This document shows positions 1-64,000 of a stretch of DNA of 64,000 nt, one piece after another. A program made the position numbers and the translations under genes. Source of the stretch: Entomortierella parvispora E1425 (lineage: Eukaryota; Fungi; Mortierellomycota); contig BQFW01000014.1 of NCBI GenBank assembly GCA_020891255.1, positions 2,046,001 through 2,110,000 of the forward strand, in the 5' to 3' direction. How positions within the stretch are numbered: position 1 is the stretch's first letter; every line of letters begins with the position of its first letter. The notes beneath the pieces were generated by a model. It did not search any database. It was given only the letters and a program-made list of their open reading frames with translations, and was not told where the DNA came from.

Positions 1-275
1 AATAGTCTCAGCAATCGGAATTAAGGCGTCGAGCTTGCTGCTGCTGCAAAGGGGATATCGGGCAGGAAGGGGGGGATGTATGTTTGTGTTCTGAAGGGTT
101 CAACAAAAGTGTACTGGCAGGAATCGTAAAGGAAAAAGGCAACCAGGAGCAAAATGGATTTTGCTCCCTTCTTTATAGAAAAAAAAACTGAAACTAAACA
201 AAATAATAAATGCTACTGAAAATATATCTCTACTCCGATGGATGTGGACCGGGACTCCACATCTACTACACCACA
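1..275 (-). mobile_element. Partial LTR (family B), truncated by the window edge, inserted into the pol of the chromovirus
   Basis: Bases 1-~90 match 812-~900 almost exactly. It ends in the same TCTACTACACCACA terminus (262-275) as the 548-1054 insert, and pol-like coding resumes at 276. Strand is inferred from C/T-richness and a TATA-like motif on the minus strand. Confidence 0.75.
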
Positions 276-2274
276 GCGTCTCCCTGTCCCCGGACGTCCA
301 TGACCAGCTTGTCCAGGACTACAACGACGATCCTCGACTTGGACCCATCTACAAGGATTGCCTGGATGGGAAGGTTGCCAATGGATAGTCATTCCAGAAC
401 AACCTCCTCTACTTTACCCGACGTGGAGCAACCACCCTGGCCATCCCTCGGCACTCCCCGATCTGCCTCACTCTCTTGCACGACGCTCACGACTCTACCA
501 CTGCTGGACACTTTGGTTTTCAGAAGACTTACGACAACCTGCGCCGTTGTGGTGTTGCTACAATGGGTTGGGGATCGGTCGTAGCTCAAGGAGAGAGGGG
601 CTGGTCACAAGTGATCAAGGGAAAGGGGATTGCTTGCGAGGGGGAGGATAGACGTTGCAGGATCTCACTGTCTAAACTGTGTGAACCAAGTATCAATAAA
701 GATCTCAGTCCGGTGGAAGCTCAAGACTTGTACGAAGGCAAGCTTGATCGGCAGAACAGGGTCTGTGATATCCAAAGGTAAAGGGGGGGGGAGGAGGTTA
801 GACTAGCTACTAATAGTCTCAGCAATCGGAATTAAGGCGTCGATCTTGCTGCTGCTGCAAAGGGGATATCGGGCAGGAAGTGGGGGGGGGATGTGTATGT
901 GTTCTGTAACGATCAAACAAAGGCAAACGAAAAAGTAGGGAAGGAAGCGACCCAGAGCAATTACTGCTCTGAACACGAAATTATATTAACGCAATCTTTT
1001 AAGGGTATCTAAACTGACTTCTACAAATGTGTGATCCGTATCTACTACACCACACCGTTTCGTATATTGGCCCCACATCGCCAAGGACACCCAGCAGTAT
1101 GTAGCAACCTGCGAGAAGTGTCAAAGGAACAAGGACTCCCAGGATCGACCAGCTGGACTCTTGCAACCGCTACCCATTCCTTCGCAACGTTGGGAGGTAG
1201 TCACCATGGACTTCATCGGCCCTCTTCCGCCCACAGCTAGAAATTTTGACGCCATCACAGTGTTTGTCGACAAGCTGACCAAGCAAGCTCACTTCGTCCC
1301 CAGTACTACCTCTGCCACAGCCGTCGACGTCGCCCACCAGTTTTTTGACAACATCTTTAAGCTGCATGGCACACCAACATCCATCATCTCGGACCGCGAC
1401 ACTCGATTCACTAGTAGATTCTGGCAAGAGTTGCACAGGCTAATGGATGTCAAACTTGCACTGTCAACCGCCTACCACCCACAGACGGATGGGCAGACAG
1501 AGGTTATGAACAAGACGCTGAAGATTATGTTGAGAGCGTTTATTGACAACAAACAGTCTAACTGGGACCAGCTCCTTCCGTCACTGGAATTCGCCTATAA
1601 CAACGCTGTCAATGCATCCACGGGATACTCGCCGTTCTTCCTCAACTCTGGCCAGCACCCTCGTCTCCCCACCGCTCTCCTCGGTAAACCCAGCAGCTCA
1701 GTCCCCACTGTCGATACCTTCCTGATTGAGCAGGCGACCACCCTTGCCCTGGCCCAGGATGCTCTGCAGCGTGCTCAGGATCATCAGGAGCAACAGGCAA
1801 ACAAGCGACGACGGGATCACAAGTACAAGGTTGGCGATAAGGTCCTGCTGCGTGCCACCAATATCACCATCCCTGCCGACAGTATCAGACCAGCCGATAA
1901 GCTTCGACCTCAATTCCTTGGCCCGTTCACACTTTTGGAGCAACACTCACCTGTCACGTTCCGCGTCGAGCTGCCACCATTCTACAAAAATCCATGACGT
2001 CTTCCACGTTGATACCTTTCGACCCTACTTGCCGTCCCCGGAGTCACTCGGCATTCGAGCTCCTGCCCCCGTGGATCCCACTGTAATTGACGGCGAAGAG
2101 GAGTATGAAGTGGACGAAATTTTAAAGTACCGCTTCTACCGCAGACAACACCAGTTCCTAGTGTCATTCAAAGGCTACGGCAGAGAAGCTGACGAATGGC
2201 TCCCAGTAAGCAACTTGGACAACTGCATGGACTTGGTCACAACCTTCAAAGAGCAGCACGGTATCATTTTTTAA
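276..2274 (+). pseudogene. Disrupted pol fragment (integrase + chromodomain)
   Basis: In-frame TAG at 386-388, a 507-bp insertion at 548-1054, and an extra A in the A5 run at 1986-1990 that separates the core ORF (1161-1997) from the chromodomain frame (EEEYEVDEIL...LVSFKGYG...EWLP, stop 2274). Confidence 0.88.
548..1054 (-). mobile_element. Solo LTR (family B), 507 bp, 4-bp TSD CCGT
   Basis: Ends are TGTGGTGT...ACACCACA (perfect 8-bp inverted repeat), with CCGT at 544-547 and 1055-1058. Removing the insert and one TSD restores NLRR|FVYWPHIAKDTQQYVATCEKC. Confidence 0.9.
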
Positions 2275-2284
2275 AAGGGGAAGG
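2273..2284 (+). other. Polypurine tract of family A element
   Basis: AAAAGGGGAAGG directly before the TGTAACA start of the LTR. Confidence 0.85.
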
Positions 2285-2675
2285 TGTAACAGGAATACGG
2301 TGACATCACGCGATGTGTACCTACAAAAGCTAGAAACTTGCAATATAATAAAACTCACTTCTTGTCTCCACTCCACCCTCGATACTCCTATTGCATCTAT
2401 CTATCATTGATATATATCCGTCGGCTGCACCCATTTGGACCTCCATCTCCTCCTTCATCACCGTTGTCGCCATCTACGACCCAACTCATAGGTCGAGCTT
2501 ATGATTATACTTCCCGGCGCCCTCCCTGACACAACGCAGACTGGGTCCAGGCCAACACCCCTCTCTAGTATATAAACCCCCTTGATTCATGGCTGTATTC
2601 CCCAGTCTGCAATTCACAATTCCCAATAAACCATACCTTCCCTCTCTCTTGTCCCTGCCTTGTCCGACCGTGACA
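2285..2675 (+). repeat. 3' LTR of family A element (~391 bp)
   Basis: Starts TGTAACAG after the PPT and ends CCGTGACA (imperfect inverted repeat). Contains TATATAAA (~2570) and AATAAA (~2625). The right boundary cannot be checked against a 5' LTR. Confidence 0.7.
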
Positions 2676-2726
2676 TATCGTCAGTCTATTTATTTATTTA
2701 TTTTGTTTTTTTTTTTAAAAAAAAAA

Positions 2727-5700
2727 TTAGAACTCGTATTCCCCACTCATGCTCAGCAGCTCCATCTCTCGCTCAAGCGTCCGTGGTCGTGGCTCTGGAA
2801 GACGGCAAAAAGAGCCACCGAAGTGCTCACGGAGGTTGTATGCGTGGGTACCGTGCGACTGTTGTTGCTGCTGGTCCTGATGTTGATGCGTCGGCAACAA
2901 GTTCGCCTGTGGGTGCACGGTCTTCCCTGGTAGTTGATAACTGGTGATGTTTGAAGACGTCTCCATCGTACCGGGTGAAACCATAATACCATTAATACCC
3001 ATACCATTGGCGCTCTCAATATTGTTCTTCTCTGTCGCTAAAGGACCCACATCTGACAGGTAGCCATTACCTCTCAGCCACTCCTCCACATCTTTGCAGT
3101 CACGCTCTAGCCACAATATGTTCATGCGGATTCCCTCTAAACAGGTCGCAAGAATTCGGTCATATGATGTAGTATCCTTATTTGCAAAGAAGGCCTGAAC
3201 TTCCTGATATCGCTCTATTGTTGAGAACGACTCGATACTCAGCAGCACAAAATAGTCCAAGAATCCAATATCGTCGCAATGGCGCTCATACAACACGTCC
3301 CAGTGATGGCGCATAAAATTCCAAAGCTCAGCTCGGCCAATAACAGAAGATCTCAAAGTTGCAATGGCGCTTAGAATATCCTGAGTTCGCACCTCCGGCG
3401 ACATCGCAAAGGCCAAAGTGCGCCTAACCAGTTCTAGTGAGCTGCCATACCCCATTACAGATAAAGCCACGACTTTCTCTCCAGGGACAAATGTTTCGCG
3501 GTAGTAGTTCACAATGTCCTCGTACTCCTGCACACCTTCCGTTGTTCGGAGTACAATCTCGAAAACAGGGAATCGCAAATCAGGTGGAATAGCTGTCAAA
3601 TCTCTCTCTTGCATGAAAGATCTAAATCGTCTTCGAGCCTCTGCAACAATCCTATTTTTTGTTAACAATCACAATATGGGATGAGTCAAGATATCTTGTC
3701 TCCTATCAGGCTTTGACAACGTTGCAGCATCTTTTCTTACTCAGGGTCTCCTGCTCTCCCAGCAAATCGAATGGCTACAGCTCGAAGATTTCCTGTAGAG
3801 GGGTCTTCGCCTGGAGGAAAGTCCCAGCCAAGTCGCTTCACAATCTTCGTGAATAACCTCCTTTGAACCTCTTTTAGTCCATTCATGATTGGAGCGGGTT
3901 GCTCTAACCAAACAGCTAGCAGCTCCTGCAGTCGTAATGACACCTCAGCCCACACCCTAGATAAGTAAATAGGAAATCTTTAGTATTTTAGAGCCTAGAA
4001 TCATTATTATTCGCTCAACTATCCACTCTTTACTTACATGTAATTTTCTTCATCTTCAAAATACTTAAGAAGCGTCAAGAAGCTGCTTGTTGGGGCGTTG
4101 CCGCTTGCAGTTAATGCTGCTGCATCTGTTAGTAACCCAACACGGTTTGCAGCATTTAGCTGTTCTGTTCCAAATGTTTGACCTAAAAGTGCGAGCGTTT
4201 TCGGCGGATATGAAACACGGTAGAACCCAGTCTGGCCCATATTGAATTTGTACCACTGCGTTGTATCAACATTCAATATGAGTTCCTTTGTGTCCATCAT
4301 AATGTTGCGCGGTGTTGGGTCGGATGCTGTGACAAGTGCCAATGGTACAGGCCAGATAAGACAATCTTCCTCTTCACCCACGTCACCCGTAGAGAGAAAG
4401 AGGTTTTGGCGCACAAGAATAGTCGACTCGTCAAGCTCTGTAATAGAAAGTACAGGATACTATTGATAACTCGCGGTTACTATAGGAGCACATGGAAAAA
4501 TGTGTCATTTCAATATCGTAGACTGTCAATTAGCTCTTACCCCTGTTTGTCGCGTCCATTTACTCATAAATCCTGGCACATCCACGTTGCACTCCTCAGC
4601 AAGTGTCACCCACAAGTCGCTAGTATTGGCGTTGCTCCACATAAACTTGTGAATGAACTTGCGAATCCCCAGTATCAACTGATCTTGACCAAGCCATGCA
4701 CTCAGCATTCGAAGTACTGATGCGCCTTTCATATAGCTGACTTCATCAAAGATTTGAGTGATCTCATTGGGATTGGCAACGCCAACTTCAACTGGATGTG
4801 AAGTTCGAAGAGAATCATGCTTAAGGACCTCCTGGATCCTTTTTACAAACTCTGACCAAATATCCCACCCCGGAAAGAGTTCGTCAACAACAATATAGGC
4901 AAGATGAGTTGCAAAGCCCTCAAATAGCCATAAGTCCGACCACCATTCCATGGTCACCAAATTGCCGAACCACTAAGAGACGTTAGGTAAGTATCATAAA
5001 AAGTAAATCTAGACAGGCTGGATGGTAAAAAGCCTTATTAAAATACCTGATGGGATATTTCATGGATGACAGTGGCTGCAATCTCATGTCTCCGGTCTTG
5101 CGATCCATACTCCTCGATAAGGAGAGCATATGTTCGGAAAGTAATGAGCCCCCAGTTTTCCATTGCCCCTGGTGCAAAATCAGGAACAGCAACCATGTCA
5201 AGCTTGGGTAGAGGATATGGAATATTGAACAGTCGCGAGAAATATTCAACAGCCTAGCTCCATCCAGTCGGTGAACGATGCAGTTAGTAGAGTATTTGTC
5301 ACTATTCCACCTCAACGTCATAAAATCATCAATATTCGTACCTTAACGGCAAGGTCAAGTGAGTAATGACCTTGTTCAGCGAGACCCACCGGTGTGTAAA
5401 CTCGGCACAGAACTTTTTCTCCACTGAACTCTCCAGAAGTATAGGCCTCGATGTAGTCAAAGTCGCCAATCATCCATGCCAATAGCTACATTATATTCAA
5501 GGCAGTTTTAGCACAAACGTTTCTGAAGCTTGCACGCAGACTGGTAAAGCTCTTACATATGTGGCCATGATAGGTGTCTTCATAAAGTGAACCTCCTGCA
5601 TTCCATTTTCCAAGAGGGAGGTTGAGAGGACACTCATATTAGACAAGCAGGTCATGCCCTGTGGCGCGACAAGTGTCAAAGAAAACGTCGCCTTGATAGC

Positions 5701-6552
5701 TGGCTATTGTGGTGACAATTTAGTTAGTCTCATGAGACTACCGACCTAAATCACAGGCAAGATGGCAGTATTGCATACCTCATCCCAGCATGGGAAGGCT
5801 CGTCGAGCATGCGTCGATTGGAACTGTGTTGTCGTCAGTTGACTGTTGATGTAAGGTGCGAGGCGATATATCAGTTATTATTTAGCTAGAGTCGATGAGT
5901 AATCGATGATCATGATATTGTCACCTACTGCACATTGTTTTCAGAATCGGTGTACACAGATCGGTAAAACCCGTTCAATTTGTCATTGACAAGGCCAATG
6001 TACGTGATATCCAGGATCCAGGAAGAGCCAACATGAAGAGCTTGAGGAAACTCAAGAGTGATTGTCTCCACCTCGACATTATAGCTCACACTAGTCGCGG
6101 TGACACTAATTCGAGAGAATATTAGACATGGTCAATTGTTGGGTAGTTGTTGGGTAATTAAAGGTGACAAAACCTTGGACTGTAGAAAGTCTTTCAGCCA
6201 AGTTTCCATCCCTTCCGTGAATAGAAAAATATCTGACCTGTATCCAGCTAGAAGATGATCTCTTGCCGTTGCTGTTTGAATGTTCAATTCCTTTGCGTTC
6301 AATGTAATTCCATAGGTAGGCTCTGCAATACAGACCCTATAAACAACAGCAGCAGCGATGATGATTAGCATGCGATGTTCCCTGGTTTCAACGGCGCATG
6401 GGTCTACCCTGCAGTCAGAAAAAAAAAACCTACTCAATAGAACATTCTCCAAGAAAGGAGAAGTTCACAGGACAGGGGACAATTTTTAGACTGTAATGGA
6501 TGGGGATGATGGACCGTTGAAGGGTCATGCTTGGTCGCTTGGGCACTGTCAT
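2727..6552 (-). CDS. M1-family zinc aminopeptidase (puromycin-sensitive/Ape2-Aap1 type), multi-exon
   Basis: N-terminus LQRSIIPIHYSLKI...ITLNAKELNI, GAMENWGLITFR, HEISHQ|WFGNLVTMEWWSDLWLFEGFA, SYMKGASVLRML and an ERAP1-like C-terminal domain. ATG at 6552, read by eye. Confidence 0.93.
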
Positions 6553-6640
6553 TCGCGTGGGTTGGGAATGGCACCGAGGAATGCTGCAGGATGGAGAAGC
6601 TGGAGGGAGTGGTGAAGCCCCCCCACGGCTAAAATCGCTC

Positions 6641-6654
6641 CAGTCACGTGACTG
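6641..6654. promoter_or_regulatory. Palindromic E-box CAGTCACGTGACTG in a divergent promoter
   Basis: Perfect 14-bp palindrome between the divergent starts at 6552 (-) and 6964 (+). Confidence 0.55.
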
Positions 6655-6963
6655 ACGCTACGGTACCTCCAAAACGACTTCACCGTATTTTATTGATCGC
6701 CTGGACTGCAAATATCATTCAGAGCAAGACAGCAGACACTGTGATCAGGCATGCACCATTCCTCACTTGGGACTGACTTGCAGACAGGTAATTGAGATCA
6801 CAGTCTTGTCCCTTCAACGCTCATGCTCATGCTTATCTTGGATCTACCAAAGGATATGTCATGGAAATGCCCACTGACAAGTTAATATGCCCTGTCATCT
6901 TGTTCTCCAGGCTACTCAATTGCCGGTGTGCATCTTTCTGCTGAAAAGATTAGCCCAAACAAT

Positions 6964-9607
6964 ATGGCGTCTGCCTCCGTAAGTTATCTTGCTGTTTAAC
7001 GAGTTCGTGGTATGCTGTTGTATTTTCCTGGTTTTTCTGATCTAGTGTACACGACGCTTCTTTTTCGACCCATAGCTACCCATGGAGACTAGCAAAGGAG
7101 CATCGGACAATGGTGGATCGGAGCAGGGTACAGAGATAGTGACGCAGATCCAAATGGCTGGCTTGACAGTGCTGATGATTAAGAAGAAGGACCAGGTGAT
7201 TTACAAGCTCCCCGACCATATGTCTGTACAATCGCTTGGCAAGGATCAACGAGAGCGGCTTCTGGCAGAGATCAACCTGTTACATCACCAGCAGACCACA
7301 GCTCAAGCGCTGGCCGCAACACAGGCACAAACGCAACAAGTGCATATGGCTCAGCAAGCGGCTCTTGCTCTAGCACAGGCACAAAGAGCTACAATGCCTC
7401 AGAGTGGACAAAGTATGGCATCGAGTATCATTGGCCAAAGTCATAGCAGCGGTATATCGTCTGGCACGCCATTGCGTACGACGTCACCTTCCGCGCCATC
7501 TACGCCTGGGGATACAACCTCTGTTCAGAACAACACAAAAACAACTAGGAGGTACAACAAGACTGGAAAGTACTCAAAAAAGAAGCAAGGCCAACAGCAC
7601 AATCCAGACCAGGCGCAAGGATCGCGGCTTATGACATCAGACTCAAACCATAGTTCACTTTCAGCAATGTCCAGCACCCGACCGTCTGTCGTTTTCGACA
7701 ATACGAACTCTAAAAAATTTCAGCTCGTGGAATCTCCTGCGCCATCTTCCTCCTTATTACCAACAATAACAGTTCCTTTAGGGATCTCGTCTTCACCATC
7801 GACGAAGCCCGCAACTGAAACAAACTTTGTGCTCCAGCCATGGTTTTTGCAATTGCAACTGCAAGAGCTACAGCTTTCTGGACTCACTACTCTGGATCAA
7901 AAACGTCAATTCAAGTTACTCTCGGAATGGCGCCAAGTTCAACAAAGCTTGGAGGTACAACAGTCCAGCACGACTACTTTTCGGGAACACGAGCAGACTG
8001 TCCAGCGAGTGCTTGCACATGGAAAGCCAGTAGACATCAAAACTCAAAATTTAGCAAAACAAAACCGGATCGAGGCGGAGAGATCGCTAGAGCGTTTACA
8101 AAATCTGGTCTATCAGAAAGAGACGAGCTTCCGGGAACAGCATCCGCTCACTTACGAACAACTCATGAAAGCCCAGTGCATGTTGTTACAGCAACAACAG
8201 CAGCAAATGGTAACCAAGGGATCAGTCTCATCCGCAGTGCCAGTAAACTCACAATCTAGCGGGGTACTCTCCTCAGCCTCGATTTCGAGTAATCAAAAAT
8301 CGACAACAGAAGTAAACCCATCTATAGTACCGAAAACTGTCGAGGATCGGCTCCAGCAACAAATAGCCGAACACCATAGTCAAGTGCGAAGCGAGATGGC
8401 CAAGGAGCTCAGACGGATACATCAACAACTAGGACGGCAAGATCAAGTCAGGAAACCCTTTACAGATCTTAATGATGCGATCGAGCGACTTATGCCATAT
8501 CACGTATTTCAGCATCCTTCTCAAGATCTTGAAATGCAAGCCTCACTTCGGCCAACAGAACGTAATTACGACTATTTTATATTTGTCTGTTGCGTTTAGT
8601 GATGGGGTTGTGGTCCTCTACTAACATATCCTTTATTCTATGCTGAAGAGGAACTCAATATCAATGCCCTTCAGATCCACAGGCGGAAGTTTAGTTTGAT
8701 TCGCCAGTATCACCGATTGCTGAAGGCTCGAGCAATTGGAGGCAGATTACCGATGCCCTCACCATCACATAGCACGATATCTCCGACTTCGTCCACCCTT
8801 TCTGCTTCTTATGCAAGCCCAGCAAATGCCTCTAGCGCATTGGATATATTGGCTCTACGATTCGCCGTAGAGGCTGAGCAAACAGAGCTTGCCAACTTGT
8901 CTAGGCAGCATGCATCCGTACTATTACAGGCTAAGGTCGTAGGTGACGAGTTAGAGAAACGTCAGGTCCAATTACTGCAGCAGCGGAGAGCTGAAGCGGC
9001 GATGATAGAGCACCAACAGCGATTAATGTTGGAGCGCCAGCGGCAAGAGGAAGTTCAGCGGTTAATATTAGAGCAAGAAAAGGAGAGACAAAGGACAGCC
9101 AGAGAGAATCAAGGCGATGTGCATGGAGATCAAAGTCAGGAGCAGGATGCGCTGCAGCGGTCTGCAATGATTGAACATTTACGCAAGATGCAAGAGACTC
9201 AGCAATCATCGCACGGATCGCAGCAGGGGATCGGCGTTTCTGCACAAGACGAGTTGACACAGCTGGAAAAAGAAAGAGAGTTACAACGGTTACAGCATCA
9301 ACTCGAGTTGGAGAAGCAAATGAGTTTGAAACAAGATCAGCAGGAACAGGAGTTGCTTAAACAACAGCAGGAGCAGTCTTCTGATGTACAGAGTCATCCT
9401 CATCATCACCACCACCAGCATCTTCAACTACAAAAGTTGGCAGCGCAATCCTTTGTTGATACTGCCTCATTTTCAGGTACATCGCAAACAGTCTCGGCAA
9501 CTTCTATGCCAAACTCAAGAGCTTCTGCCGTCCCTCTACTACCCGGAGATGTGTCTAGTTCGTCGTTGTCATCACCACTGACATCCTCTGCATCATCACC
9601 GCGTTGA
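6964..9607 (+). CDS. Q-rich protein with a GLTSCR1 (BICRA-type) domain, 3 exons
   Basis: Exon 1 MASAS, intron 6979-7075, then the ORF from 7082 with KPFTDLNDAIERLMPYHVFQ (GLTSCR1 signature). Intron ~8562-8648 has a TACTAAC branch point. A coiled-coil/poly-Q exon follows to 9607. Confidence 0.75.
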
Positions 9608-10533
9608 AATCTGTTCAATAGTGCAATAAATTTCAGTCTGCTGTGGTGTTGACGACTATCAGGTAGAAATGACCAAGAGAAAATTTATTAATATGGCGCT
9701 GAGTTGTAATTGACGAGACAGGAAGCAGATTTGACCTGAGAATACTCACATAAGTTGAGAAAGAACTCAATTCCTAACACGGGATCGACTCGCGGTACAT
9801 GATGAAGGTCTTGATCCAGTCCTAAGGAACTGGTGTTCGTTCAGGGGTGCGACCAAAGAATGGTGTCTGTTCCCAAAAATATTCGCAGAATCTGGAGTGA
9901 GTGGCGGGTCGAAGGTGGAAGTTAGCTGAAGCGTCTCATTATGTGCCCATCCAAGGATCAGTGTTCGTGTTCGTGCAGAGAGACCAATCGCACGTGTCTC
10001 GGATGGAACCTAGATGACGACAGCCATGAAAAGTGAACGTTGAGTGAACTTTTCTAAAGCATCGATACAAAAGCCAAGGTCTAACGACCACGTTCGTTCC
10101 ACAGCGAGGCACTGCCTTTGTCCTCCACAGCCTTTACACGAACCTGAAGGTTATATAAGGAGGCAAAGAGCGATCGAAGGTACAGAATGGTAACAACCTC
10201 TAGCAAGGCTCCTTGGGTGAACGTTACAAAACTTCCAAAGATAGCAGAACATTTACCTCTTCATCCTCCTCTCCTCTCGTCGACCTCCTCCAGTTACTTG
10301 TATGGGCGTAGGTGTGTGTCTGCATATAAGTGGTGGTTGTTCCGGGGGGGAGGTGGGAACAGGTATTGCCACGGCAGGCAGTTTTCGAGATTGATCGTAG
10401 TGACTGCAAAATGTGTTTTATTTTAAATAAACTTATATGATATCGTCTCAAAAAAGCTTACCTAGACGACCTGATCATCATGGCGTATCTATTAATATCT
10501 CTCAAAAGCATCGATGCTATTTATTTTGACTAT

Positions 10534-12738
10534 TTACAACACGCGCACCCAAACACCTTCGCTTGGAACACCGTTCTCTACGACAGACATCTGATACCAT
10601 CCAGGGGGAGTCAAGGCGCCGTCTCGTGGCCCCTTCACCTTGAGACGATTCAAAGCCTGATCAGATTGTCCGGCAACGTAGCCCACTATTTCAAGCCCGA
10701 CCAGCCGTTGGCTCATATGGGTAGAATGTGTCACGAATCCTCCGTTTAGAAGGTTCACCTGAATCCTTCCATTGGATCCGCCTTTGGGTGTGATCACTTG
10801 AGACTCAGTCCAAGCACCCCCATAAAACTGGACTTCTATCTCAAACACAGTGTCGTACGATATCACATTCTCGAAGGTTGTACCATCTCCTTGGCCCCTT
10901 TCAGGGCTTTGGTTCGCAGCCTGGAGTTGTGACACGGACATGGCTGCATTCGGCTGCACGCTTGCTCGACTTAAAGTTGCCTCAGCCTTGAGCAATGGTC
11001 TAGGGGTACTCGAGAACATATATCCTGGGGAAAACATTTCCACCCTGTACTCTACTGAAAACTCGCCCCAGTCGAGGGTATTTGCATTTGGGTTCGAGCC
11101 TGCAACCATGATGCGACCGTCCAGGACCTGCATGGCGATAGAGTGGTATAATCGGGGGATATAGCTTGGGTTCTGGACTGCAAATCTGGAGCTCGATCCT
11201 GCTTCGTCCCAGGGTTGGTATCGAACTGGACTCAAAACTGGGTCTTTGGCACGACCGTATCCAGCTGTGCCTCTATTGGCACCATTGAGGATAAGGACGG
11301 TTCCATCCTGAAGGAGAGTCATATCGGGCATCATGCGGCCAAGAGGCATTGGTTCCATCACCCATTCCGGATTTTTCGCCAAAGGCTTAATGCGACCACA
11401 ATGATCCTGTCCTTTTGCCTGGGAGCTAAAATCTGTAGCCCCTCCGCAGATTAGGATCTCAGGTTCATATCCAGTCTCAGGTCGAAGTGGGAGAAGAACA
11501 CTGCCTCCAGAAAGAGGGTAGTTTCGAGGTGGGCCTGGCAGTTCTGGATAGTTTTTGAGAACAGACCAAGTCTTTGTGGAGAATAAAATAGCCTTCTTGT
11601 TGGCAAAGAGGAACAAATTTCCGTCGGGCAAGAGATGGGCCATTGGATAGAGGTTATAGGGCAAGGTTTCTTCCAAGAAGGGGAAGCGCGTTGGATTCGA
11701 GAGCAATGGAGGGTACAGCTCCCAAGTGGGAACTGCAATCTCTGCTGAGTTCATCGATGCTCCTCTAGCTGCACCGCCAAAAATAAACAGGCGGCCATCC
11801 GCCAAAGCTTCTACTGTAGGGTACCAGCGACCATCCTTCAAAGTAAGGTCTTTTCTTGTGTCCCAATCGCACTGTGACTCTGTACCGTTCGTGCAGGCAG
11901 ACAAAAAGCGTAGAGAGTTCCAGCCCTCAACAACATCACTTTGTGCTTCTGCTCCACCCAAGGATACGATGGTCTGTGAGGTTGATATGTGTTAACGATC
12001 AAAAAATGTCAGCATTCTGAACATCAAGGCCGACGAAAAAAAAGAGTAGAAACTCCTGACATGGCTTACTCCGTCTGGGCGGTAACCTCCTGCCGAGCAA
12101 AACATATTAGACTGGGTGTGCAAAGATCGGAAGGTTGCGGCTTCAATGTCGTATTCTACCGACCAAGAGAATTTTGAGGGATCCTCTTTCAAGTGGGCGT
12201 GTGAATTCTTTTCGACCTTTTCCAGAAACACAATCTTGTTTGTGTTTGGTATCAGCGTCGCGTGCATCGCACTAACACCCGATACTCCGACAAGGTCCCA
12301 CTGTCCGAGACTTTGGCTTGTGCCTTGGATGGACACAGCAGGGTCCTTTATACTGGCTTTAGATGCAGTTTTTTTTTTGGCTGCCAAGGAGTAAATGCCG
12401 TCCTTTAAGGAAGGCTCCAAATCGCCATCACTACTGATCTTCTTCACCTTTGTCGCGACGCCACCCTGTCCCTTGCCACGATCGGCATTCCTGATAAACA
12501 GGCTGAATGGGAGTGAGTCCAAGAACGACGCCGCTTCTGCTACGTGCACCAAGGAGCCGAACGATCTGCAATTGGAAATGCAAGGGGCTGAAGTGTGCGA
12601 CCCAGTAAGATCAACCCCTGCAAGAGGGTCAGGGGTAAGGACAAGAATGAGTCCTAAGAGGAATCTTGCACGGGCTTTTCCGAAAGACAAGATTGCATGA
12701 CGGTCCAGTGAATAATGACTGTCGCTGTTGTGGAGCAT
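10534..12738 (-). CDS. Copper radical oxidase, AA5_1 glyoxal-oxidase-like, 2 exons
   Basis: All canonical ligand motifs are present: SNMFCSAGG (Cys), GRWYPT (cross-linked Tyr), RLYHS (Tyr/His), GFVTHS (His). Intron 11974-12069 (GTAAGC...CACAG) joins RPDG|TIVSLGG in frame. Confidence 0.93.
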
Positions 12739-13011
12739 GTTGCTAGCGAGTATATTCCTTCGCTCTCTGTGGTATAATATGTGCAGTAGCAGGTTGGCGG
12801 ATGAGCAGAAAAGAAGGAAGAGGCGGTAGTGCATTGTCTCTTAGATTGGTCACGATGAGGACAAACCGAGACTTTTTTTTTACACTATCCCAGAATTCCA
12901 AATTCTGGATCCTATTGTTGACAGATCTACCTACCTTTTTTTCTTCGTGCACAGAAGCAAGTGCGTCTTGGAAAGAGACGTTTATTACAAAGGCGCCATC
13001 TATCAAACGAT

Positions 13012-14199
13012 CTATCGCATATTGCCGGAAATGGCCCTCTGCTTCCGCCGCTGTCGCTTTTGAAGCTTCCTTTTTATGATCTTAAATTCTTTTCGAGGTA
13101 TCAGTTTCCTGTTCACTCCTTTTGTCGTCGTCAGTGAAGGAAATGGCAATGGCGTTTTAGGTGGAGAGACAACGCACCAACGTTCGTCCAGCTGAAGATG
13201 ATCCCCCTTTTCTTTACCTGTAAGCGCATCCGTCCCATCCACAGCACTACAGGAGCCTGTACCTACTTCCAGCGGCATCGTGATGGTCGGAGGGTGAGGG
13301 GCGCCAGGCTCCTGCTGTGACATTATGGTTCGCATTCCTGATTTTGAATGCCGGGCAAAATATCTTTGAACTAGGATGTTGGATATTGGTGCTTGAATTG
13401 ACGTTGACTGTGATGACGGCGCATTTAAAAAACCCGTAGAACAGGCTGGGGTACAACGACCTGGAGAGAAAAACAGCGGAGGATCCAGTGATGAGGGATG
13501 TGCCCAATATATAAGGTCAGGAGAGAGCAGCAGGTGGGAGGATGCTGGTGATGACCGTTGTTGTGATGGGTAAAATCGCAGCCCCAGGGATGAAGTGTGT
13601 CCCTGGTCTGTGCTTTCAAGGACATTCTTTCTCCCTCGATTTCCTTCAGGAACACCTTCCGTCAAAGTGTGGAAAGTTGGCGACCCGTGCAGCCGAAGGG
13701 GTTTATTCAATTCATTCGTCCCAGGTCTTGTATTCTGAGATGGCTTTAGTGTTGACGAGGTTGCCATATTTGAATCGCACCGAACGCGGAAACGGCCGTT
13801 TGTCTTGTTTGCCGATAAAGAGGTCATTGGCAGTATTCCCATCTCATGTGGCTGTAGCCGTGCGACGGACGAAAGTTCCCGTCCGCGAGGGGGCTCTGAT
13901 AAGCCTATGACGGAACCAAGAGGCGGTGAAGTCATACCTGGAGGAAGAGGTTCTGTCTCGAAAGCGGGTTGCTGTGTCCGGATTGCTCCATTAGTTTGCA
14001 GGGGTTTTCTCCAGAGTGTTTGCATAAAGGGCCTGCCAAAACCAGCAGTCAGTCCAATGGGAAGCGTTTGCATGCCAGGAGGCAAGGGTTCATGGATCAT
14101 TCGCCTCTCCAGCTCAGGTTGAAGTCCAGGTCCGGATTCTGCATTATACCCACGGTGTCTGAGAGGAGCCGTGACCGGGGTCCTAGGTCGCCAGTCCAT
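13012..14199 (-). CDS. Hypothetical Pro/Ser-rich protein
   Basis: 395-codon ATG-initiated ORF with no recognisable domain. An E-box lies 83 bp upstream. The 3' structure is uncertain. Confidence 0.45.
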   Translation of the reverse strand: MDWRPRTPVTAPLRHRGYNAESGPGLQPELERRMIHEPLPPGMQTLPIGLTAGFGRPFMQTLWRKPLQTNGAIRTQQPAFETEPLPPGMTSPPLGSVIGLSEPPRGRELSSVARLQPHEMGILPMTSLSANKTNGRFRVRCDSNMATSSTLKPSQNTRPGTNELNKPLRLHGSPTFHTLTEGVPEGNRGRKNVLESTDQGHTSSLGLRFYPSQQRSSPASSHLLLSPDLIYWAHPSSLDPPLFFSPGRCTPACSTGFLNAPSSQSTSIQAPISNILVQRYFARHSKSGMRTIMSQQEPGAPHPPTITMPLEVGTGSCSAVDGTDALTGKEKGDHLQLDERWCVVSPPKTPLPFPSLTTTKGVNRKLIPRKEFKIIKRKLQKRQRRKQRAISGNMR

Positions 14200-14281
14200 G
14201 CATGCGGAAGAGAGTCCTGATGAGTGGTGAGAGGAGAGAACAGCAAGATAAGTTGGGGCGCCATGAAGAGACAGGTTCAGT

Positions 14282-14287
14282 CACGTG
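14282..14287. promoter_or_regulatory. E-box (GTCACGTGA)
   Basis: 83 bp upstream of the ATG at 14199. Confidence 0.4.
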
Positions 14288-14622
14288 ATTGTTCAGGGTG
14301 TTTCAGGTGCAGGGGGGCGACACGCACTCCTCAATGTGATATTGTCTCTCTTGAAACTACTCGCCTGGTGCCCCGATCATGCAAAACATGTCACTTTGGC
14401 ATACTGCCTGGAGGTGCCAAGTGGTGAGGTCACCACTAGATGCACACCACTAATTTCCATGGCACTGGACTGGGCCAGGCTATATAGAAAAAGCAAATAC
14501 GTTGTGAAGCAGAAGGTGCAGACGGCAGGACCTCGTGTAAGATTCACATGATGTCAAGACAACCTGAGGTATATATTCTTCACCTAAGACTGCATATTGC
14601 TTCACTTTTAGTATTGGGGGTA

Positions 14623-14653
14623 GAGGAGGAGGAGGAGGAGGAGGAGGAGGAGG
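14623..14653 (+). repeat. (GGA)n microsatellite
   Basis: About 10 GGA units just past the oligopeptidase stop codon. Confidence 0.9.
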
Positions 14654-14658
14654 GCAAA

Positions 14659-17600
14659 TTAAAAAAAGTTGGCGATCCATTCAGTCAGCTTGCTCTGGCT
14701 ACGTGGTCCTGAGGACGGTGGAGCCGGCTTTCCTGTTTGTTTTGCTCCCTTGTCCGAAAACTCGAGTAGTGTTGTTGACCGCCTACGGCTATGGTTCGCT
14801 GCTGCACTTGAGCCTTCGAGCTCTCCAGCTTTCAGCTCCTCAAGCCGAGATCGAGGAAGATTCAGTGCTGACGAAGAGCGAGAGGATGACCCGGAGCCAA
14901 GTCTGCCTGATGATGGTGATGTGTTTGCAGCTGTCAAGGTACCACCAGAAGTGACGCCTCCAGTAATACTTCCTCGAGGTCTTAAGCCCATAGCTCCGAT
15001 AGCGGCGGTCGACGGCGATGACGACGGCGATGATGTTGGCCCGACGATACCAGGCGCACGCGATACGCAAATAAATGGTTGTCGATGATCCGATTCGATT
15101 CCCAGACCTCCCTCGACTCCATTGTCTAGCTCATTCAGCAGCTCATTGGCAAATATGCCTTTCTTGCGGCGGATTGTAGCTGGTGTGAGATGTTCTGTGT
15201 GCCCAGTTTGGCTGATATCCTCCTCCTTATCCAATCTAAACACTGGTGCCTGAAGAGTCGAGATCAAAAAGGCATATTCAAACGCCAAATCCTCCAAATA
15301 TGCGTATTGACCTGAACTGCCACCATGCCCTACTTCTTCTATCCTCAACAACAGCATTCGATCCTCGCCAGTTCCTGGTCCTCCTACAACCTCCGCCGAA
15401 GGTGCTTCTAAATCGTTTTGTGAAGAGTCGCTTGGAGGGGCCGTTTGCTTGGGCCAACAGGATCTCAGCTTCGCGACCCATTTTAAGGGCTCAAAAAAGG
15501 CGACTCGAGGATCATTCATTCCCCCAAGAACCAGCATGTTGGGATACTTTTGAAGTCGAACGTTCGAGTACGGGCAGTACTGTTTCATGATCTGGTAAAT
15601 GGCCGGGTCAACAGGGTTCCCCCATTCTTCCCATTCGAATGCAGTCCAGGGAATTGATGAGTCCAACATGGTATTCACGACATCCACAAATGGCACTTCT
15701 GTTAAAACAGTCTTGAATAGATCTGGTCGCATGTTTACCACGGCACCGATCATCAGACCCCCAGCGGAGCGTCCATAAATGGCAAGCTTCTCTGAAGAGG
15801 TGTACCCTTCCTAAACGACGTAAAAAGGACAATATCTTACAATCTGCATTGTAGAAAATCGTGGACGATCATTCATCTCAAGTCATATAGACTAGGCACC
15901 CTACCTTAATGAGATATTCTGCGCAACTGATAAAATCCAAGAAGGTGTTTGGCTTTTTACCAAGCTTACCCTCCTCGTACCATCCCATTCCCATATCGCT
16001 GCCTCCTCGCACATGTGCAATTGCATAGACAAAACCACGATCCAGAAGACTAAGCCGCTGAGTGGAAAAAACTGGGTCAGTGCAGCTTCCATAGGCGCCA
16101 TAGGTGTAAAGGAGACATGGGTTGGCATCCAATCCTCGGCCTCCTTGAGCCATCAGATCCCTGCGGAATACAATTGACATTGGCACAGCTGTTCCATCAA
16201 TGCCGGTGGAGAATAATCGGAGTTGCTCATAGTCGTTGGGGTCGTATTCAGGAGTTCCTGCAATTTTTTCCGTGTGCACAGTAATCGAGTCCCGACTGTC
16301 CATGTTGTAGTCAATCACCTGACGAGGCTGCACCAGGCTCGAGTAGGTGAACCTCAGAACATTGGTGTCGAAAAGCGTCATTTTGCTCAGGTTTGAGACC
16401 TCTTCATTCACGGACTCTGGCAACAGGGAGTACACAGTCTCGGAAAAGGACACGTAATGGTATTTGTCAAAAGGGCCAGGCTCTAGTGCGACAGAGGCAG
16501 GGGGGGCCTCAGGTCGACTCAAGGTATCTTCTGGTGGTGCCAATTCAATCACGCGAACATTCTGGTGGCAATTGGACCTTTCAAACACCACAAGGTGACG
16601 TCTCCTGACTTGAAAATCTTCAATAAGGACAAAGTCTCTGTGTGGGATGACAGTCTCTCTCATTGATACCAGATCTGTCAAAGGCTCTCCCCGCTTTGGG
16701 GCAGGTGTCCGGAAAAGCCAATTGTTTTTTGAATCCTCATTGGTGCGTACGAAAAAGTATTTGCCATCGTGCGATTCAGCCGAATAGGTAATTCCTTCCT
16801 TCCGTGGCATGATCACCCCAAGCTGAACATCATCCTCTGCGTCCGCATGTAAGAACAGAGTCTCACTGGTGACCTGTGCTGCAGAGTTGATCAACAGGAA
16901 TTTGCCATCGCCAGACTTGGTTAATGTCAAGCAGAACATCTCGTCGCTTTCCTCGAACAAGAGCTGGTCCTGTTCCACTGGTGTCCCCAAAGTGTGTCGA
17001 TATAATCTGTAAGCCCTTTCTGTTTCCGGGACCAGGGTAAGATAATATACAAACCGTCCACATGATGAGAACTCAAGATTCTCGTAAATGTGCAAAAGGG
17101 TATCAGGTAGGATCGCACCAGTTTCCACATCCTTGAAGTAGGTCGTGAACTGTTCGTTTCCGGATCCATCCACTCCGAAAGCCAATATCCGGCAGTCTGG
17201 TGAATGGCGCAAAAACCCGACGCGAAAATAGGTCGAATCCTTATACTCAGGGCTTTGGGCAATTTCGTTCTCGTCCAAGTATACTTGCTCAGAGTCATAT
17301 GTTCCCAATTGTGGGTTTAAGATGGCACGGCAGTGAAGACGGTACTCAAGTCCCACTTGAGATTTTGAGTAGTAGCTCCATCCATCCGGAAGCATCACCC
17401 TTGCAGACTCTTCGTCAGCATCAAGTCGTGACACAAACTCGTTATAGAGAAGCTTTTGAAGTGGCGCTGTATGGCTTAGAGCAGCGATTGCATACTGATT
17501 TTCGTCGTCAATGTATTTGAGAACTATCAAGGTATTGGAGTAATTCCATCAGATCAGCACACAGTATAATGATAACACTCAAACTTGTTCTCTTGTGGAT

Positions 17601-18552
17601 ATGTACCTTCTGGGCTCTCTTTATCCTTGAGCCAGGAGTAATTGTCGATGACCTCATCGCCGTGGACATTTGTTTTAACTTCTGGTTTTACAGCGCAGAC
17701 TGGTGGAGTTGGCAGTTCAATATTCCTGCCATGTAATTTGTCGCGAGTCCTAGTTGTGCAAAAAAAAAAAAAAAAAGTAAAGAAAAAGAAACGTAGCGGG
17801 ATCAACCTCAATAACTTGATAGATGAGTACAAGAAAAAAGCGATTTGTAGGGGCAGACGTCTTCAATATGGAGCTTACTCTGCCTCTTCTAAGATCGGTC
17901 GTAGTTTCTCCCAGACACCCAGATATATTTCCGGATAATGAACGAGCAATTGTCGAATACTCTCGGTCATATCCGGCAGCAGCGAGAGAAGGTTGTCCGC
18001 CGACTGCGAAACAAACAAATCCATTTCGTCAAGCGGTGGTAATTTGTTTTGAAAGTTGCGGTTTGTTGGAAGCGAGTAAGTGCTTTCTTTTGGGGACCAG
18101 GAAGGCGACTCTTTGGCAGTGGCGATGAATTCATTGCTCACGGTTTGACTTATTGGACTTCGTATGCTACCTCCTCCTACAGGCGACATAACAGAGGACA
18201 CGCGGGTTAAAGACCGTAACGAAGGCGACCCAGCGATCTTGGCATGAGTTGTCGCACCAGTTATCTCGCTGCTTGTCCGCATCTTTGGTGAGGCTGATGG
18301 GGACCACCCAGTGCTTGCATCGTCACGCTTGGCCATGAATTTCGGCGGTTTTGGGCGATTTTGATATGAGGGACGAGAGGCCAATCTAACAGCCTCGGTG
18401 TGGAAGAAAGAGAGAGCTCTGTGGACTGGCGATAAAGGCTTTTGGATGGAGAACAGAAGACCAGAAGAGAGTCGATGCTGCAGAATAGAGGAGGGGATAC
18501 GCTGAGGGTCACAAAGAGTACAAAGAGGAACGGCTTGGAAACAGAGGCGCAT
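14659..18552 (-). CDS. Oligopeptidase B / protease II (S9A) with N- and C-terminal disordered extensions, multi-exon
   Basis: PPVCAVKPEVKTNVHGDEVIDNYSWLKD N-terminus, beta-propeller region, AIAHVRGGSDMG, GRSAGG nucleophile, GMNDPRV (Asp) and EEVGHGG (His). Introns near 15815-15895, 17530-17605 and 17750-17880. Start is at 18552 or 18336. Confidence 0.9.
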
Positions 18553-18747
18553 GCACAGCAGGAGGTGAAAGGAGGAGGGCAGAGGGAGAAAAGAAGCGAC
18601 AAAAAGAAAAATCGGGAATGCAAGCCCACCAGTGTTGAGACATAGAGTGAGAAAGGAAAAGAGTGGAGAATGAGAAGGAAAAAAAAAAGTGACTGCTCAT
18701 TCTATCTCGCACGGGGCATGTGCGCAACTTTATTGCGACGTTATTGA

Positions 18748-21700
18748 TTAGAGCGGCGTCTCCCCAGGCAGCAGAGCGTCAGACTGTTCAACAATAGCTA
18801 GCTCAGGCCATAGGGCGCCGACAATCTCATCCAGTGCTGTGTAGACCAGCTGCTGATTCAGTCTGCGGTTCTGGAAGGCTGCAAACACTCTTCGGGCACC
18901 TCGGCGAGCATTCTGATGCCCTACCATGTTTCCCAATAGCTCAGGCAAGAACGCCGAAAGTTTGCGGTTGGCCTGATCTTTGGTCAATGCTTTCTGCTCC
19001 GCGGTACGCTGCTGAGCAGGCCTCTTCTGAGTGCCAGGATTAGCTGCGCTGGCTCCTGCGTCATGTATAGAAGACGGGTCTGTGGTTACTGGAGGGGCAG
19101 GCATGTTCTGATCAATCACCTCGTATCCACCAGAAAGGTAGGCGGACCCACTCAAGGTGCCTGAACGACCTGAGCTCGCAGCATCTCCGTGAGATGGCTC
19201 AGGTTGCGGCCAGAGGGCATCCTTGAGTTTGAACACATAATAGGTGAGCATCGTCTCCTCCAGATATCCTTTTATCGTATCCCGGAGTTTGCGTTCAATT
19301 GTACCACCGAGAACTTGCTGTAAAATGATCACCACAGCCTGCCGTCGAAGCCAGTTATTCTTTTCTTTCAGCTCAAACAACTCGATGAACAGATCGCACA
19401 GCGGTTCAGTAAATGTCGTCACACCTTCAGGTTCGACGACAGTGGGGCGAACTGGTTGCTGTTTCGGCATATGTTGTCGCTGTTGCTTTTGCATTTGCGG
19501 CGTTTGATCAGGAGCCTGCTGCAGCCGTGCCTGCTCCTGTTTTTGTAACTGCTGTCGCTGATGGAGTGTATGGGGATCAGGCGAACTTATTCGGCGAGCT
19601 CTAAAATTTGGGTGCCTCTGAAAACTTGGCCGCAGAGTCGACCCAGTTTCATCAGACCACTCATTTAGCGAAGGACCAGGAGAAAGAGGCATTCCAGCCC
19701 TGTCCTGATTGACAAATGAACCCTGCTGAATAACTCCACTCCCCCCTGCGCCATTCTGGTGCCCCTCTAGTCGAGGAGTTGAGACGGAAGTGCCATCATC
19801 ATCCTCGATGCTGAACTGCATCATCTGGTTTCCAAGTTGCTTTGTAATGTTTCCAAGGACAGTTGGGGGACCGCCACTAAACATGTCGTCCAAGCCCTCT
19901 GATACCGTTTGATAGATATGCTTCATAAAACCCTCTCCCGGATCAATTGGGAGGTGTCCTTCAGTAGAGCTGCTTTTGTATAAATGCTGGGTGTCCGCAG
20001 AGGGCAGCGGGGGTATTTGCGACCTTGATGCAGAGTTAGAGCCTCCAGTGTGCACCTCCAAAAGTGTGCGTGGTTGAGATGGTGATGACTGAAACAGCTG
20101 CTCAAAGAAATGCTGATGCTGGATCGGTTGAGGAGATGAAAGGCTGCTACCCTCCTCTCCAGCTGCCTGCTCCTGAACTACTTTCTCACTCTTCTCCTTC
20201 CCGAAACTATCGATGTCGAATAGGCTAGGCAAAAACGTTGAAGAACTTGGAGCGACAGAAAACTGAGGAAGTGCCACGTTCTCTTGAGACAAAAAGGCGC
20301 GCAACTCTTGAGATTGGCAAATCTCAATATGCTGGACCAGTGACTGCAGGTAGCGCTCCAGACCAATTCTTCGACTCTCCACAAATGATTTTTGAAGTTT
20401 TAGAAATCCCCGCTTTCCAGGCAATTCGTAGTGCCGGACAATCGAATGAAACTTCTCTTTCAGCTTTTGATGAAGAGCAAAAAACTCGGAGTATCGTCGC
20501 GCAATTACCCAGCCAGAGGCAAATGATCCGTCCTGAACAAGCTGATGCACTTCAATGACATACAATGCAAACTCTTTCGATCCATCATAACCTACAGTGG
20601 AAGAGGTAATGTTGATCGTTGACCTGCCCTAATAGAGACCAAAGGTAAGAAATAACGCATTAATGTTTGGAAAAACTAAAGAGAAATTCGGCACATGGAA
20701 CACAGGATGATCGCTGTGGCTTACGGGGAGAATCATATTCTCTTCTTCCTGAACCTCATACTGTGTTTTCTGGTATTCCATTCCCAGTATCTCGCGTCGT
20801 AGAGCCGATTTCGATTTTTTAAGGATCCGAAGTTCGTTCTGACGCCCTTGATGCTCGGCTTTTCGGATCAAAGCCTCAACGATCGACTCTTGCTTCTTGA
20901 TCGTCTCAATATCTTGTTCCAGTTCCTTGATCCGAGAAGCCAGCAAGAGATCACCGGGAGCTGCCAAGTGAACATTATCTTGGACTGCGTCGCTTATGGA
21001 TTCAGGTTTCTCGCCTCCTTCGTTGACCCCTCTTTCGACTTTTCCTTGTTCGAAATCGAAGATATCGTTTCTCTTGCTTTTTGGTTTACTTTCTTTAGAA
21101 GGCGCGGACATCTGCGAGCTCACTGGGCCCAAAAAGGGGCCAGGGTGCTTCTCTGACTCTAACGAATCTTGCGATTTAGATTTCCTGGAAACTCTGGGCT
21201 GAGATAAATTTTCTATGCTGCGTTTTCGGATTTTTTCTTTGCTTGATTTGCCCCATTCTAAAAGAGCAACAGAACCAACTTGATCATCCCTTGCAGTTGA
21301 GAACGTTGGGTCCGTAGGATCCATTGAGGGGAGTGTCGATGAGCTGTCCAGTTTATGATCATGCGACTCCATGATAGAAGAAAGAGCTGCTTCGACGGCG
21401 TCAATCACGCGGTCATTGCCAGTTTTTTGACTCTGCATTCCCGACATGATAGCCAAGCTATCGTGGCTGTCCTCCATTAACAGCCCACTATCATCGTCTT
21501 GATCGTCTTGCTCTTGCAGCTCCTCCAGAAGCGAGTCTCTTAGATCCGTGCCTCTGCGTTGACTCAGTGCTGCACCAGTCGTCGAATCTATAGATTCGTC
21601 CCTAGTGTGTCCCAAGGCGGATGAAATCTCACGACGCCGGGGATCAATGTTTGCGTTACCACCTGTGATAGAGGTCTCGGGAGTAGAGACGGAGCTCATC

Positions 21701-24606
21701 GACCTTGAGCGGAAAGGTCTCGCTGAAGAGGGTATAGGTATGTCCATGCCATGTGTCCCTGTCGACTCTTGCCGCTGTGTATTAGTGCCTCGATCCAAAG
21801 TCTTCGTAGAACTTGGTGATCCTGACTTAGAATCAGGGCGACTATTTGGTGTTAAAAATCCTGGACGCATGCCTCCCAGAGTTACAGTGGGCATGAAGGA
21901 CGACTCGGACCGCCTCTGATCGATAGGCTGATGCTCTCTCTCACGTTCCTTTTCTTTATCTCGGCCAAGGCCAAACATGTCAAAAAAAGATGATCCAGTG
22001 CTCGATCTCTTTGGCTGCTCAGTTACTACAGTTCGACGGCGCTCTGGAGAAGATAGTCCGATTGCAGACAGTAGTGCCGGGCGACTTTGGCTACTGCTCA
22101 AGCTTCGGACATGATTTCGGTCGTGATTCACTGGAGCCTCTGCTGCCGCCTCAGTGTCTTGCTCCGATATTGAGTTGTGGTAGGAGGCTAGAAACTTGAA
22201 ATATAAATCGCTCTTGACAAATTCTGGGTAATCTTTGGCCAGCATCTGCTCGAATATCTGCGTTTGCGCCTCTAGCAGTAGCTTTTTAATGTTGTTGTCG
22301 ACCTTGCCCTCGTTGTCCTGCGTCTTGTTGACGGTGCGCATGGTGAGGCCACGGGTGCTGTCATCAAGAATTGAATACTCTTTCAGGGTCTGTACAAGAC
22401 CCATGCCAACGACAATAGGTCTTGGCGCTGATTCTGCAAAGTATGTGTCATAAATCATTTTGACATCGTCCCGAAGTGTATCTGTAGTATCGAACGTCGC
22501 TACAGTTGCCACAGAACTTTTTCGGCTACTCCTGATACTATTACTGAGAAGACTCCGATTCGAGCTGAGTACAGATACAGGGGTCCCAGGCGATATAGAA
22601 TCAGGAGCGACACGTTGTTTCGCCAAGACAGTCGTATTAGGGCTGTCAAGAGCAGGAATTGGTTCGTTGGGGTCTCCTCGTGGGTGCGATTCGGCTTCGA
22701 AGGTTGGCTGATCCACAATGTTGAGAGACTCAATCAACAGCCAAAACTGAAGTTCGTTCATATTGTCGCGTCGATCTTCGAACTCCATAAAATACGACAG
22801 CCCTGACGGATTAGTGAGGATAGAGGTTAGAGAGACATACTGAGGTGCGCTTTTGATCTCTGGGATATATTCTCGAACTCGCTTCTAGGTGGAGGGAAGG
22901 CCCAAAAGGAAATCAATGCTGTTTGTTAGGTGCTGGCCCTTTTCAAATCACATTATAAAAGATGTCACCTCAGTGACGACTACCTTTGGGTATGCTGGCC
23001 CACCAAGTGCCTCTATTCGTTTTTCGGCACGCCTCTTAGCGATATCCAATCGATTAATATAAACGATAATGTCCTCGACCTTGCTCCCGTTGACAATATC
23101 ATCTTTTTCGCGATTTACTATAAGAACATAGTTGCCTTGTTAGCCCCACAGCTCATGCAAGAATAGCACTGCCACAGACACTTCATAAATTACCGATTAA
23201 GGCCTTTTTCTTCCGCATCTGTGTCATGATAGTGTTCCGGATCCTCTTCACATCTAGAAGACTGTCGCATCTCTTGATCATCCTGAGAAAATCCTCAAAC
23301 GTGTACAGATCTGCTCCAGCGTTATACGGGTCCATTGAATTGTCGGTCCGGAGATCTGTATCAAGTCCATCCGCGTGCTGCTTGAGTGCCTCGCGAAGCT
23401 TCTTGACCATATTTCTATTGATGTGGTAGAACGTGAATATAATGAGTATGGGCTAATAAACACGGCGTCATGCAATACATCATAGCGACCCTCATACTGC
23501 TCTCTGATGGCTTTGTCGGTCTAGAAAAACAATCAAGGTGTTTGTAAGTACGAAATATATATAATCAAGCAGATCTAGGACGTGAAGCAACCTACATAGA
23601 TGTCGACATTCTGGTTCCAATAGTCAGGGTCTGATATAAGGCCCATTAAAGGCATAAGCACTGCACCAACGAGGACTTCTCGAAGTAAATGGCGTAGGAT
23701 CTCACTCTGGATTTCGTTTTTTGGGAGGATTGTTGGGAGGATTGTCTGCACCACGATCCTCAAGTATGCTTCTTCTGTGGCAGCGGTCGAGACTGAGGTG
23801 GTGAGAGCCTTATGTAGATGACCGTTCCTGAACTTGCTTGCTACCAAGAGATCGAGTTCATCAGATTCCGTCAAGGATCGCTCTAGTGAGTTTCCCCGCA
23901 AAGCCATTTCAGCCCTGCGAAAGTCGTTCACATGTGCTGTGACCTTGGGCACAAGTCGAGTGACGAGTAGCTCAGTGAGATCCAGATCGACGATCCTATT
24001 CTTGAGCCGGATTAGTACTATCCTAAGCAGCTCCTCGATTCTTTGCTGTAAAGCGATCTCTGGTGTAATCGATCGCATCCAACCAGCCACATAGTCTCGC
24101 ATGACCAGCTCTATCACAGTATCCATGGCCTCCGAGAGTTGGGGCATAGTGTCGGCAATGGGTGTCCTGTACTTTGCTACCTGCTCCTGGCGTCTCTGGC
24201 GCTCAATATTGCTCCAAGATACGGGTCGAGTGAAAAGGGCTGGGCGCAAGAAGTGGAAGCGCTGACGTGCTACTTGGCCTGGCTTGGCTCTTTTGCTGCT
24301 GCTCTCGGCCCTTCTTGAGGAAGACGATGGGAGCATACCAAACGAAGAACGACGGTCTCGAGAGTCATATATGATGGAGAAGGCGATATTTGACGCTGTC
24401 AAGACGGCGAGACCAAGAACTAGAATGATTGGCGTTGCAATGATTAAAGTGGCCAGCTTGCGTTGAGTTGCGTTCCCAAAAACCCAGGATAAAATGATCA
24501 TGGCAACCGTGAAGACGGCAGCCTGGAGAGGGGAGACAAGTCCCCAGTGAGGCCTCTTGTCCAGCTCGGTGGCATTGTCCCCATCGCAGCCCACATCCAT
24601 ATCCAT
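18748..24606 (-). CDS. MDM1: PXA-RGS-PX-Nexin_C sorting nexin (Mdm1/SNX13/14/25 family), multi-exon
   Basis: Two N-terminal hydrophobic helices, PXA (VMRDYVAGW...LISDPDYWNQ), RGS (YTFEDFLR...NELQFWL), PX (VIARRYSEFFALHQKLK) and Nexin_C (WLRRQAVVIILQQVLGGTIERK). Confidence 0.9.
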
Positions 24607-24761
24607 TGAGGGCTATCACTGTCGGGTCAGGGAGAGGGTCAGAGGGAGAATAGAACAGGCGACAGGTGTCAGAAGGAAGATGATGCGCGTTGTTTGCATT
24701 GTGTGCCATGCGACAATGGGTCACCAGGGCTGGCAGGCTGGCAGGCAGCGCAGGCATTGAT

Positions 24762-24767
24762 CACGTG
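24762..24767. promoter_or_regulatory. E-box (TCACGTGA) in the MDM1/FANCD2 bidirectional promoter
   Basis: Lies within the 291-bp gap between the divergent ATGs at 24606 and 24898. Confidence 0.5.
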
Positions 24768-24897
24768 AATTGGACTGGCGGCGCCTCTTTTTGCCACCAA
24801 CTCGTTGTTCCTGACAAGGCAAAGGTCTCCTCATGTCGTTCTTTCTTCATTCTTTCTTTCTTGCATTCCCCTCCCTGCCGCAATCAGACCCTACTCA

Positions 24898-27800
24898 ATG
24901 TCATCCACCTCGGGACCGGCTCTCTTCCATAATGTGTGCAATCAGGCAGGCCTGACGCTCGGCGAGAACGGATCTCTGAATGTCCTGCAGACAGAGCCGA
25001 GTCGATTCCAGCGAGAAGTTGCAAGACTCATTCAATGGGGCTCATCCGGATCGAGCTGTGTTGATCCCTTCCTCGACGGGGTGCAAGACTATCTCGATGA
25101 CTCAGACACGTTAAGGCGATGTTTAGTCCCAGTGAAATATTCTGGCGACCAGGGCACTTCGTACGTGTAGGCTTAGATAATACGCGCCTAAAACTGCAAG
25201 CACTCTCCTAACCATCGTCGTGTACAACTAGATCACGGAATGACAGTTTGATCCGATTGCTGCTGAATGTGGATTCGATCCAACCGGGACTTACAGAGGT
25301 GTTACTGGATAGGATACTTGGCTCCCTAAACGAAGAGTAAGCCCTACCGATTCTTGGCGCACTGCATCGGGACCATCCACGCTAACCAGCAAAGCATTTC
25401 CTTCGTCGACAAGCAGAGATAACGAGCCACATATCCCAAAACTAATTCTGCAACAGTTCAAGTGGCTGAGCAACATCAGCGAGCCGTCTCGGCTTTCGTC
25501 CAAGCTGCTAGAGGTATGGGCACTTCTGAATGTGTGGGATATAGCTGTATAGTGGATGCTCGCTCACCTTGTCTGATACGTAGGTCATCAGCATATCGCC
25601 ATTATCTATCCAAAGAGATATCATAACATCCATTCCTGAAATTCTACCGGACTCTGAGCACAGGGTAAGACCTCAAAAATCAATGTTGAGTGCGAGTGAT
25701 GTGATTAAGTCTAAGAACAATTATTTCTGGACGTAGACTGTAGTTCTTGGGCTTGTCGAGCTCATGGAAAGCTCGTCCGACCTGATGGTACCGATACTGG
25801 ATGCACTGTCCAATCTCAATCTCCAATCGGACGTACTGGTAAGTACTTTGTACCGCAATACCTCCCAACACTGTGACCAAGCTCATAGTGCTAAGCATGG
25901 CTATTCTAGATTGGCGCGCGAGGTCATGTCATGAACAAGCTGGAGTCAGCAGAGCTAGATGATCTTCCTGTTGTCATCAAATTTCTGCTCCAGACAGTCG
26001 AGCCTGATACTGTGGATGATGTGATCAGGACTATTCGAGGCAATCTTGACTTCCGATCTATAAGCAGACTACAAAAGAACTCGAAGCACAGAACGGCCAC
26101 ACAGACTCCGGAGGTTCTAATACTAGGCAAGTTTTGATTGAATCCGCGGCCTCCTCTGCTTGGGGCGATAATCTTACCTCTGCTCTATCTCTTTGACGTC
26201 TAGATGCCCTTAAAACTGGCATTCGCTTCCAGAAATTCGTGACAGACGCGTGGTTCAAAGCTCTTTCGGCTATACCTACAGCAGTAAGAGCGACTGGTTG
26301 ATAAGGGGGGGGGGGTTTTGCCAATACTAACGGGTTTACTTTTTTGTTTGTAACAGAGTCAGCATGTTGCAATTGATGTGATCGTGATGTTTATACTTCA
26401 CTCCATTGTCAGCTTGAAGAAGAAAGTTGAGATCATGATCAGAAAGAAAATCATTGATGGACTTTTGACCAAAAAATTGCTTGAAGAAACGATCCTTGTT
26501 CATGGAACCTCTTTGCGAGAGTAAGAGATGTTGTAGGCTGCGAGTTTAGATAATTATGAATATCCATAAGCTAACTCCACCTCGTTCTTTGCTAAGCACA
26601 GGTATATGCCAGCAATTCTGTCTATCTCAGAGAACCTCCTGCGATCGAGTGTGAATCACCCTATCATCACCCGTACAGCTTCCAAGCTATACACCGCTTC
26701 ATTCCAAATATCAGACGCGTACTATCGCCAGGAGATTGTGGGCTCGCTGTTAGTACATATTGGCAGCGGATCTGCAGTAGAAATTGATGCCTCCTTATTG
26801 GTGCTTCGAAACATTTCTCAGAACTCTCGGTCGACTCTGAAGGAGTATAGTGTCTTTATCAAAGGAGTTCTTGACTATCTAGACAATTTATCTTTGGAAC
26901 AAATTCGCCTGTTGTTTACTGTGCTTGGATCCTTGGCGCGAGAGGTATGGATGCACGTGTGTCACACATTCCCAGAGAAGCACAGTGACAGGAGCTCTAA
27001 CACACACGTGTCCTCTTTAGGAAGAAACTTCTACTGGCAGTGGCTCCCTTCTAACAGATTTGAACATCATAATAAGAAAACAGCTGTCAAATCCTATGCA
27101 TACTGTCAAGCAGATCGGAGTCATGGGAGCTGTTGCTTTAGTTCAAGCTTTTGGTGTTAAGGAACCTGGGTTGATTGAACATGGATCATCCAGTCAAGCA
27201 CGTAGGTTTGCCGCTCTTTCGCTCTTTAGCACGCTCTAATCTGAAAGCTGAATTAACCATAATTTCATTATCCGATTCTCACATTCTCTACAAAAGCTAC
27301 CCATTTGCAAGCCGAGTCGGATCCCTTCCTCCGAACATCCGTCCAATATCTGCAAATGATCAAGGATTCTTGTCAAAAGTCAGCGGTATGGATTCATGAC
27401 ATATATTGCTGCTCTATTTCGTATTCTAATCTTTTCCCAAGCACCCCTTTAGATTTGTTTGTCGCTCACGTTTGATGAACTTGCCAGTATGGTTCTATCC
27501 CACGATATTGACCCAAGACTGGTTCTTTGGATCAAGGAGGAATTCTCTAACAACTTTGCTGAGGCTTTTGTGTGTGGAGCAAATGAGACCTTCACTCTAA
27601 GACCGAGTAGAAATATTGCCATGGAGCGATGGATGAATCTAGATGGACCGGTTAGTATAATCTCGCTTCAACAACGAGTAACTATCATATCGCTAAATAA
27701 CACCTAACACCTAACACCTGACATCCACAATTATTTAGGAGTCTGAGCTCGCTCTGAGTATCATACCGAATCTGTGCTCCGAAGTCACTGGCATGACACC

Positions 27801-30800
27801 GCATGGGACACCTGTCGACAACCATGATGCCATCGTATATCTCTGCTCGATGTTTAAACTGATGCAAGCAACGGAGAAAGCCACGAGTGACCAAGGCCTG
27901 GATGATATTGACGGGCTCTTGGGGTGTGGCATCATCATGTTTAAATATGAATACCTGGAGGTAAATTGAACAATCACCCTAGAGAACCGCTCTTAATTTT
28001 CTTGAAACACATTGAAAGAACCGTGATTGACAGATTTACCTATCTGATATCGCTTGGCTAGGATTTGAATGAGATTTACAGCGTAGAAATCTGTTACGTG
28101 GTTGCCCAAGCGTTGCTCTGTGCGATCAACTGGTATGCCTTACGCCTTAGAGTTGAAGATTCAGCCAGAATACTTTTTAACTTCTGACTATTTTAGGTTC
28201 CGTGAAATTGCCAATGCATTTTCTTATGATGCTGGGGACCAAACCATGGGTATGTTGATGTATTGCGACACCTGTGTAACCCTTTAACGACATACATCTG
28301 TCTATCTCTCTCTCTCTCTCTCCATATTCCACTACTGATACATCACGTTTGTGTTTAGCGCGAATTATTTTACGCTTACAGCAGATGTCAGAGTTGGAGG
28401 ACATGCTTCGCCATGTTTTGAAACTCATCCCTGGATTTCAACCACTTGAAGCTACCCTGTCCAAGGGTCAAGAGGTCACTGGAATATCTGCCTTTTCAAA
28501 GACAGGGACACTTTCAATTCAGTCTCAAATACCACCTACCCTTGCAGGGAAAGCACCTATGGAATCAGCTCGCGATGAAATTTCGTCGAAAACTACATTT
28601 TCCGTTAATAACTCTAACGAAATTGTCACTTTTGAGTCGCTCTCGCCTTTCCTGCGAGAATTGGAGGTAACATGGCAGCATACCCTTTCAGAGGCACAAC
28701 CTTATGCAGCGCTGCTTATTGACTCGACTTGACCTTGTGATTTAGATCGATGTTTTCCAAGTGCTACGTGTTCACTATCCCATCACTCGCCCAATCTTCG
28801 AAATGAGCGAAATCAACGAGAACAAAAGTGTCCAACTGCAATACCAAGAGCTAAGGCTTCTACTGCGCGACCTCTCAGCAAAAGTTACCTTCAAATTGTT
28901 TTCTCCGGCTACTTATATCCCTTCAAAGAAGAGGGCTATGGCACTTGCTGGGAACTTCCCATTACTAAATCGAATGAAGACCCAAGAGTTTGTCCAAGGT
29001 GTTTTACGAATTGTACCACACCTTGTTACGAAAACGAGGATGATGCTCAAGGTTCTAGATGATGATGAGGTAAGAACCCTATATTATTAGCGTTCCTCCA
29101 ATTTACATCTACTAATCAAATATCTGTATGCATTACAGGCTGCTGCTGTGGATAATTCGCTGGTAACAGATTGCCTTAGATTATCCCTAAAGATCCTGCA
29201 CACTTTGCTCTCCTGGAACGAACTCAAGAGCAGCGATCAAAAAGATATCCGACTGGTACGCATCCATTGCTAGGCTTTAAAAAAAAAATAGAAAGGGGGT
29301 GGCGTTTCTTAACCCTCACTGTGAACACTATACAGAAACTACTACGGTCCCTGGCACAAGACGGCAAAACTGCAGAACAAGTGTCAGAAATATCAGCCTC
29401 AGTCAATCTCTCAAAGGTTGCATCCCTAGCTTTCCACGACTTGGCAGCATGGCGAGAATTGATGCCCAATTTCGAGGTTTCGGCCTCGCTGCTGGAAGTA
29501 CTGGAGAAGATTTTGGAACTAGTACCCAAAAGCCAAGAGACAGCTACCATGGCGTCAAAGCTTGCGACTGAGGTGCTATCTAAAAGATGGCCTCCCAGTG
29601 ATTCCATCAAGGTATGTTGGTTCTGAGCCGTATACGGTCATGCAGTTGTTGTTCTGCCACTAAGACATTTTATGGGTTTGTAGAACGAAAAACTAGCCTA
29701 TGTACTTGGTGAACAGATTGGAAGATCGGCTGTAAGACTTGAAATGGTGCTCGAATACGTGACACAGGTGCTACCCTCCTTTCTGGGACAAACCGATGAG
29801 TTTGAAGACCTTCACCCGCTTCTAAACAACCACAGCTTCACAACATACACAAAGGTACACCTTCAGCTCCTTTCGTTCAGTATTTCGGCCACCTCAACTT
29901 GATTAGTACTAAAAGCAACGTCTACTTTGTGCATTATAGGTGCTCTATATCCAGCTTTCGTCCTTGGCTGGGGAATTTGACGAGGACCACTTCGATAGTG
30001 TCGAAGCAGCTTTTGAACACATCTCAAGTCTTGCTCTGTGCTTTCAAAGACTGGCAGCCTTTGTGAAGTCGAATGATAAGCGGGATGTCTTGGCTGTAAC
30101 ATTACGACATTCGAAAGCTTTCATGGAGCAATTTATAAGGCGTGTTCTGCCATTTCTTGGCATGCATTTTCGCGGTCATCAAGACTCCGTGTCCAAGATC
30201 TTCAAGAATTATCTACAAACTGCAACAAGATCCCTGCAAGTACGTCTGTGCCACTATAGCCGCGTATTTTATCACAATTTCCACGTTACTGATCACCATT
30301 GCGTTGTTTTTTTGTCTCGAAATAGAACGTATGTGGTCATGCCAAAGCATCGAAAGAGCAATCACTTATGGCCATGGTACCAGCTATCAAGAAAACTATG
30401 GAAAGCCTCATCTTTGAAGTTAAGCTTATGCTTGAGAACAACGATGCAGGAGCAGCGTTCTGGCTTGGTAACTTGAAGCACCGCAATCTCGCTGGTGAGG
30501 AAATCAGCTCGCAATTTCCCGTCGAATCAGAGGATGACGACAATCCGGCAGAGGAAGCTATAGAGGATGAAGATCAATCCGATGAAGCACTAAAACTTTC
30601 GGGAAAGAAGAAAAACTCCTCAAGAGGGCGTAAGCGTGATAAACAGGTTGCAAACACTGCAGATCAAAGTGAAGAGCCTACCAAGAAAAAAAGAAAACGA
30701 CGACAGCCACAGCTATCCAAACCCAAGACATACGACGGGTCTGAGAGTCGAGAGCCTGGCGAGTCGCGAATTCACTCTAGAAGGTAATTAGTGACTGTCG

Positions 30801-31217
30801 TCTCTTTTACGACATTGGCGAAGGTGACATGATGTACTAATCTGTTCTTTTGTATCTTTGTAATTATACCGTAGTCAAATTACCAATAGTGATATGAGCG
30901 ATGATGGCGAGGATCAACTGGATGGTGAAGATGACGAAAGAACAATGACAGCCCATGTAAGGCCAGCAAAGAATGCGGCTGACTCTGAAACAGAAGACGA
31001 TTACGACGGAGCAGCGATCGAACAACAGGATGAAAATCTGGAAAAGCGACGTCGGGTCAGAAATCCCTACATAGATGACACAGCCATGGATGGGGATGAA
31101 GACGAGGAAGACGATGAAGAGGAAGATGTCGATGAGGAAGAAGAGGGGGAGGAGGAAGAAGAGGAAGAGGGGGAAGAGGACGAAGGATCCAATGACGATG
31201 ACAATGACGACGATTAA
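24898..31217 (+). CDS. FANCD2: Fanconi anemia group D2 protein homolog, many exons
   Basis: DSLIRLLLNVDSIQP, LDDLPVVIKFLL, IIIRKQLSN (K561-equivalent), LQTATRSLQ..CGHAK and AFWLGNLKHRNLAGEEISSQ resemble human FANCD2 as I recall it. Acidic C-terminal tail. Confidence 0.93.
26127..26203 (+). other. GC-AG intron in FANCD2
   Basis: GCAAGT donor and TCTAG acceptor. Splicing joins VLIL-D-ALKTGIRF in frame, whereas the unspliced frame stops at 26137. Confidence 0.8.
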
Positions 31218-31252
31218 ACGCAGAAAATAATAAATTCCTCAATGAATCCCAA

Positions 31253-33389
31253 TCAACTTTTATTTGGAAGTGGCATGGCCGTACCAAACACAAAGTCGGG
31301 CGAATAAGACAAAGGGATGGCACTGAAGTTCTTTCCTTGATTCTGAGGGGACCAAGCGCTACTGCGTTGGGACCAGATCGCTTTAAGTCTGTCCAAATGA
31401 GACATTTCCCCCATGCTGCCACCGTTCAAGGCCTGCCGCTTTGTTGGAGAGACAAGAGGCAATGGGGCACAGCTCGAGGAACTATCTGATACCCTTCTTG
31501 AATCTTGCTTGGAACTGGAAAGCAAACGCGACAAGGCAGCATATCCATGTGGACTGACCTCTAGGGCTCCTTTGATTTTACCGAATCGTCCCATGCTTTC
31601 AGTTCCCCGAGGAGTGACTGTTCCAGAGAGTGATGAGTCCTCTGTGGAATCCTGCCCCGATTCGTACTCATTGAGAGTTGAGTTCACCTCTCTCCGCTCA
31701 CGGCTTATCTCTTTTCCATCTTCCCTCATCAATGTAGGTACTGATGGAGATCGACGCACTACGGCGATCTCTACACATTCAAGGACCTCACGGACCTTCA
31801 ACACAGAGGCCCTGGGCTGGTGATAGGGTTGGTGCTGTGTGAAGATAACGCCTGTCTCCGAAGTGTTTCTTTGGGGATACTCTCTGTCGTCAGATCGATC
31901 TGTCTCCGTTTCCGATAGGTCCAATGAAGCTGACCGGTTGTCTGCTAAGGGCTCTGAAGGTGACACGGTAGCTCTATGATCAGGCAGGTGTATCTCAGAG
32001 TGGAATTCTTCTGCGTAGTTTTGATGAGCCTGCTCGGTCCAACTTTCTTGGTCGACTGCCTCCTGCATGGATGCTTCTGGAAGAACTGCATCTGTTTGGT
32101 GTTGTGAGTGCTGCTGGATCCAGTTTGCACTGTCGCTTTCTCCCAGTAGAGATTGCTCACTGTTGCCTTTGCCGTCGTTTTCTTCCTCCAGGGATGTTTC
32201 AAATACATTTGTTTCTGTATGGTTTTGTTGGCTTTGCTCGATGCTGATATTACCAATGTTTCCTTGCTGTGGGGATGCATCTCGCAGAATTGCTTCCGTT
32301 TGTAGTTGGCTACATTCAATGTTGGTTCCGCCGAAGGCTTCATCCCTCTGGATTTTCTCGAGGAGAGGCACCTCTGTTTGCCGTTGGTATTGCTCAATCC
32401 TGATTTCAATTTGGGCTTCATTCTGTTGACCTGCTTCGAGAAGCACTTCTGTCCGATGCTGGCACTGATCGATCCTGCCTTCGGTGTGGACTTTTTCTTG
32501 CATAAATGTCTCCGATAATGCTGTTCCCGCTCCATTTGGTCGATATTCCTCAGTGCTGCTCTCATTGTCGGGATCTCTTTCCGAGAATGTCTCATGGAGT
32601 GATGGTTCTGCGCGCTGTTGCCTTGTATCAAGGAGAGGCACCGTTTGACTATGATCGAGTGTCTCGACCCTGATTTCGCCTGGTTGAAACGTCTCTGACG
32701 GTGTAACTTCTGCTTGACTTCGTGGTACTGATACCGAAGGCACCCACCCTCGCTCGTCGTCAAAGTTGGACGTATCCGATGTTATTCGGTCAACGCTACT
32801 TCCAGATTGATGGTGCAACCCATCAAACTCATACTGCAGCTGGATCAGCGTCTCTGCTCCAAGTAGTCTCCTCTCAAGTTCTGCATTCAATTCCTGTTGC
32901 CGCTGTTCCCGCAGTTGCTGTTCCAGTAGTTGCTGTTCCCGCAGTTGCTGTTCCAGTAGTTGCTGTTCCAGTAGTTGCTGTTCCAGTAGTTGCTGTTCCA
33001 GTAGTTGCTGTTCCAGTAGTTGCTGTTCCAGTAGTTGCTGTTCCAACTGTTGCTGTTGCTGTTGCTTTTGTAGTTGTTGCTGTTGCTGTTGTTGTCGACG
33101 TCGTTTGTGCCTAGTGGAGATGATTTCTCCGGAGGTATCGCGCGATTGTCGAGATTTTGGAGGCCGCTTGAGACTGTCTGTGAGTTCAATTTTGGTGAAG
33201 AAGACGTGCGGACGCCTGGGCGTCTGTAATGTATGCGACAGAGATGGCGCGTCATCTTCTTGTCGGTAACTATGAGAAATGAACCCTGGACAAAACCGAG
33301 GTCAACACGAAGAACATGCCTATAGCATATAACTCAAATTTCTTTCTGTCGCAACCCCTCTTCCTGCAGCACAGTTGCTCACCTTCCAT
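31253..33389 (-). CDS. Hypothetical low-complexity Q/E/S-rich protein, 2 exons
   Basis: ATG GAA G|GTGAGC, intron 33286-33382, then a frame open through (EQQLL)n to the stop at 31253. No known domain recognised. Confidence 0.7.
32902..33049 (-). repeat. 15-bp coding tandem repeat (EQQLL/EQQLR), ~9-10 units
   Basis: GAACAGCAACTACTG repeated, with a CTGCGG variant. Confidence 0.92.
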
Positions 33390-33477
33390 GATTATAGACG
33401 TGCTGCGCGGATTGAGGAGAATGGTTGGCCTTTTTTTTTTCGATGCTTTTTTGACCGCCCAAAAAGAGGCGATCTGA

Positions 33478-33502
33478 CACGTGATATCAACAGTAGCACG
33501 TG
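33478..33502. promoter_or_regulatory. Paired E-boxes (CACGTG at 33478 and 33497) followed by CCAAT
   Basis: Two CACGTG sites 19 bp apart, ~90-110 bp upstream of the ATG at 33389. Confidence 0.45.
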
Positions 33503-33547
33503 ACCAATCGTCATCTGAATCATAAGTGTTAAATGTCTGTCCTTAGA

Positions 33548-34155
33548 TGTCGTGACTCTCGGTATCACGACTGATCCTTAGGGTGTGTCGAGCGTGTTCT
33601 TCTACACTGGGCACCACAGTCAGCTACCTTGACTGTAATCGAGATGGAAGGGCAAAGAAAGGATATGTTTAATAAGATATTCTGTGTGTTACTACTGATA
33701 GGGTTCTCAAGAGGGTTACCTGTAATCGAGATGGAAGGGCAAAGAAAGGATGCCGTTCTAAGTCTCGATACAGAGCTACTTATATACTGAAGGTAGTGAA
33801 GTGAGACTATACTGCTGACACTATGGAAATAAATAGTGAAGGGCTTATGACTATTCTGGAATAGGGGCCCTAACGTCCGAGGTTTCAAAGAGCTTGGTCG
33901 ACCGGCGTGGAGACAAGCTTTTGATTGGCAACGGTTGGTAGGTTAATGTCGGAGAAACATGAAATGCTCCGTTCGTGAGTATACACGATTGAGGGTAGTC
34001 GACCTGGTGATGGTCAACGACGATGACGCGCGGCACAAGTGCAATGAGGGCGCGCAACAAGGGTCCATTCATCAGGCGTGTCGGCGGTCAGGTGATCGTA
34101 AGTCATGTGATCAGACGCGGAGCTGGCGGGGATAAAAGCAGTCTGATTCACGACA
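33548..34155 (-). repeat. 3' LTR of family C
   Basis: No difference from 39046-39653 found by eye (constant offset 5498). Internal 32-bp direct repeat at 33633-33664 and 33720-33751. Confidence 0.97.
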
Positions 34156-34772
34156 CTCCCCCCACAGGCTTCAGGCCGTCCTCGGCCTGCCTGCAACTGA
34201 TTGACTCTGGGTTCGCGAGTACGTTGGCCACGGCGACGAGGCTTCGGGGCAGAAGCAGCAAGTGCCTGTCTGTACACGCGGGCAGCTTCAGCGGCGGAAC
34301 CCATCATAGGCGGTTCGTAAGTGCCAAGTTGATCGCGACGGGCAAGGTAATCTTCATTGGCGGTTCTAAGAGCGAGGGCCTCCTCCACGCGCTGTTCCTC
34401 CTCAGTGCGGCTTTCAATTGGAAGACCATCGTCAGAGTTGTCGTTGGCTTGCTCCATGGTGTGCTTTGTCTTAGTGACCCAAGCACGGCGTGCAGATGCT
34501 TCATCTGGCGGATAAGCACGCTTAAGACGGTCTTGGTGTACTAAGTCCGTCTTCAACTCACCATCTCCCCAGCGGAGCTGATAAGTCGACAAGGGCGTAA
34601 TACGGATCACTTCCAACGGGCCATAAAAATGGGGTTGAAGCTTCGTACGGCCGAAGTTCTTGACCAGGACAAAATCACCAACTGCGAACTTATGATCGGT
34701 GACCGTGTGTGTCTCTTCATGGTGTGCGGCCATATCATCTGCGGCGGTCTGCTGGGCCTGCAGGTGCTTTTT
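34014..34772 (-). CDS. Integrase C-terminal module (GPY/F plus a ~120-aa extension) in the +1 frame
   Basis: FAVGDFVLVK...QPHFYGPLEV...YQL...VHQDRLK motif. The frame is open from 35000 to 34014 and runs through the PPT into the LTR. Confidence 0.75.
   Translation of the reverse strand, partial: KKHLQAQQTAADDMAAHHEETHTVTDHKFAVGDFVLVKNFGRTKLQPHFYGPLEVIRITPLSTYQLRWGDGELKTDLVHQDRLKRAYPPDEASARRAWVTKTKHTMEQANDNSDDGLPIESRTEEEQRVEEALALRTANEDYLARRDQLGTYEPPMMGSAAEAARVYRQALAASAPKPRRRGQRTREPRVNQLQAGRGRPEACGGSVVNQTAFIPASSASDHMTYDHLTADTPDEWTLVARPHCTCAARHRR
34156..34163 (-). other. Polypurine tract of family C
   Basis: GGGGGGAG directly before the 3' LTR on the minus strand. Confidence 0.85.
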
Positions 34773-37700
34773 CTCGGAGGGCGTCGATTTCTCGAAAAGT
34801 CTTGCGACGATGTTCTGCAAAATCGTCTTGATCTTGAAAATCAAACAAGAATGGGCGTACTGGATCTTGCGGCAAACGGGGTTCAAGTCCATAAACAAGT
34901 TGAAATGGGCTGACCTTGGTTCGCTGAGAGATGTGTACGCGACAAGCGAACAGACTCTGGTGCAGGTACTGATCCCAGCTGTGGATGTGTGTACCCACAT
35001 ACTTGCTCAACATGTGTCCGATAACACCATTGAGACGCTCACACTTTCCATTCGACCTTGGATGGTAAGCAGACGTAGCCTTGTGTTTGATGTGCAGCTT
35101 CTCCAAATAGCGTTGAAGAACGTCAGACATGAAGTTGGCTCCTCGGTCGCTAACGATCTCGCTAGGGCAGCCAAACTGTAAGACGATCTCTTCATAGAGA
35201 AAAGTAGCAACGGCGTCGGCGGTTGCTTCTGGCAAGGCTCTTGCGATCGGCCAGTTCGTGGCATGGTCGATTGCAGTAATGATCCAACGGTTTCCCTTCT
35301 TGGTGGCTGGCATGCGACCAATAAAATCAATTCCCCAGCGCTCAAACGGACGTGCTGGCGCCAATGGATGCAACGGTGCAACAGAGCGGTCACCACCGGG
35401 CTTGACCAATTGACACGGCTTGCATTCACGTACTACTGCTTTGATATCTGTTCGAAGACTGGGCCACCACATGCGAGTCTTGGCCAAATCAAACGTTCCA
35501 GACTCTCCAAGATGTCCAATGTCGGTGTGCAACTCAATGAGACGATCTGCGCGCTCTGCAAACGGAACGAAGGGAACTGCTCTTCCTTCAACCATGTAGC
35601 GCAATTCGTCGTCATCAGTCGTGAAGTTATGAGCCTCCTTGCGGACTCTCTTCTTGGTGTCTCCATCGGTATGGGGCGGAAAAGAACCATCATCCAGAAA
35701 TGCAGGGACAAGCAACGGCCAATCCCAAGTGTCGATGTGACGTCCTGCTGTCACATTGTTGATTTGCAATCTGGAAAGCGCATCTGCAGCGATGTTGGTG
35801 GCTCCTGCCTTATACTGGATCGACAGGTTGTAGGGGGCCAAAAATTCAACCCAACGGGTCATTCTCGGGCTCAGGTGTGGCTGGGTCAACAAAAATCGTA
35901 GACTTGCATGGTCAGTGTAGACCACGTTTTCGGGGGCGCCAAGAATAAACGTGCGCCATGCTCTGCATGCGTGAACAATGGCGAGGAGTTCCTTCTCATG
36001 GACCGGGTAGTTCTTCTCGGCTGGCTTAAGTTTTCGTGACTCATAGGCAACTGGGTGTCTTTTGCCTTCGTGCATCTGATAAAGGACTCCTCCTGTGGCA
36101 ATGTCGGATGCATCGGTTTCCATATAGTACGGCTCATCGGGGTGTCCAAGGCACAATACAGGGGTAGTCGCTAGAAGTTCTTTGATTCCATCGAAAGCGG
36201 CTTGTTGAACTGGGCCCCAAGTAGGCACGGGTCGCAACTTTCCTTTGTTTGGGCCTGGACCAGTGGTCAACAAGTCTGTAAGACAAGCAGTGACTTCGGC
36301 ATGGTGGAAAATATGACGGCGATGGTAGTTCACAAATCCAATGAATGAACGAAGCTCTTGTACGTTGGTTGGGGTGGGCCAGTTCTTGACAACTGCGACC
36401 TTGGCTGGATCCACTTGAATTCCATCGTAGGATATCACATGTCCGACGAAGGTGATGCTGGATAATCCAAACGCACATTTGCTTTGCTTGGCATGTAGGT
36501 GATGTTTTCGCAGCGTTGATAGCACTGTTCGGATGTGCTTCAAGTGTTCTTCGAAAGTCTTGGAGTAGATCAGGATGTCATCGAGGTAGACAACAACGAA
36601 CTGATCCAACTCTTTACTGAAAATCGTATTCATGAAGGCTTGAAACGACGCGGGCGCGTTGGTAAGACCAAAAGCCATGACACAGTACTCGTAGTGTCCA
36701 TATCGGGTAGAGAACGCTGTCTTGGGTCTGTCCTCTTCTGCAACTTGAAGTTGATGATATCCCTGCTGGAGATCCAACTTGCTGAAATAACGGGCTCCTC
36801 GCATGCGATCGAAAAATTCATCGGTGTGCGGGAGAAAATACTTGTTCTTGATCGTGACGGCGTTGAGTCCACGATAGTCGATGCACAGTCTCAATGTTCC
36901 ATCTTTCTTCTTGACGAACAGGACTGGTGCGGCCCACGGCGACGTTGAGGGCTGGATGTACCCCAACCGTAACAGCTCATCCAACTGTTCTTTGAGAGTC
37001 TTGAGCTCGAGGGGTGACATCTTATATATCTTCTTGACCACAGGACTTGTTACTCCAGTGGGGATTTGGTGATCGAAACCGGGACGGGCTGGTGGCATCT
37101 CTGAGAGTGGAGCGAATACATCCTGCTGGTACTCCTTCACTATCTCATCGATTTGAGCTTGCTGTTCTACTGTCAGGTCCGGGTTGGTCATGAGCTCTTC
37201 TGCTCGGGTGTGTTCTGGAACGTGGGTTTTCATTAACCAAACGATTCCTGCTTCTTGTGTATCATCGGCGGCCATGGTGTGTAAGAACCGCTGTGCGTTC
37301 GTCTGCACATATGCAAGTTCAGGTACCTGTTCGTTCTGCAGAAGGGTACTGGCGGGCTGAGATCTGGCGATGGCTTCGTGTTTTCGGCCATTGACTTGCC
37401 AAGTCAATGAGTAGCGATCCCAATTGATTTGAGGTTTGTAGCGGAACATCCATGGAAGTCCAATGAAAACATCGTGAGCTAGGTCGGGAACAACCGTGGC
37501 TGTGAAACGGCAGGTGTGTTCTCCAATAACAACTCGAAGGATGACTTCGCCTAGTGCCTTAGCACCTAGGTCTCCTGCATGGGCTGTTCGTACAGGGGTC
37601 GGCTCATAGATTCGTTTTTCATCGAGGATGGATTCCGGGGATTCTTCACGGATAACTTCGAGGGCACGAGAAGAAATAACGTTGACGTTGGCGCCGTTAT

Positions 37701-38895
37701 CAAAAAGGGCGTCGAATTGCCAACCGTCGACGTAGAGGGGTACGACCATCAATGGGCAAGTTTCGGGCTTGAAATCTTGTGGATCGATATGGGTCATGTT
37801 GATGTTCACGTTTGGGCGATTCCTTCGTTGTGGTCGTCCTTGGTTTTGTCCTCCTTGAGGGCAGTCGCGTTTGTAGTGTCCTCGCTGTCCACAGTTATAA
37901 CAAGTTTGCGGCTTGGGGCATTCTGCGGCCTTGTGATTGTCTCCGCAATTGTGGCACTCGATGTTGAACACATCAACGTCCATATCCATCGAAGATCGAC
38001 GACCTTGACTTTGATTTTGGTTTTGGGTGCTGTCTCGTCGATCTGGAGGGCGTGAAAACGGATGACCAGAGAAACTAACGCGTTTTCCAGTTGAAAAACC
38101 AGTAGTGGGGTTTCCAGTAATGTGAGAGGGACGAGGGGGCGGGGCTGTTGCTGCAGCGTGGTGTTGGAAAAGTCTTGGGGAACCAAAGCGTGATGGAGCA
38201 ACAAAAGGGCGAGACGGCGGCGTTTGTCTGGCTTGGTTGATTCGGTTCTGCGCGGATTGGGAAATGATACCAAGGCTTGTGCTCATCTCTGTTCGGATTT
38301 CACAGTGTTGGCGGACTTGTTGCCAGGTTTTGACTTGGTGCTCGATCAGAAATTTTCGCAAAAATTGTGGACTTCGGGTCTTGAAGACGTGTACTTTTTC
38401 TCCTTCAGATACATTGGTACCAAGAGGCATCAAAGCAAACTGAAAACGGTGGAAGAAGGTGTTGGGGGTGTCTGTCTTTTCCCAGACAACACTATCGAGT
38501 TCGTTGCGAAGGGTCTCTTCCAAGTCTTCTGAGCTGAACTGACTTAAAAAGGCGGCTGAGAAAGTGTCCCACGTGGCATTGGTGTGGAGTGAGTTGTAAT
38601 TCAGGCCCCAGACTCTTGCGTCACCTCGAAGCTTGGCAATCGCGGCTCTGGGCCATTTCGGTCTAGGAATCTCACTGATGTCTGCAATCAACTCTGTCTG
38701 TAGCAACCATGCTCGGGCCTCGTGGTGGGAGCAGGTGCCATTGAAAGTTTCATGATCCGAGGGCAAAAGGTTCTTTTTGGGACGATCATTGTGGATCACA
38801 GGTTCGGGAACGGTGAAGGTGGAGGCGGCGTGATAGCTTGACGTGTTGGGCTCCTCGTCAATATCGTCGTCGAAGTTGTGTTGATGTTGATTCAT
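34735..38895 (-). CDS. Gag-Pol polyprotein (single ORF, 1386 aa)
   Basis: Two zinc knuckles (CHNCGDNHKAAEC, CYNCGQRGHYKRDC), protease LFDNGAN, RT YLDD, RNase H ETDAS/KELLAIV/TDH, integrase HHCC and WGIDFIG/SDRG/KCERLNG. Confidence 0.96.
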   Translation of the reverse strand: MNQHQHNFDDDIDEEPNTSSYHAASTFTVPEPVIHNDRPKKNLLPSDHETFNGTCSHHEARAWLLQTELIADISEIPRPKWPRAAIAKLRGDARVWGLNYNSLHTNATWDTFSAAFLSQFSSEDLEETLRNELDSVVWEKTDTPNTFFHRFQFALMPLGTNVSEGEKVHVFKTRSPQFLRKFLIEHQVKTWQQVRQHCEIRTEMSTSLGIISQSAQNRINQARQTPPSRPFVAPSRFGSPRLFQHHAAATAPPPRPSHITGNPTTGFSTGKRVSFSGHPFSRPPDRRDSTQNQNQSQGRRSSMDMDVDVFNIECHNCGDNHKAAECPKPQTCYNCGQRGHYKRDCPQGGQNQGRPQRRNRPNVNINMTHIDPQDFKPETCPLMVVPLYVDGWQFDALFDNGANVNVISSRALEVIREESPESILDEKRIYEPTPVRTAHAGDLGAKALGEVILRVVIGEHTCRFTATVVPDLAHDVFIGLPWMFRYKPQINWDRYSLTWQVNGRKHEAIARSQPASTLLQNEQVPELAYVQTNAQRFLHTMAADDTQEAGIVWLMKTHVPEHTRAEELMTNPDLTVEQQAQIDEIVKEYQQDVFAPLSEMPPARPGFDHQIPTGVTSPVVKKIYKMSPLELKTLKEQLDELLRLGYIQPSTSPWAAPVLFVKKKDGTLRLCIDYRGLNAVTIKNKYFLPHTDEFFDRMRGARYFSKLDLQQGYHQLQVAEEDRPKTAFSTRYGHYEYCVMAFGLTNAPASFQAFMNTIFSKELDQFVVVYLDDILIYSKTFEEHLKHIRTVLSTLRKHHLHAKQSKCAFGLSSITFVGHVISYDGIQVDPAKVAVVKNWPTPTNVQELRSFIGFVNYHRRHIFHHAEVTACLTDLLTTGPGPNKGKLRPVPTWGPVQQAAFDGIKELLATTPVLCLGHPDEPYYMETDASDIATGGVLYQMHEGKRHPVAYESRKLKPAEKNYPVHEKELLAIVHACRAWRTFILGAPENVVYTDHASLRFLLTQPHLSPRMTRWVEFLAPYNLSIQYKAGATNIAADALSRLQINNVTAGRHIDTWDWPLLVPAFLDDGSFPPHTDGDTKKRVRKEAHNFTTDDDELRYMVEGRAVPFVPFAERADRLIELHTDIGHLGESGTFDLAKTRMWWPSLRTDIKAVVRECKPCQLVKPGGDRSVAPLHPLAPARPFERWGIDFIGRMPATKKGNRWIITAIDHATNWPIARALPEATADAVATFLYEEIVLQFGCPSEIVSDRGANFMSDVLQRYLEKLHIKHKATSAYHPRSNGKCERLNGVIGHMLSKYVGTHIHSWDQYLHQSLFACRVHISQRTKVSPFQLVYGLEPRLPQDPVRPFLFDFQDQDDFAEHRRKTFREIDALREKAPAGPADRRR

Positions 38896-38934
38896 GATGT
38901 AAGAAAGTGGGTAGGGAAGGTGGTCGTCTTGAAT

Positions 38935-39035
38935 GGCGTGGCGGTAGGACTACTACTGTCCTTTGGATGGGCGTGGCGGTAGGACTACTACTGTCCTTTG
39001 GATGGGCGTGGCGGTAGGACTGCTACTGTCCTTTG
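38935..39035. repeat. 35-bp tandem repeat (2 full units + 1 partial) in the retrotransposon leader
   Basis: GGCGTGGCGGTAGGACT(A/G)CTACTGTCCTTTG(GATG) starting at 38935, 38970 and 39005. Confidence 0.93.
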
Positions 39036-39041
39036 CTACCA
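39029..39041 (-). other. Primer-binding site, probably for initiator tRNA-Met
   Basis: TGGTAGCAAAGGA, 4 nt after the 5' LTR. TGGTAGC is the iMet-type PBS start, as in Ty3. The host iMet sequence was not available to confirm this. Confidence 0.75.
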
Positions 39042-39045
39042 AATT

Positions 39046-39653
39046 TGTCGTGACTCTCGGTATCACGACTGATCCTTAGGGTGTGTCGAGCGTGTTCTTC
39101 TACACTGGGCACCACAGTCAGCTACCTTGACTGTAATCGAGATGGAAGGGCAAAGAAAGGATATGTTTAATAAGATATTCTGTGTGTTACTACTGATAGG
39201 GTTCTCAAGAGGGTTACCTGTAATCGAGATGGAAGGGCAAAGAAAGGATGCCGTTCTAAGTCTCGATACAGAGCTACTTATATACTGAAGGTAGTGAAGT
39301 GAGACTATACTGCTGACACTATGGAAATAAATAGTGAAGGGCTTATGACTATTCTGGAATAGGGGCCCTAACGTCCGAGGTTTCAAAGAGCTTGGTCGAC
39401 CGGCGTGGAGACAAGCTTTTGATTGGCAACGGTTGGTAGGTTAATGTCGGAGAAACATGAAATGCTCCGTTCGTGAGTATACACGATTGAGGGTAGTCGA
39501 CCTGGTGATGGTCAACGACGATGACGCGCGGCACAAGTGCAATGAGGGCGCGCAACAAGGGTCCATTCATCAGGCGTGTCGGCGGTCAGGTGATCGTAAG
39601 TCATGTGATCAGACGCGGAGCTGGCGGGGATAAAAGCAGTCTGATTCACGACA
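39046..39653 (-). repeat. 5' LTR of family C
   Basis: Copy of 33548-34155. Confidence 0.97.
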
Positions 39654-39668
39654 TAGATATATTAGCCT

Positions 39669-39740
39669 TCCTAGTTGGTCCAGTGGTCAGGATTTGTCGC
39701 TCTCACCGACAAGGCCCGGGTTCGATCCCCGGACTGGGAA
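39669..39740 (+). tRNA. tRNA-Glu (anticodon CTC), intronless
   Basis: 72 nt. Acceptor stem TCCTAGT/ACTGGGA, A box TGGTCCAGTGG, anticodon arm TGTCG-CTCTCAC-CGACA, B box GGTTCGATCCC, with T-tracts downstream. Confidence 0.96.
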
Positions 39741-39768
39741 TTCTTTTCTTTTGCTCCCTCTTTCTGAT

Positions 39769-39774
39769 CACGTG
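39769..39774. promoter_or_regulatory. E-box (TCACGTG)
   Basis: ~125 bp upstream of the kinase ATG. Confidence 0.4.
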
Positions 39775-39896
39775 CAACCGTTGGCGTTCCTGTAGCGAGG
39801 ATGGCCGAAGTTGATCCGCCTGGAATGAAGACCCCCATTATTTTCTTTTTTTTTGTAAGATTTCTGTCTCTCCATCATCATCATCTTTATACAATC

Positions 39897-41052
39897 ATGC
39901 TTGCCTCTGTTCGTGCCCCTGCCGCCCGCAGCGCCATCCTTGCGCGGAGCGCTTTGATGCAGCCCGCTCGCCGCACTTTCTCTGCCACTGCCATTCACCG
40001 AAATGCCCAGAACCCCACACCTGCCTCGGCACCAAAGCGGTCAGGGTCCAACTGGCTCACCATTGCTGGTCTGACTGCATTGGCCGCCACCTCGGGATAC
40101 TACCTTTTCAGTCCAGTCGATGGTTCGTGACCTTCATTCTGCCTCGGAGCGTGAAGGACAAAGAGAAAACTGGATGACAGACTATCTGCCTGATTTTTTA
40201 ACGTGGTTCCTGAATGTACCTGAATGTACCTGAATGTATACACCTTAGGCACGCCTGTGGTCAAGAAGGTCGAGACCAAGGAGTCGCCCGTGGAGAAGAA
40301 GACTGAGATCAAGAAGTCCCCTGAAATCCTCTCTGCTGAGAACAAGAAGGCCTTGGAGAAGACCACCGTTATCTTTGTCCTCGGTAAGTTTGGCTGCACC
40401 TCTAACAAGTATTTTTTGGAAAAAAAAAAAAAAAAAGGAAAAAAAAACAAGTATCATTCCTCACACTTCATTCTGTTCAACTGTGGGGTGTCTTCAAATA
40501 GGCGGACCTGGCGCTGGAAAGGGAACTCAGTGCGCAAACTTGGTGCGCGATTTCGGATTCGTTCATTTGTCTGCTGGCGACCTCCTTCGCGCTGAACAGG
40601 AGCGTCCTGGATCGCAGTACGGAGAGCTGATCAAGACCTATATCAAGGAGGGCAACATTGTGCCTATGGAGGTGACGATTGCGCTCTTGGAGAATGCCAT
40701 GTTGGAGAGCGGACAGGACCGTTTCTTGATTGACGGATTCCCCCGCAAGATGGATCAGGCCTTGAAGTTTGAGGAGGTGGTCGTCCCCAGCAAGTTCACT
40801 CTGTACTTTGAGTGCCCAGAAGAGGTCATGTTGAAGCGTTTGATGAAGCGCGGCGAAACAAGTGGACGTGCAGATGACAACATTGAGTCGATCAAGAAGA
40901 GATTCCGTGTCTTCACCGAGACCTCCTACCCTGTGATTGAATACTTTGGAAAGAGCGGCAAGGTCCACAAGGTCTCTTGCGTTGACTCTCCTGAAGCTGT
41001 TTACGATCGGGTCAAGGATATCTTCAACAAGCTGTTCAACGAGAACAAGTAA
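39897..41052 (+). CDS. URA6: UMP-CMP kinase (adenylate kinase family) with N-terminal presequence and TM segment, 3 exons
   Basis: VIFVLG|GPGAGKGTQC, HLSAGDLLRAE, LIDGFPR, GRADDN. Introns 40123-40248 and 40384-40501 splice in frame. Confidence 0.9.
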
Positions 41053-41211
41053 ATTTTTGACGCCATCAAGAAAAAAATCCCACCATTCAATAAAACACAT
41101 GTGAGGCACACTAGCAGTCACCGGCCTGTTCTTCACTTCCCCACTCTCCTCTCTCCTCTCTCCTCTTTCCTCTCTCCTCTCTATCTTCTCTCGACATAGA
41201 ATCCTTTAACC

Positions 41212-42301
41212 ATGTGGCTCTTTGGATACGGCAGCTTGATCTGGAGACCCGATCTAGAATATGAGGATAGGTAAACCTGCCTGGATCTTCAAAAGGAAAA
41301 TTGCTCGCTGCGGAATGATGGTACAGACATTCACACCCAACACCTCGATAAATGAAATAGCAAAGTCGGTTATATTAAGGGATATGTCCGGAGGTTTTGG
41401 CAAAGCAGCACAGACCATCGAGGAACAGAAGAGGCCCCTGGCCGTGTTGTGACCCTGATCCCCTACGACGAATTTTCGTCCAAGTTCACGGACCACGATC
41501 AGGTATGTTCGAGCGAGGAAAAACGCCCCCATCGATCGACCTCTTGGCAAGGAATATAACAGACATTGATGTCCTTCTCCCATGATCCCTCTTCGCTCTC
41601 CTCTTGTTCTTCCCCGTATGAACCTCAGCACTCAATTGACCAGGACGATATTACATGGGGTGTTGCATACAAAATCCCAGAGTCCAAGGTGGCAGAAACA
41701 AAGGCCTATCTGGATCATCGGGAAAAAAACGGGTATGACACTCACTTCCTAGATGTCTATCAGCCTGACAGCGATGTCCCTGTGGTCGAGAAGGTACGCA
41801 GTGTCTGGTTGAAAGCAAGAAGAAAGAATGAAAAGAAAGAAAGAAAGGCGGGAATCACAACGATGGCAGCACTTCTAACATTCCATCCAACTTGTCCCCA
41901 ATGTAGGCCATTGTGTATATTGGATCGACTGACAATTCAGAATTCGCCGGACCTGCACCTTTGGACAGCATTGCAGAACAGATCTACCACTCGCATGGTA
42001 TGGAAGGCCGAAGAATGACTATTGCATGAGAATACCTGCCCGTGGCAAGTTTACTAATGACTAATTCTCTTGCTCGCCCCGCTCGTCTGTAGGTCCTAGC
42101 GGACCCAACAAGGACTACCTTCTAAACTTGGCCCAGGCTTTTAGAACTGTGGCCCCTCATGGAAACGATGGGCACCTCTTTGAACTGGAAGCCAAGGTGA
42201 AAGAGCTAATGCGTAAGGATGCCGGGTCGCAAGAGGCGTTTGACCTCTTGCTCTCCAAAATCATTGTCCAGTCCAAGCCTGCGGCCGTGACACCTTATTA
42301 A
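41212..42301 (+). CDS. ChaC-family glutathione-specific gamma-glutamylcyclotransferase, multi-exon
   Basis: [49 protein letters not shown] and [10 protein letters not shown]. Confidence 0.92.
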
Positions 42302-42550
42302 TGACCAGCTCAAAAAATCGACTCATTCGACTAAATCGGCTCAATCGGCTCAATATCCCTCCACATCAAACAAGGCTGCGGTCAAAATCCGCGAACAATA
42401 TGAATCGTCTCATTTCGACTAATCTGAACACAGACATGCTGGGGAATGAGAGTGATCACTGTCATTGAACTCAGAGGACTTTTATGGTCCTCCAAAGATG
42501 TCAAGTCAATTATTGAGCCGATTATTGAGTCGATTTTGCTCTGCAGCTCA
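42302..42550. mobile_element. Candidate MITE-like element flanked by TTAA
   Basis: TTAA at 42298-42301 and 42551-42554. Imperfect ends (TGACCAG vs TGAGCTG as reverse complement). Exact subterminal inverted motifs AAAATCGACTCA and AATCGGCTCAAT. Confidence 0.5.
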
Positions 42551-42579
42551 TTAATAATAGAAACTAGAAAATAAATGAT

Positions 42580-45500
42580 TTATGAGAGGGAGATCGCTGG
42601 CCACCATGGATGGTATTTCCAGTCCAGTTGGACGTGTCTCTTCGGTGCCTTGTAAACGCCAGGCTCCAACACTTGCCCCTGCAACGTGTCCTTGAGCAGT
42701 ACAGGAGCCACCGGTTTCTTGCTCTTGCCCTTTGCCATCACAGCGCTCTGGAGCGCCTTCTTGCGTCGACTCTCAATCGTAAACTCCCGCAGTTCCAGAA
42801 AGCGACCATCCTTTTGAATCGCTGCAATCGAGATCTTTGAGGCGATGCACAGCTTGGCCATACTCTTCACATCCTATTCAGTACATCAGGATATAACTGA
42901 AGTGGTCAGAAACAGTGGAAACGAGACTATTGCCCACAGATAACTCATATTACATGCTTACCAGGCGCCATTCATTTTCACATAGCTCGATGCGGGCATC
43001 GGCTGCCGAAACTCCCTGGAGTTGCTCCAAGAAGGAGGCAGTCTCATTAAATCGCTCTGTGGCATGGGCCAAGATATCTAGAGCCTACCATTCGAGCCCA
43101 ATTTTGATAGAAACGATTAGTACGGTTGATATAAGGGCCAGGGTACAAAGAGAATATCAAAATGCCATCCCTGCTTACATCCACTCCTTCACAGCGCGTG
43201 CGACGTTCGAATTCTTCAAAAGTTAGTAGCTCGGGCGAAGCCAGCTCTCGGAAGGCCTTGAAGCGATGCTCAAATAGCGTCCGGAGATCATTCAGGCCAT
43301 GACTTTCCAGATGTGGAGGCCGCAATGACATATGGCCGACTTTGATCAAAGCGCACATAATCTGGTACACCCCACGGTTAAGGCCTAGTTGGGCGATGGT
43401 CATGAGCTCGGTGACCTCGATTGCAGGTCGGAGATTCCTTAATGGCAATGATGAGGCTGACGACTTCTGGGCGCTAGCTGACTGCGATGCATTGGATAGC
43501 GTTGATGAAGAGGAAGTGGCAGTGGCCAGCATTGTGTCTTCTTCTCCGTCGCCCTCTCCCTCTTCACCCTCTTCTAGATCCAGAGTGTTTTGACCGAGCG
43601 AAGTTTTCTTTTTCTTCTTCTTTTTCTTGTTTTTGTTCTTCTTCTTTAGAGCGCGCGCGTCCCTTTCTTGGAGTTCCTTTTCTTCCTCCGCATCTGCCGC
43701 CAAAATGTACCGAATTCGACGAGCATGTTGCGCGTGTGTTTCGAAGACACAATCTACAAAACTGATTACGGACAAACCAATTAGTGGATTTCCTTGTCCC
43801 TAACAAAACAAGTAGCAAGAAAGAATTCGATGACTACCTGTATATCATTGGGTATTCGAACAAAGAATACAGCTCTAACTGTGCGCCCAAAAGAAGCATC
43901 CACTCCATCACCCACAGCTTCATTTGATATGTCCAAGAAACAAAGTAATATCGCTTCATTCTTCCTGGCTGCTCCAATTCGTCTTTCGAGATATCCGCTC
44001 CTGCATCCAGTCGCCGCACTTCATCTTCGACAAAATGTATCTCCTCGTCAAAACCTTCGGCCTCCGTCTGTAGGGTCTCCCAGAGGAGCACAATCTTTCG
44101 CAGATTTCGTCTTTGCCTTGATGGGTTCTGACCCATGATCTGCAATGTATCTACGAAGGGCTTGGTAGCCTTTTCGACAAACATGACAGCTTTAGCATTG
44201 ATCTGTCTTTTCAGAAGAGACAGGCCGCGGTTTTCATCGTCTTCATCCTCTGGCAACTCTGGAATGAACTCTAGTCCTGATGCAGCTGCTGATTCGGGTG
44301 TCGGGGTTGGGACACCATCCAGCTTCGACTGACAATACTCGAAATTGTCAAAGATCCATGCGGGGGGATTCAAAGTCTCACGAATATGGTCCAGCACCAC
44401 ACGATGCACAGGTCGTGTACCCATGATAATCCGCTCATCATAAAGCACGGTTTGAAGAATGGATCTAGAGAATGCACCCGGGGTGGGCTTTTTGCGGCCA
44501 AACTGAATGAAAAAGTTCTAGTAGGCACCAGCAATCAAAAAAATGAGAGGGATATCAGTACATCTAGTTATACCAATTGGCTACATTTAGCATGAAATCA
44601 ACCTGACACTTACGACAAGGCTCGTTGAGTCTGGAAACGAGAAGGCCTGACCAATAAATAAGAGGTCTTTACACATTTCCTCGAGTTGATCAAAGGTCTG
44701 CATGAAAAGGAGTCATTATTGATTAATCACGCAAGATCAGGTATGTAAGTGAATGAAACAGACTCTTCCATATAGGCACATACCTCGGTCATGGTCAAGA
44801 GAGCGATGGCTCGAGGTGGGGTGTTCGTGACAAGCTTACGGTGAACAGTGTGATCAAAGGCGCTTTCGAGCTTGATCCCCAGGTCGCTTGTGGATCTTAG
44901 GTCCTTCACCTGATCACGCACCATTGCCAGGCGGTCCAAAGCCTGGGGGAACATGGCGCATTTTGGAGCCGTCACTTGATTGACACCCACCACCTGATAC
45001 AAAGCCATAAACGAGAGCTATATAAGTGATTAGTTCTCATGCTGTTTCAGTTACTCTCGATCTCCCTAATAAATATCATTCGCGACTCCACTTACTCTTG
45101 AATAACTTATCCGGGACATAATGCCAGCCACAATTCTCGTCGCCTCTTCTGCTTCATAAACCACGTGAATCCACCGAGCTCCAACATCCTCCATCCAGAC
45201 CTCTGCCCTATCAAGCATAGCAATCAACGAACCCAATGGGAAGCTGTCATAGAATGACGCGCCAAATTTGTTGGTCATGAAATCCTCTTCTTCGTAGACC
45301 TGAGCCTTCCTCATTTCTGTCCAGATCAATGCGCAGCTCTTGACAATGGCCAAAACGCACGACTTTAACACGAGACCAGCGAATTGTGGTGGAGGTGAAG
45401 ACGTCCTGGGGTCTTTTAGCGATTGTTGTCGCAGTGAGTCCTCTGTCATTTCTGTTTCTAAATCAATCTCCATCAATCGCAAAACATAGCAACTCGTGAG

Positions 45501-46287
45501 CAACGTTTGTGAGAGAGCATGTCCTGAAAGCCATGTCATCTATTATAATTAATCAACAACAAAAATGTGTTATTCAACAATGTCAGCACTCACGCTCTCG
45601 GCCCTTGGGCAAGCACTCTATAAGAAAATCGAGACACTTGCCTTTCCGATGAGAATATTGTCAAAAATCCAAATGAATTCTTTTGGGTCGATCAGGCGAT
45701 TCACATCGTACTGGGTCGTGGTAGGATCGTCCACAGTCATACCAGTGTCCATTTTGGGATCCATGATCTATCAGAACAGAGTGGTTAGCATGACGACATA
45801 GTAGACCACCCCTTGCTTCGATAGAAATGCTATCGTCCGCGCACTCACCACAATGGCGCACATAGCATCAAATAAACTGAAAGTTGGAACCTGAACCAAC
45901 TGGCCGACTTTCATTCCTGAATTTGAACAGAGTCAAGAACACGGATGATCAAAAAAAAATGAAAATAAAAAAAAATTGAGTCGACTGCACTTCCAACAAG
46001 TCTTTGCACCATACAAGGCGTGCCCTGAACAACTCATACCTTTTGTGGCAACATCCAGCAGTGAGGTAACGTCCTCAAAAGGGTAAGTGCTTCCACCATT
46101 GCTGAGGCTCAACCTTGCAGCCTTGGATTCGATATGCTGGGCTGATCCGCTGTCTATTAGATTCCAGAAAGTCAAGACGAAGATGCAGATTAGGATGGGC
46201 CAAGAGATCTCAGGTAGAGCACAGCAAATGCGATGCGATGCAGCGGGCCCAGGTCTGTCATATACCTATTCCATGTTCCTGGTCCAT
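42580..46287 (-). CDS. MAK10: NatC N-acetyltransferase auxiliary subunit, multi-exon
   Basis: FEDVTSLL, IMDPKMDTG, WLSGHALSQTLLTSCY, VYEEEDF and YSLFEYPMIY motifs of the Mak10/NAA35 domain. Confidence 0.88.
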
Positions 46288-46412
46288 TGCTGCTGCTGAG
46301 TCTTGTCCCTTCTCTTTCCAGCCCCTGTCCCGGAATGTCTGCGGTTGCGATTGAGGTTGTCGAGAACAGAGGTCAATGCCGAAGGCATGAGAATGTAAGA
46401 ATGTGAAGTGTA

Positions 46413-46418
46413 CACGTG
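46413..46418. promoter_or_regulatory. E-box (CACGTGAC)
   Basis: ~126 bp upstream of the MAK10 ATG at 46287. Confidence 0.4.
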
Positions 46419-46534
46419 ACCGGGCGCGCTTTGATTTTTTTTATTGTCAAACGGATGCTCTGCGTGCGTTTTTTTTTTTTTTTTTTTTTTTGTTTCCTTT
46501 CCAAGGATATCCAGACTATGAGGCTACTTGAGTG

Positions 46535-49500
46535 CTATGACATTTGCTCTTCCATAGGTGATTCTGGGATGCGATCCTTAGTAATCCCAAGACCCTTAAT
46601 GTTGTTGCTATTGATGCCGTTGTTGCTGCTGCTGAGGATGTTACCGCCGGCACTGAGACTACCGCCGGCGTTCATATTGCTGCTCTCGCGTGTTGGTGTA
46701 GCAGGCACTGTTCTTGAGGGTCGTGTCTTGCTAGGAGGTCGTTTACTAATGCCAGACATGGAAGTGGACCGACCTTTCCGTGTTGACACCCCTCCTGAAG
46801 ATGATCCCCCGATCGATCCTCGATGATCGTTCTTTCTTGAAGACATGGAGGAGCTAAAGGACTGACGGCGAGGAGTGGATGGACCGGCACTACTGCTGCC
46901 TCCGTGGCTATTGCCTGGGCTCACGGGCGAATGGATTCGGAGTCCAGCCAGCTGAGTCTCGTGGTCCTGTTGCTCGTGTGAATCGCGGTGATCGTGATGG
47001 TGGCCCGGGTATTGGCCATATGGACTCTGGGGTTGGTGATGGTGACCATGCTGCTGCTGCTGCTGGTATTGCTGGTACGAGGATAGTGGGTATCCGTATT
47101 GGTCCGTCCCTTGACCACCGTGGCCCTGTGCATGCGAGTCCCTGCCAAACCCTGTGGATGGAGACTCCCCTTCAGAGTGAACAAAGCCGGGTGGACTGTA
47201 GGTATCAGGCGAGACAGACTCGGGCGAGAATCCATGCTGCACCAAGGGGGTCATGTATGGGTGGCCATGCAGAGGATGCTGTGGAGTATCCATGCCTGTG
47301 TGAGAATTGCCATGCGACCCAACTGTTGGCGAAAGTGGGCTGGTTGGGTACGAGCCTTCCTCTTGGCGATCATAGTATCCGGCACCATCGTGTGATTGCT
47401 GGGCAGCCATGTGTGAGGCTGAGGATCCGAGAGACTGGTACTGGTACGAGGATCCATACGAATAGTTGGGGTAATAGGGATATTCTCCCGACACCACACT
47501 GCTAATACTATCATTCCTATAGCCCGAGTAACGACCATCAATGGGCTGTCGCTGGGGCCCAGAAGTCGTAGGCGAGGTAGCGGTACCGACCTCGTCGCTA
47601 TCAACATAATGACCAGGAGACCTTCCTCTAACCACCAATGGTGCAGAGATCGAGGTGGCTACCAGAACCATATCACCCATTTCGGTCTCTGCAAACAAAT
47701 CTACGTGGACTTGGTAGTATTGTTGCGCGGCTCTCCGCTTACCATTATTCGCTGTGGCGGTCTTGAACTGGACGCGCTCAAATGTGATTACATTGGGGTT
47801 GGCCTCGGATGAATTCGAGTTCAAGTCCCCACCAGGGCTAACAGGGGTAGGGCGAGGGGTGATTTGAGGCCCCTTATCACGTTTTGGCGTGTGCTGCACA
47901 AGCTCGATGGTCTTTTCGCCATTCTGAATCTGGGCGCCGATGCAGATCAAGAATCTGTGCACGCGCACAAGTTCTCCTCCTCTGTCTAACAAACAAGGAA
48001 GCTCGGGCTGAATCGCGCTATCGAGTCCCTGAATAGAGAACGATGCACTCAACTGGAAATAGTTGCGGCGATAGCATGTCCAGTCGTTTGACGCCAAAAA
48101 GAATCCGCGGTCAATCTTTGCTGCAATCTTGAGGGAATAACTGAACAATGTAAAGGTCATCGAAATAAATGAAAAACAAGAAATATGTCAGTTTACGAGT
48201 GTCTGGGCTATCGAGCAATCGTAAAAACATCCCTCCAATTAAAAGCCCTTCTTTCAAAGTCTTACTTTGAGGATTGGTCCATGCTGAGAAGGGTGTAGTG
48301 TTGCTGGGCTGGGTAGAAAAACGGACTCTCGTGGGTGGCAAAGACCTCGGATCGCCTCTTGGCCCTCTGTACGGACGAAGACGAAGGGGCCGATGCAGAA
48401 TATCCTCCATGACCATTAGATAAAGGGGTGCCGTCGGGACCCAGACCCATGCCCATTCCTGGACCAAACCCGCCTGGACTTTCTGGCTCATGTTCGTCGA
48501 CGCTTCCATGGTGATTGTTGAAGGAGTGGTTTCTATTGATAAGAGAAGGGCAAGAAGAGGAAGCACGATGATGAGATTCCTGCTGAGCAGAAGAAAACTG
48601 AGAGCACAACGCCCCTTGGCCCTGTGAGCAAATTGGAATGCGGGAAAAGAAACCATGAAGATTCCCGCTCAAGGATCTCGGGATGCTTAAATGTCTGACT
48701 TTCTGCTCGGGCGGCTGCTCGGTGCGATGCGATGCGATGCGGCGTGGGCCACCAAGTCCATCCTTCCAGACCCGTCTCCTTTCTGTATGCCCCCTTTTCA
48801 CACGTCTGCGCTCTCGGTCCTTGTCAATCTTGACCTCACCTCGCTCTTCGCCATACCGCACGACACGACACGACACGACACGACACGACAAGATATGACA
48901 CGGCCCAACCTAACCCAACCCAGCCCAACCCACTCTACCCCATTCCACGAACATGAAGCTCGGCAACTTTACCTTGGATAGTGGGTCGAGGAGGCAGACG
49001 AAGAGTACGATCCATTGTTGCTCGTGGCATTGTGGTGGCCTTCATGTCCAGTTCCGCCGTTGCCAGGGATCGGGTAGGAAGAGTAAAAATGGTGGCCGTT
49101 CCCGTCCACGGTGGGACTCCTTCGAAAGGAGAAAAAGGGAAGGGAGCAACGGGAGAATCGAGGTGAGAAAACTGGCTCTGTCCGTCATCCGTCGCGCCTC
49201 CCAAGCCTGCACAGAGCCTCTGCTGCCCGTTTGCCGTGGATGGGCTTTTGGTTGCACCAAACATCAGGAAATGAACTCACGCTCCCTGCACAACCCACCC
49301 CTCAACAGCACATCCTTTCCCCCCTGTGCAACAATGACCTGCCACAACCCACAGCGCTTTCTCTTTGAGTATAGTCCTTGTTATTTTGTGAGAAAACGAA
49401 GGCCGGTTGTAATTTTCTCTCTCCTTTCCCTTTCTTGATACACACCACACTGCAACCCTCCCGCCCCTCCTCCCCGCCCGTCATAACAAGAACAAGATGG

Positions 49501-49861
49501 ATGCACTTACAAAGGATGCGGGTGTGGATCCTGCGGGTATGATGCATGGTGAGCATGGTGGGGATGATATCCTTGGGCCTGTTCGTACTCGTGCTGTTGT
49601 TGCTGATAAGGGTGGACATTGTTCGGCGATAGGGGTGAGGGTGACAACGCAGGCGAGGTCGGAGATGCAAAGGACGAATTGTGGGGATGAACTCCATTGC
49701 CATTGCCACTCCCGTTTCCCATCAAGAAGGTCTGGATTGCAGGGGGCTGTTGTTGGTGGTACGAAGCCGCAGAGCCATTGGGATAATGCGCCGAGGATGT
49801 GGAAGGTGGAGGCGAAGTGTGGTGACTGTACGCTCCGCTGTAGTGTGGTTGTTGTTGCTGT

Positions 49862-49934
<73 letters not shown>

Positions 49935-50169
49935 GACCATCGTAGTAGTCATCGGGGTATCCATTGCCATGCTCCTCGCCGTAGGGGTGTTGTGGTGCCT
50001 GCTGGTGTCGAAGATCACTACTGCCGTTACCGTTAGGATAGTCCAAAGCCATGGGTGTCCGCGGCTCGGTCCGGTCCTGATACTCGAGAGGTTGCTTGGC
50101 TGCATTCGACGCAGAACGTTCCCGAGCAAGCTCTCCCAAGTTGGCGATTGGTGAAGTAGCGGTGGTCAT
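46535..50169 (-). CDS. NDT80/PhoG-family transcription factor, ~4 exons
   Basis: KIDRGFF..WTCYRRNYFQ, FERVQFKTATANNGKRRAAQQYY and SAPLVVRGRSPGHY. Upstream low-complexity exons at ~48260-48600, ~48965-49110 and ~49510-50169 were inferred from GTAAG donors. Confidence 0.88.
49849..49935 (-). repeat. (CAA/CAG)29 poly-glutamine tract
   Basis: 87 nt of CAA/CAG codons between GGT and CCA in the first exon of the NDT80-family gene. Confidence 0.93.
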
Positions 50170-53100
50170 GTTCTGATAGGGGAAGGGTGAAGGAACGTCG
50201 AAGGAAGGTCTCTGTATAATCTGAGAGGAGGGGGGGGAAAGATTGAGAAAGGGGCAGAGGAACGCGGTGAGTGGCCAGGGCAAGCAGAAGATGAAAAGCG
50301 TCTACTCTTTTGCGGCGGATGGTTTGGTCAAGAAGTGGATGCGGGGGAACGGCCCTTTGACACGAGGAAGGTGGAGAGGGGAAGGTCAGGAAGTGGGCAG
50401 GCAGCAACTGGGCAGCACCTAATGCCGGTGCTTATCAGGGATGTTTGTACGCCGTCCCACAAGAAGAGAGGAGCAACAGCAGGCACGACAAGGGAAGGCC
50501 GAACAGTCAAGTGGAGGAGGGTTGGCCTCGGACCTTACGTGTAACTGGCTGTGCGACAGAGCAGAGGGAGATGAAGGGATTGCTTGAGCAGTGGGATTAC
50601 TTTTTTTTTTTTCTCTTTCTCGGAGATGACAGCAATGGCAGAGACGGGAAGAAACCAAAAGGAGTAGCAAAAAAGGATAGGAGGACGAGAGGAAAGCAGA
50701 GTGGAGAGGAGGAACGGAAAGAGGGAGAGGACGAAGGAGGGCAAGGACGAGAAGAAGAAGGGCAAAAAGGAAAAAAGAGAGAGAAAGAAAGAAGAGGGTG
50801 AGGAAAGAGGGGAAGAAGAAGAAAGTGAACAAACAGAAGGACAGAAGACGAAGACACTGTGGGACAAGCAAGGCAAGGGGGACCGACGACCGACCAGGTC
50901 GAGCGAACCAACGCAGGCGAACAGGGCAAACGAGCGAATGAATCGATGAATGAATGCGAAGCACCGAAACTATTGGTGCCACCGCCCAAAGGGCACATTG
51001 GCCAGCAGCGAGCGAGGGCACAGGCACTCTTGTGCATCTGCTCGAGCGCACCAGCGCACAACAGCACACAGGGCACACGCTTTGCACGACTGCTCCGTCG
51101 GTCTATCCATCTTGTATCCGATTCACACACCCTCAATGGCGACAACAAAAGGGCAACAACAAAAACAAAACAACAAGAGCCGCGCTCCTCGCTCCCACCC
51201 GCATTCATTGGACGGTCTTCCGTTTGGCTCCACTTACTTTGGCCCTTGGCCACTGACTGGCTTCTGTCTTGCAGTGCCTCTAACTGAATGGGGGACCTTG
51301 CAGAGGGAAGAGGGGGGCACTGTGCTCGTCTTCTTCAATCGACGGCATTGAATACTTTTCGGTCTGTACACAGGGTATCACAATTGAGAGCAAACACAAG
51401 ACAGAGACAATCCACGATTAACCCACTTGCAAACAGTCTGTCCGGCGGAGGAATCTTTTAGCAAAAGGAGTGTGGACAGGCCACGCAGTGCCTGCAAGGA
51501 TCGATGACAACTCGAAACAACGGCGAAAAGCAAAGGTGACCAACCCCACTCCCTACCCACCCCCTTCCCGAAAATGGAGAACCAAGGAACACGAGCACGG
51601 TCGCATCCATAGCAAGAACAATCGCACAAAGTGCAAGGAAAGAAAATAAAAAAATACGACAAAATAAGAATAAGCATCTTTGTGCAATTGGGTGTTAGTC
51701 ATGGCTAATCGTGCCCGTCCCTATCAAATCGATTCCGCAATCGGAACACGCAGAACAAACGGCTTTGCCTTTGCTCACTCTCACGGACATCCTATTTGCC
51801 CTAATCCTCCCTCCCTCTTTGCTCCTCTCTTTCATCACTTTCTCTCTCTCTTCCCTATCCTGACTCTGTTCGCCCTACATTTGTGCGTGCGACCTTCCCT
51901 GTTGCATTCCTGCTGCTCTCGTTGAAAGATGGGGAAATAAAAATGAACTGTCCCACCAACCGACCGAGCGAACAATGGCGTGCAATGGCACAGAGCAACC
52001 CACAAAGTCCGATGCAAAAAGAAACCGGCCACACCTTGTGTTCCTTGTACTCACCAACAGTGTTCGCAAAACATAACAAAAAGACTATTTAGTCTGCAAA
52101 GCGTGAGGGCCCGGGCAGAGGGGGTGGTCATGGACCAAGCATCTCCTCGAAGAATCTTTTTTCAGGGCGGATTGAATATCCACCGAGGACTGAATTGAGT
52201 GCAGCACGTTCGACAAGTACCCAGGAACACACAACAAATTCATCCTCCAACAGGATGAATTATCACAAAAGCCATTTCTCCTTTGTATATCCATCTCGCT
52301 CATCTGCTCCCTTCTAACCTCGCCAAAGAGACGAGACAACTTGACGTCGCTCCTTGTCATCGCACTATGATGAATTAAAACAATAAAAAAAAGCTATGCA
52401 AGCTTGAACGCGCTTTTTTCTCTTTATCGATGTGGACACAACATCAACTTTGTGTGATCGCTGGACAATTACGATTGCAATTGTCTTCAGCGAGCTTGGT
52501 GACCCTTGGGTCATGCCACCCTCGCCCTCATTCATGCTCAAAATTTCAAATGCAAGAGGCACCACTCGCCATTCCTATATTTTAGTTTATCGCTCAATAA
52601 TCCGTTTCGTCGTCCTCGTCCATTCCTTCCTCTCTCTCTCTCTTCCACCGCAGTTTTTTTTTTTTTTCTTTTTTTGTTTTTTGTTTTCTGCGCTCTGACT
52701 TCCTGAGGTATCTTGAGCAGAGTAGACACGCATGTGGTAGACTAAGGAGATGGTGTTGCTATCCATCTTCGGCAGATATCGCTCAAAAATAGGTGTTGGG
52801 GGACAGAAGCTTGTGGCCACAAGAAAGCAAACTGAATTATACCCAAAAGTATTTTGTACAACAACAGTTGAATTCAATTAGCACCAACAAGACCCGGTTG
52901 ACAACAGGAGTGATGGTTCAAGTTCAGCCGTCGTGCGCGTGCATGTTGTCGTCTGCGATTGGATGGCCTACCTCTTTTGCTTCTTGCCACTTTGACCATT
53001 AGAGCTGAGTTGTGTTCCTGACTGTGTGAGAGCGGCCTTGGAAGTAAGAAGCTCCAAGGAAAGAGGCCACAGGTACTCTTGACACATTCCAGAGATGAGC

Positions 53101-54474
53101 AAAATAAAAAAGAGAAAAGAAGGGGGACAAGAAAAAAAAATGGCCAAGGAGTGTCGAGGAAGAGAGAACCTCTGTCTGCACCTGCATCCAACCCCTGAAT
53201 CCTACTTTGTTGTGATCGAAAAGACTGCTCCATGCTCCATGATTCTGATGTTCATTTCCAACCACTTTGTTGACATGACACGAACGCAACAGACATCGCC
53301 CGTTATCACGCGTAGAAACCACATTTGCTGTAGCAACAAAAAAAAAAGGAGCAAACGAACTGGGGCATCAGCGAGCGCCTTTTTTTTGAACAATGTGCGC
53401 ATGTTATGTGCGTGCGTATTTGCTGCCCATGTGCAGTCAATAAAAATGAGAGAGATAATAATCATCCTATGACCTTGGCAAAGCTGGCTGTTCTGAAGAT
53501 GGTCGGCCCTGTGCCCTTGCGCCGGGGCACACGAACACTTGATGATCTGTTTTTTTTGTTAGGCTTTTGCTCAGTGCGACGTTTGCATTTTAGAATTCTG
53601 CATCCAGGGTACACAGGTGCGACGTCGAGCGCTCGTCAAGAATTCGTAAGGGAAGGTGGGGGGGACCCTTCGACACTGACCACCTGTCCGAGAACGGGCT
53701 GAGGTGGACTCGTGTGAACCAGTGGCAGGTAACCTTCTTTTTGCTCGAGAGATGAGATGAAGAGGCAATGACAAGGGCGAAGAGACGTAAAAATTCGACG
53801 CCCGGTCACTCTCTCGGGTCGACCTTGTGCACAGAGAGCTGGGGTTTCCAGCCAATGAGCATTCCGCCCTCGTCATTGTTTTTTCCCACACACAAGACAG
53901 AACGGAAGCGCTTGCTCTACCCTACCCTGCTGCTCTCGCTCTCTCATTATTCTCTGTGTCCCTTCTCTGAGAGCGGTAGACCTTCACCCACACATGTGCA
54001 TTTTGTCTGCTCTGTACGTACTTGTGGGTGGAGATCTTGACTTTTGGCGACGTTGCGAGTTTTGGGGGCTGCCATTGTTCTCTTTGTTTTGATATTCCGC
54101 GGAATGGTTTATCTCTCACTTTGCCCCCGTTATGGCTCAACTTCTCCTACGCCGACCAATACTTGAGAAAAACAAACGTACATAGATAGTCTACAAAGAT
54201 ACCCGATACCCACAAGTGATAGCATGCATGTTTAAAAAACGATATTCAGCAAAATAGAGGGCTCTCAGTCGTTCTCACGGGAAGCCAAGTTGGGCTGGGC
54301 GGACATGTGCAACAAGCATTTGGCGCCGCCTATTGTCCTGTAATGAGTTCATGCAAGGGACAGCTGCTTCTCGAACGTATGTGTAACAACGAGCTGCCGT
54401 CGGTGGTCTACATAGAACTTCTTGTAGGAATGGAGACTTTAATGCTATTACTACTACAACTGCTAAATACTATA

Positions 54475-57400
54475 CTACTGACTGCTTAAGGCAGGATTGT
54501 CAGCTTTACTGCTGCCGCTCCCACCTGCCTTCCAGAAATGAAGAATCTCCCGATAGGACGAGGGACCTTGGACCGGTGTCTTTACGGTCTTCGTGATGGT
54601 GGACGAAGTAGACGCCTGAGTGTGCAGGGTATCAAAAGTCATTGCTCGCCTCATCGTCATCGAAATTTGACCATTGCCACTATCACTCCCTTGGCTTTCA
54701 CCTTGAATGCCGCCCGAGGCTGCGCCAGAGGTGCCCGCCGAGGGGGGAGCTGTGCTCAATTTAGCTGTCAGTATGGACGATATCGACTTGACGCTAACGT
54801 TGTCGCTATCTGCATGAAGTGGAGGTAGACTGTTCACCTGCGTGGTCAGGGTTGTAGTGGTGGTCGTAGTTGTCACAATCGAAGTTGACGAGGAGCTTTC
54901 GGAAGCCGTGGCTGTCGAAGCCTTGATAGGTTTGAGTGCAGAGAGGCTGTTGGCATCAAAGTTTGGCAGAGACACCCGTCGTACTCGAGACCCATGGTTG
55001 GAGCCAATGGATGAACTCTGACTGGCGTTTGCTCCTAGGCCAGAATCCACACTTCCGCTCTGGGGTTTGTCTTTAGATGACATCTGTGATGATAAACTGG
55101 ATAGGGGAACATAGCTGGTGCGAGGTTGATATTCAGGATGTATTGTCCCCATCCTGCTGCCAATGATGGTGCTTCTTTCCAACGGTGAAGCCACCACGGG
55201 GGCAATGACGCCGCCGCTCTTCGATGCAGGCTTAGACAAAGGGGTAATTCCTGTCGTCGGAGACCAGATGGGTTGACCCTGTGCAGGGCTGACAAACCCT
55301 TCTAATGGACTAGCAACCATAGGAAGAGTCGCAGGATCGAATAGCTGGGAGCGACTTCCCGGAGTATGACTTTGCGTTATAGTAGATGGCATTGATGCTG
55401 CTTCAAGCGTCATCGGCTTGTCATCGCTAGGGTCTTGTCGGGGAGAACTTGAGTAGTCTGATGGATCATAGCCGTTTTCTGCCAGGGTACGACGGCGTGG
55501 TCGAATGTAAGGGACTGGCACAGGCTCAGAAGTCGAATTCAACCCCGCAGATACCCCATCTTCTTCTTCCTGTTGCTGTTGTTGAAGTTGTTGCTGCAAG
55601 AGCTGGTACATGCTTTCGGGCCTTGGTCTCTTTGAGGCCAAAACAGTCTCCAGAGCTCCAAGACGACCCTCCATTTTGTCAAAGCATCTCTCCAACCGCG
55701 ATGACGTTTGCTCCATAGCACGGACACGCTCCGCCACCCGGCCTTCGATCTCGCTAAGGAGCTTGGAATGCATTTCGGCCTCAATTCGGTCAACTCGTTT
55801 ACTGATACGACCATCAACCTCGTCCACGGTCTGAAAGAGGATCAGCTTCGCGTCTCGCATTTGTCCCATCAGGTCTGTCAAAAGCCCATCGTTCAATTCC
55901 TGGTATTGCATGCCAAGAGAGTGTAATTCGTTCCTTAGCTCAACGATTGCCGATGTTTGATCACTGATGGTCGCGCTTTTCTTCAAGCTGATTGTGCCTT
56001 CATTTCCAAGAGCCTCCAAGTACTCTCCTGGTCGGCCCTCTGCATCCATTTCACGATAGGGCTGCATTGCGTTGGAGACACGCTGTTCCTCTGCTGTGAT
56101 AGTATCTTGACCAACACCATCGCCTGCGCGCACGCCTTGCATGTTAGACTTGTGTGATTGAGCAACTTGGTGTACCTTTTGTGCCATTGAGTTATGAGCG
56201 CCATGGAGATCTTGAACCTTTATGCAGGAAGGCAGAGAGAGAGTTGCAGGTTAGACATTGCAGCTACAATCCAACGCGGTGCGCTACTTGAGCGTCTTAC
56301 CTTTGATTCAATATCCACCAGCTTGTACGAGACCAAGACCTCCATTTGATTAACTCGTAGGTCCAGGTCGCCTACTTTCTCGGTGACATGGGACAAAATC
56401 TCCTTCCTCAATGCCAGCGATCCTCCAGGATTCTGGTTGGCAGGGAGGGACCGAGTCAAGGATTCCATCAGAGATCCAGGTCTCGCGCTGCCACTGCCAC
56501 TGGCGCTGCCAGCTACAACGGCAAGGTCCTCGGGTGTTCCTGCCAAAACAGCAGTATGCTCCTCTAACCTCTGGACACGTTGTAAAAACTTTTGCTCAAC
56601 TTCTTGGATTGCTTCTTGAATTCGTTTGTCCAGGTCCGACTTGACCATACCGAAAAAGTCGTCGATGGACTTTTGAGTATCTTGACCAAAGGAGACAGCT
56701 GGGTCTGATGAAGAAGTATTCCCTGCAACCCCATTACCGGAAGATGACAAAGAAGCAGCGTTGAGATTGATGACTGAGGGCAGCGGTGTCGAGTCTGTGG
56801 ATTTGGTCTCCAGCCCACCTTCATCTTTACCCGAGTCTGTCATGGCGACAGAAGACGACTGACCTGAGGCCATGGCTGCAGCACTTTCAAGGACTCTTTT
56901 GACTTCCAGGTCTTGAATCGAACTTTCTGAAGCTTGGTTCTCGTGACTCGGGCTTGACGAGTGAGGGATATCAAAGCCACTTGTAACCTTTGTAAGAGGC
57001 GACGACGAAGTTGTTCCTGATCTAGGCCTCCCTAGTTGAAGGGGTGGTCGTGGTCCTCGGGGCTTACCGCTCTCACTCTGGAGAGTGTTGCTGAGGCTAG
57101 CCTGCAATTGATCATCCGATGTCTTTTGCTCCTCACTGGTAGCACCCAGGGGCGAGTTGCGAGCGCTCCATGCCCCGAATCCCTCCCCACTACGCCTGTT
57201 CAAGTATCGTCCCGAGCCAAGACTTGGGTAGCTTGATGGTTTTGTGAATACAGGCTCCTCATCCTCTTCTTCGCGGATGGCATCCAAGAACGGACTTCGG
57301 ACAGAGAGTGATCCGCTCAAGAGCTGGATATTATGCTGGTCCATGTCGACCTCGTCGTATTCGTCTTCGTCCACCTCATCGTCTTCGCCATCTTCGTGAA

Positions 57401-57614
57401 AGTCGTGACGACCTTGATGATTGTGGATGTAATTATAATGGTCTTCCTCATCCTCTGTATCTTCGTCATCATGAACGAGCAGGCTGTTAGGTGGAGGTCG
57501 GCCATAGTGCTGACTCAGGAACATATCCTCACGGTACTCCTCGTCTTCGTCCAAAGAGAGGTCATCAAACTGATCTTTGTGGTTTTCGTAATACACGGGC
57601 TCGCGGAGGCTCAT
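54475..57614 (-). CDS. Hypothetical protein with acidic N-terminus and central coiled coil, 2 exons
   Basis: ORFs 56220-57614 and 54475-56187 joined by a GTAAGA...CATAAAG intron (~56222-56299). Heptad-like VGDLDLRVNQMEVLV and IVELRNELHSL...LEQTSSRLE. No domain recognised. Confidence 0.75.
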
Positions 57615-58056
57615 TATGGTGAAGGAAAGAAGGCGCGCTGTGGATGGGATGTATAGATCGTTATGATTGGGGATCTATTAACGACGTTTCAAGGAACTCG
57701 GGTCGGCAGGAGAAGTGGAAGTGCTTTCAAGGGTGTGGGGGGAAAGAGAAGGGGCAAACGAGTCGATGACAGAGGCAGCAACAACAACAGAACAACAGTT
57801 CGACATATGCAGGTGGGGCGATGCACACATGGACCGTAGCCCTGGCGAGAAAAGGGGTAAAAAAGAGGAGAGACCTGCGATGACCTGCATCATGCCTGTC
57901 AGTTGACTAAGGCCTGGTCCGAGAATAGGGAGGTAAATCAGCGTAGCGTGCACGCGCAGCGACCTGTGCCAACAGCGTCGCTGCTGTCTGATTGCCATCA
58001 GCAATCACAACACGGCGCTGACCCCTTCGTCTTCCCCCCGCAAGTTCCGCAACGCG

Positions 58057-58071
58057 CCAATAGGTCACGTG
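58057..58071. promoter_or_regulatory. CCAAT box plus E-box (GTCACGTG) in a divergent promoter
   Basis: CCAATAGGTCACGTG, ~90 bp upstream of the THG1 ATG. Confidence 0.45.
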
Positions 58072-58158
58072 CAGGCGCCACCGATCTTTTTTTTTTTTCT
58101 AATAAGTTATCTCTTTTTGTACATCAACGACATTCAATCATCCACAGACACACGAAAC

Positions 58159-59357
58159 ATGGCGAAATCAAAGTACGAGTACGTCAAGGAATTTGAAACA
58201 GACGATAAGCTTCTCCGCAATGTGTTCATTCTGGTCCGTGTCGATGGCAAAGGATTCCACAAGTAGGTCAACAATCCAACATGGTGCATGGCTTTCGAAA
58301 TCGTCTTTAAAGGATGTTAACAGTGGGTTCAGATTCTCTGCAGCGCATCAGTTCAACAAACCAAACGACGTCCGTGCTCTGAACCTCATGAACCATGCTG
58401 CCCGCTCGGTCATGCACGAACTGGACGACATCGTGCTAGCGTTTGGAGAATCGGACGAGTACTCGTTCCTGTTCCGCAGATCGACCGATCTCTATCAAAG
58501 GAGAGAATCCAAAATTGTCTCTACCGTCGTCTCGCTCTTCACTTCAGCATATGTCTACTACTGGAACGACTACTTTACGGACTCTAGGCGACCACTTTAT
58601 CCCCCTGTTTTTGATGGACGTGCTGTTCTATACCCATCAGAAGTCGAAGTCAAGGACTACTTTGCTTGGCGTCAAGCTGATACCCATATCAACAACTTGT
58701 TCAACACCTCTTTCTGGGCCTTGGTTGAGAAGGGGGGCATGACACCCAAGGCTGCGGAAGTCAAACTCTCTGTAAGGATTATTGCGAGTCAACATGACTC
58801 ATGGCCAACATGTCAAAAATGGACATCTATTTAGTTATGTATGCGACCGAAATTAACTAGACATTTCTATGTCGTAGGGGACGGACTCCAAGGACAAGAA
58901 CGAGATGCTATTCACGGAATTCAACACAAACTATAGCAAACTGCCTGCGATCTTTAGGAAAGGGAGCGTTTTACTAAGAGAGCACATCCTCAAGAGTCTG
59001 GACAAAGATCACATTATACCAACTTTGCCAGAAACCCTACCAGGATCCACCTCTGCGGATGCGTCTGTGGCAGAGTCGACCATGGATACCGAAGAAGATA
59101 CGGCAACGCCATCAATTTCTGAAACACCGTCCATTGACAACAAAAGGCCGTTAGAGTCGGACGGTGCCACAGACGAAGGTGATCCAACCTCGGAGGGTGC
59201 TGGTGAGAGCTCAGGAGAGTTTCAGGCCCCACCAGGGTTCAAACGCATGAAGAAAGGAGTAGTAATTGACCACATCGATATCATTGGCCCCAAGTTCTGG
59301 TCTGGGCGAGGCGCGTATATACTTGCACCAGAGAAGAGAAAAAAAACAGGGCCTTGA
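58159..59357 (+). CDS. THG1: tRNA-His guanylyltransferase, 3 exons
   Basis: MAKSKYEYVKEFE, VRVDGKGFHK|FS, KPND, GESDEYSF, FDGR, YFAWRQADTHINNL and HIDIIGPKFW. Confidence 0.96.
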
Positions 59358-59486
59358 AAAATAAAAGAAAATTAGGTCAAAATTGCTTTTGGTGGCGTTG
59401 GTGGCTTAGGATCACTGGCTGCTGGCCCGACTGAAGAAGAGACTGTGCGCGGAATCCGAATCTGTCTCTTCTTTTCAGCTATCGAA

Positions 59487-60607
59487 ATGGTACAGCGGGG
59501 TTGAGCATACACATCCATGCGTGCTTTGGTCGGAACCGATCCATCGATCGACACATCGACACATCTGTTACCGCCTCTATGTCAAAACCACCCTCAGGAA
59601 GCAATCTTGGACACAACCTATTGACTCGGACCGAAAAACTCAGGCGATGATGGATAACGGGACATGGATTGCATTTCAGGAAAGGAATGCGGCCATCACA
59701 TGACGTTGAATGCATGATGAATTTATGATTCGCCGCATTTAAGTCGGGACAAAACTGCAGGGAACCCATGCCAGCACTCAGTACTTTCATCTGTGTCGGC
59801 GAACTATACATCAAATCCAGATCATTCATGGATAGACCAGGAACAGGGCAGCCAACAAAGCATTAATCCTGAAGAGCATACGACTTACCATTCATCCCTG
59901 ATGTTTGTCGGAACCATCATCTCTAGGTTAACGTTCCTAAGACCAGAAACACCTACTGCAAGGGTAAGACGTGCAAGAAGCACACTGCCCACAAGGTCTC
60001 GCAGTACAAGACCGGAAAGGCCTCTCTCTTCGCCCAGGGTATGGACACGACAGTGCTTTTGATATGCTTCATCAGTTTGCAGGAACTGGATACAGACCAC
60101 TAACTGTTGAAAGGACTCTTATCTCATGCTCCTCTAAACTCCTTCGCGTCGACTCTACTTTTTTGTCATGGATTTCCTCAACTAATCTTTACCTGACAAT
60201 ACAACGACTTTCTGGACACTACGCACCTTCACCACACCAACAACACATTCATTCGTCTTGTCATTCCTCGCCGCTCGTTGCTTTTGGACTACCAGGAAAG
60301 CGTCGTTATGACCGGAAGCAGTCCGGTTATGGTGGTCAGACCAAGCCCGTCTTCCACAAGAAGGCCAAGACCACCAAGAAGGTCGTCCTTCGTTTGGAGT
60401 GCCAGGTCTGCAAGTACAAGCACCAGATCGCCTTGAAGCGCTGCAAGCACTTCGAGCTCGGTGGTGACCGCAAGCAGAAGGGTACGCAAATCATGTCAAG
60501 GATTCACTCGGAAATGAAAAGGAGTACAATTGCGATAGTGTTGAATACTAACTATTTTTTTTACTTTCCCGTCTTTTCTGAAAACAGGCCAGGCTCTTAC
60601 TTTCTAA
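59487..60607 (+). CDS. RPL42: 60S ribosomal protein eL42 (L44/L42/L36a), 4 exons
   Basis: ATG|intron 59490-59926|[20 protein letters not shown]...AQG|intron 60039-60295|[19 protein letters not shown]...RCKHFELGG|intron 60482-60587|GQALTF-stop. Pro56 is retained (cycloheximide-sensitive type in yeasts). Confidence 0.97.
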
Positions 60608-61318
60608 ATATCGAAACGTTTCTGCCAGCATGTGCATTCTGTGTTTTTTTATGCAGAAGTAAAAAAGATCTCGGTTTGAGCATGTCACCAAAAATTACTA
60701 TACCATATGACAAGGGATTTAGATGTTTGACATAACAGGAAGGATGATGTGGTTATGCTGCAGTTAGCACGTCCTAAAGTTGGGCACCGTTGCACAGGCT
60801 TGGACCTGGGGCAGTCCACTTTATAATTTTATGTAGCCTGGTTACGTGAAAGGCGTGGGGATAGACGGCGTCATGTATTTGGATCAAGGGAGAAAAAAAG
60901 GGAGGAAAAGGGGGCGAAGGGCTTTCCAGTGGGCAAATGCATATGGCTATGGATGAAGTGGTTTCCGCTCACTCACTCCGACCAGGAGCAGACGAGCAGA
61001 ATGAAAGAGGAAAGATAGTGGCACTGGCGGTAACGCGGTCGCCACTATGCTGCACACAGCGCGTAAAGGGACGTGTCGTCCATGGAGGCGTGAGCGGTCG
61101 TTTTTGTGCGGTTATGAAGATGTGACCATAGCATGGTCATCCTATCCTGGACAATACGAAGGCGACTTTGTCCTGTCCTGTTTCCGCCTAGTCATCCCCT
61201 TGCTGGGTTGATTCAACATTAGCCATTCACCATTGTGAGCGTAATGTCTCTTCTTTAACTTCACGTCTGCACCTTTCCCCCCATTTTTCAGCCAACAGTA
61301 AACGCCGCCAACGGCATC

Positions 61319-63838
61319 ATGCCTATCTCCAGCGTGTTCCGGCAGTCCTTTCCTATCCCTTTCCATGGCCCGTCACAGAAGAGCCGTCTCCGACATGGGC
61401 ACATCCGCGCAGTTAGTGTCGCCAGCTTTGAGTCCTCTTCCTCTGCTTGTGGCATTGTCGTCATTGCTGTCCCTGCGACAGAGAACAACAATAACGACAA
61501 CATCAACAACACTCGAGTAAACGAAAGCAACAGTAACAGGGACGCGTCTCCCTCTCGTGCAACCATCACGGTCTTTGATGCTCCGACAAACTTGGACGAC
61601 TTGATGGGCTCCGTAAACCACGCAGAGAGCAGTAACGTGAACGTGATGAAGGGTTGTGTCAGTGAAAGTCAAGATGGCTATGGCAAGCCCAGCAGTAGCA
61701 GCAGCGGTGGCGACAGAGGAGGGACTACCGCTCCCATATCAAACCTGCCCACCCCTACGTCTGTTTCTTTCTCATCTTCCCCTCTCTCGCCTAATATTCA
61801 CTCACCGTCCAGTCCCCCGACCTCTATCACATCATTCCTTGCTCCTGAGAGTCTCCTACCACACTCTCCCCCTCCATTCTCTTCTGCGGATTTGGCACTA
61901 TTATCCCCCACAATGCCCAGTGAAGGATCTCTTGGCAAACGATTTGGATCCATATTTTCCAACAAAGGCTCTAAGTGCGAACCGGATGACCTTGTTAGCT
62001 CGCTCCATGTTGGCGAGAGTCCAAGTCGCGCCGACCCTGAAAAACAAAACCAACTGCTCAAGAAGAAACGCTTGTCTGCGGGTTCCATGGGACTCTCTGT
62101 CCCTATTGGCGCCTTTCTGTCCCAAACCTTCCGCCCAAAACATCAACAGAAAGAACAGCAGCAGCATCATCATCATCATCAGCAGCAGGAACAACAACAA
62201 CAACAACAACAACAGAAAACCCGGTCGACAGATCCACCGCAGCGCAAGAAACGGAGGAACCTTCTCCCAAAGCTTCCCAGGCTCGATACCAGGCCCAAAA
62301 TCATTGTTTCTGCAGAAACCACAACTGCCAGCACTACTTTCCCGTCAGGAGGTCCTATCCGCAAAAGATTCGCAAAGGCCACAGCCAAGAAAACCAAGGA
62401 GTCACAGGAAATAGAGATTGTCGCTTCGCCGGAGCAACGTGACATTGAGGAGAGTACGACTCCTGGAACAGACGAGGAAGGAGGTGTACTTGCTGCCAAC
62501 CCAGCTTCTGTGGATTTGCTTTCACCATTCTATCTTTTGTCTCAGTTCCGTCCTGGCTCTTCTATTGACTTACGGAAGCAGCTTAAAGTCACCCCGGACA
62601 GCCAGCAGTCACCGCCGTCACCTACAGAACCTCTGGAAGAAGAGTTCCGAGACTGGAGTCGATTTAGTCAGGTCTATTACGACGACCGATGGGACCGAGC
62701 TTCTGTTCGAACAGTTGATTCAGAGACAATGCGACTCTCTACAGATGACCCCAACTTTCCAGGGTACCCGGAGCGCAACGACTACTGGCAACAGCATTGC
62801 AGAATCAGGGAGCGCCGTTGGAAGCAGCAGCTCCATAAACACCAGCAGCAACAACAGACAGAGGCCAGATCTCCAGCCAGTTGGGTTAACCGCGCACGTG
62901 GCAACACAGAGGAGGAGACCGATTCAATTGTGGAAGAGGACGACATTAACGGTGAACTCTCAGAGAGACTTCAGGAAGCGACTCTTCTTTCACATGTAGC
63001 TACCAAGGATCGTACTGACCCAGCTCAACATCCGTTTGACTCGCCGGGGTCCAGACAGCCGATCTCAGACAATCAGAGTCGTGGTCGTCAACAGCGAGTT
63101 CGGTACACGAGCTACAGTGCCTATGCGGCGGCGATGCAGCTGAAGTCCAACAGTAGGACAGATCGCAAACAGTCAACGAACGCGTTAATTGCCGGCGTGA
63201 GTGGTGGAGACGACTCTACTGGAGCACCGACCAAACTATTACAAGATGTCAGCGTACTTCGGACCAAATCTTTGGGTCAGCCTCATGTTGGGCCGAAGAC
63301 GGATCAACCCAAAGAGGCCGCATTGAAAGATACCCGCATCGAAAATGGCGATGAGAATAGAACGGACATCAGTGCCCACCGACGACGACAAACAGATAGT
63401 GGAATCCTGTTTGTTGCTTCAGCCGCAACTACAGCCCAGGTTTACCCAGCGCTGCATCATAACCCACAGGAGCTTTTCAACAGGATTTCTGGATCGAACC
63501 TTAAGAAGGACCTTTGTAAACGTAATAATGCGATCCTTGGAGCAGGCGTGTTGAGCGAGGATGAATTGATGGTAGGATGCCTGGTGGCATCTTATTTTGA
63601 TAAAAGGGTGTTGAAGAGGGTGGAGAATGAGTACCACACCAAGTTGAAGCACAATGGAGTGGACGTAGCAGGGCAGATGAAGGAGGAGTTGATCGACGAC
63701 AAAGATGAGGACGATTTGGTGGGGAATGGGTTCATGATGCTCCAGTCGTCGTTTGGCGACCACGGATTTTATAAGAGACTGAACGCGCCTCATAAACTCT
63801 CCACTTGTAGGGTCACTCGACGCCCTCAGCGGTCGTAG
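61319..63838 (+). CDS. Hypothetical low-complexity protein (839 aa)
   Basis: Long uninterrupted ORF, S/P/Q-rich with poly-Q/H. No domain recognised and the start codon is uncertain. Confidence 0.7.
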   Translation: MPISSVFRQSFPIPFHGPSQKSRLRHGHIRAVSVASFESSSSACGIVVIAVPATENNNNDNINNTRVNESNSNRDASPSRATITVFDAPTNLDDLMGSVNHAESSNVNVMKGCVSESQDGYGKPSSSSSGGDRGGTTAPISNLPTPTSVSFSSSPLSPNIHSPSSPPTSITSFLAPESLLPHSPPPFSSADLALLSPTMPSEGSLGKRFGSIFSNKGSKCEPDDLVSSLHVGESPSRADPEKQNQLLKKKRLSAGSMGLSVPIGAFLSQTFRPKHQQKEQQQHHHHHQQQEQQQQQQQQKTRSTDPPQRKKRRNLLPKLPRLDTRPKIIVSAETTTASTTFPSGGPIRKRFAKATAKKTKESQEIEIVASPEQRDIEESTTPGTDEEGGVLAANPASVDLLSPFYLLSQFRPGSSIDLRKQLKVTPDSQQSPPSPTEPLEEEFRDWSRFSQVYYDDRWDRASVRTVDSETMRLSTDDPNFPGYPERNDYWQQHCRIRERRWKQQLHKHQQQQQTEARSPASWVNRARGNTEEETDSIVEEDDINGELSERLQEATLLSHVATKDRTDPAQHPFDSPGSRQPISDNQSRGRQQRVRYTSYSAYAAAMQLKSNSRTDRKQSTNALIAGVSGGDDSTGAPTKLLQDVSVLRTKSLGQPHVGPKTDQPKEAALKDTRIENGDENRTDISAHRRRQTDSGILFVASAATTAQVYPALHHNPQELFNRISGSNLKKDLCKRNNAILGAGVLSEDELMVGCLVASYFDKRVLKRVENEYHTKLKHNGVDVAGQMKEELIDDKDEDDLVGNGFMMLQSSFGDHGFYKRLNAPHKLSTCRVTRRPQRS

Positions 63839-64000
63839 CTCCACTCCTCCGAACCCTGTATGTCCCAGTTGCACCCCATCCACCACCACCATCACCACCA
63901 CCTCCAACAGCAGCACCACCATCCCCAAGAACACCAACAACAACTACATCAGTAATAAAGCCGCCGTCGATCTCTGCCTCAGCCAACCTGGCCAATACGC

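Follow-up and report, generated by a model that had tools for sequence, protein, structure and literature searches.

In the genome of Entomortierella parvispora, a long terminal repeat (LTR) retrotransposon ends just before a tRNA gene. The locus raises the question of whether the element reached this position by chance or belongs to a family which integrates at tRNA genes, and by what contact such a family would find its site. An earlier note on this DNA had proposed a tRNA-targeting family in an early-diverging fungal lineage; the host, a member of the Mortierellomycota, fits that description. The window is the whole stretch of DNA that was analysed, 64,000 nucleotides of contig BQFW01000014.1, and coordinates refer to it.

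Structure of the element and its target gene

Positions 33548-39653 hold a 6,106-bp Ty3/gypsy LTR retrotransposon on the minus strand, next to a tRNA-Glu(CTC) gene on the plus strand. The features are:

33544-33547: left TSD copy, TAGA (4 bp)
33548-34155, minus strand: 3' LTR, 608 bp with TG...CA ends, identical to the 5' LTR at 608/608 positions
34014-35000, minus strand: second open frame, the integrase C-terminus, with an SH3-like C-terminal domain carrying a GPY/F-type motif, a family-specific extension of about 90 aa and a tail into the LTR
34156-34163, minus strand: polypurine tract GGGGGGAG (element strand), abutting the 3' LTR on its upstream side
34735-38895, minus strand: gag-pol open frame, 1,386 aa in the window copy, with Gag, two CCHC knuckles, protease region, RT, RNase H, and the HHCC and catalytic core of integrase
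34766-34772, minus strand: homopolymer A-run, with 5 A in the window copy and 4 A in the other nine copies
38923-39035, minus strand: three tandem 35-bp repeats in the 5' untranslated leader (four in some other copies)
39030-39041, minus strand: primer-binding site TGGTAGCAAAGG, 4 nt past the 5' LTR, conserved in relatives
39046-39653, minus strand: 5' LTR, 608 bp with TG..CA ends, its U3 tip towards the tRNA gene
39654-39657: right TSD copy, TAGA, at -15 to -12 of the tRNA
39658-39668, plus strand: presumed 11-nt 5' leader TATATTAGCCT, which begins with a TA initiator-like dinucleotide at the putative transcription start
39669-39740, plus strand: tRNA-Glu(CTC) gene (Infernal/Rfam, 58 bits), with a TTTT terminator at 39744-39747

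Membership in Ty3/gypsy (Metaviridae) follows from the TG..CA LTRs, TSD, primer-binding site and polypurine tract, all of which are present, together with a gypsy-type RT. The Pfam domains of pol are ordered RVT_1, RT_RNaseH, Integrase_H2C2 and rve, in keeping with the gypsy order PR-RT-RNase H-IN, and the best solved-structure match of the RT/RNase H region is Ty3 (E = 1.8e-83). The polypurine tract is kept as GGGGGAG in two relatives (L028 and L029). The integrase frame is split at the A-run in the window copy only; the fifth A could reflect either a genuine mutation or a homopolymer error of Nanopore sequencing. The E. parvispora assembly is Nanopore-based (PMC8759367). LTR spacing is 5,498 in the window copy and 5,533-5,535 in some others, in line with the number of 35-bp leader repeats.

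The coordinates on which the earlier note relied all hold: the element ends at 39653, its LTRs are identical, and the TSD lies at -15 to -12 of the mature 5' end, since Infernal/Rfam places the start of tRNA-Glu at 39669 (ARAGORN bounds the same gene at 39668-39741). The 5' LTR ends 15 nt from the gene. The gag-pol frame is on the minus strand, so element transcription runs away from the plus-strand tRNA-Glu, again as the note had read it.

As for the primer tRNA, the 10-mer complementary to the primer-binding site is not commoner in the genome than a control sequence, and an 18-mer from the longer primer-binding site of a relative found no good match. A cluster of five matches on contig C9 was dropped as a candidate because it is not a tRNA.

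Genome-wide distribution of the family

An LTR search over the whole genome (38.9 Mb) gave 27 matches. These represent 10 full-length pairs, 4 solo LTRs and 1 fragment, that is, 15 independent insertions. Within a pair, the two LTRs differ at 0-1 positions, and divergence among all copies does not exceed 0.7%; the family is young and probably still active, and the identical LTRs argue for recent insertion.

ARAGORN searches of the flanks place a tRNA gene beside the same LTR end in 15/15 insertions. The gaps between LTR and tRNA are 7, 14, 14, 14, 15, 15, 15, 16, 17, 17, 20, 20, 20, 22 and 35 nt (median 15). Insertions thus lie 7-35 nt upstream of the mature tRNA end, with a main cluster at 14-22 nt and two insertions (7 and 35 nt) outside it (n=15). 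The test for random distances, which the earlier note had set against its own proposal, had the opposite result: every copy adjoins a tRNA gene, at a Ty3-like distance. The genome has 192 annotated nuclear tRNA genes (PMC8759367); the 40 nt upstream of these make up about 2e-4 of the genome, and 15 of 15 insertions within 7-35 nt exceed chance. There is hardly any doubt that the family integrates in a targeted fashion at tRNA genes.

All 15 targets are tRNA genes. They include 11 different tRNA kinds; therefore, no tRNA sequence is recognised. The TSD is 4 bp long, its two copies match in nine of the ten full-length elements, and the TSDs of different elements are all different. A 983-bp internal relic on contig C6 (88% identical) has no tRNA within 5 kb; it says little on targeting because its ends are missing. 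Nor is there a tRNA within 10 kb of three loci examined from other gypsy families of this genome.

Relatives in other genomes

A related element with 63% protein identity is found on metagenome contig L085. It has the same layout beside a tRNA-Cys, which lies on the opposite strand, 15-16 nt from the 5' LTR tip. Most metagenome contigs of the family are collapsed single units without flanks, and L085 is the only one with a 5' flank. A degenerate LTR-tip pattern recovered one family contig and two chance matches from the metagenomes, with no junctions, and a Gag-only protein search for the 5' flanks of relatives gave no matches.

The closest named protein relatives are gypsy elements of Mucorales and Calcarisporiella, with 44-51% identity over RT, RNase H and integrase. 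They likewise have no chromodomain. Unlike the E. parvispora family, they have short tails after the SH3 domain, without the extension. Three genomic copies were examined (Rhizopus, Absidia and Mucor); none is at a tRNA 5' end.

Orientation and probable anchoring at the Pol III start site

All 15 insertions have one orientation, in which the U3 end of the 5' LTR faces the tRNA and element and tRNA are divergent (p = 6e-5). Directly after the TSD, 12/15 carry a CA or TA initiator-like dinucleotide (background 0.16, p = 8e-8). A further landmark is a box in the native upstream region of the target genes, which at this locus is:

33497-33503, plus strand: CACGTGA box of the native tRNA-Glu upstream region, now a 6.1-kb insertion away from the gene

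The box lies 34-44 nt from the TSD, a narrower spread than the 7-35 nt which separate TSD and mature tRNA; this fits anchoring by the start site or TFIIIB rather than by the internal promoter. With the start-site position read from the CA/TA dinucleotide and the leader lengths, insertion appears to be anchored to the Pol III start site or pre-initiation complex, and probably not to the mature tRNA end. It should be noted that the evidence comes from insertions fixed in the genome and not from de novo integration; selection on fixed copies could have sharpened the pattern, orientation above all.

The integrase C-terminus

After its SH3 domain, the integrase has a mostly helical, family-specific extension of about 90 aa. 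The earlier note had called the family non-chromodomain, and both domain searches and modelling bear this out: in three family members Pfam finds no chromodomain (PF00385) even at E<=10, and an AlphaFold model of the integrase has an SH3 barrel and then helices only, with no chromodomain (moderate confidence, pLDDT 63, nine sequences). Foldseek matches are confined to the SH3/Tudor part of the model. The extension is conserved within the family and absent from the Mucorales relatives; a profile search of 1.84 billion representatives found it in this retrotransposon family only. The integrase is equally similar to those of Ty3 and foamy virus (E about 1e-24). In the host, the TBP and Brf1 genes are each split into many short exons.

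Candidate tethers

As for Ty3 and Tj1, the intasome would dock on the Pol III pre-initiation complex ahead of the start site, most likely through TFIIIB (TBP/Brf1). This is the contact used by Ty3, whose integrase C-terminal domains bind TBP and Brf1 (PMC8632968); by this analogy, the chances that TFIIIB is the direct partner are slightly better than even. Any such contact must differ from that of Ty3, since the integrase lacks the Brf1-contacting chromodomain. The likeliest tethering module would be the integrase C-terminus, with its SH3-like domain and helical extension, the latter in the position of the vestigial chromodomain of Ty3; an asymmetric contact with the Pol III complex would fix the orientation.

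The same missing chromodomain lends some weight to tethering by TFIIIC, as in DGLT-A. In this scheme the tauA subunit Tfc4 (or Tfc1), sitting on the tRNA gene, would be bound by RNase H, by the integrase N-terminal extension or by both, and the intasome would thereby be positioned directly in front of the gene. The partner of DGLT-A is Tfc4, contacted through RNase H and the integrase N-terminal extension, and not TFIIIB (PMC6101501). Its insertion window, 13-33 bp upstream, overlaps the 14-22 nt cluster described above (PMC5911963). DGLT-A inserts in either orientation, whereas the E. parvispora family inserts one way only. TFIIIC is positioned by the internal A and B boxes of tRNA genes, and with a ruler of this kind insertions should keep a fixed spacing from the mature 5' end; the actual spacing varies, and the regular features are instead the upstream-box distance and the CA/TA dinucleotide. 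A TFIIIC tether is thus improbable, although less so than one formed by a sequence-specific upstream factor, such as a bHLH protein presumed to sit on CACGTGA, in place of the general Pol III machinery. The box stands 34-44 nt upstream of the TSD in 8/10 reconstructed empty sites, and CACGTG is specific to tRNA upstream regions (21/36 unoccupied ones, 0/36 control regions), as such a factor would have it; occupied genes are nevertheless not enriched over unoccupied ones (8/10 against 21/36, Fisher p = 0.28), CACGTG is lacking within 60 nt of the Leu(AAG) site, and at Leu(CAA) only CACGTA occurs. This makes an upstream factor very improbable.

The least credible account, with scarcely any probability left to it, is that there is no targeting at all and that the pattern comes from random insertion with survival near tRNA genes, from segmental duplication of tRNA-plus-element units, or from an assembly artefact. 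Fixed copies in a Nanopore-based assembly leave some room for such effects. However, identical LTR pairs leave little time for selective clearing, position is exact to a few nucleotides and orientation is uniform; duplication of one locus is excluded, as every copy comes with a TSD, flanks and tRNA isotype of its own, and a relative has the same junction in an unrelated metagenome assembly. What we have is quite likely a Ty3/gypsy family which integrates specifically at the Pol III transcription start of tRNA genes.

The LTR tip as a possible promoter

Insertion cuts the target gene off from its native upstream elements, which are a TATA-like box and CACGTG, GGTGGCG or CCCTTAA motifs. Similar motifs are found in the LTR end which faces the gene:

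39602-39608, plus strand: imperfect E-box CATGTGA near the LTR tip
39629-39636, plus strand: TATA-like GATAAAAG, in the tRNA reading direction, 17 nt from the LTR tip

An A-rich TATA-like element 17-24 nt from the LTR tip is present in 5/5 family members examined, and an exact CACGTG, GGTGGCG or TTAAGGG within 120 nt of the tip in 3/5. It is conceivable, if rather doubtful, that the LTR tip serves as a portable Pol III upstream promoter which replaces the lost elements at the correct spacing. If so, the target tRNA gene would stay functional and could be targeted again, and the single observed orientation would be explained. Together with the lineage-specific integrase extension, it would also point to an independent origin of start-site targeting in Mortierellomycota.

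Comparison with known targeted elements

Ty3 of S. cerevisiae is alike in its gypsy-type PR-RT-RH-IN order, its clearly homologous RT/RNase H and its lack of tRNA isotype preference. Its insertions, too, precede the Pol III start by a few bp, and the mature tRNA end by about 16-19 bp; integration is 1-4 bp upstream of the start for Ty3 and 1-10 bp for Tj1 (PMC5911963). Ty3 differs in using both orientations (PMC5911963), with assistance from TFIIIC/Tfc1, in its +1 frameshift, where the E. parvispora element has a single gag-pol frame and a 4-bp TSD, and in the phylum of its host; its vestigial chromodomain binds Brf1, whereas the helical extension at that position here is unrelated.

Fixed orientation occurs naturally in Tj1 of Schizosaccharomyces japonicus (PMC4600332). 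Tj1 is co-directional with the tRNA; the E. parvispora family is divergent and so turns the other LTR end towards the gene. Priming differs as well: Tj1 is self-priming, whereas the E. parvispora element has a tRNA-type TGG primer-binding site, and Tj1 targets 5S genes as well as tRNA genes. DGLT-A of Dictyostelium discoideum also belongs to the gypsy group, has gag and pol in one frame, lacks a canonical chromodomain and inserts upstream of tRNA coding sequences; it lives in an amoebozoan, and full-length active copies have not been reported from that host. Among fungi, gypsy elements which lie between a few and about 30 bp upstream of tRNA genes include Tca8/beta (Candida albicans) and Tyl3, Ylt1 and Tyl6 (Yarrowia lipolytica) (PMC5911963). 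Their hosts, unlike E. parvispora, are Saccharomycotina yeasts.

Significance

Among retroelements, precise integration at Pol III start sites is the classic example of 'safe-haven' targeting. Precise tRNA targeting has previously been described only in budding and fission yeasts and in slime moulds, and no published description of the E. parvispora element was found. The earlier note knew of no such system in early-diverging fungi; literature searches agree, having found gypsy elements targeted to Pol III start sites in ascomycete yeasts (Ty3, Tj1, Tca8 and the Yarrowia elements) and dictyostelids only, where targeting evolved with different tethers (TFIIIB and TFIIIC). The E. parvispora family extends start-site targeting to an early-diverging fungal phylum. 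To our knowledge, Tj1 is the only other wild-type element with a fixed orientation, and the strict rule of the E. parvispora family is the opposite of Tj1's. The family thus adds a third, independent system in which to study how intasomes recognise the Pol III pre-initiation complex, and it allows testing of whether a retroelement carries a replacement promoter for the neighbouring gene. Oleaginous Mortierellaceae are in industrial use, and an element which integrates site-specifically and spares genes could be developed into a tool for these fungi.

Structure of the window element and its tRNA neighbour

The retrotransposon in the window is bounded by two direct repeats of 608 bp, which are identical at every position. 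Pfam places the domains of its gag-pol frame in the order Retrotrans_gag, zf-CCHC, RVT_1, RT_RNaseH, Integrase_H2C2 and rve, which is the Ty3/gypsy order. In a protein search the top match was 'putative transposase [Entomortierella parvispora]' (P0001), with 100% identity over the matched part.

Features of the window element and its flanks
33497-33503: CACGTGA box, upstream motif of the tRNA-Glu gene
33544-33547 and 39654-39657: TSD TAGA, flanking the LTR pair on both sides
33548-34155 and 39046-39653: LTR pair, ends TG / CA
34735-38895, minus strand: gag-pol open frame, 1,386 aa, between the LTRs
39030-39041, element strand (minus): primer-binding site TGGTAGCAAAGG, 4 nt after the 5' LTR
Preceding the 3' LTR, element strand: polypurine tract GGGGGGAG
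39669-39740, plus strand: tRNA gene (Infernal/Rfam, 58 bits)
39744-39747: TTTT terminator, after tRNA-Glu(CTC)

ARAGORN identifies the tRNA as tRNA-Glu(CTC). The U3 tip of the 5' LTR stops 15 nt short of the mature tRNA 5' end, with the TSD at -15 to -12; the element lies on the minus strand and the tRNA gene on the plus strand, and the two are transcribed divergently. LTR alignment, TSD, Infernal/Rfam and ARAGORN agree with the earlier note on the element end, the TSD and the tRNA-Glu position, on the identity of the LTRs, and on transcription of the element away from the tRNA.

Two tandem repeats are present in or near the element. The 5' leader contains 35-bp repeats (38923-39035) which start directly past the primer-binding site and contain part of its sequence (CCAAAGGACAGTAG...); their number is 3 or 4 among the elements, and LTR spacing is 5,498 or 5,533-5,535. 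Just left of the element is a 15-bp array (GTTGCTGTTCCAGTA-like, ~16 units, 32861-33100). It sits within a long minus-strand open frame (31253-33046) and is probably a repetitive coding region.

Genome-wide distribution of insertions

The E1425 genome is a Pilon-polished Nanopore assembly of 38.66 Mb, comprising 19 contigs and the mitochondrion, with 192 nuclear tRNA genes (PMC8759367). A search of the whole genome (38.89 Mb, 20 contigs) with the 608-bp LTR gave 27 matches, which correspond to 10 full-length elements, 4 solo LTRs and a tip fragment of 113 bp. Rather than lying at random distances from Pol III genes, which would speak against the tRNA-targeted integration proposed in the earlier note, all 15 insertions adjoin a tRNA gene. 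According to ARAGORN on the flanks, the tRNA gene always adjoins the same LTR end, on the opposite strand to the element.

Insertions of the family in the host genome (contigs C1 to C15; gap, LTR tip to mature tRNA end, accurate to about ±1 nt; TSDs written in the tRNA direction)
1: window, full-length, Glu-CTC, gap 15 nt, TSD TAGA
2: C8:1.24 Mb, full-length, Lys-CTT, gap 22 nt, TSD AGAT
3: C12, full-length, Asn-GTT, gap 14 nt, CGCC / ACAC, no match
4: C8:2.33 Mb, full-length, Cys-GCA, gap 7 nt, TSD TCAA
5: C8:0.60 Mb, full-length, Met-CAT, gap 20 nt, TSD CAAT
6: C1:2.85 Mb, full-length, Met-CAT, gap 20 nt, TSD TCGT
7: C1:1.83 Mb, full-length, Asn-GTT, gap 35 nt, TSD TCCA
8: C13, full-length, Ser-AGA, gap 15 nt, TSD ACTT
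9: C11:0.85 Mb, full-length, Leu-AAG, gap 15 nt, TSD TTCC
10: C7, full-length, Leu-CAA, gap 14 nt, TSD AAAT
11: C15, solo LTR, His-GTG, gap 17 nt, TSD no match
12: C1:2.80 Mb, solo LTR, Gly-TCC, gap 20 nt, TSD no match
13: C2, solo LTR, Glu-CTC, gap 16 nt, TSD CTTC
14: C14:2.00 Mb, solo LTR, Asp-GTC, gap 14 nt, TSD no match
15: C11:0.75 Mb, tip fragment, Gly-GCC, gap 17 nt

The 40 nt upstream of the 192 tRNA genes make up only 2e-4 of the genome, so this distribution is not due to chance; a single orientation in 15/15 insertions has a two-sided p of 6e-5. Eleven kinds of tRNA are targeted. Each copy has its own TSD, flanks and tRNA, which rules out duplication of one locus as the source and shows that the integrations were independent. 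The elements at C8:1.24 Mb (G000:C8:1243393-1254569) and C1:2.85 Mb (G000:C1:2851259-2867111) measure 10.6 and 15.2 kb because other gypsy elements (38-41% Pol identity) have inserted within them; their TSDs still match.

At G000:C6:919986-920967 (L034:4986-5967) there is a 983-bp integrase-region relic with 88% identity to the family. It has no LTR, its ends are missing, and no tRNA gene lies within 5 kb; it is the sole family sequence away from a tRNA gene.

In each of the ten full-length copies the two LTRs are set apart by at most one differing position or one homopolymer indel, and no LTR diverges from the window LTR at more than 4/608 positions. Judged by these near-identical LTRs the family is very young, and it is probably still active. 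Depending on the copy, the open frame spanning the RT-integrase match is 769 to 1,657 aa long. An A-run near 34766-34772, with 5 A in the window copy and 4 A in the other nine, breaks the integrase frame of the window copy. Pilon polishes repeats poorly; in a Nanopore assembly, single-base homopolymer differences between copies may therefore be sequencing errors.

Determinants of insertion position and orientation

To rebuild the empty sites, the outer flank of each 3' LTR was joined to the sequence that follows the 5' LTR. CA or TA, often as CATCAA or CAACA, directly follows the TSD in 12/15 sites (background 0.16; p = 8e-8). Pyrimidine-A and CAA-type sequences mark Pol III start sites in yeast and plant tRNA genes. 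A CACGTGA box lies 34-44 nt upstream of the TSD at 8 of the 10 rebuilt empty sites, a spacing that varies far less than the distance of 7-35 nt from TSD to mature tRNA end. Together with the eleven kinds of tRNA, the dinucleotide and the box spacing point to the upstream-bound initiation complex and the start site, as predicted from these sequences, as the ruler for position; the leader between start site and mature tRNA would merely vary in length, from 3 to 31 nt. If position were measured from the tRNA sequence or from the internal A and B boxes, which are fixed, these three regularities would not be expected. The CACGTGA box does not itself behave as a target signal: it is found at 8/10 occupied and 21/36 unoccupied genes (p = 0.28), and the Leu(AAG) site is without it. 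Relative to the inferred start, the family behaves like Ty3 and Tj1, which integrate 1-4 bp and 1-10 bp, respectively, upstream of the Pol III start (PMC5911963).

Orientation sets the family apart. Ty3 and DGLT-A insert in either orientation (PMC5911963), whereas the E. parvispora family is found in only one. In Ty3 both orientations are enabled by the TFIIIC subunit Tfc1, and truncation of TFIIIC leaves one (PMC5911963, PMC4600332). Tj1, the sole wild-type LTR element reported to have a fixed orientation, is co-directional with the tRNA (PMC4600332); the E. parvispora family is fixed in the opposite sense, in 15/15 copies and in a metagenome relative. Orientation would be fixed in this way if the intasome contacted the initiation complex asymmetrically. 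Selection against the opposite orientation would also explain it; fixed copies fit both.

Motifs upstream of tRNA genes and in the LTR tip

Motifs were counted in the 130-nt upstream regions of 36 unoccupied tRNA genes (loci L041-L070) and in control DNA 600-730 nt away.

Motif occurrences
CACGTG: 21/36 upstream regions, 0/36 controls
GGTGGCG: 6/36 upstream regions, 0/36 controls
CCCTTAA: 9/36 upstream regions, 0/36 controls

CACGTG(A) often occurs as 2-3 copies ~20 bp apart, at -55 to -100. The three motifs resemble sites bound by factors of the Pol II type (bHLH or Myb-like), here placed before Pol III genes; a literature search found no paper describing them.

The LTR tip has a comparable layout. 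In native upstream regions the insertion point is preceded by a TATA-like element at ~13-29 nt and by CACGTGA at 34-44 nt. In the terminal 60 nt of the LTR, read in the tRNA direction, GATAAAAG ends 17 nt before the tip, and CATGTGA is found 45-51 nt before it. Five family members share TGTCGTGAAT at the tip and an A-rich TATA-like run 17-24 nt from it; the remainder has diverged. Exact motifs are present within 120 nt of the tip in three of these five: GGTGGCG and CACGTG in the metagenome contig L085, GGTGGCG in L087, and TTAAGGG twice in L029. It is conceivable, if rather doubtful, that the tip replaces promoter elements displaced by the insertion; the motifs would fit equally well with transcription of the element itself through the same factors.

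TSDs are mismatched at 3/4 solo LTRs and at the C12 element. At the tRNA-Asp gene on C14, a 99-nt piece (G000:C14:2004125-2004223; L033:6126-6224) directly abuts the solo LTR. It begins TGTCGTGATC, with CTTTTAT at the family spacing and two CACGTGA boxes, and possibly derives from the tip of an older related LTR; if so, an occupied tRNA gene was targeted again. Such repeat targeting would explain both the mismatched TSDs and the abutting piece. From nucleotide 100, directly beyond the piece, the sequence is that of another repeat, which has at least 5 further copies, two lying 1.5-2 kb from tRNA genes.

Integrase C-terminus

Ty3 integrase has an SH3-like C-terminal domain which binds TBP, and a vestigial chromodomain, missed by sequence methods, which binds Brf1 (PMC8632968). 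The earlier description of the family as non-chromodomain was therefore tested by structure as well as by sequence. A Pfam search of three family members yields weak matches to SH3-type integrase C-terminal domains only, and no chromodomain even at E<=10. An AlphaFold model of the last 247 residues (nine-sequence alignment; moderate confidence, mean pLDDT 63) predicts an SH3 barrel, then helices 98-105, 119-144 and 155-169 (model numbering), then a disordered basic tail. Foldseek matches the barrel only, to the integrase C-terminal domains of MLV, Ty3 and PFV and to Tudor domains.

An extension of roughly 90 aa, which includes the segment W..KTKHTME..DN.DDGLP and two helices, is kept in family members down to 58% Pol identity and is absent from the Mucorales and Calcarisporiella relatives. 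In a profile search of 1.84 billion representative proteins its matches are confined to the family. Conserved within the family and found nowhere else in that search, it is the obvious candidate for a targeting module. The integrase is no closer to Ty3 than to foamy virus (E about 1e-24 for both), and RT/RNase H matches Ty3 at E = 1.8e-83; nothing in these comparisons suggests a specially close kinship to Ty3.

Relatives and placement of the family

Other gypsy families in the same genome share 35-50% Pol identity with the element, and no tRNA gene was found within 10 kb of three of their loci. Outside the family, identity to the closest named relatives is 44-51%; in three of their genomic copies (Rhizopus delemar, Absidia glauca, Mucor saturninus) no adjacent tRNA 5' end was found. 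In Rhizopus delemar CH476737.1 (L030:10511-10828) a tRNA-Ile lies ~70 bp past the 3' LTR with its 3' end toward the element, a single case which may be chance. Most of the family's metagenome contigs are collapsed units that lack flanks. L085, from an ENA assembly, is the sole contig with a 5' flank; its LTRs are 96-97% alike and its protein (P0143) is 63% identical to P0001. Its LTR tip is 15-16 nt away from a tRNA-Cys(GCA) on the opposite strand, and the same architecture is thus found in a clearly different element from another sample.

Known from fixed genomic copies and an inferred start, the family belongs by function with the gypsy elements that target Pol III start sites. It is not of the Ty3 lineage in the narrow sense: it does not share insertion in both orientations, no C-terminal chromodomain like that of Ty3 was found, and its integrase is distant. 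Mortierellomycota are an early-diverging fungal lineage. Full-text literature searches located gypsy elements targeting Pol III start sites only in Saccharomycotina, Schizosaccharomyces and Dictyostelia; they returned nothing on such elements in Mortierella or Mucoromycota. What is new in the E. parvispora family is the phylum, the fixed divergent orientation and the different integrase C-terminus, and with the last of these the tethering contact probably differs from that of the known elements.
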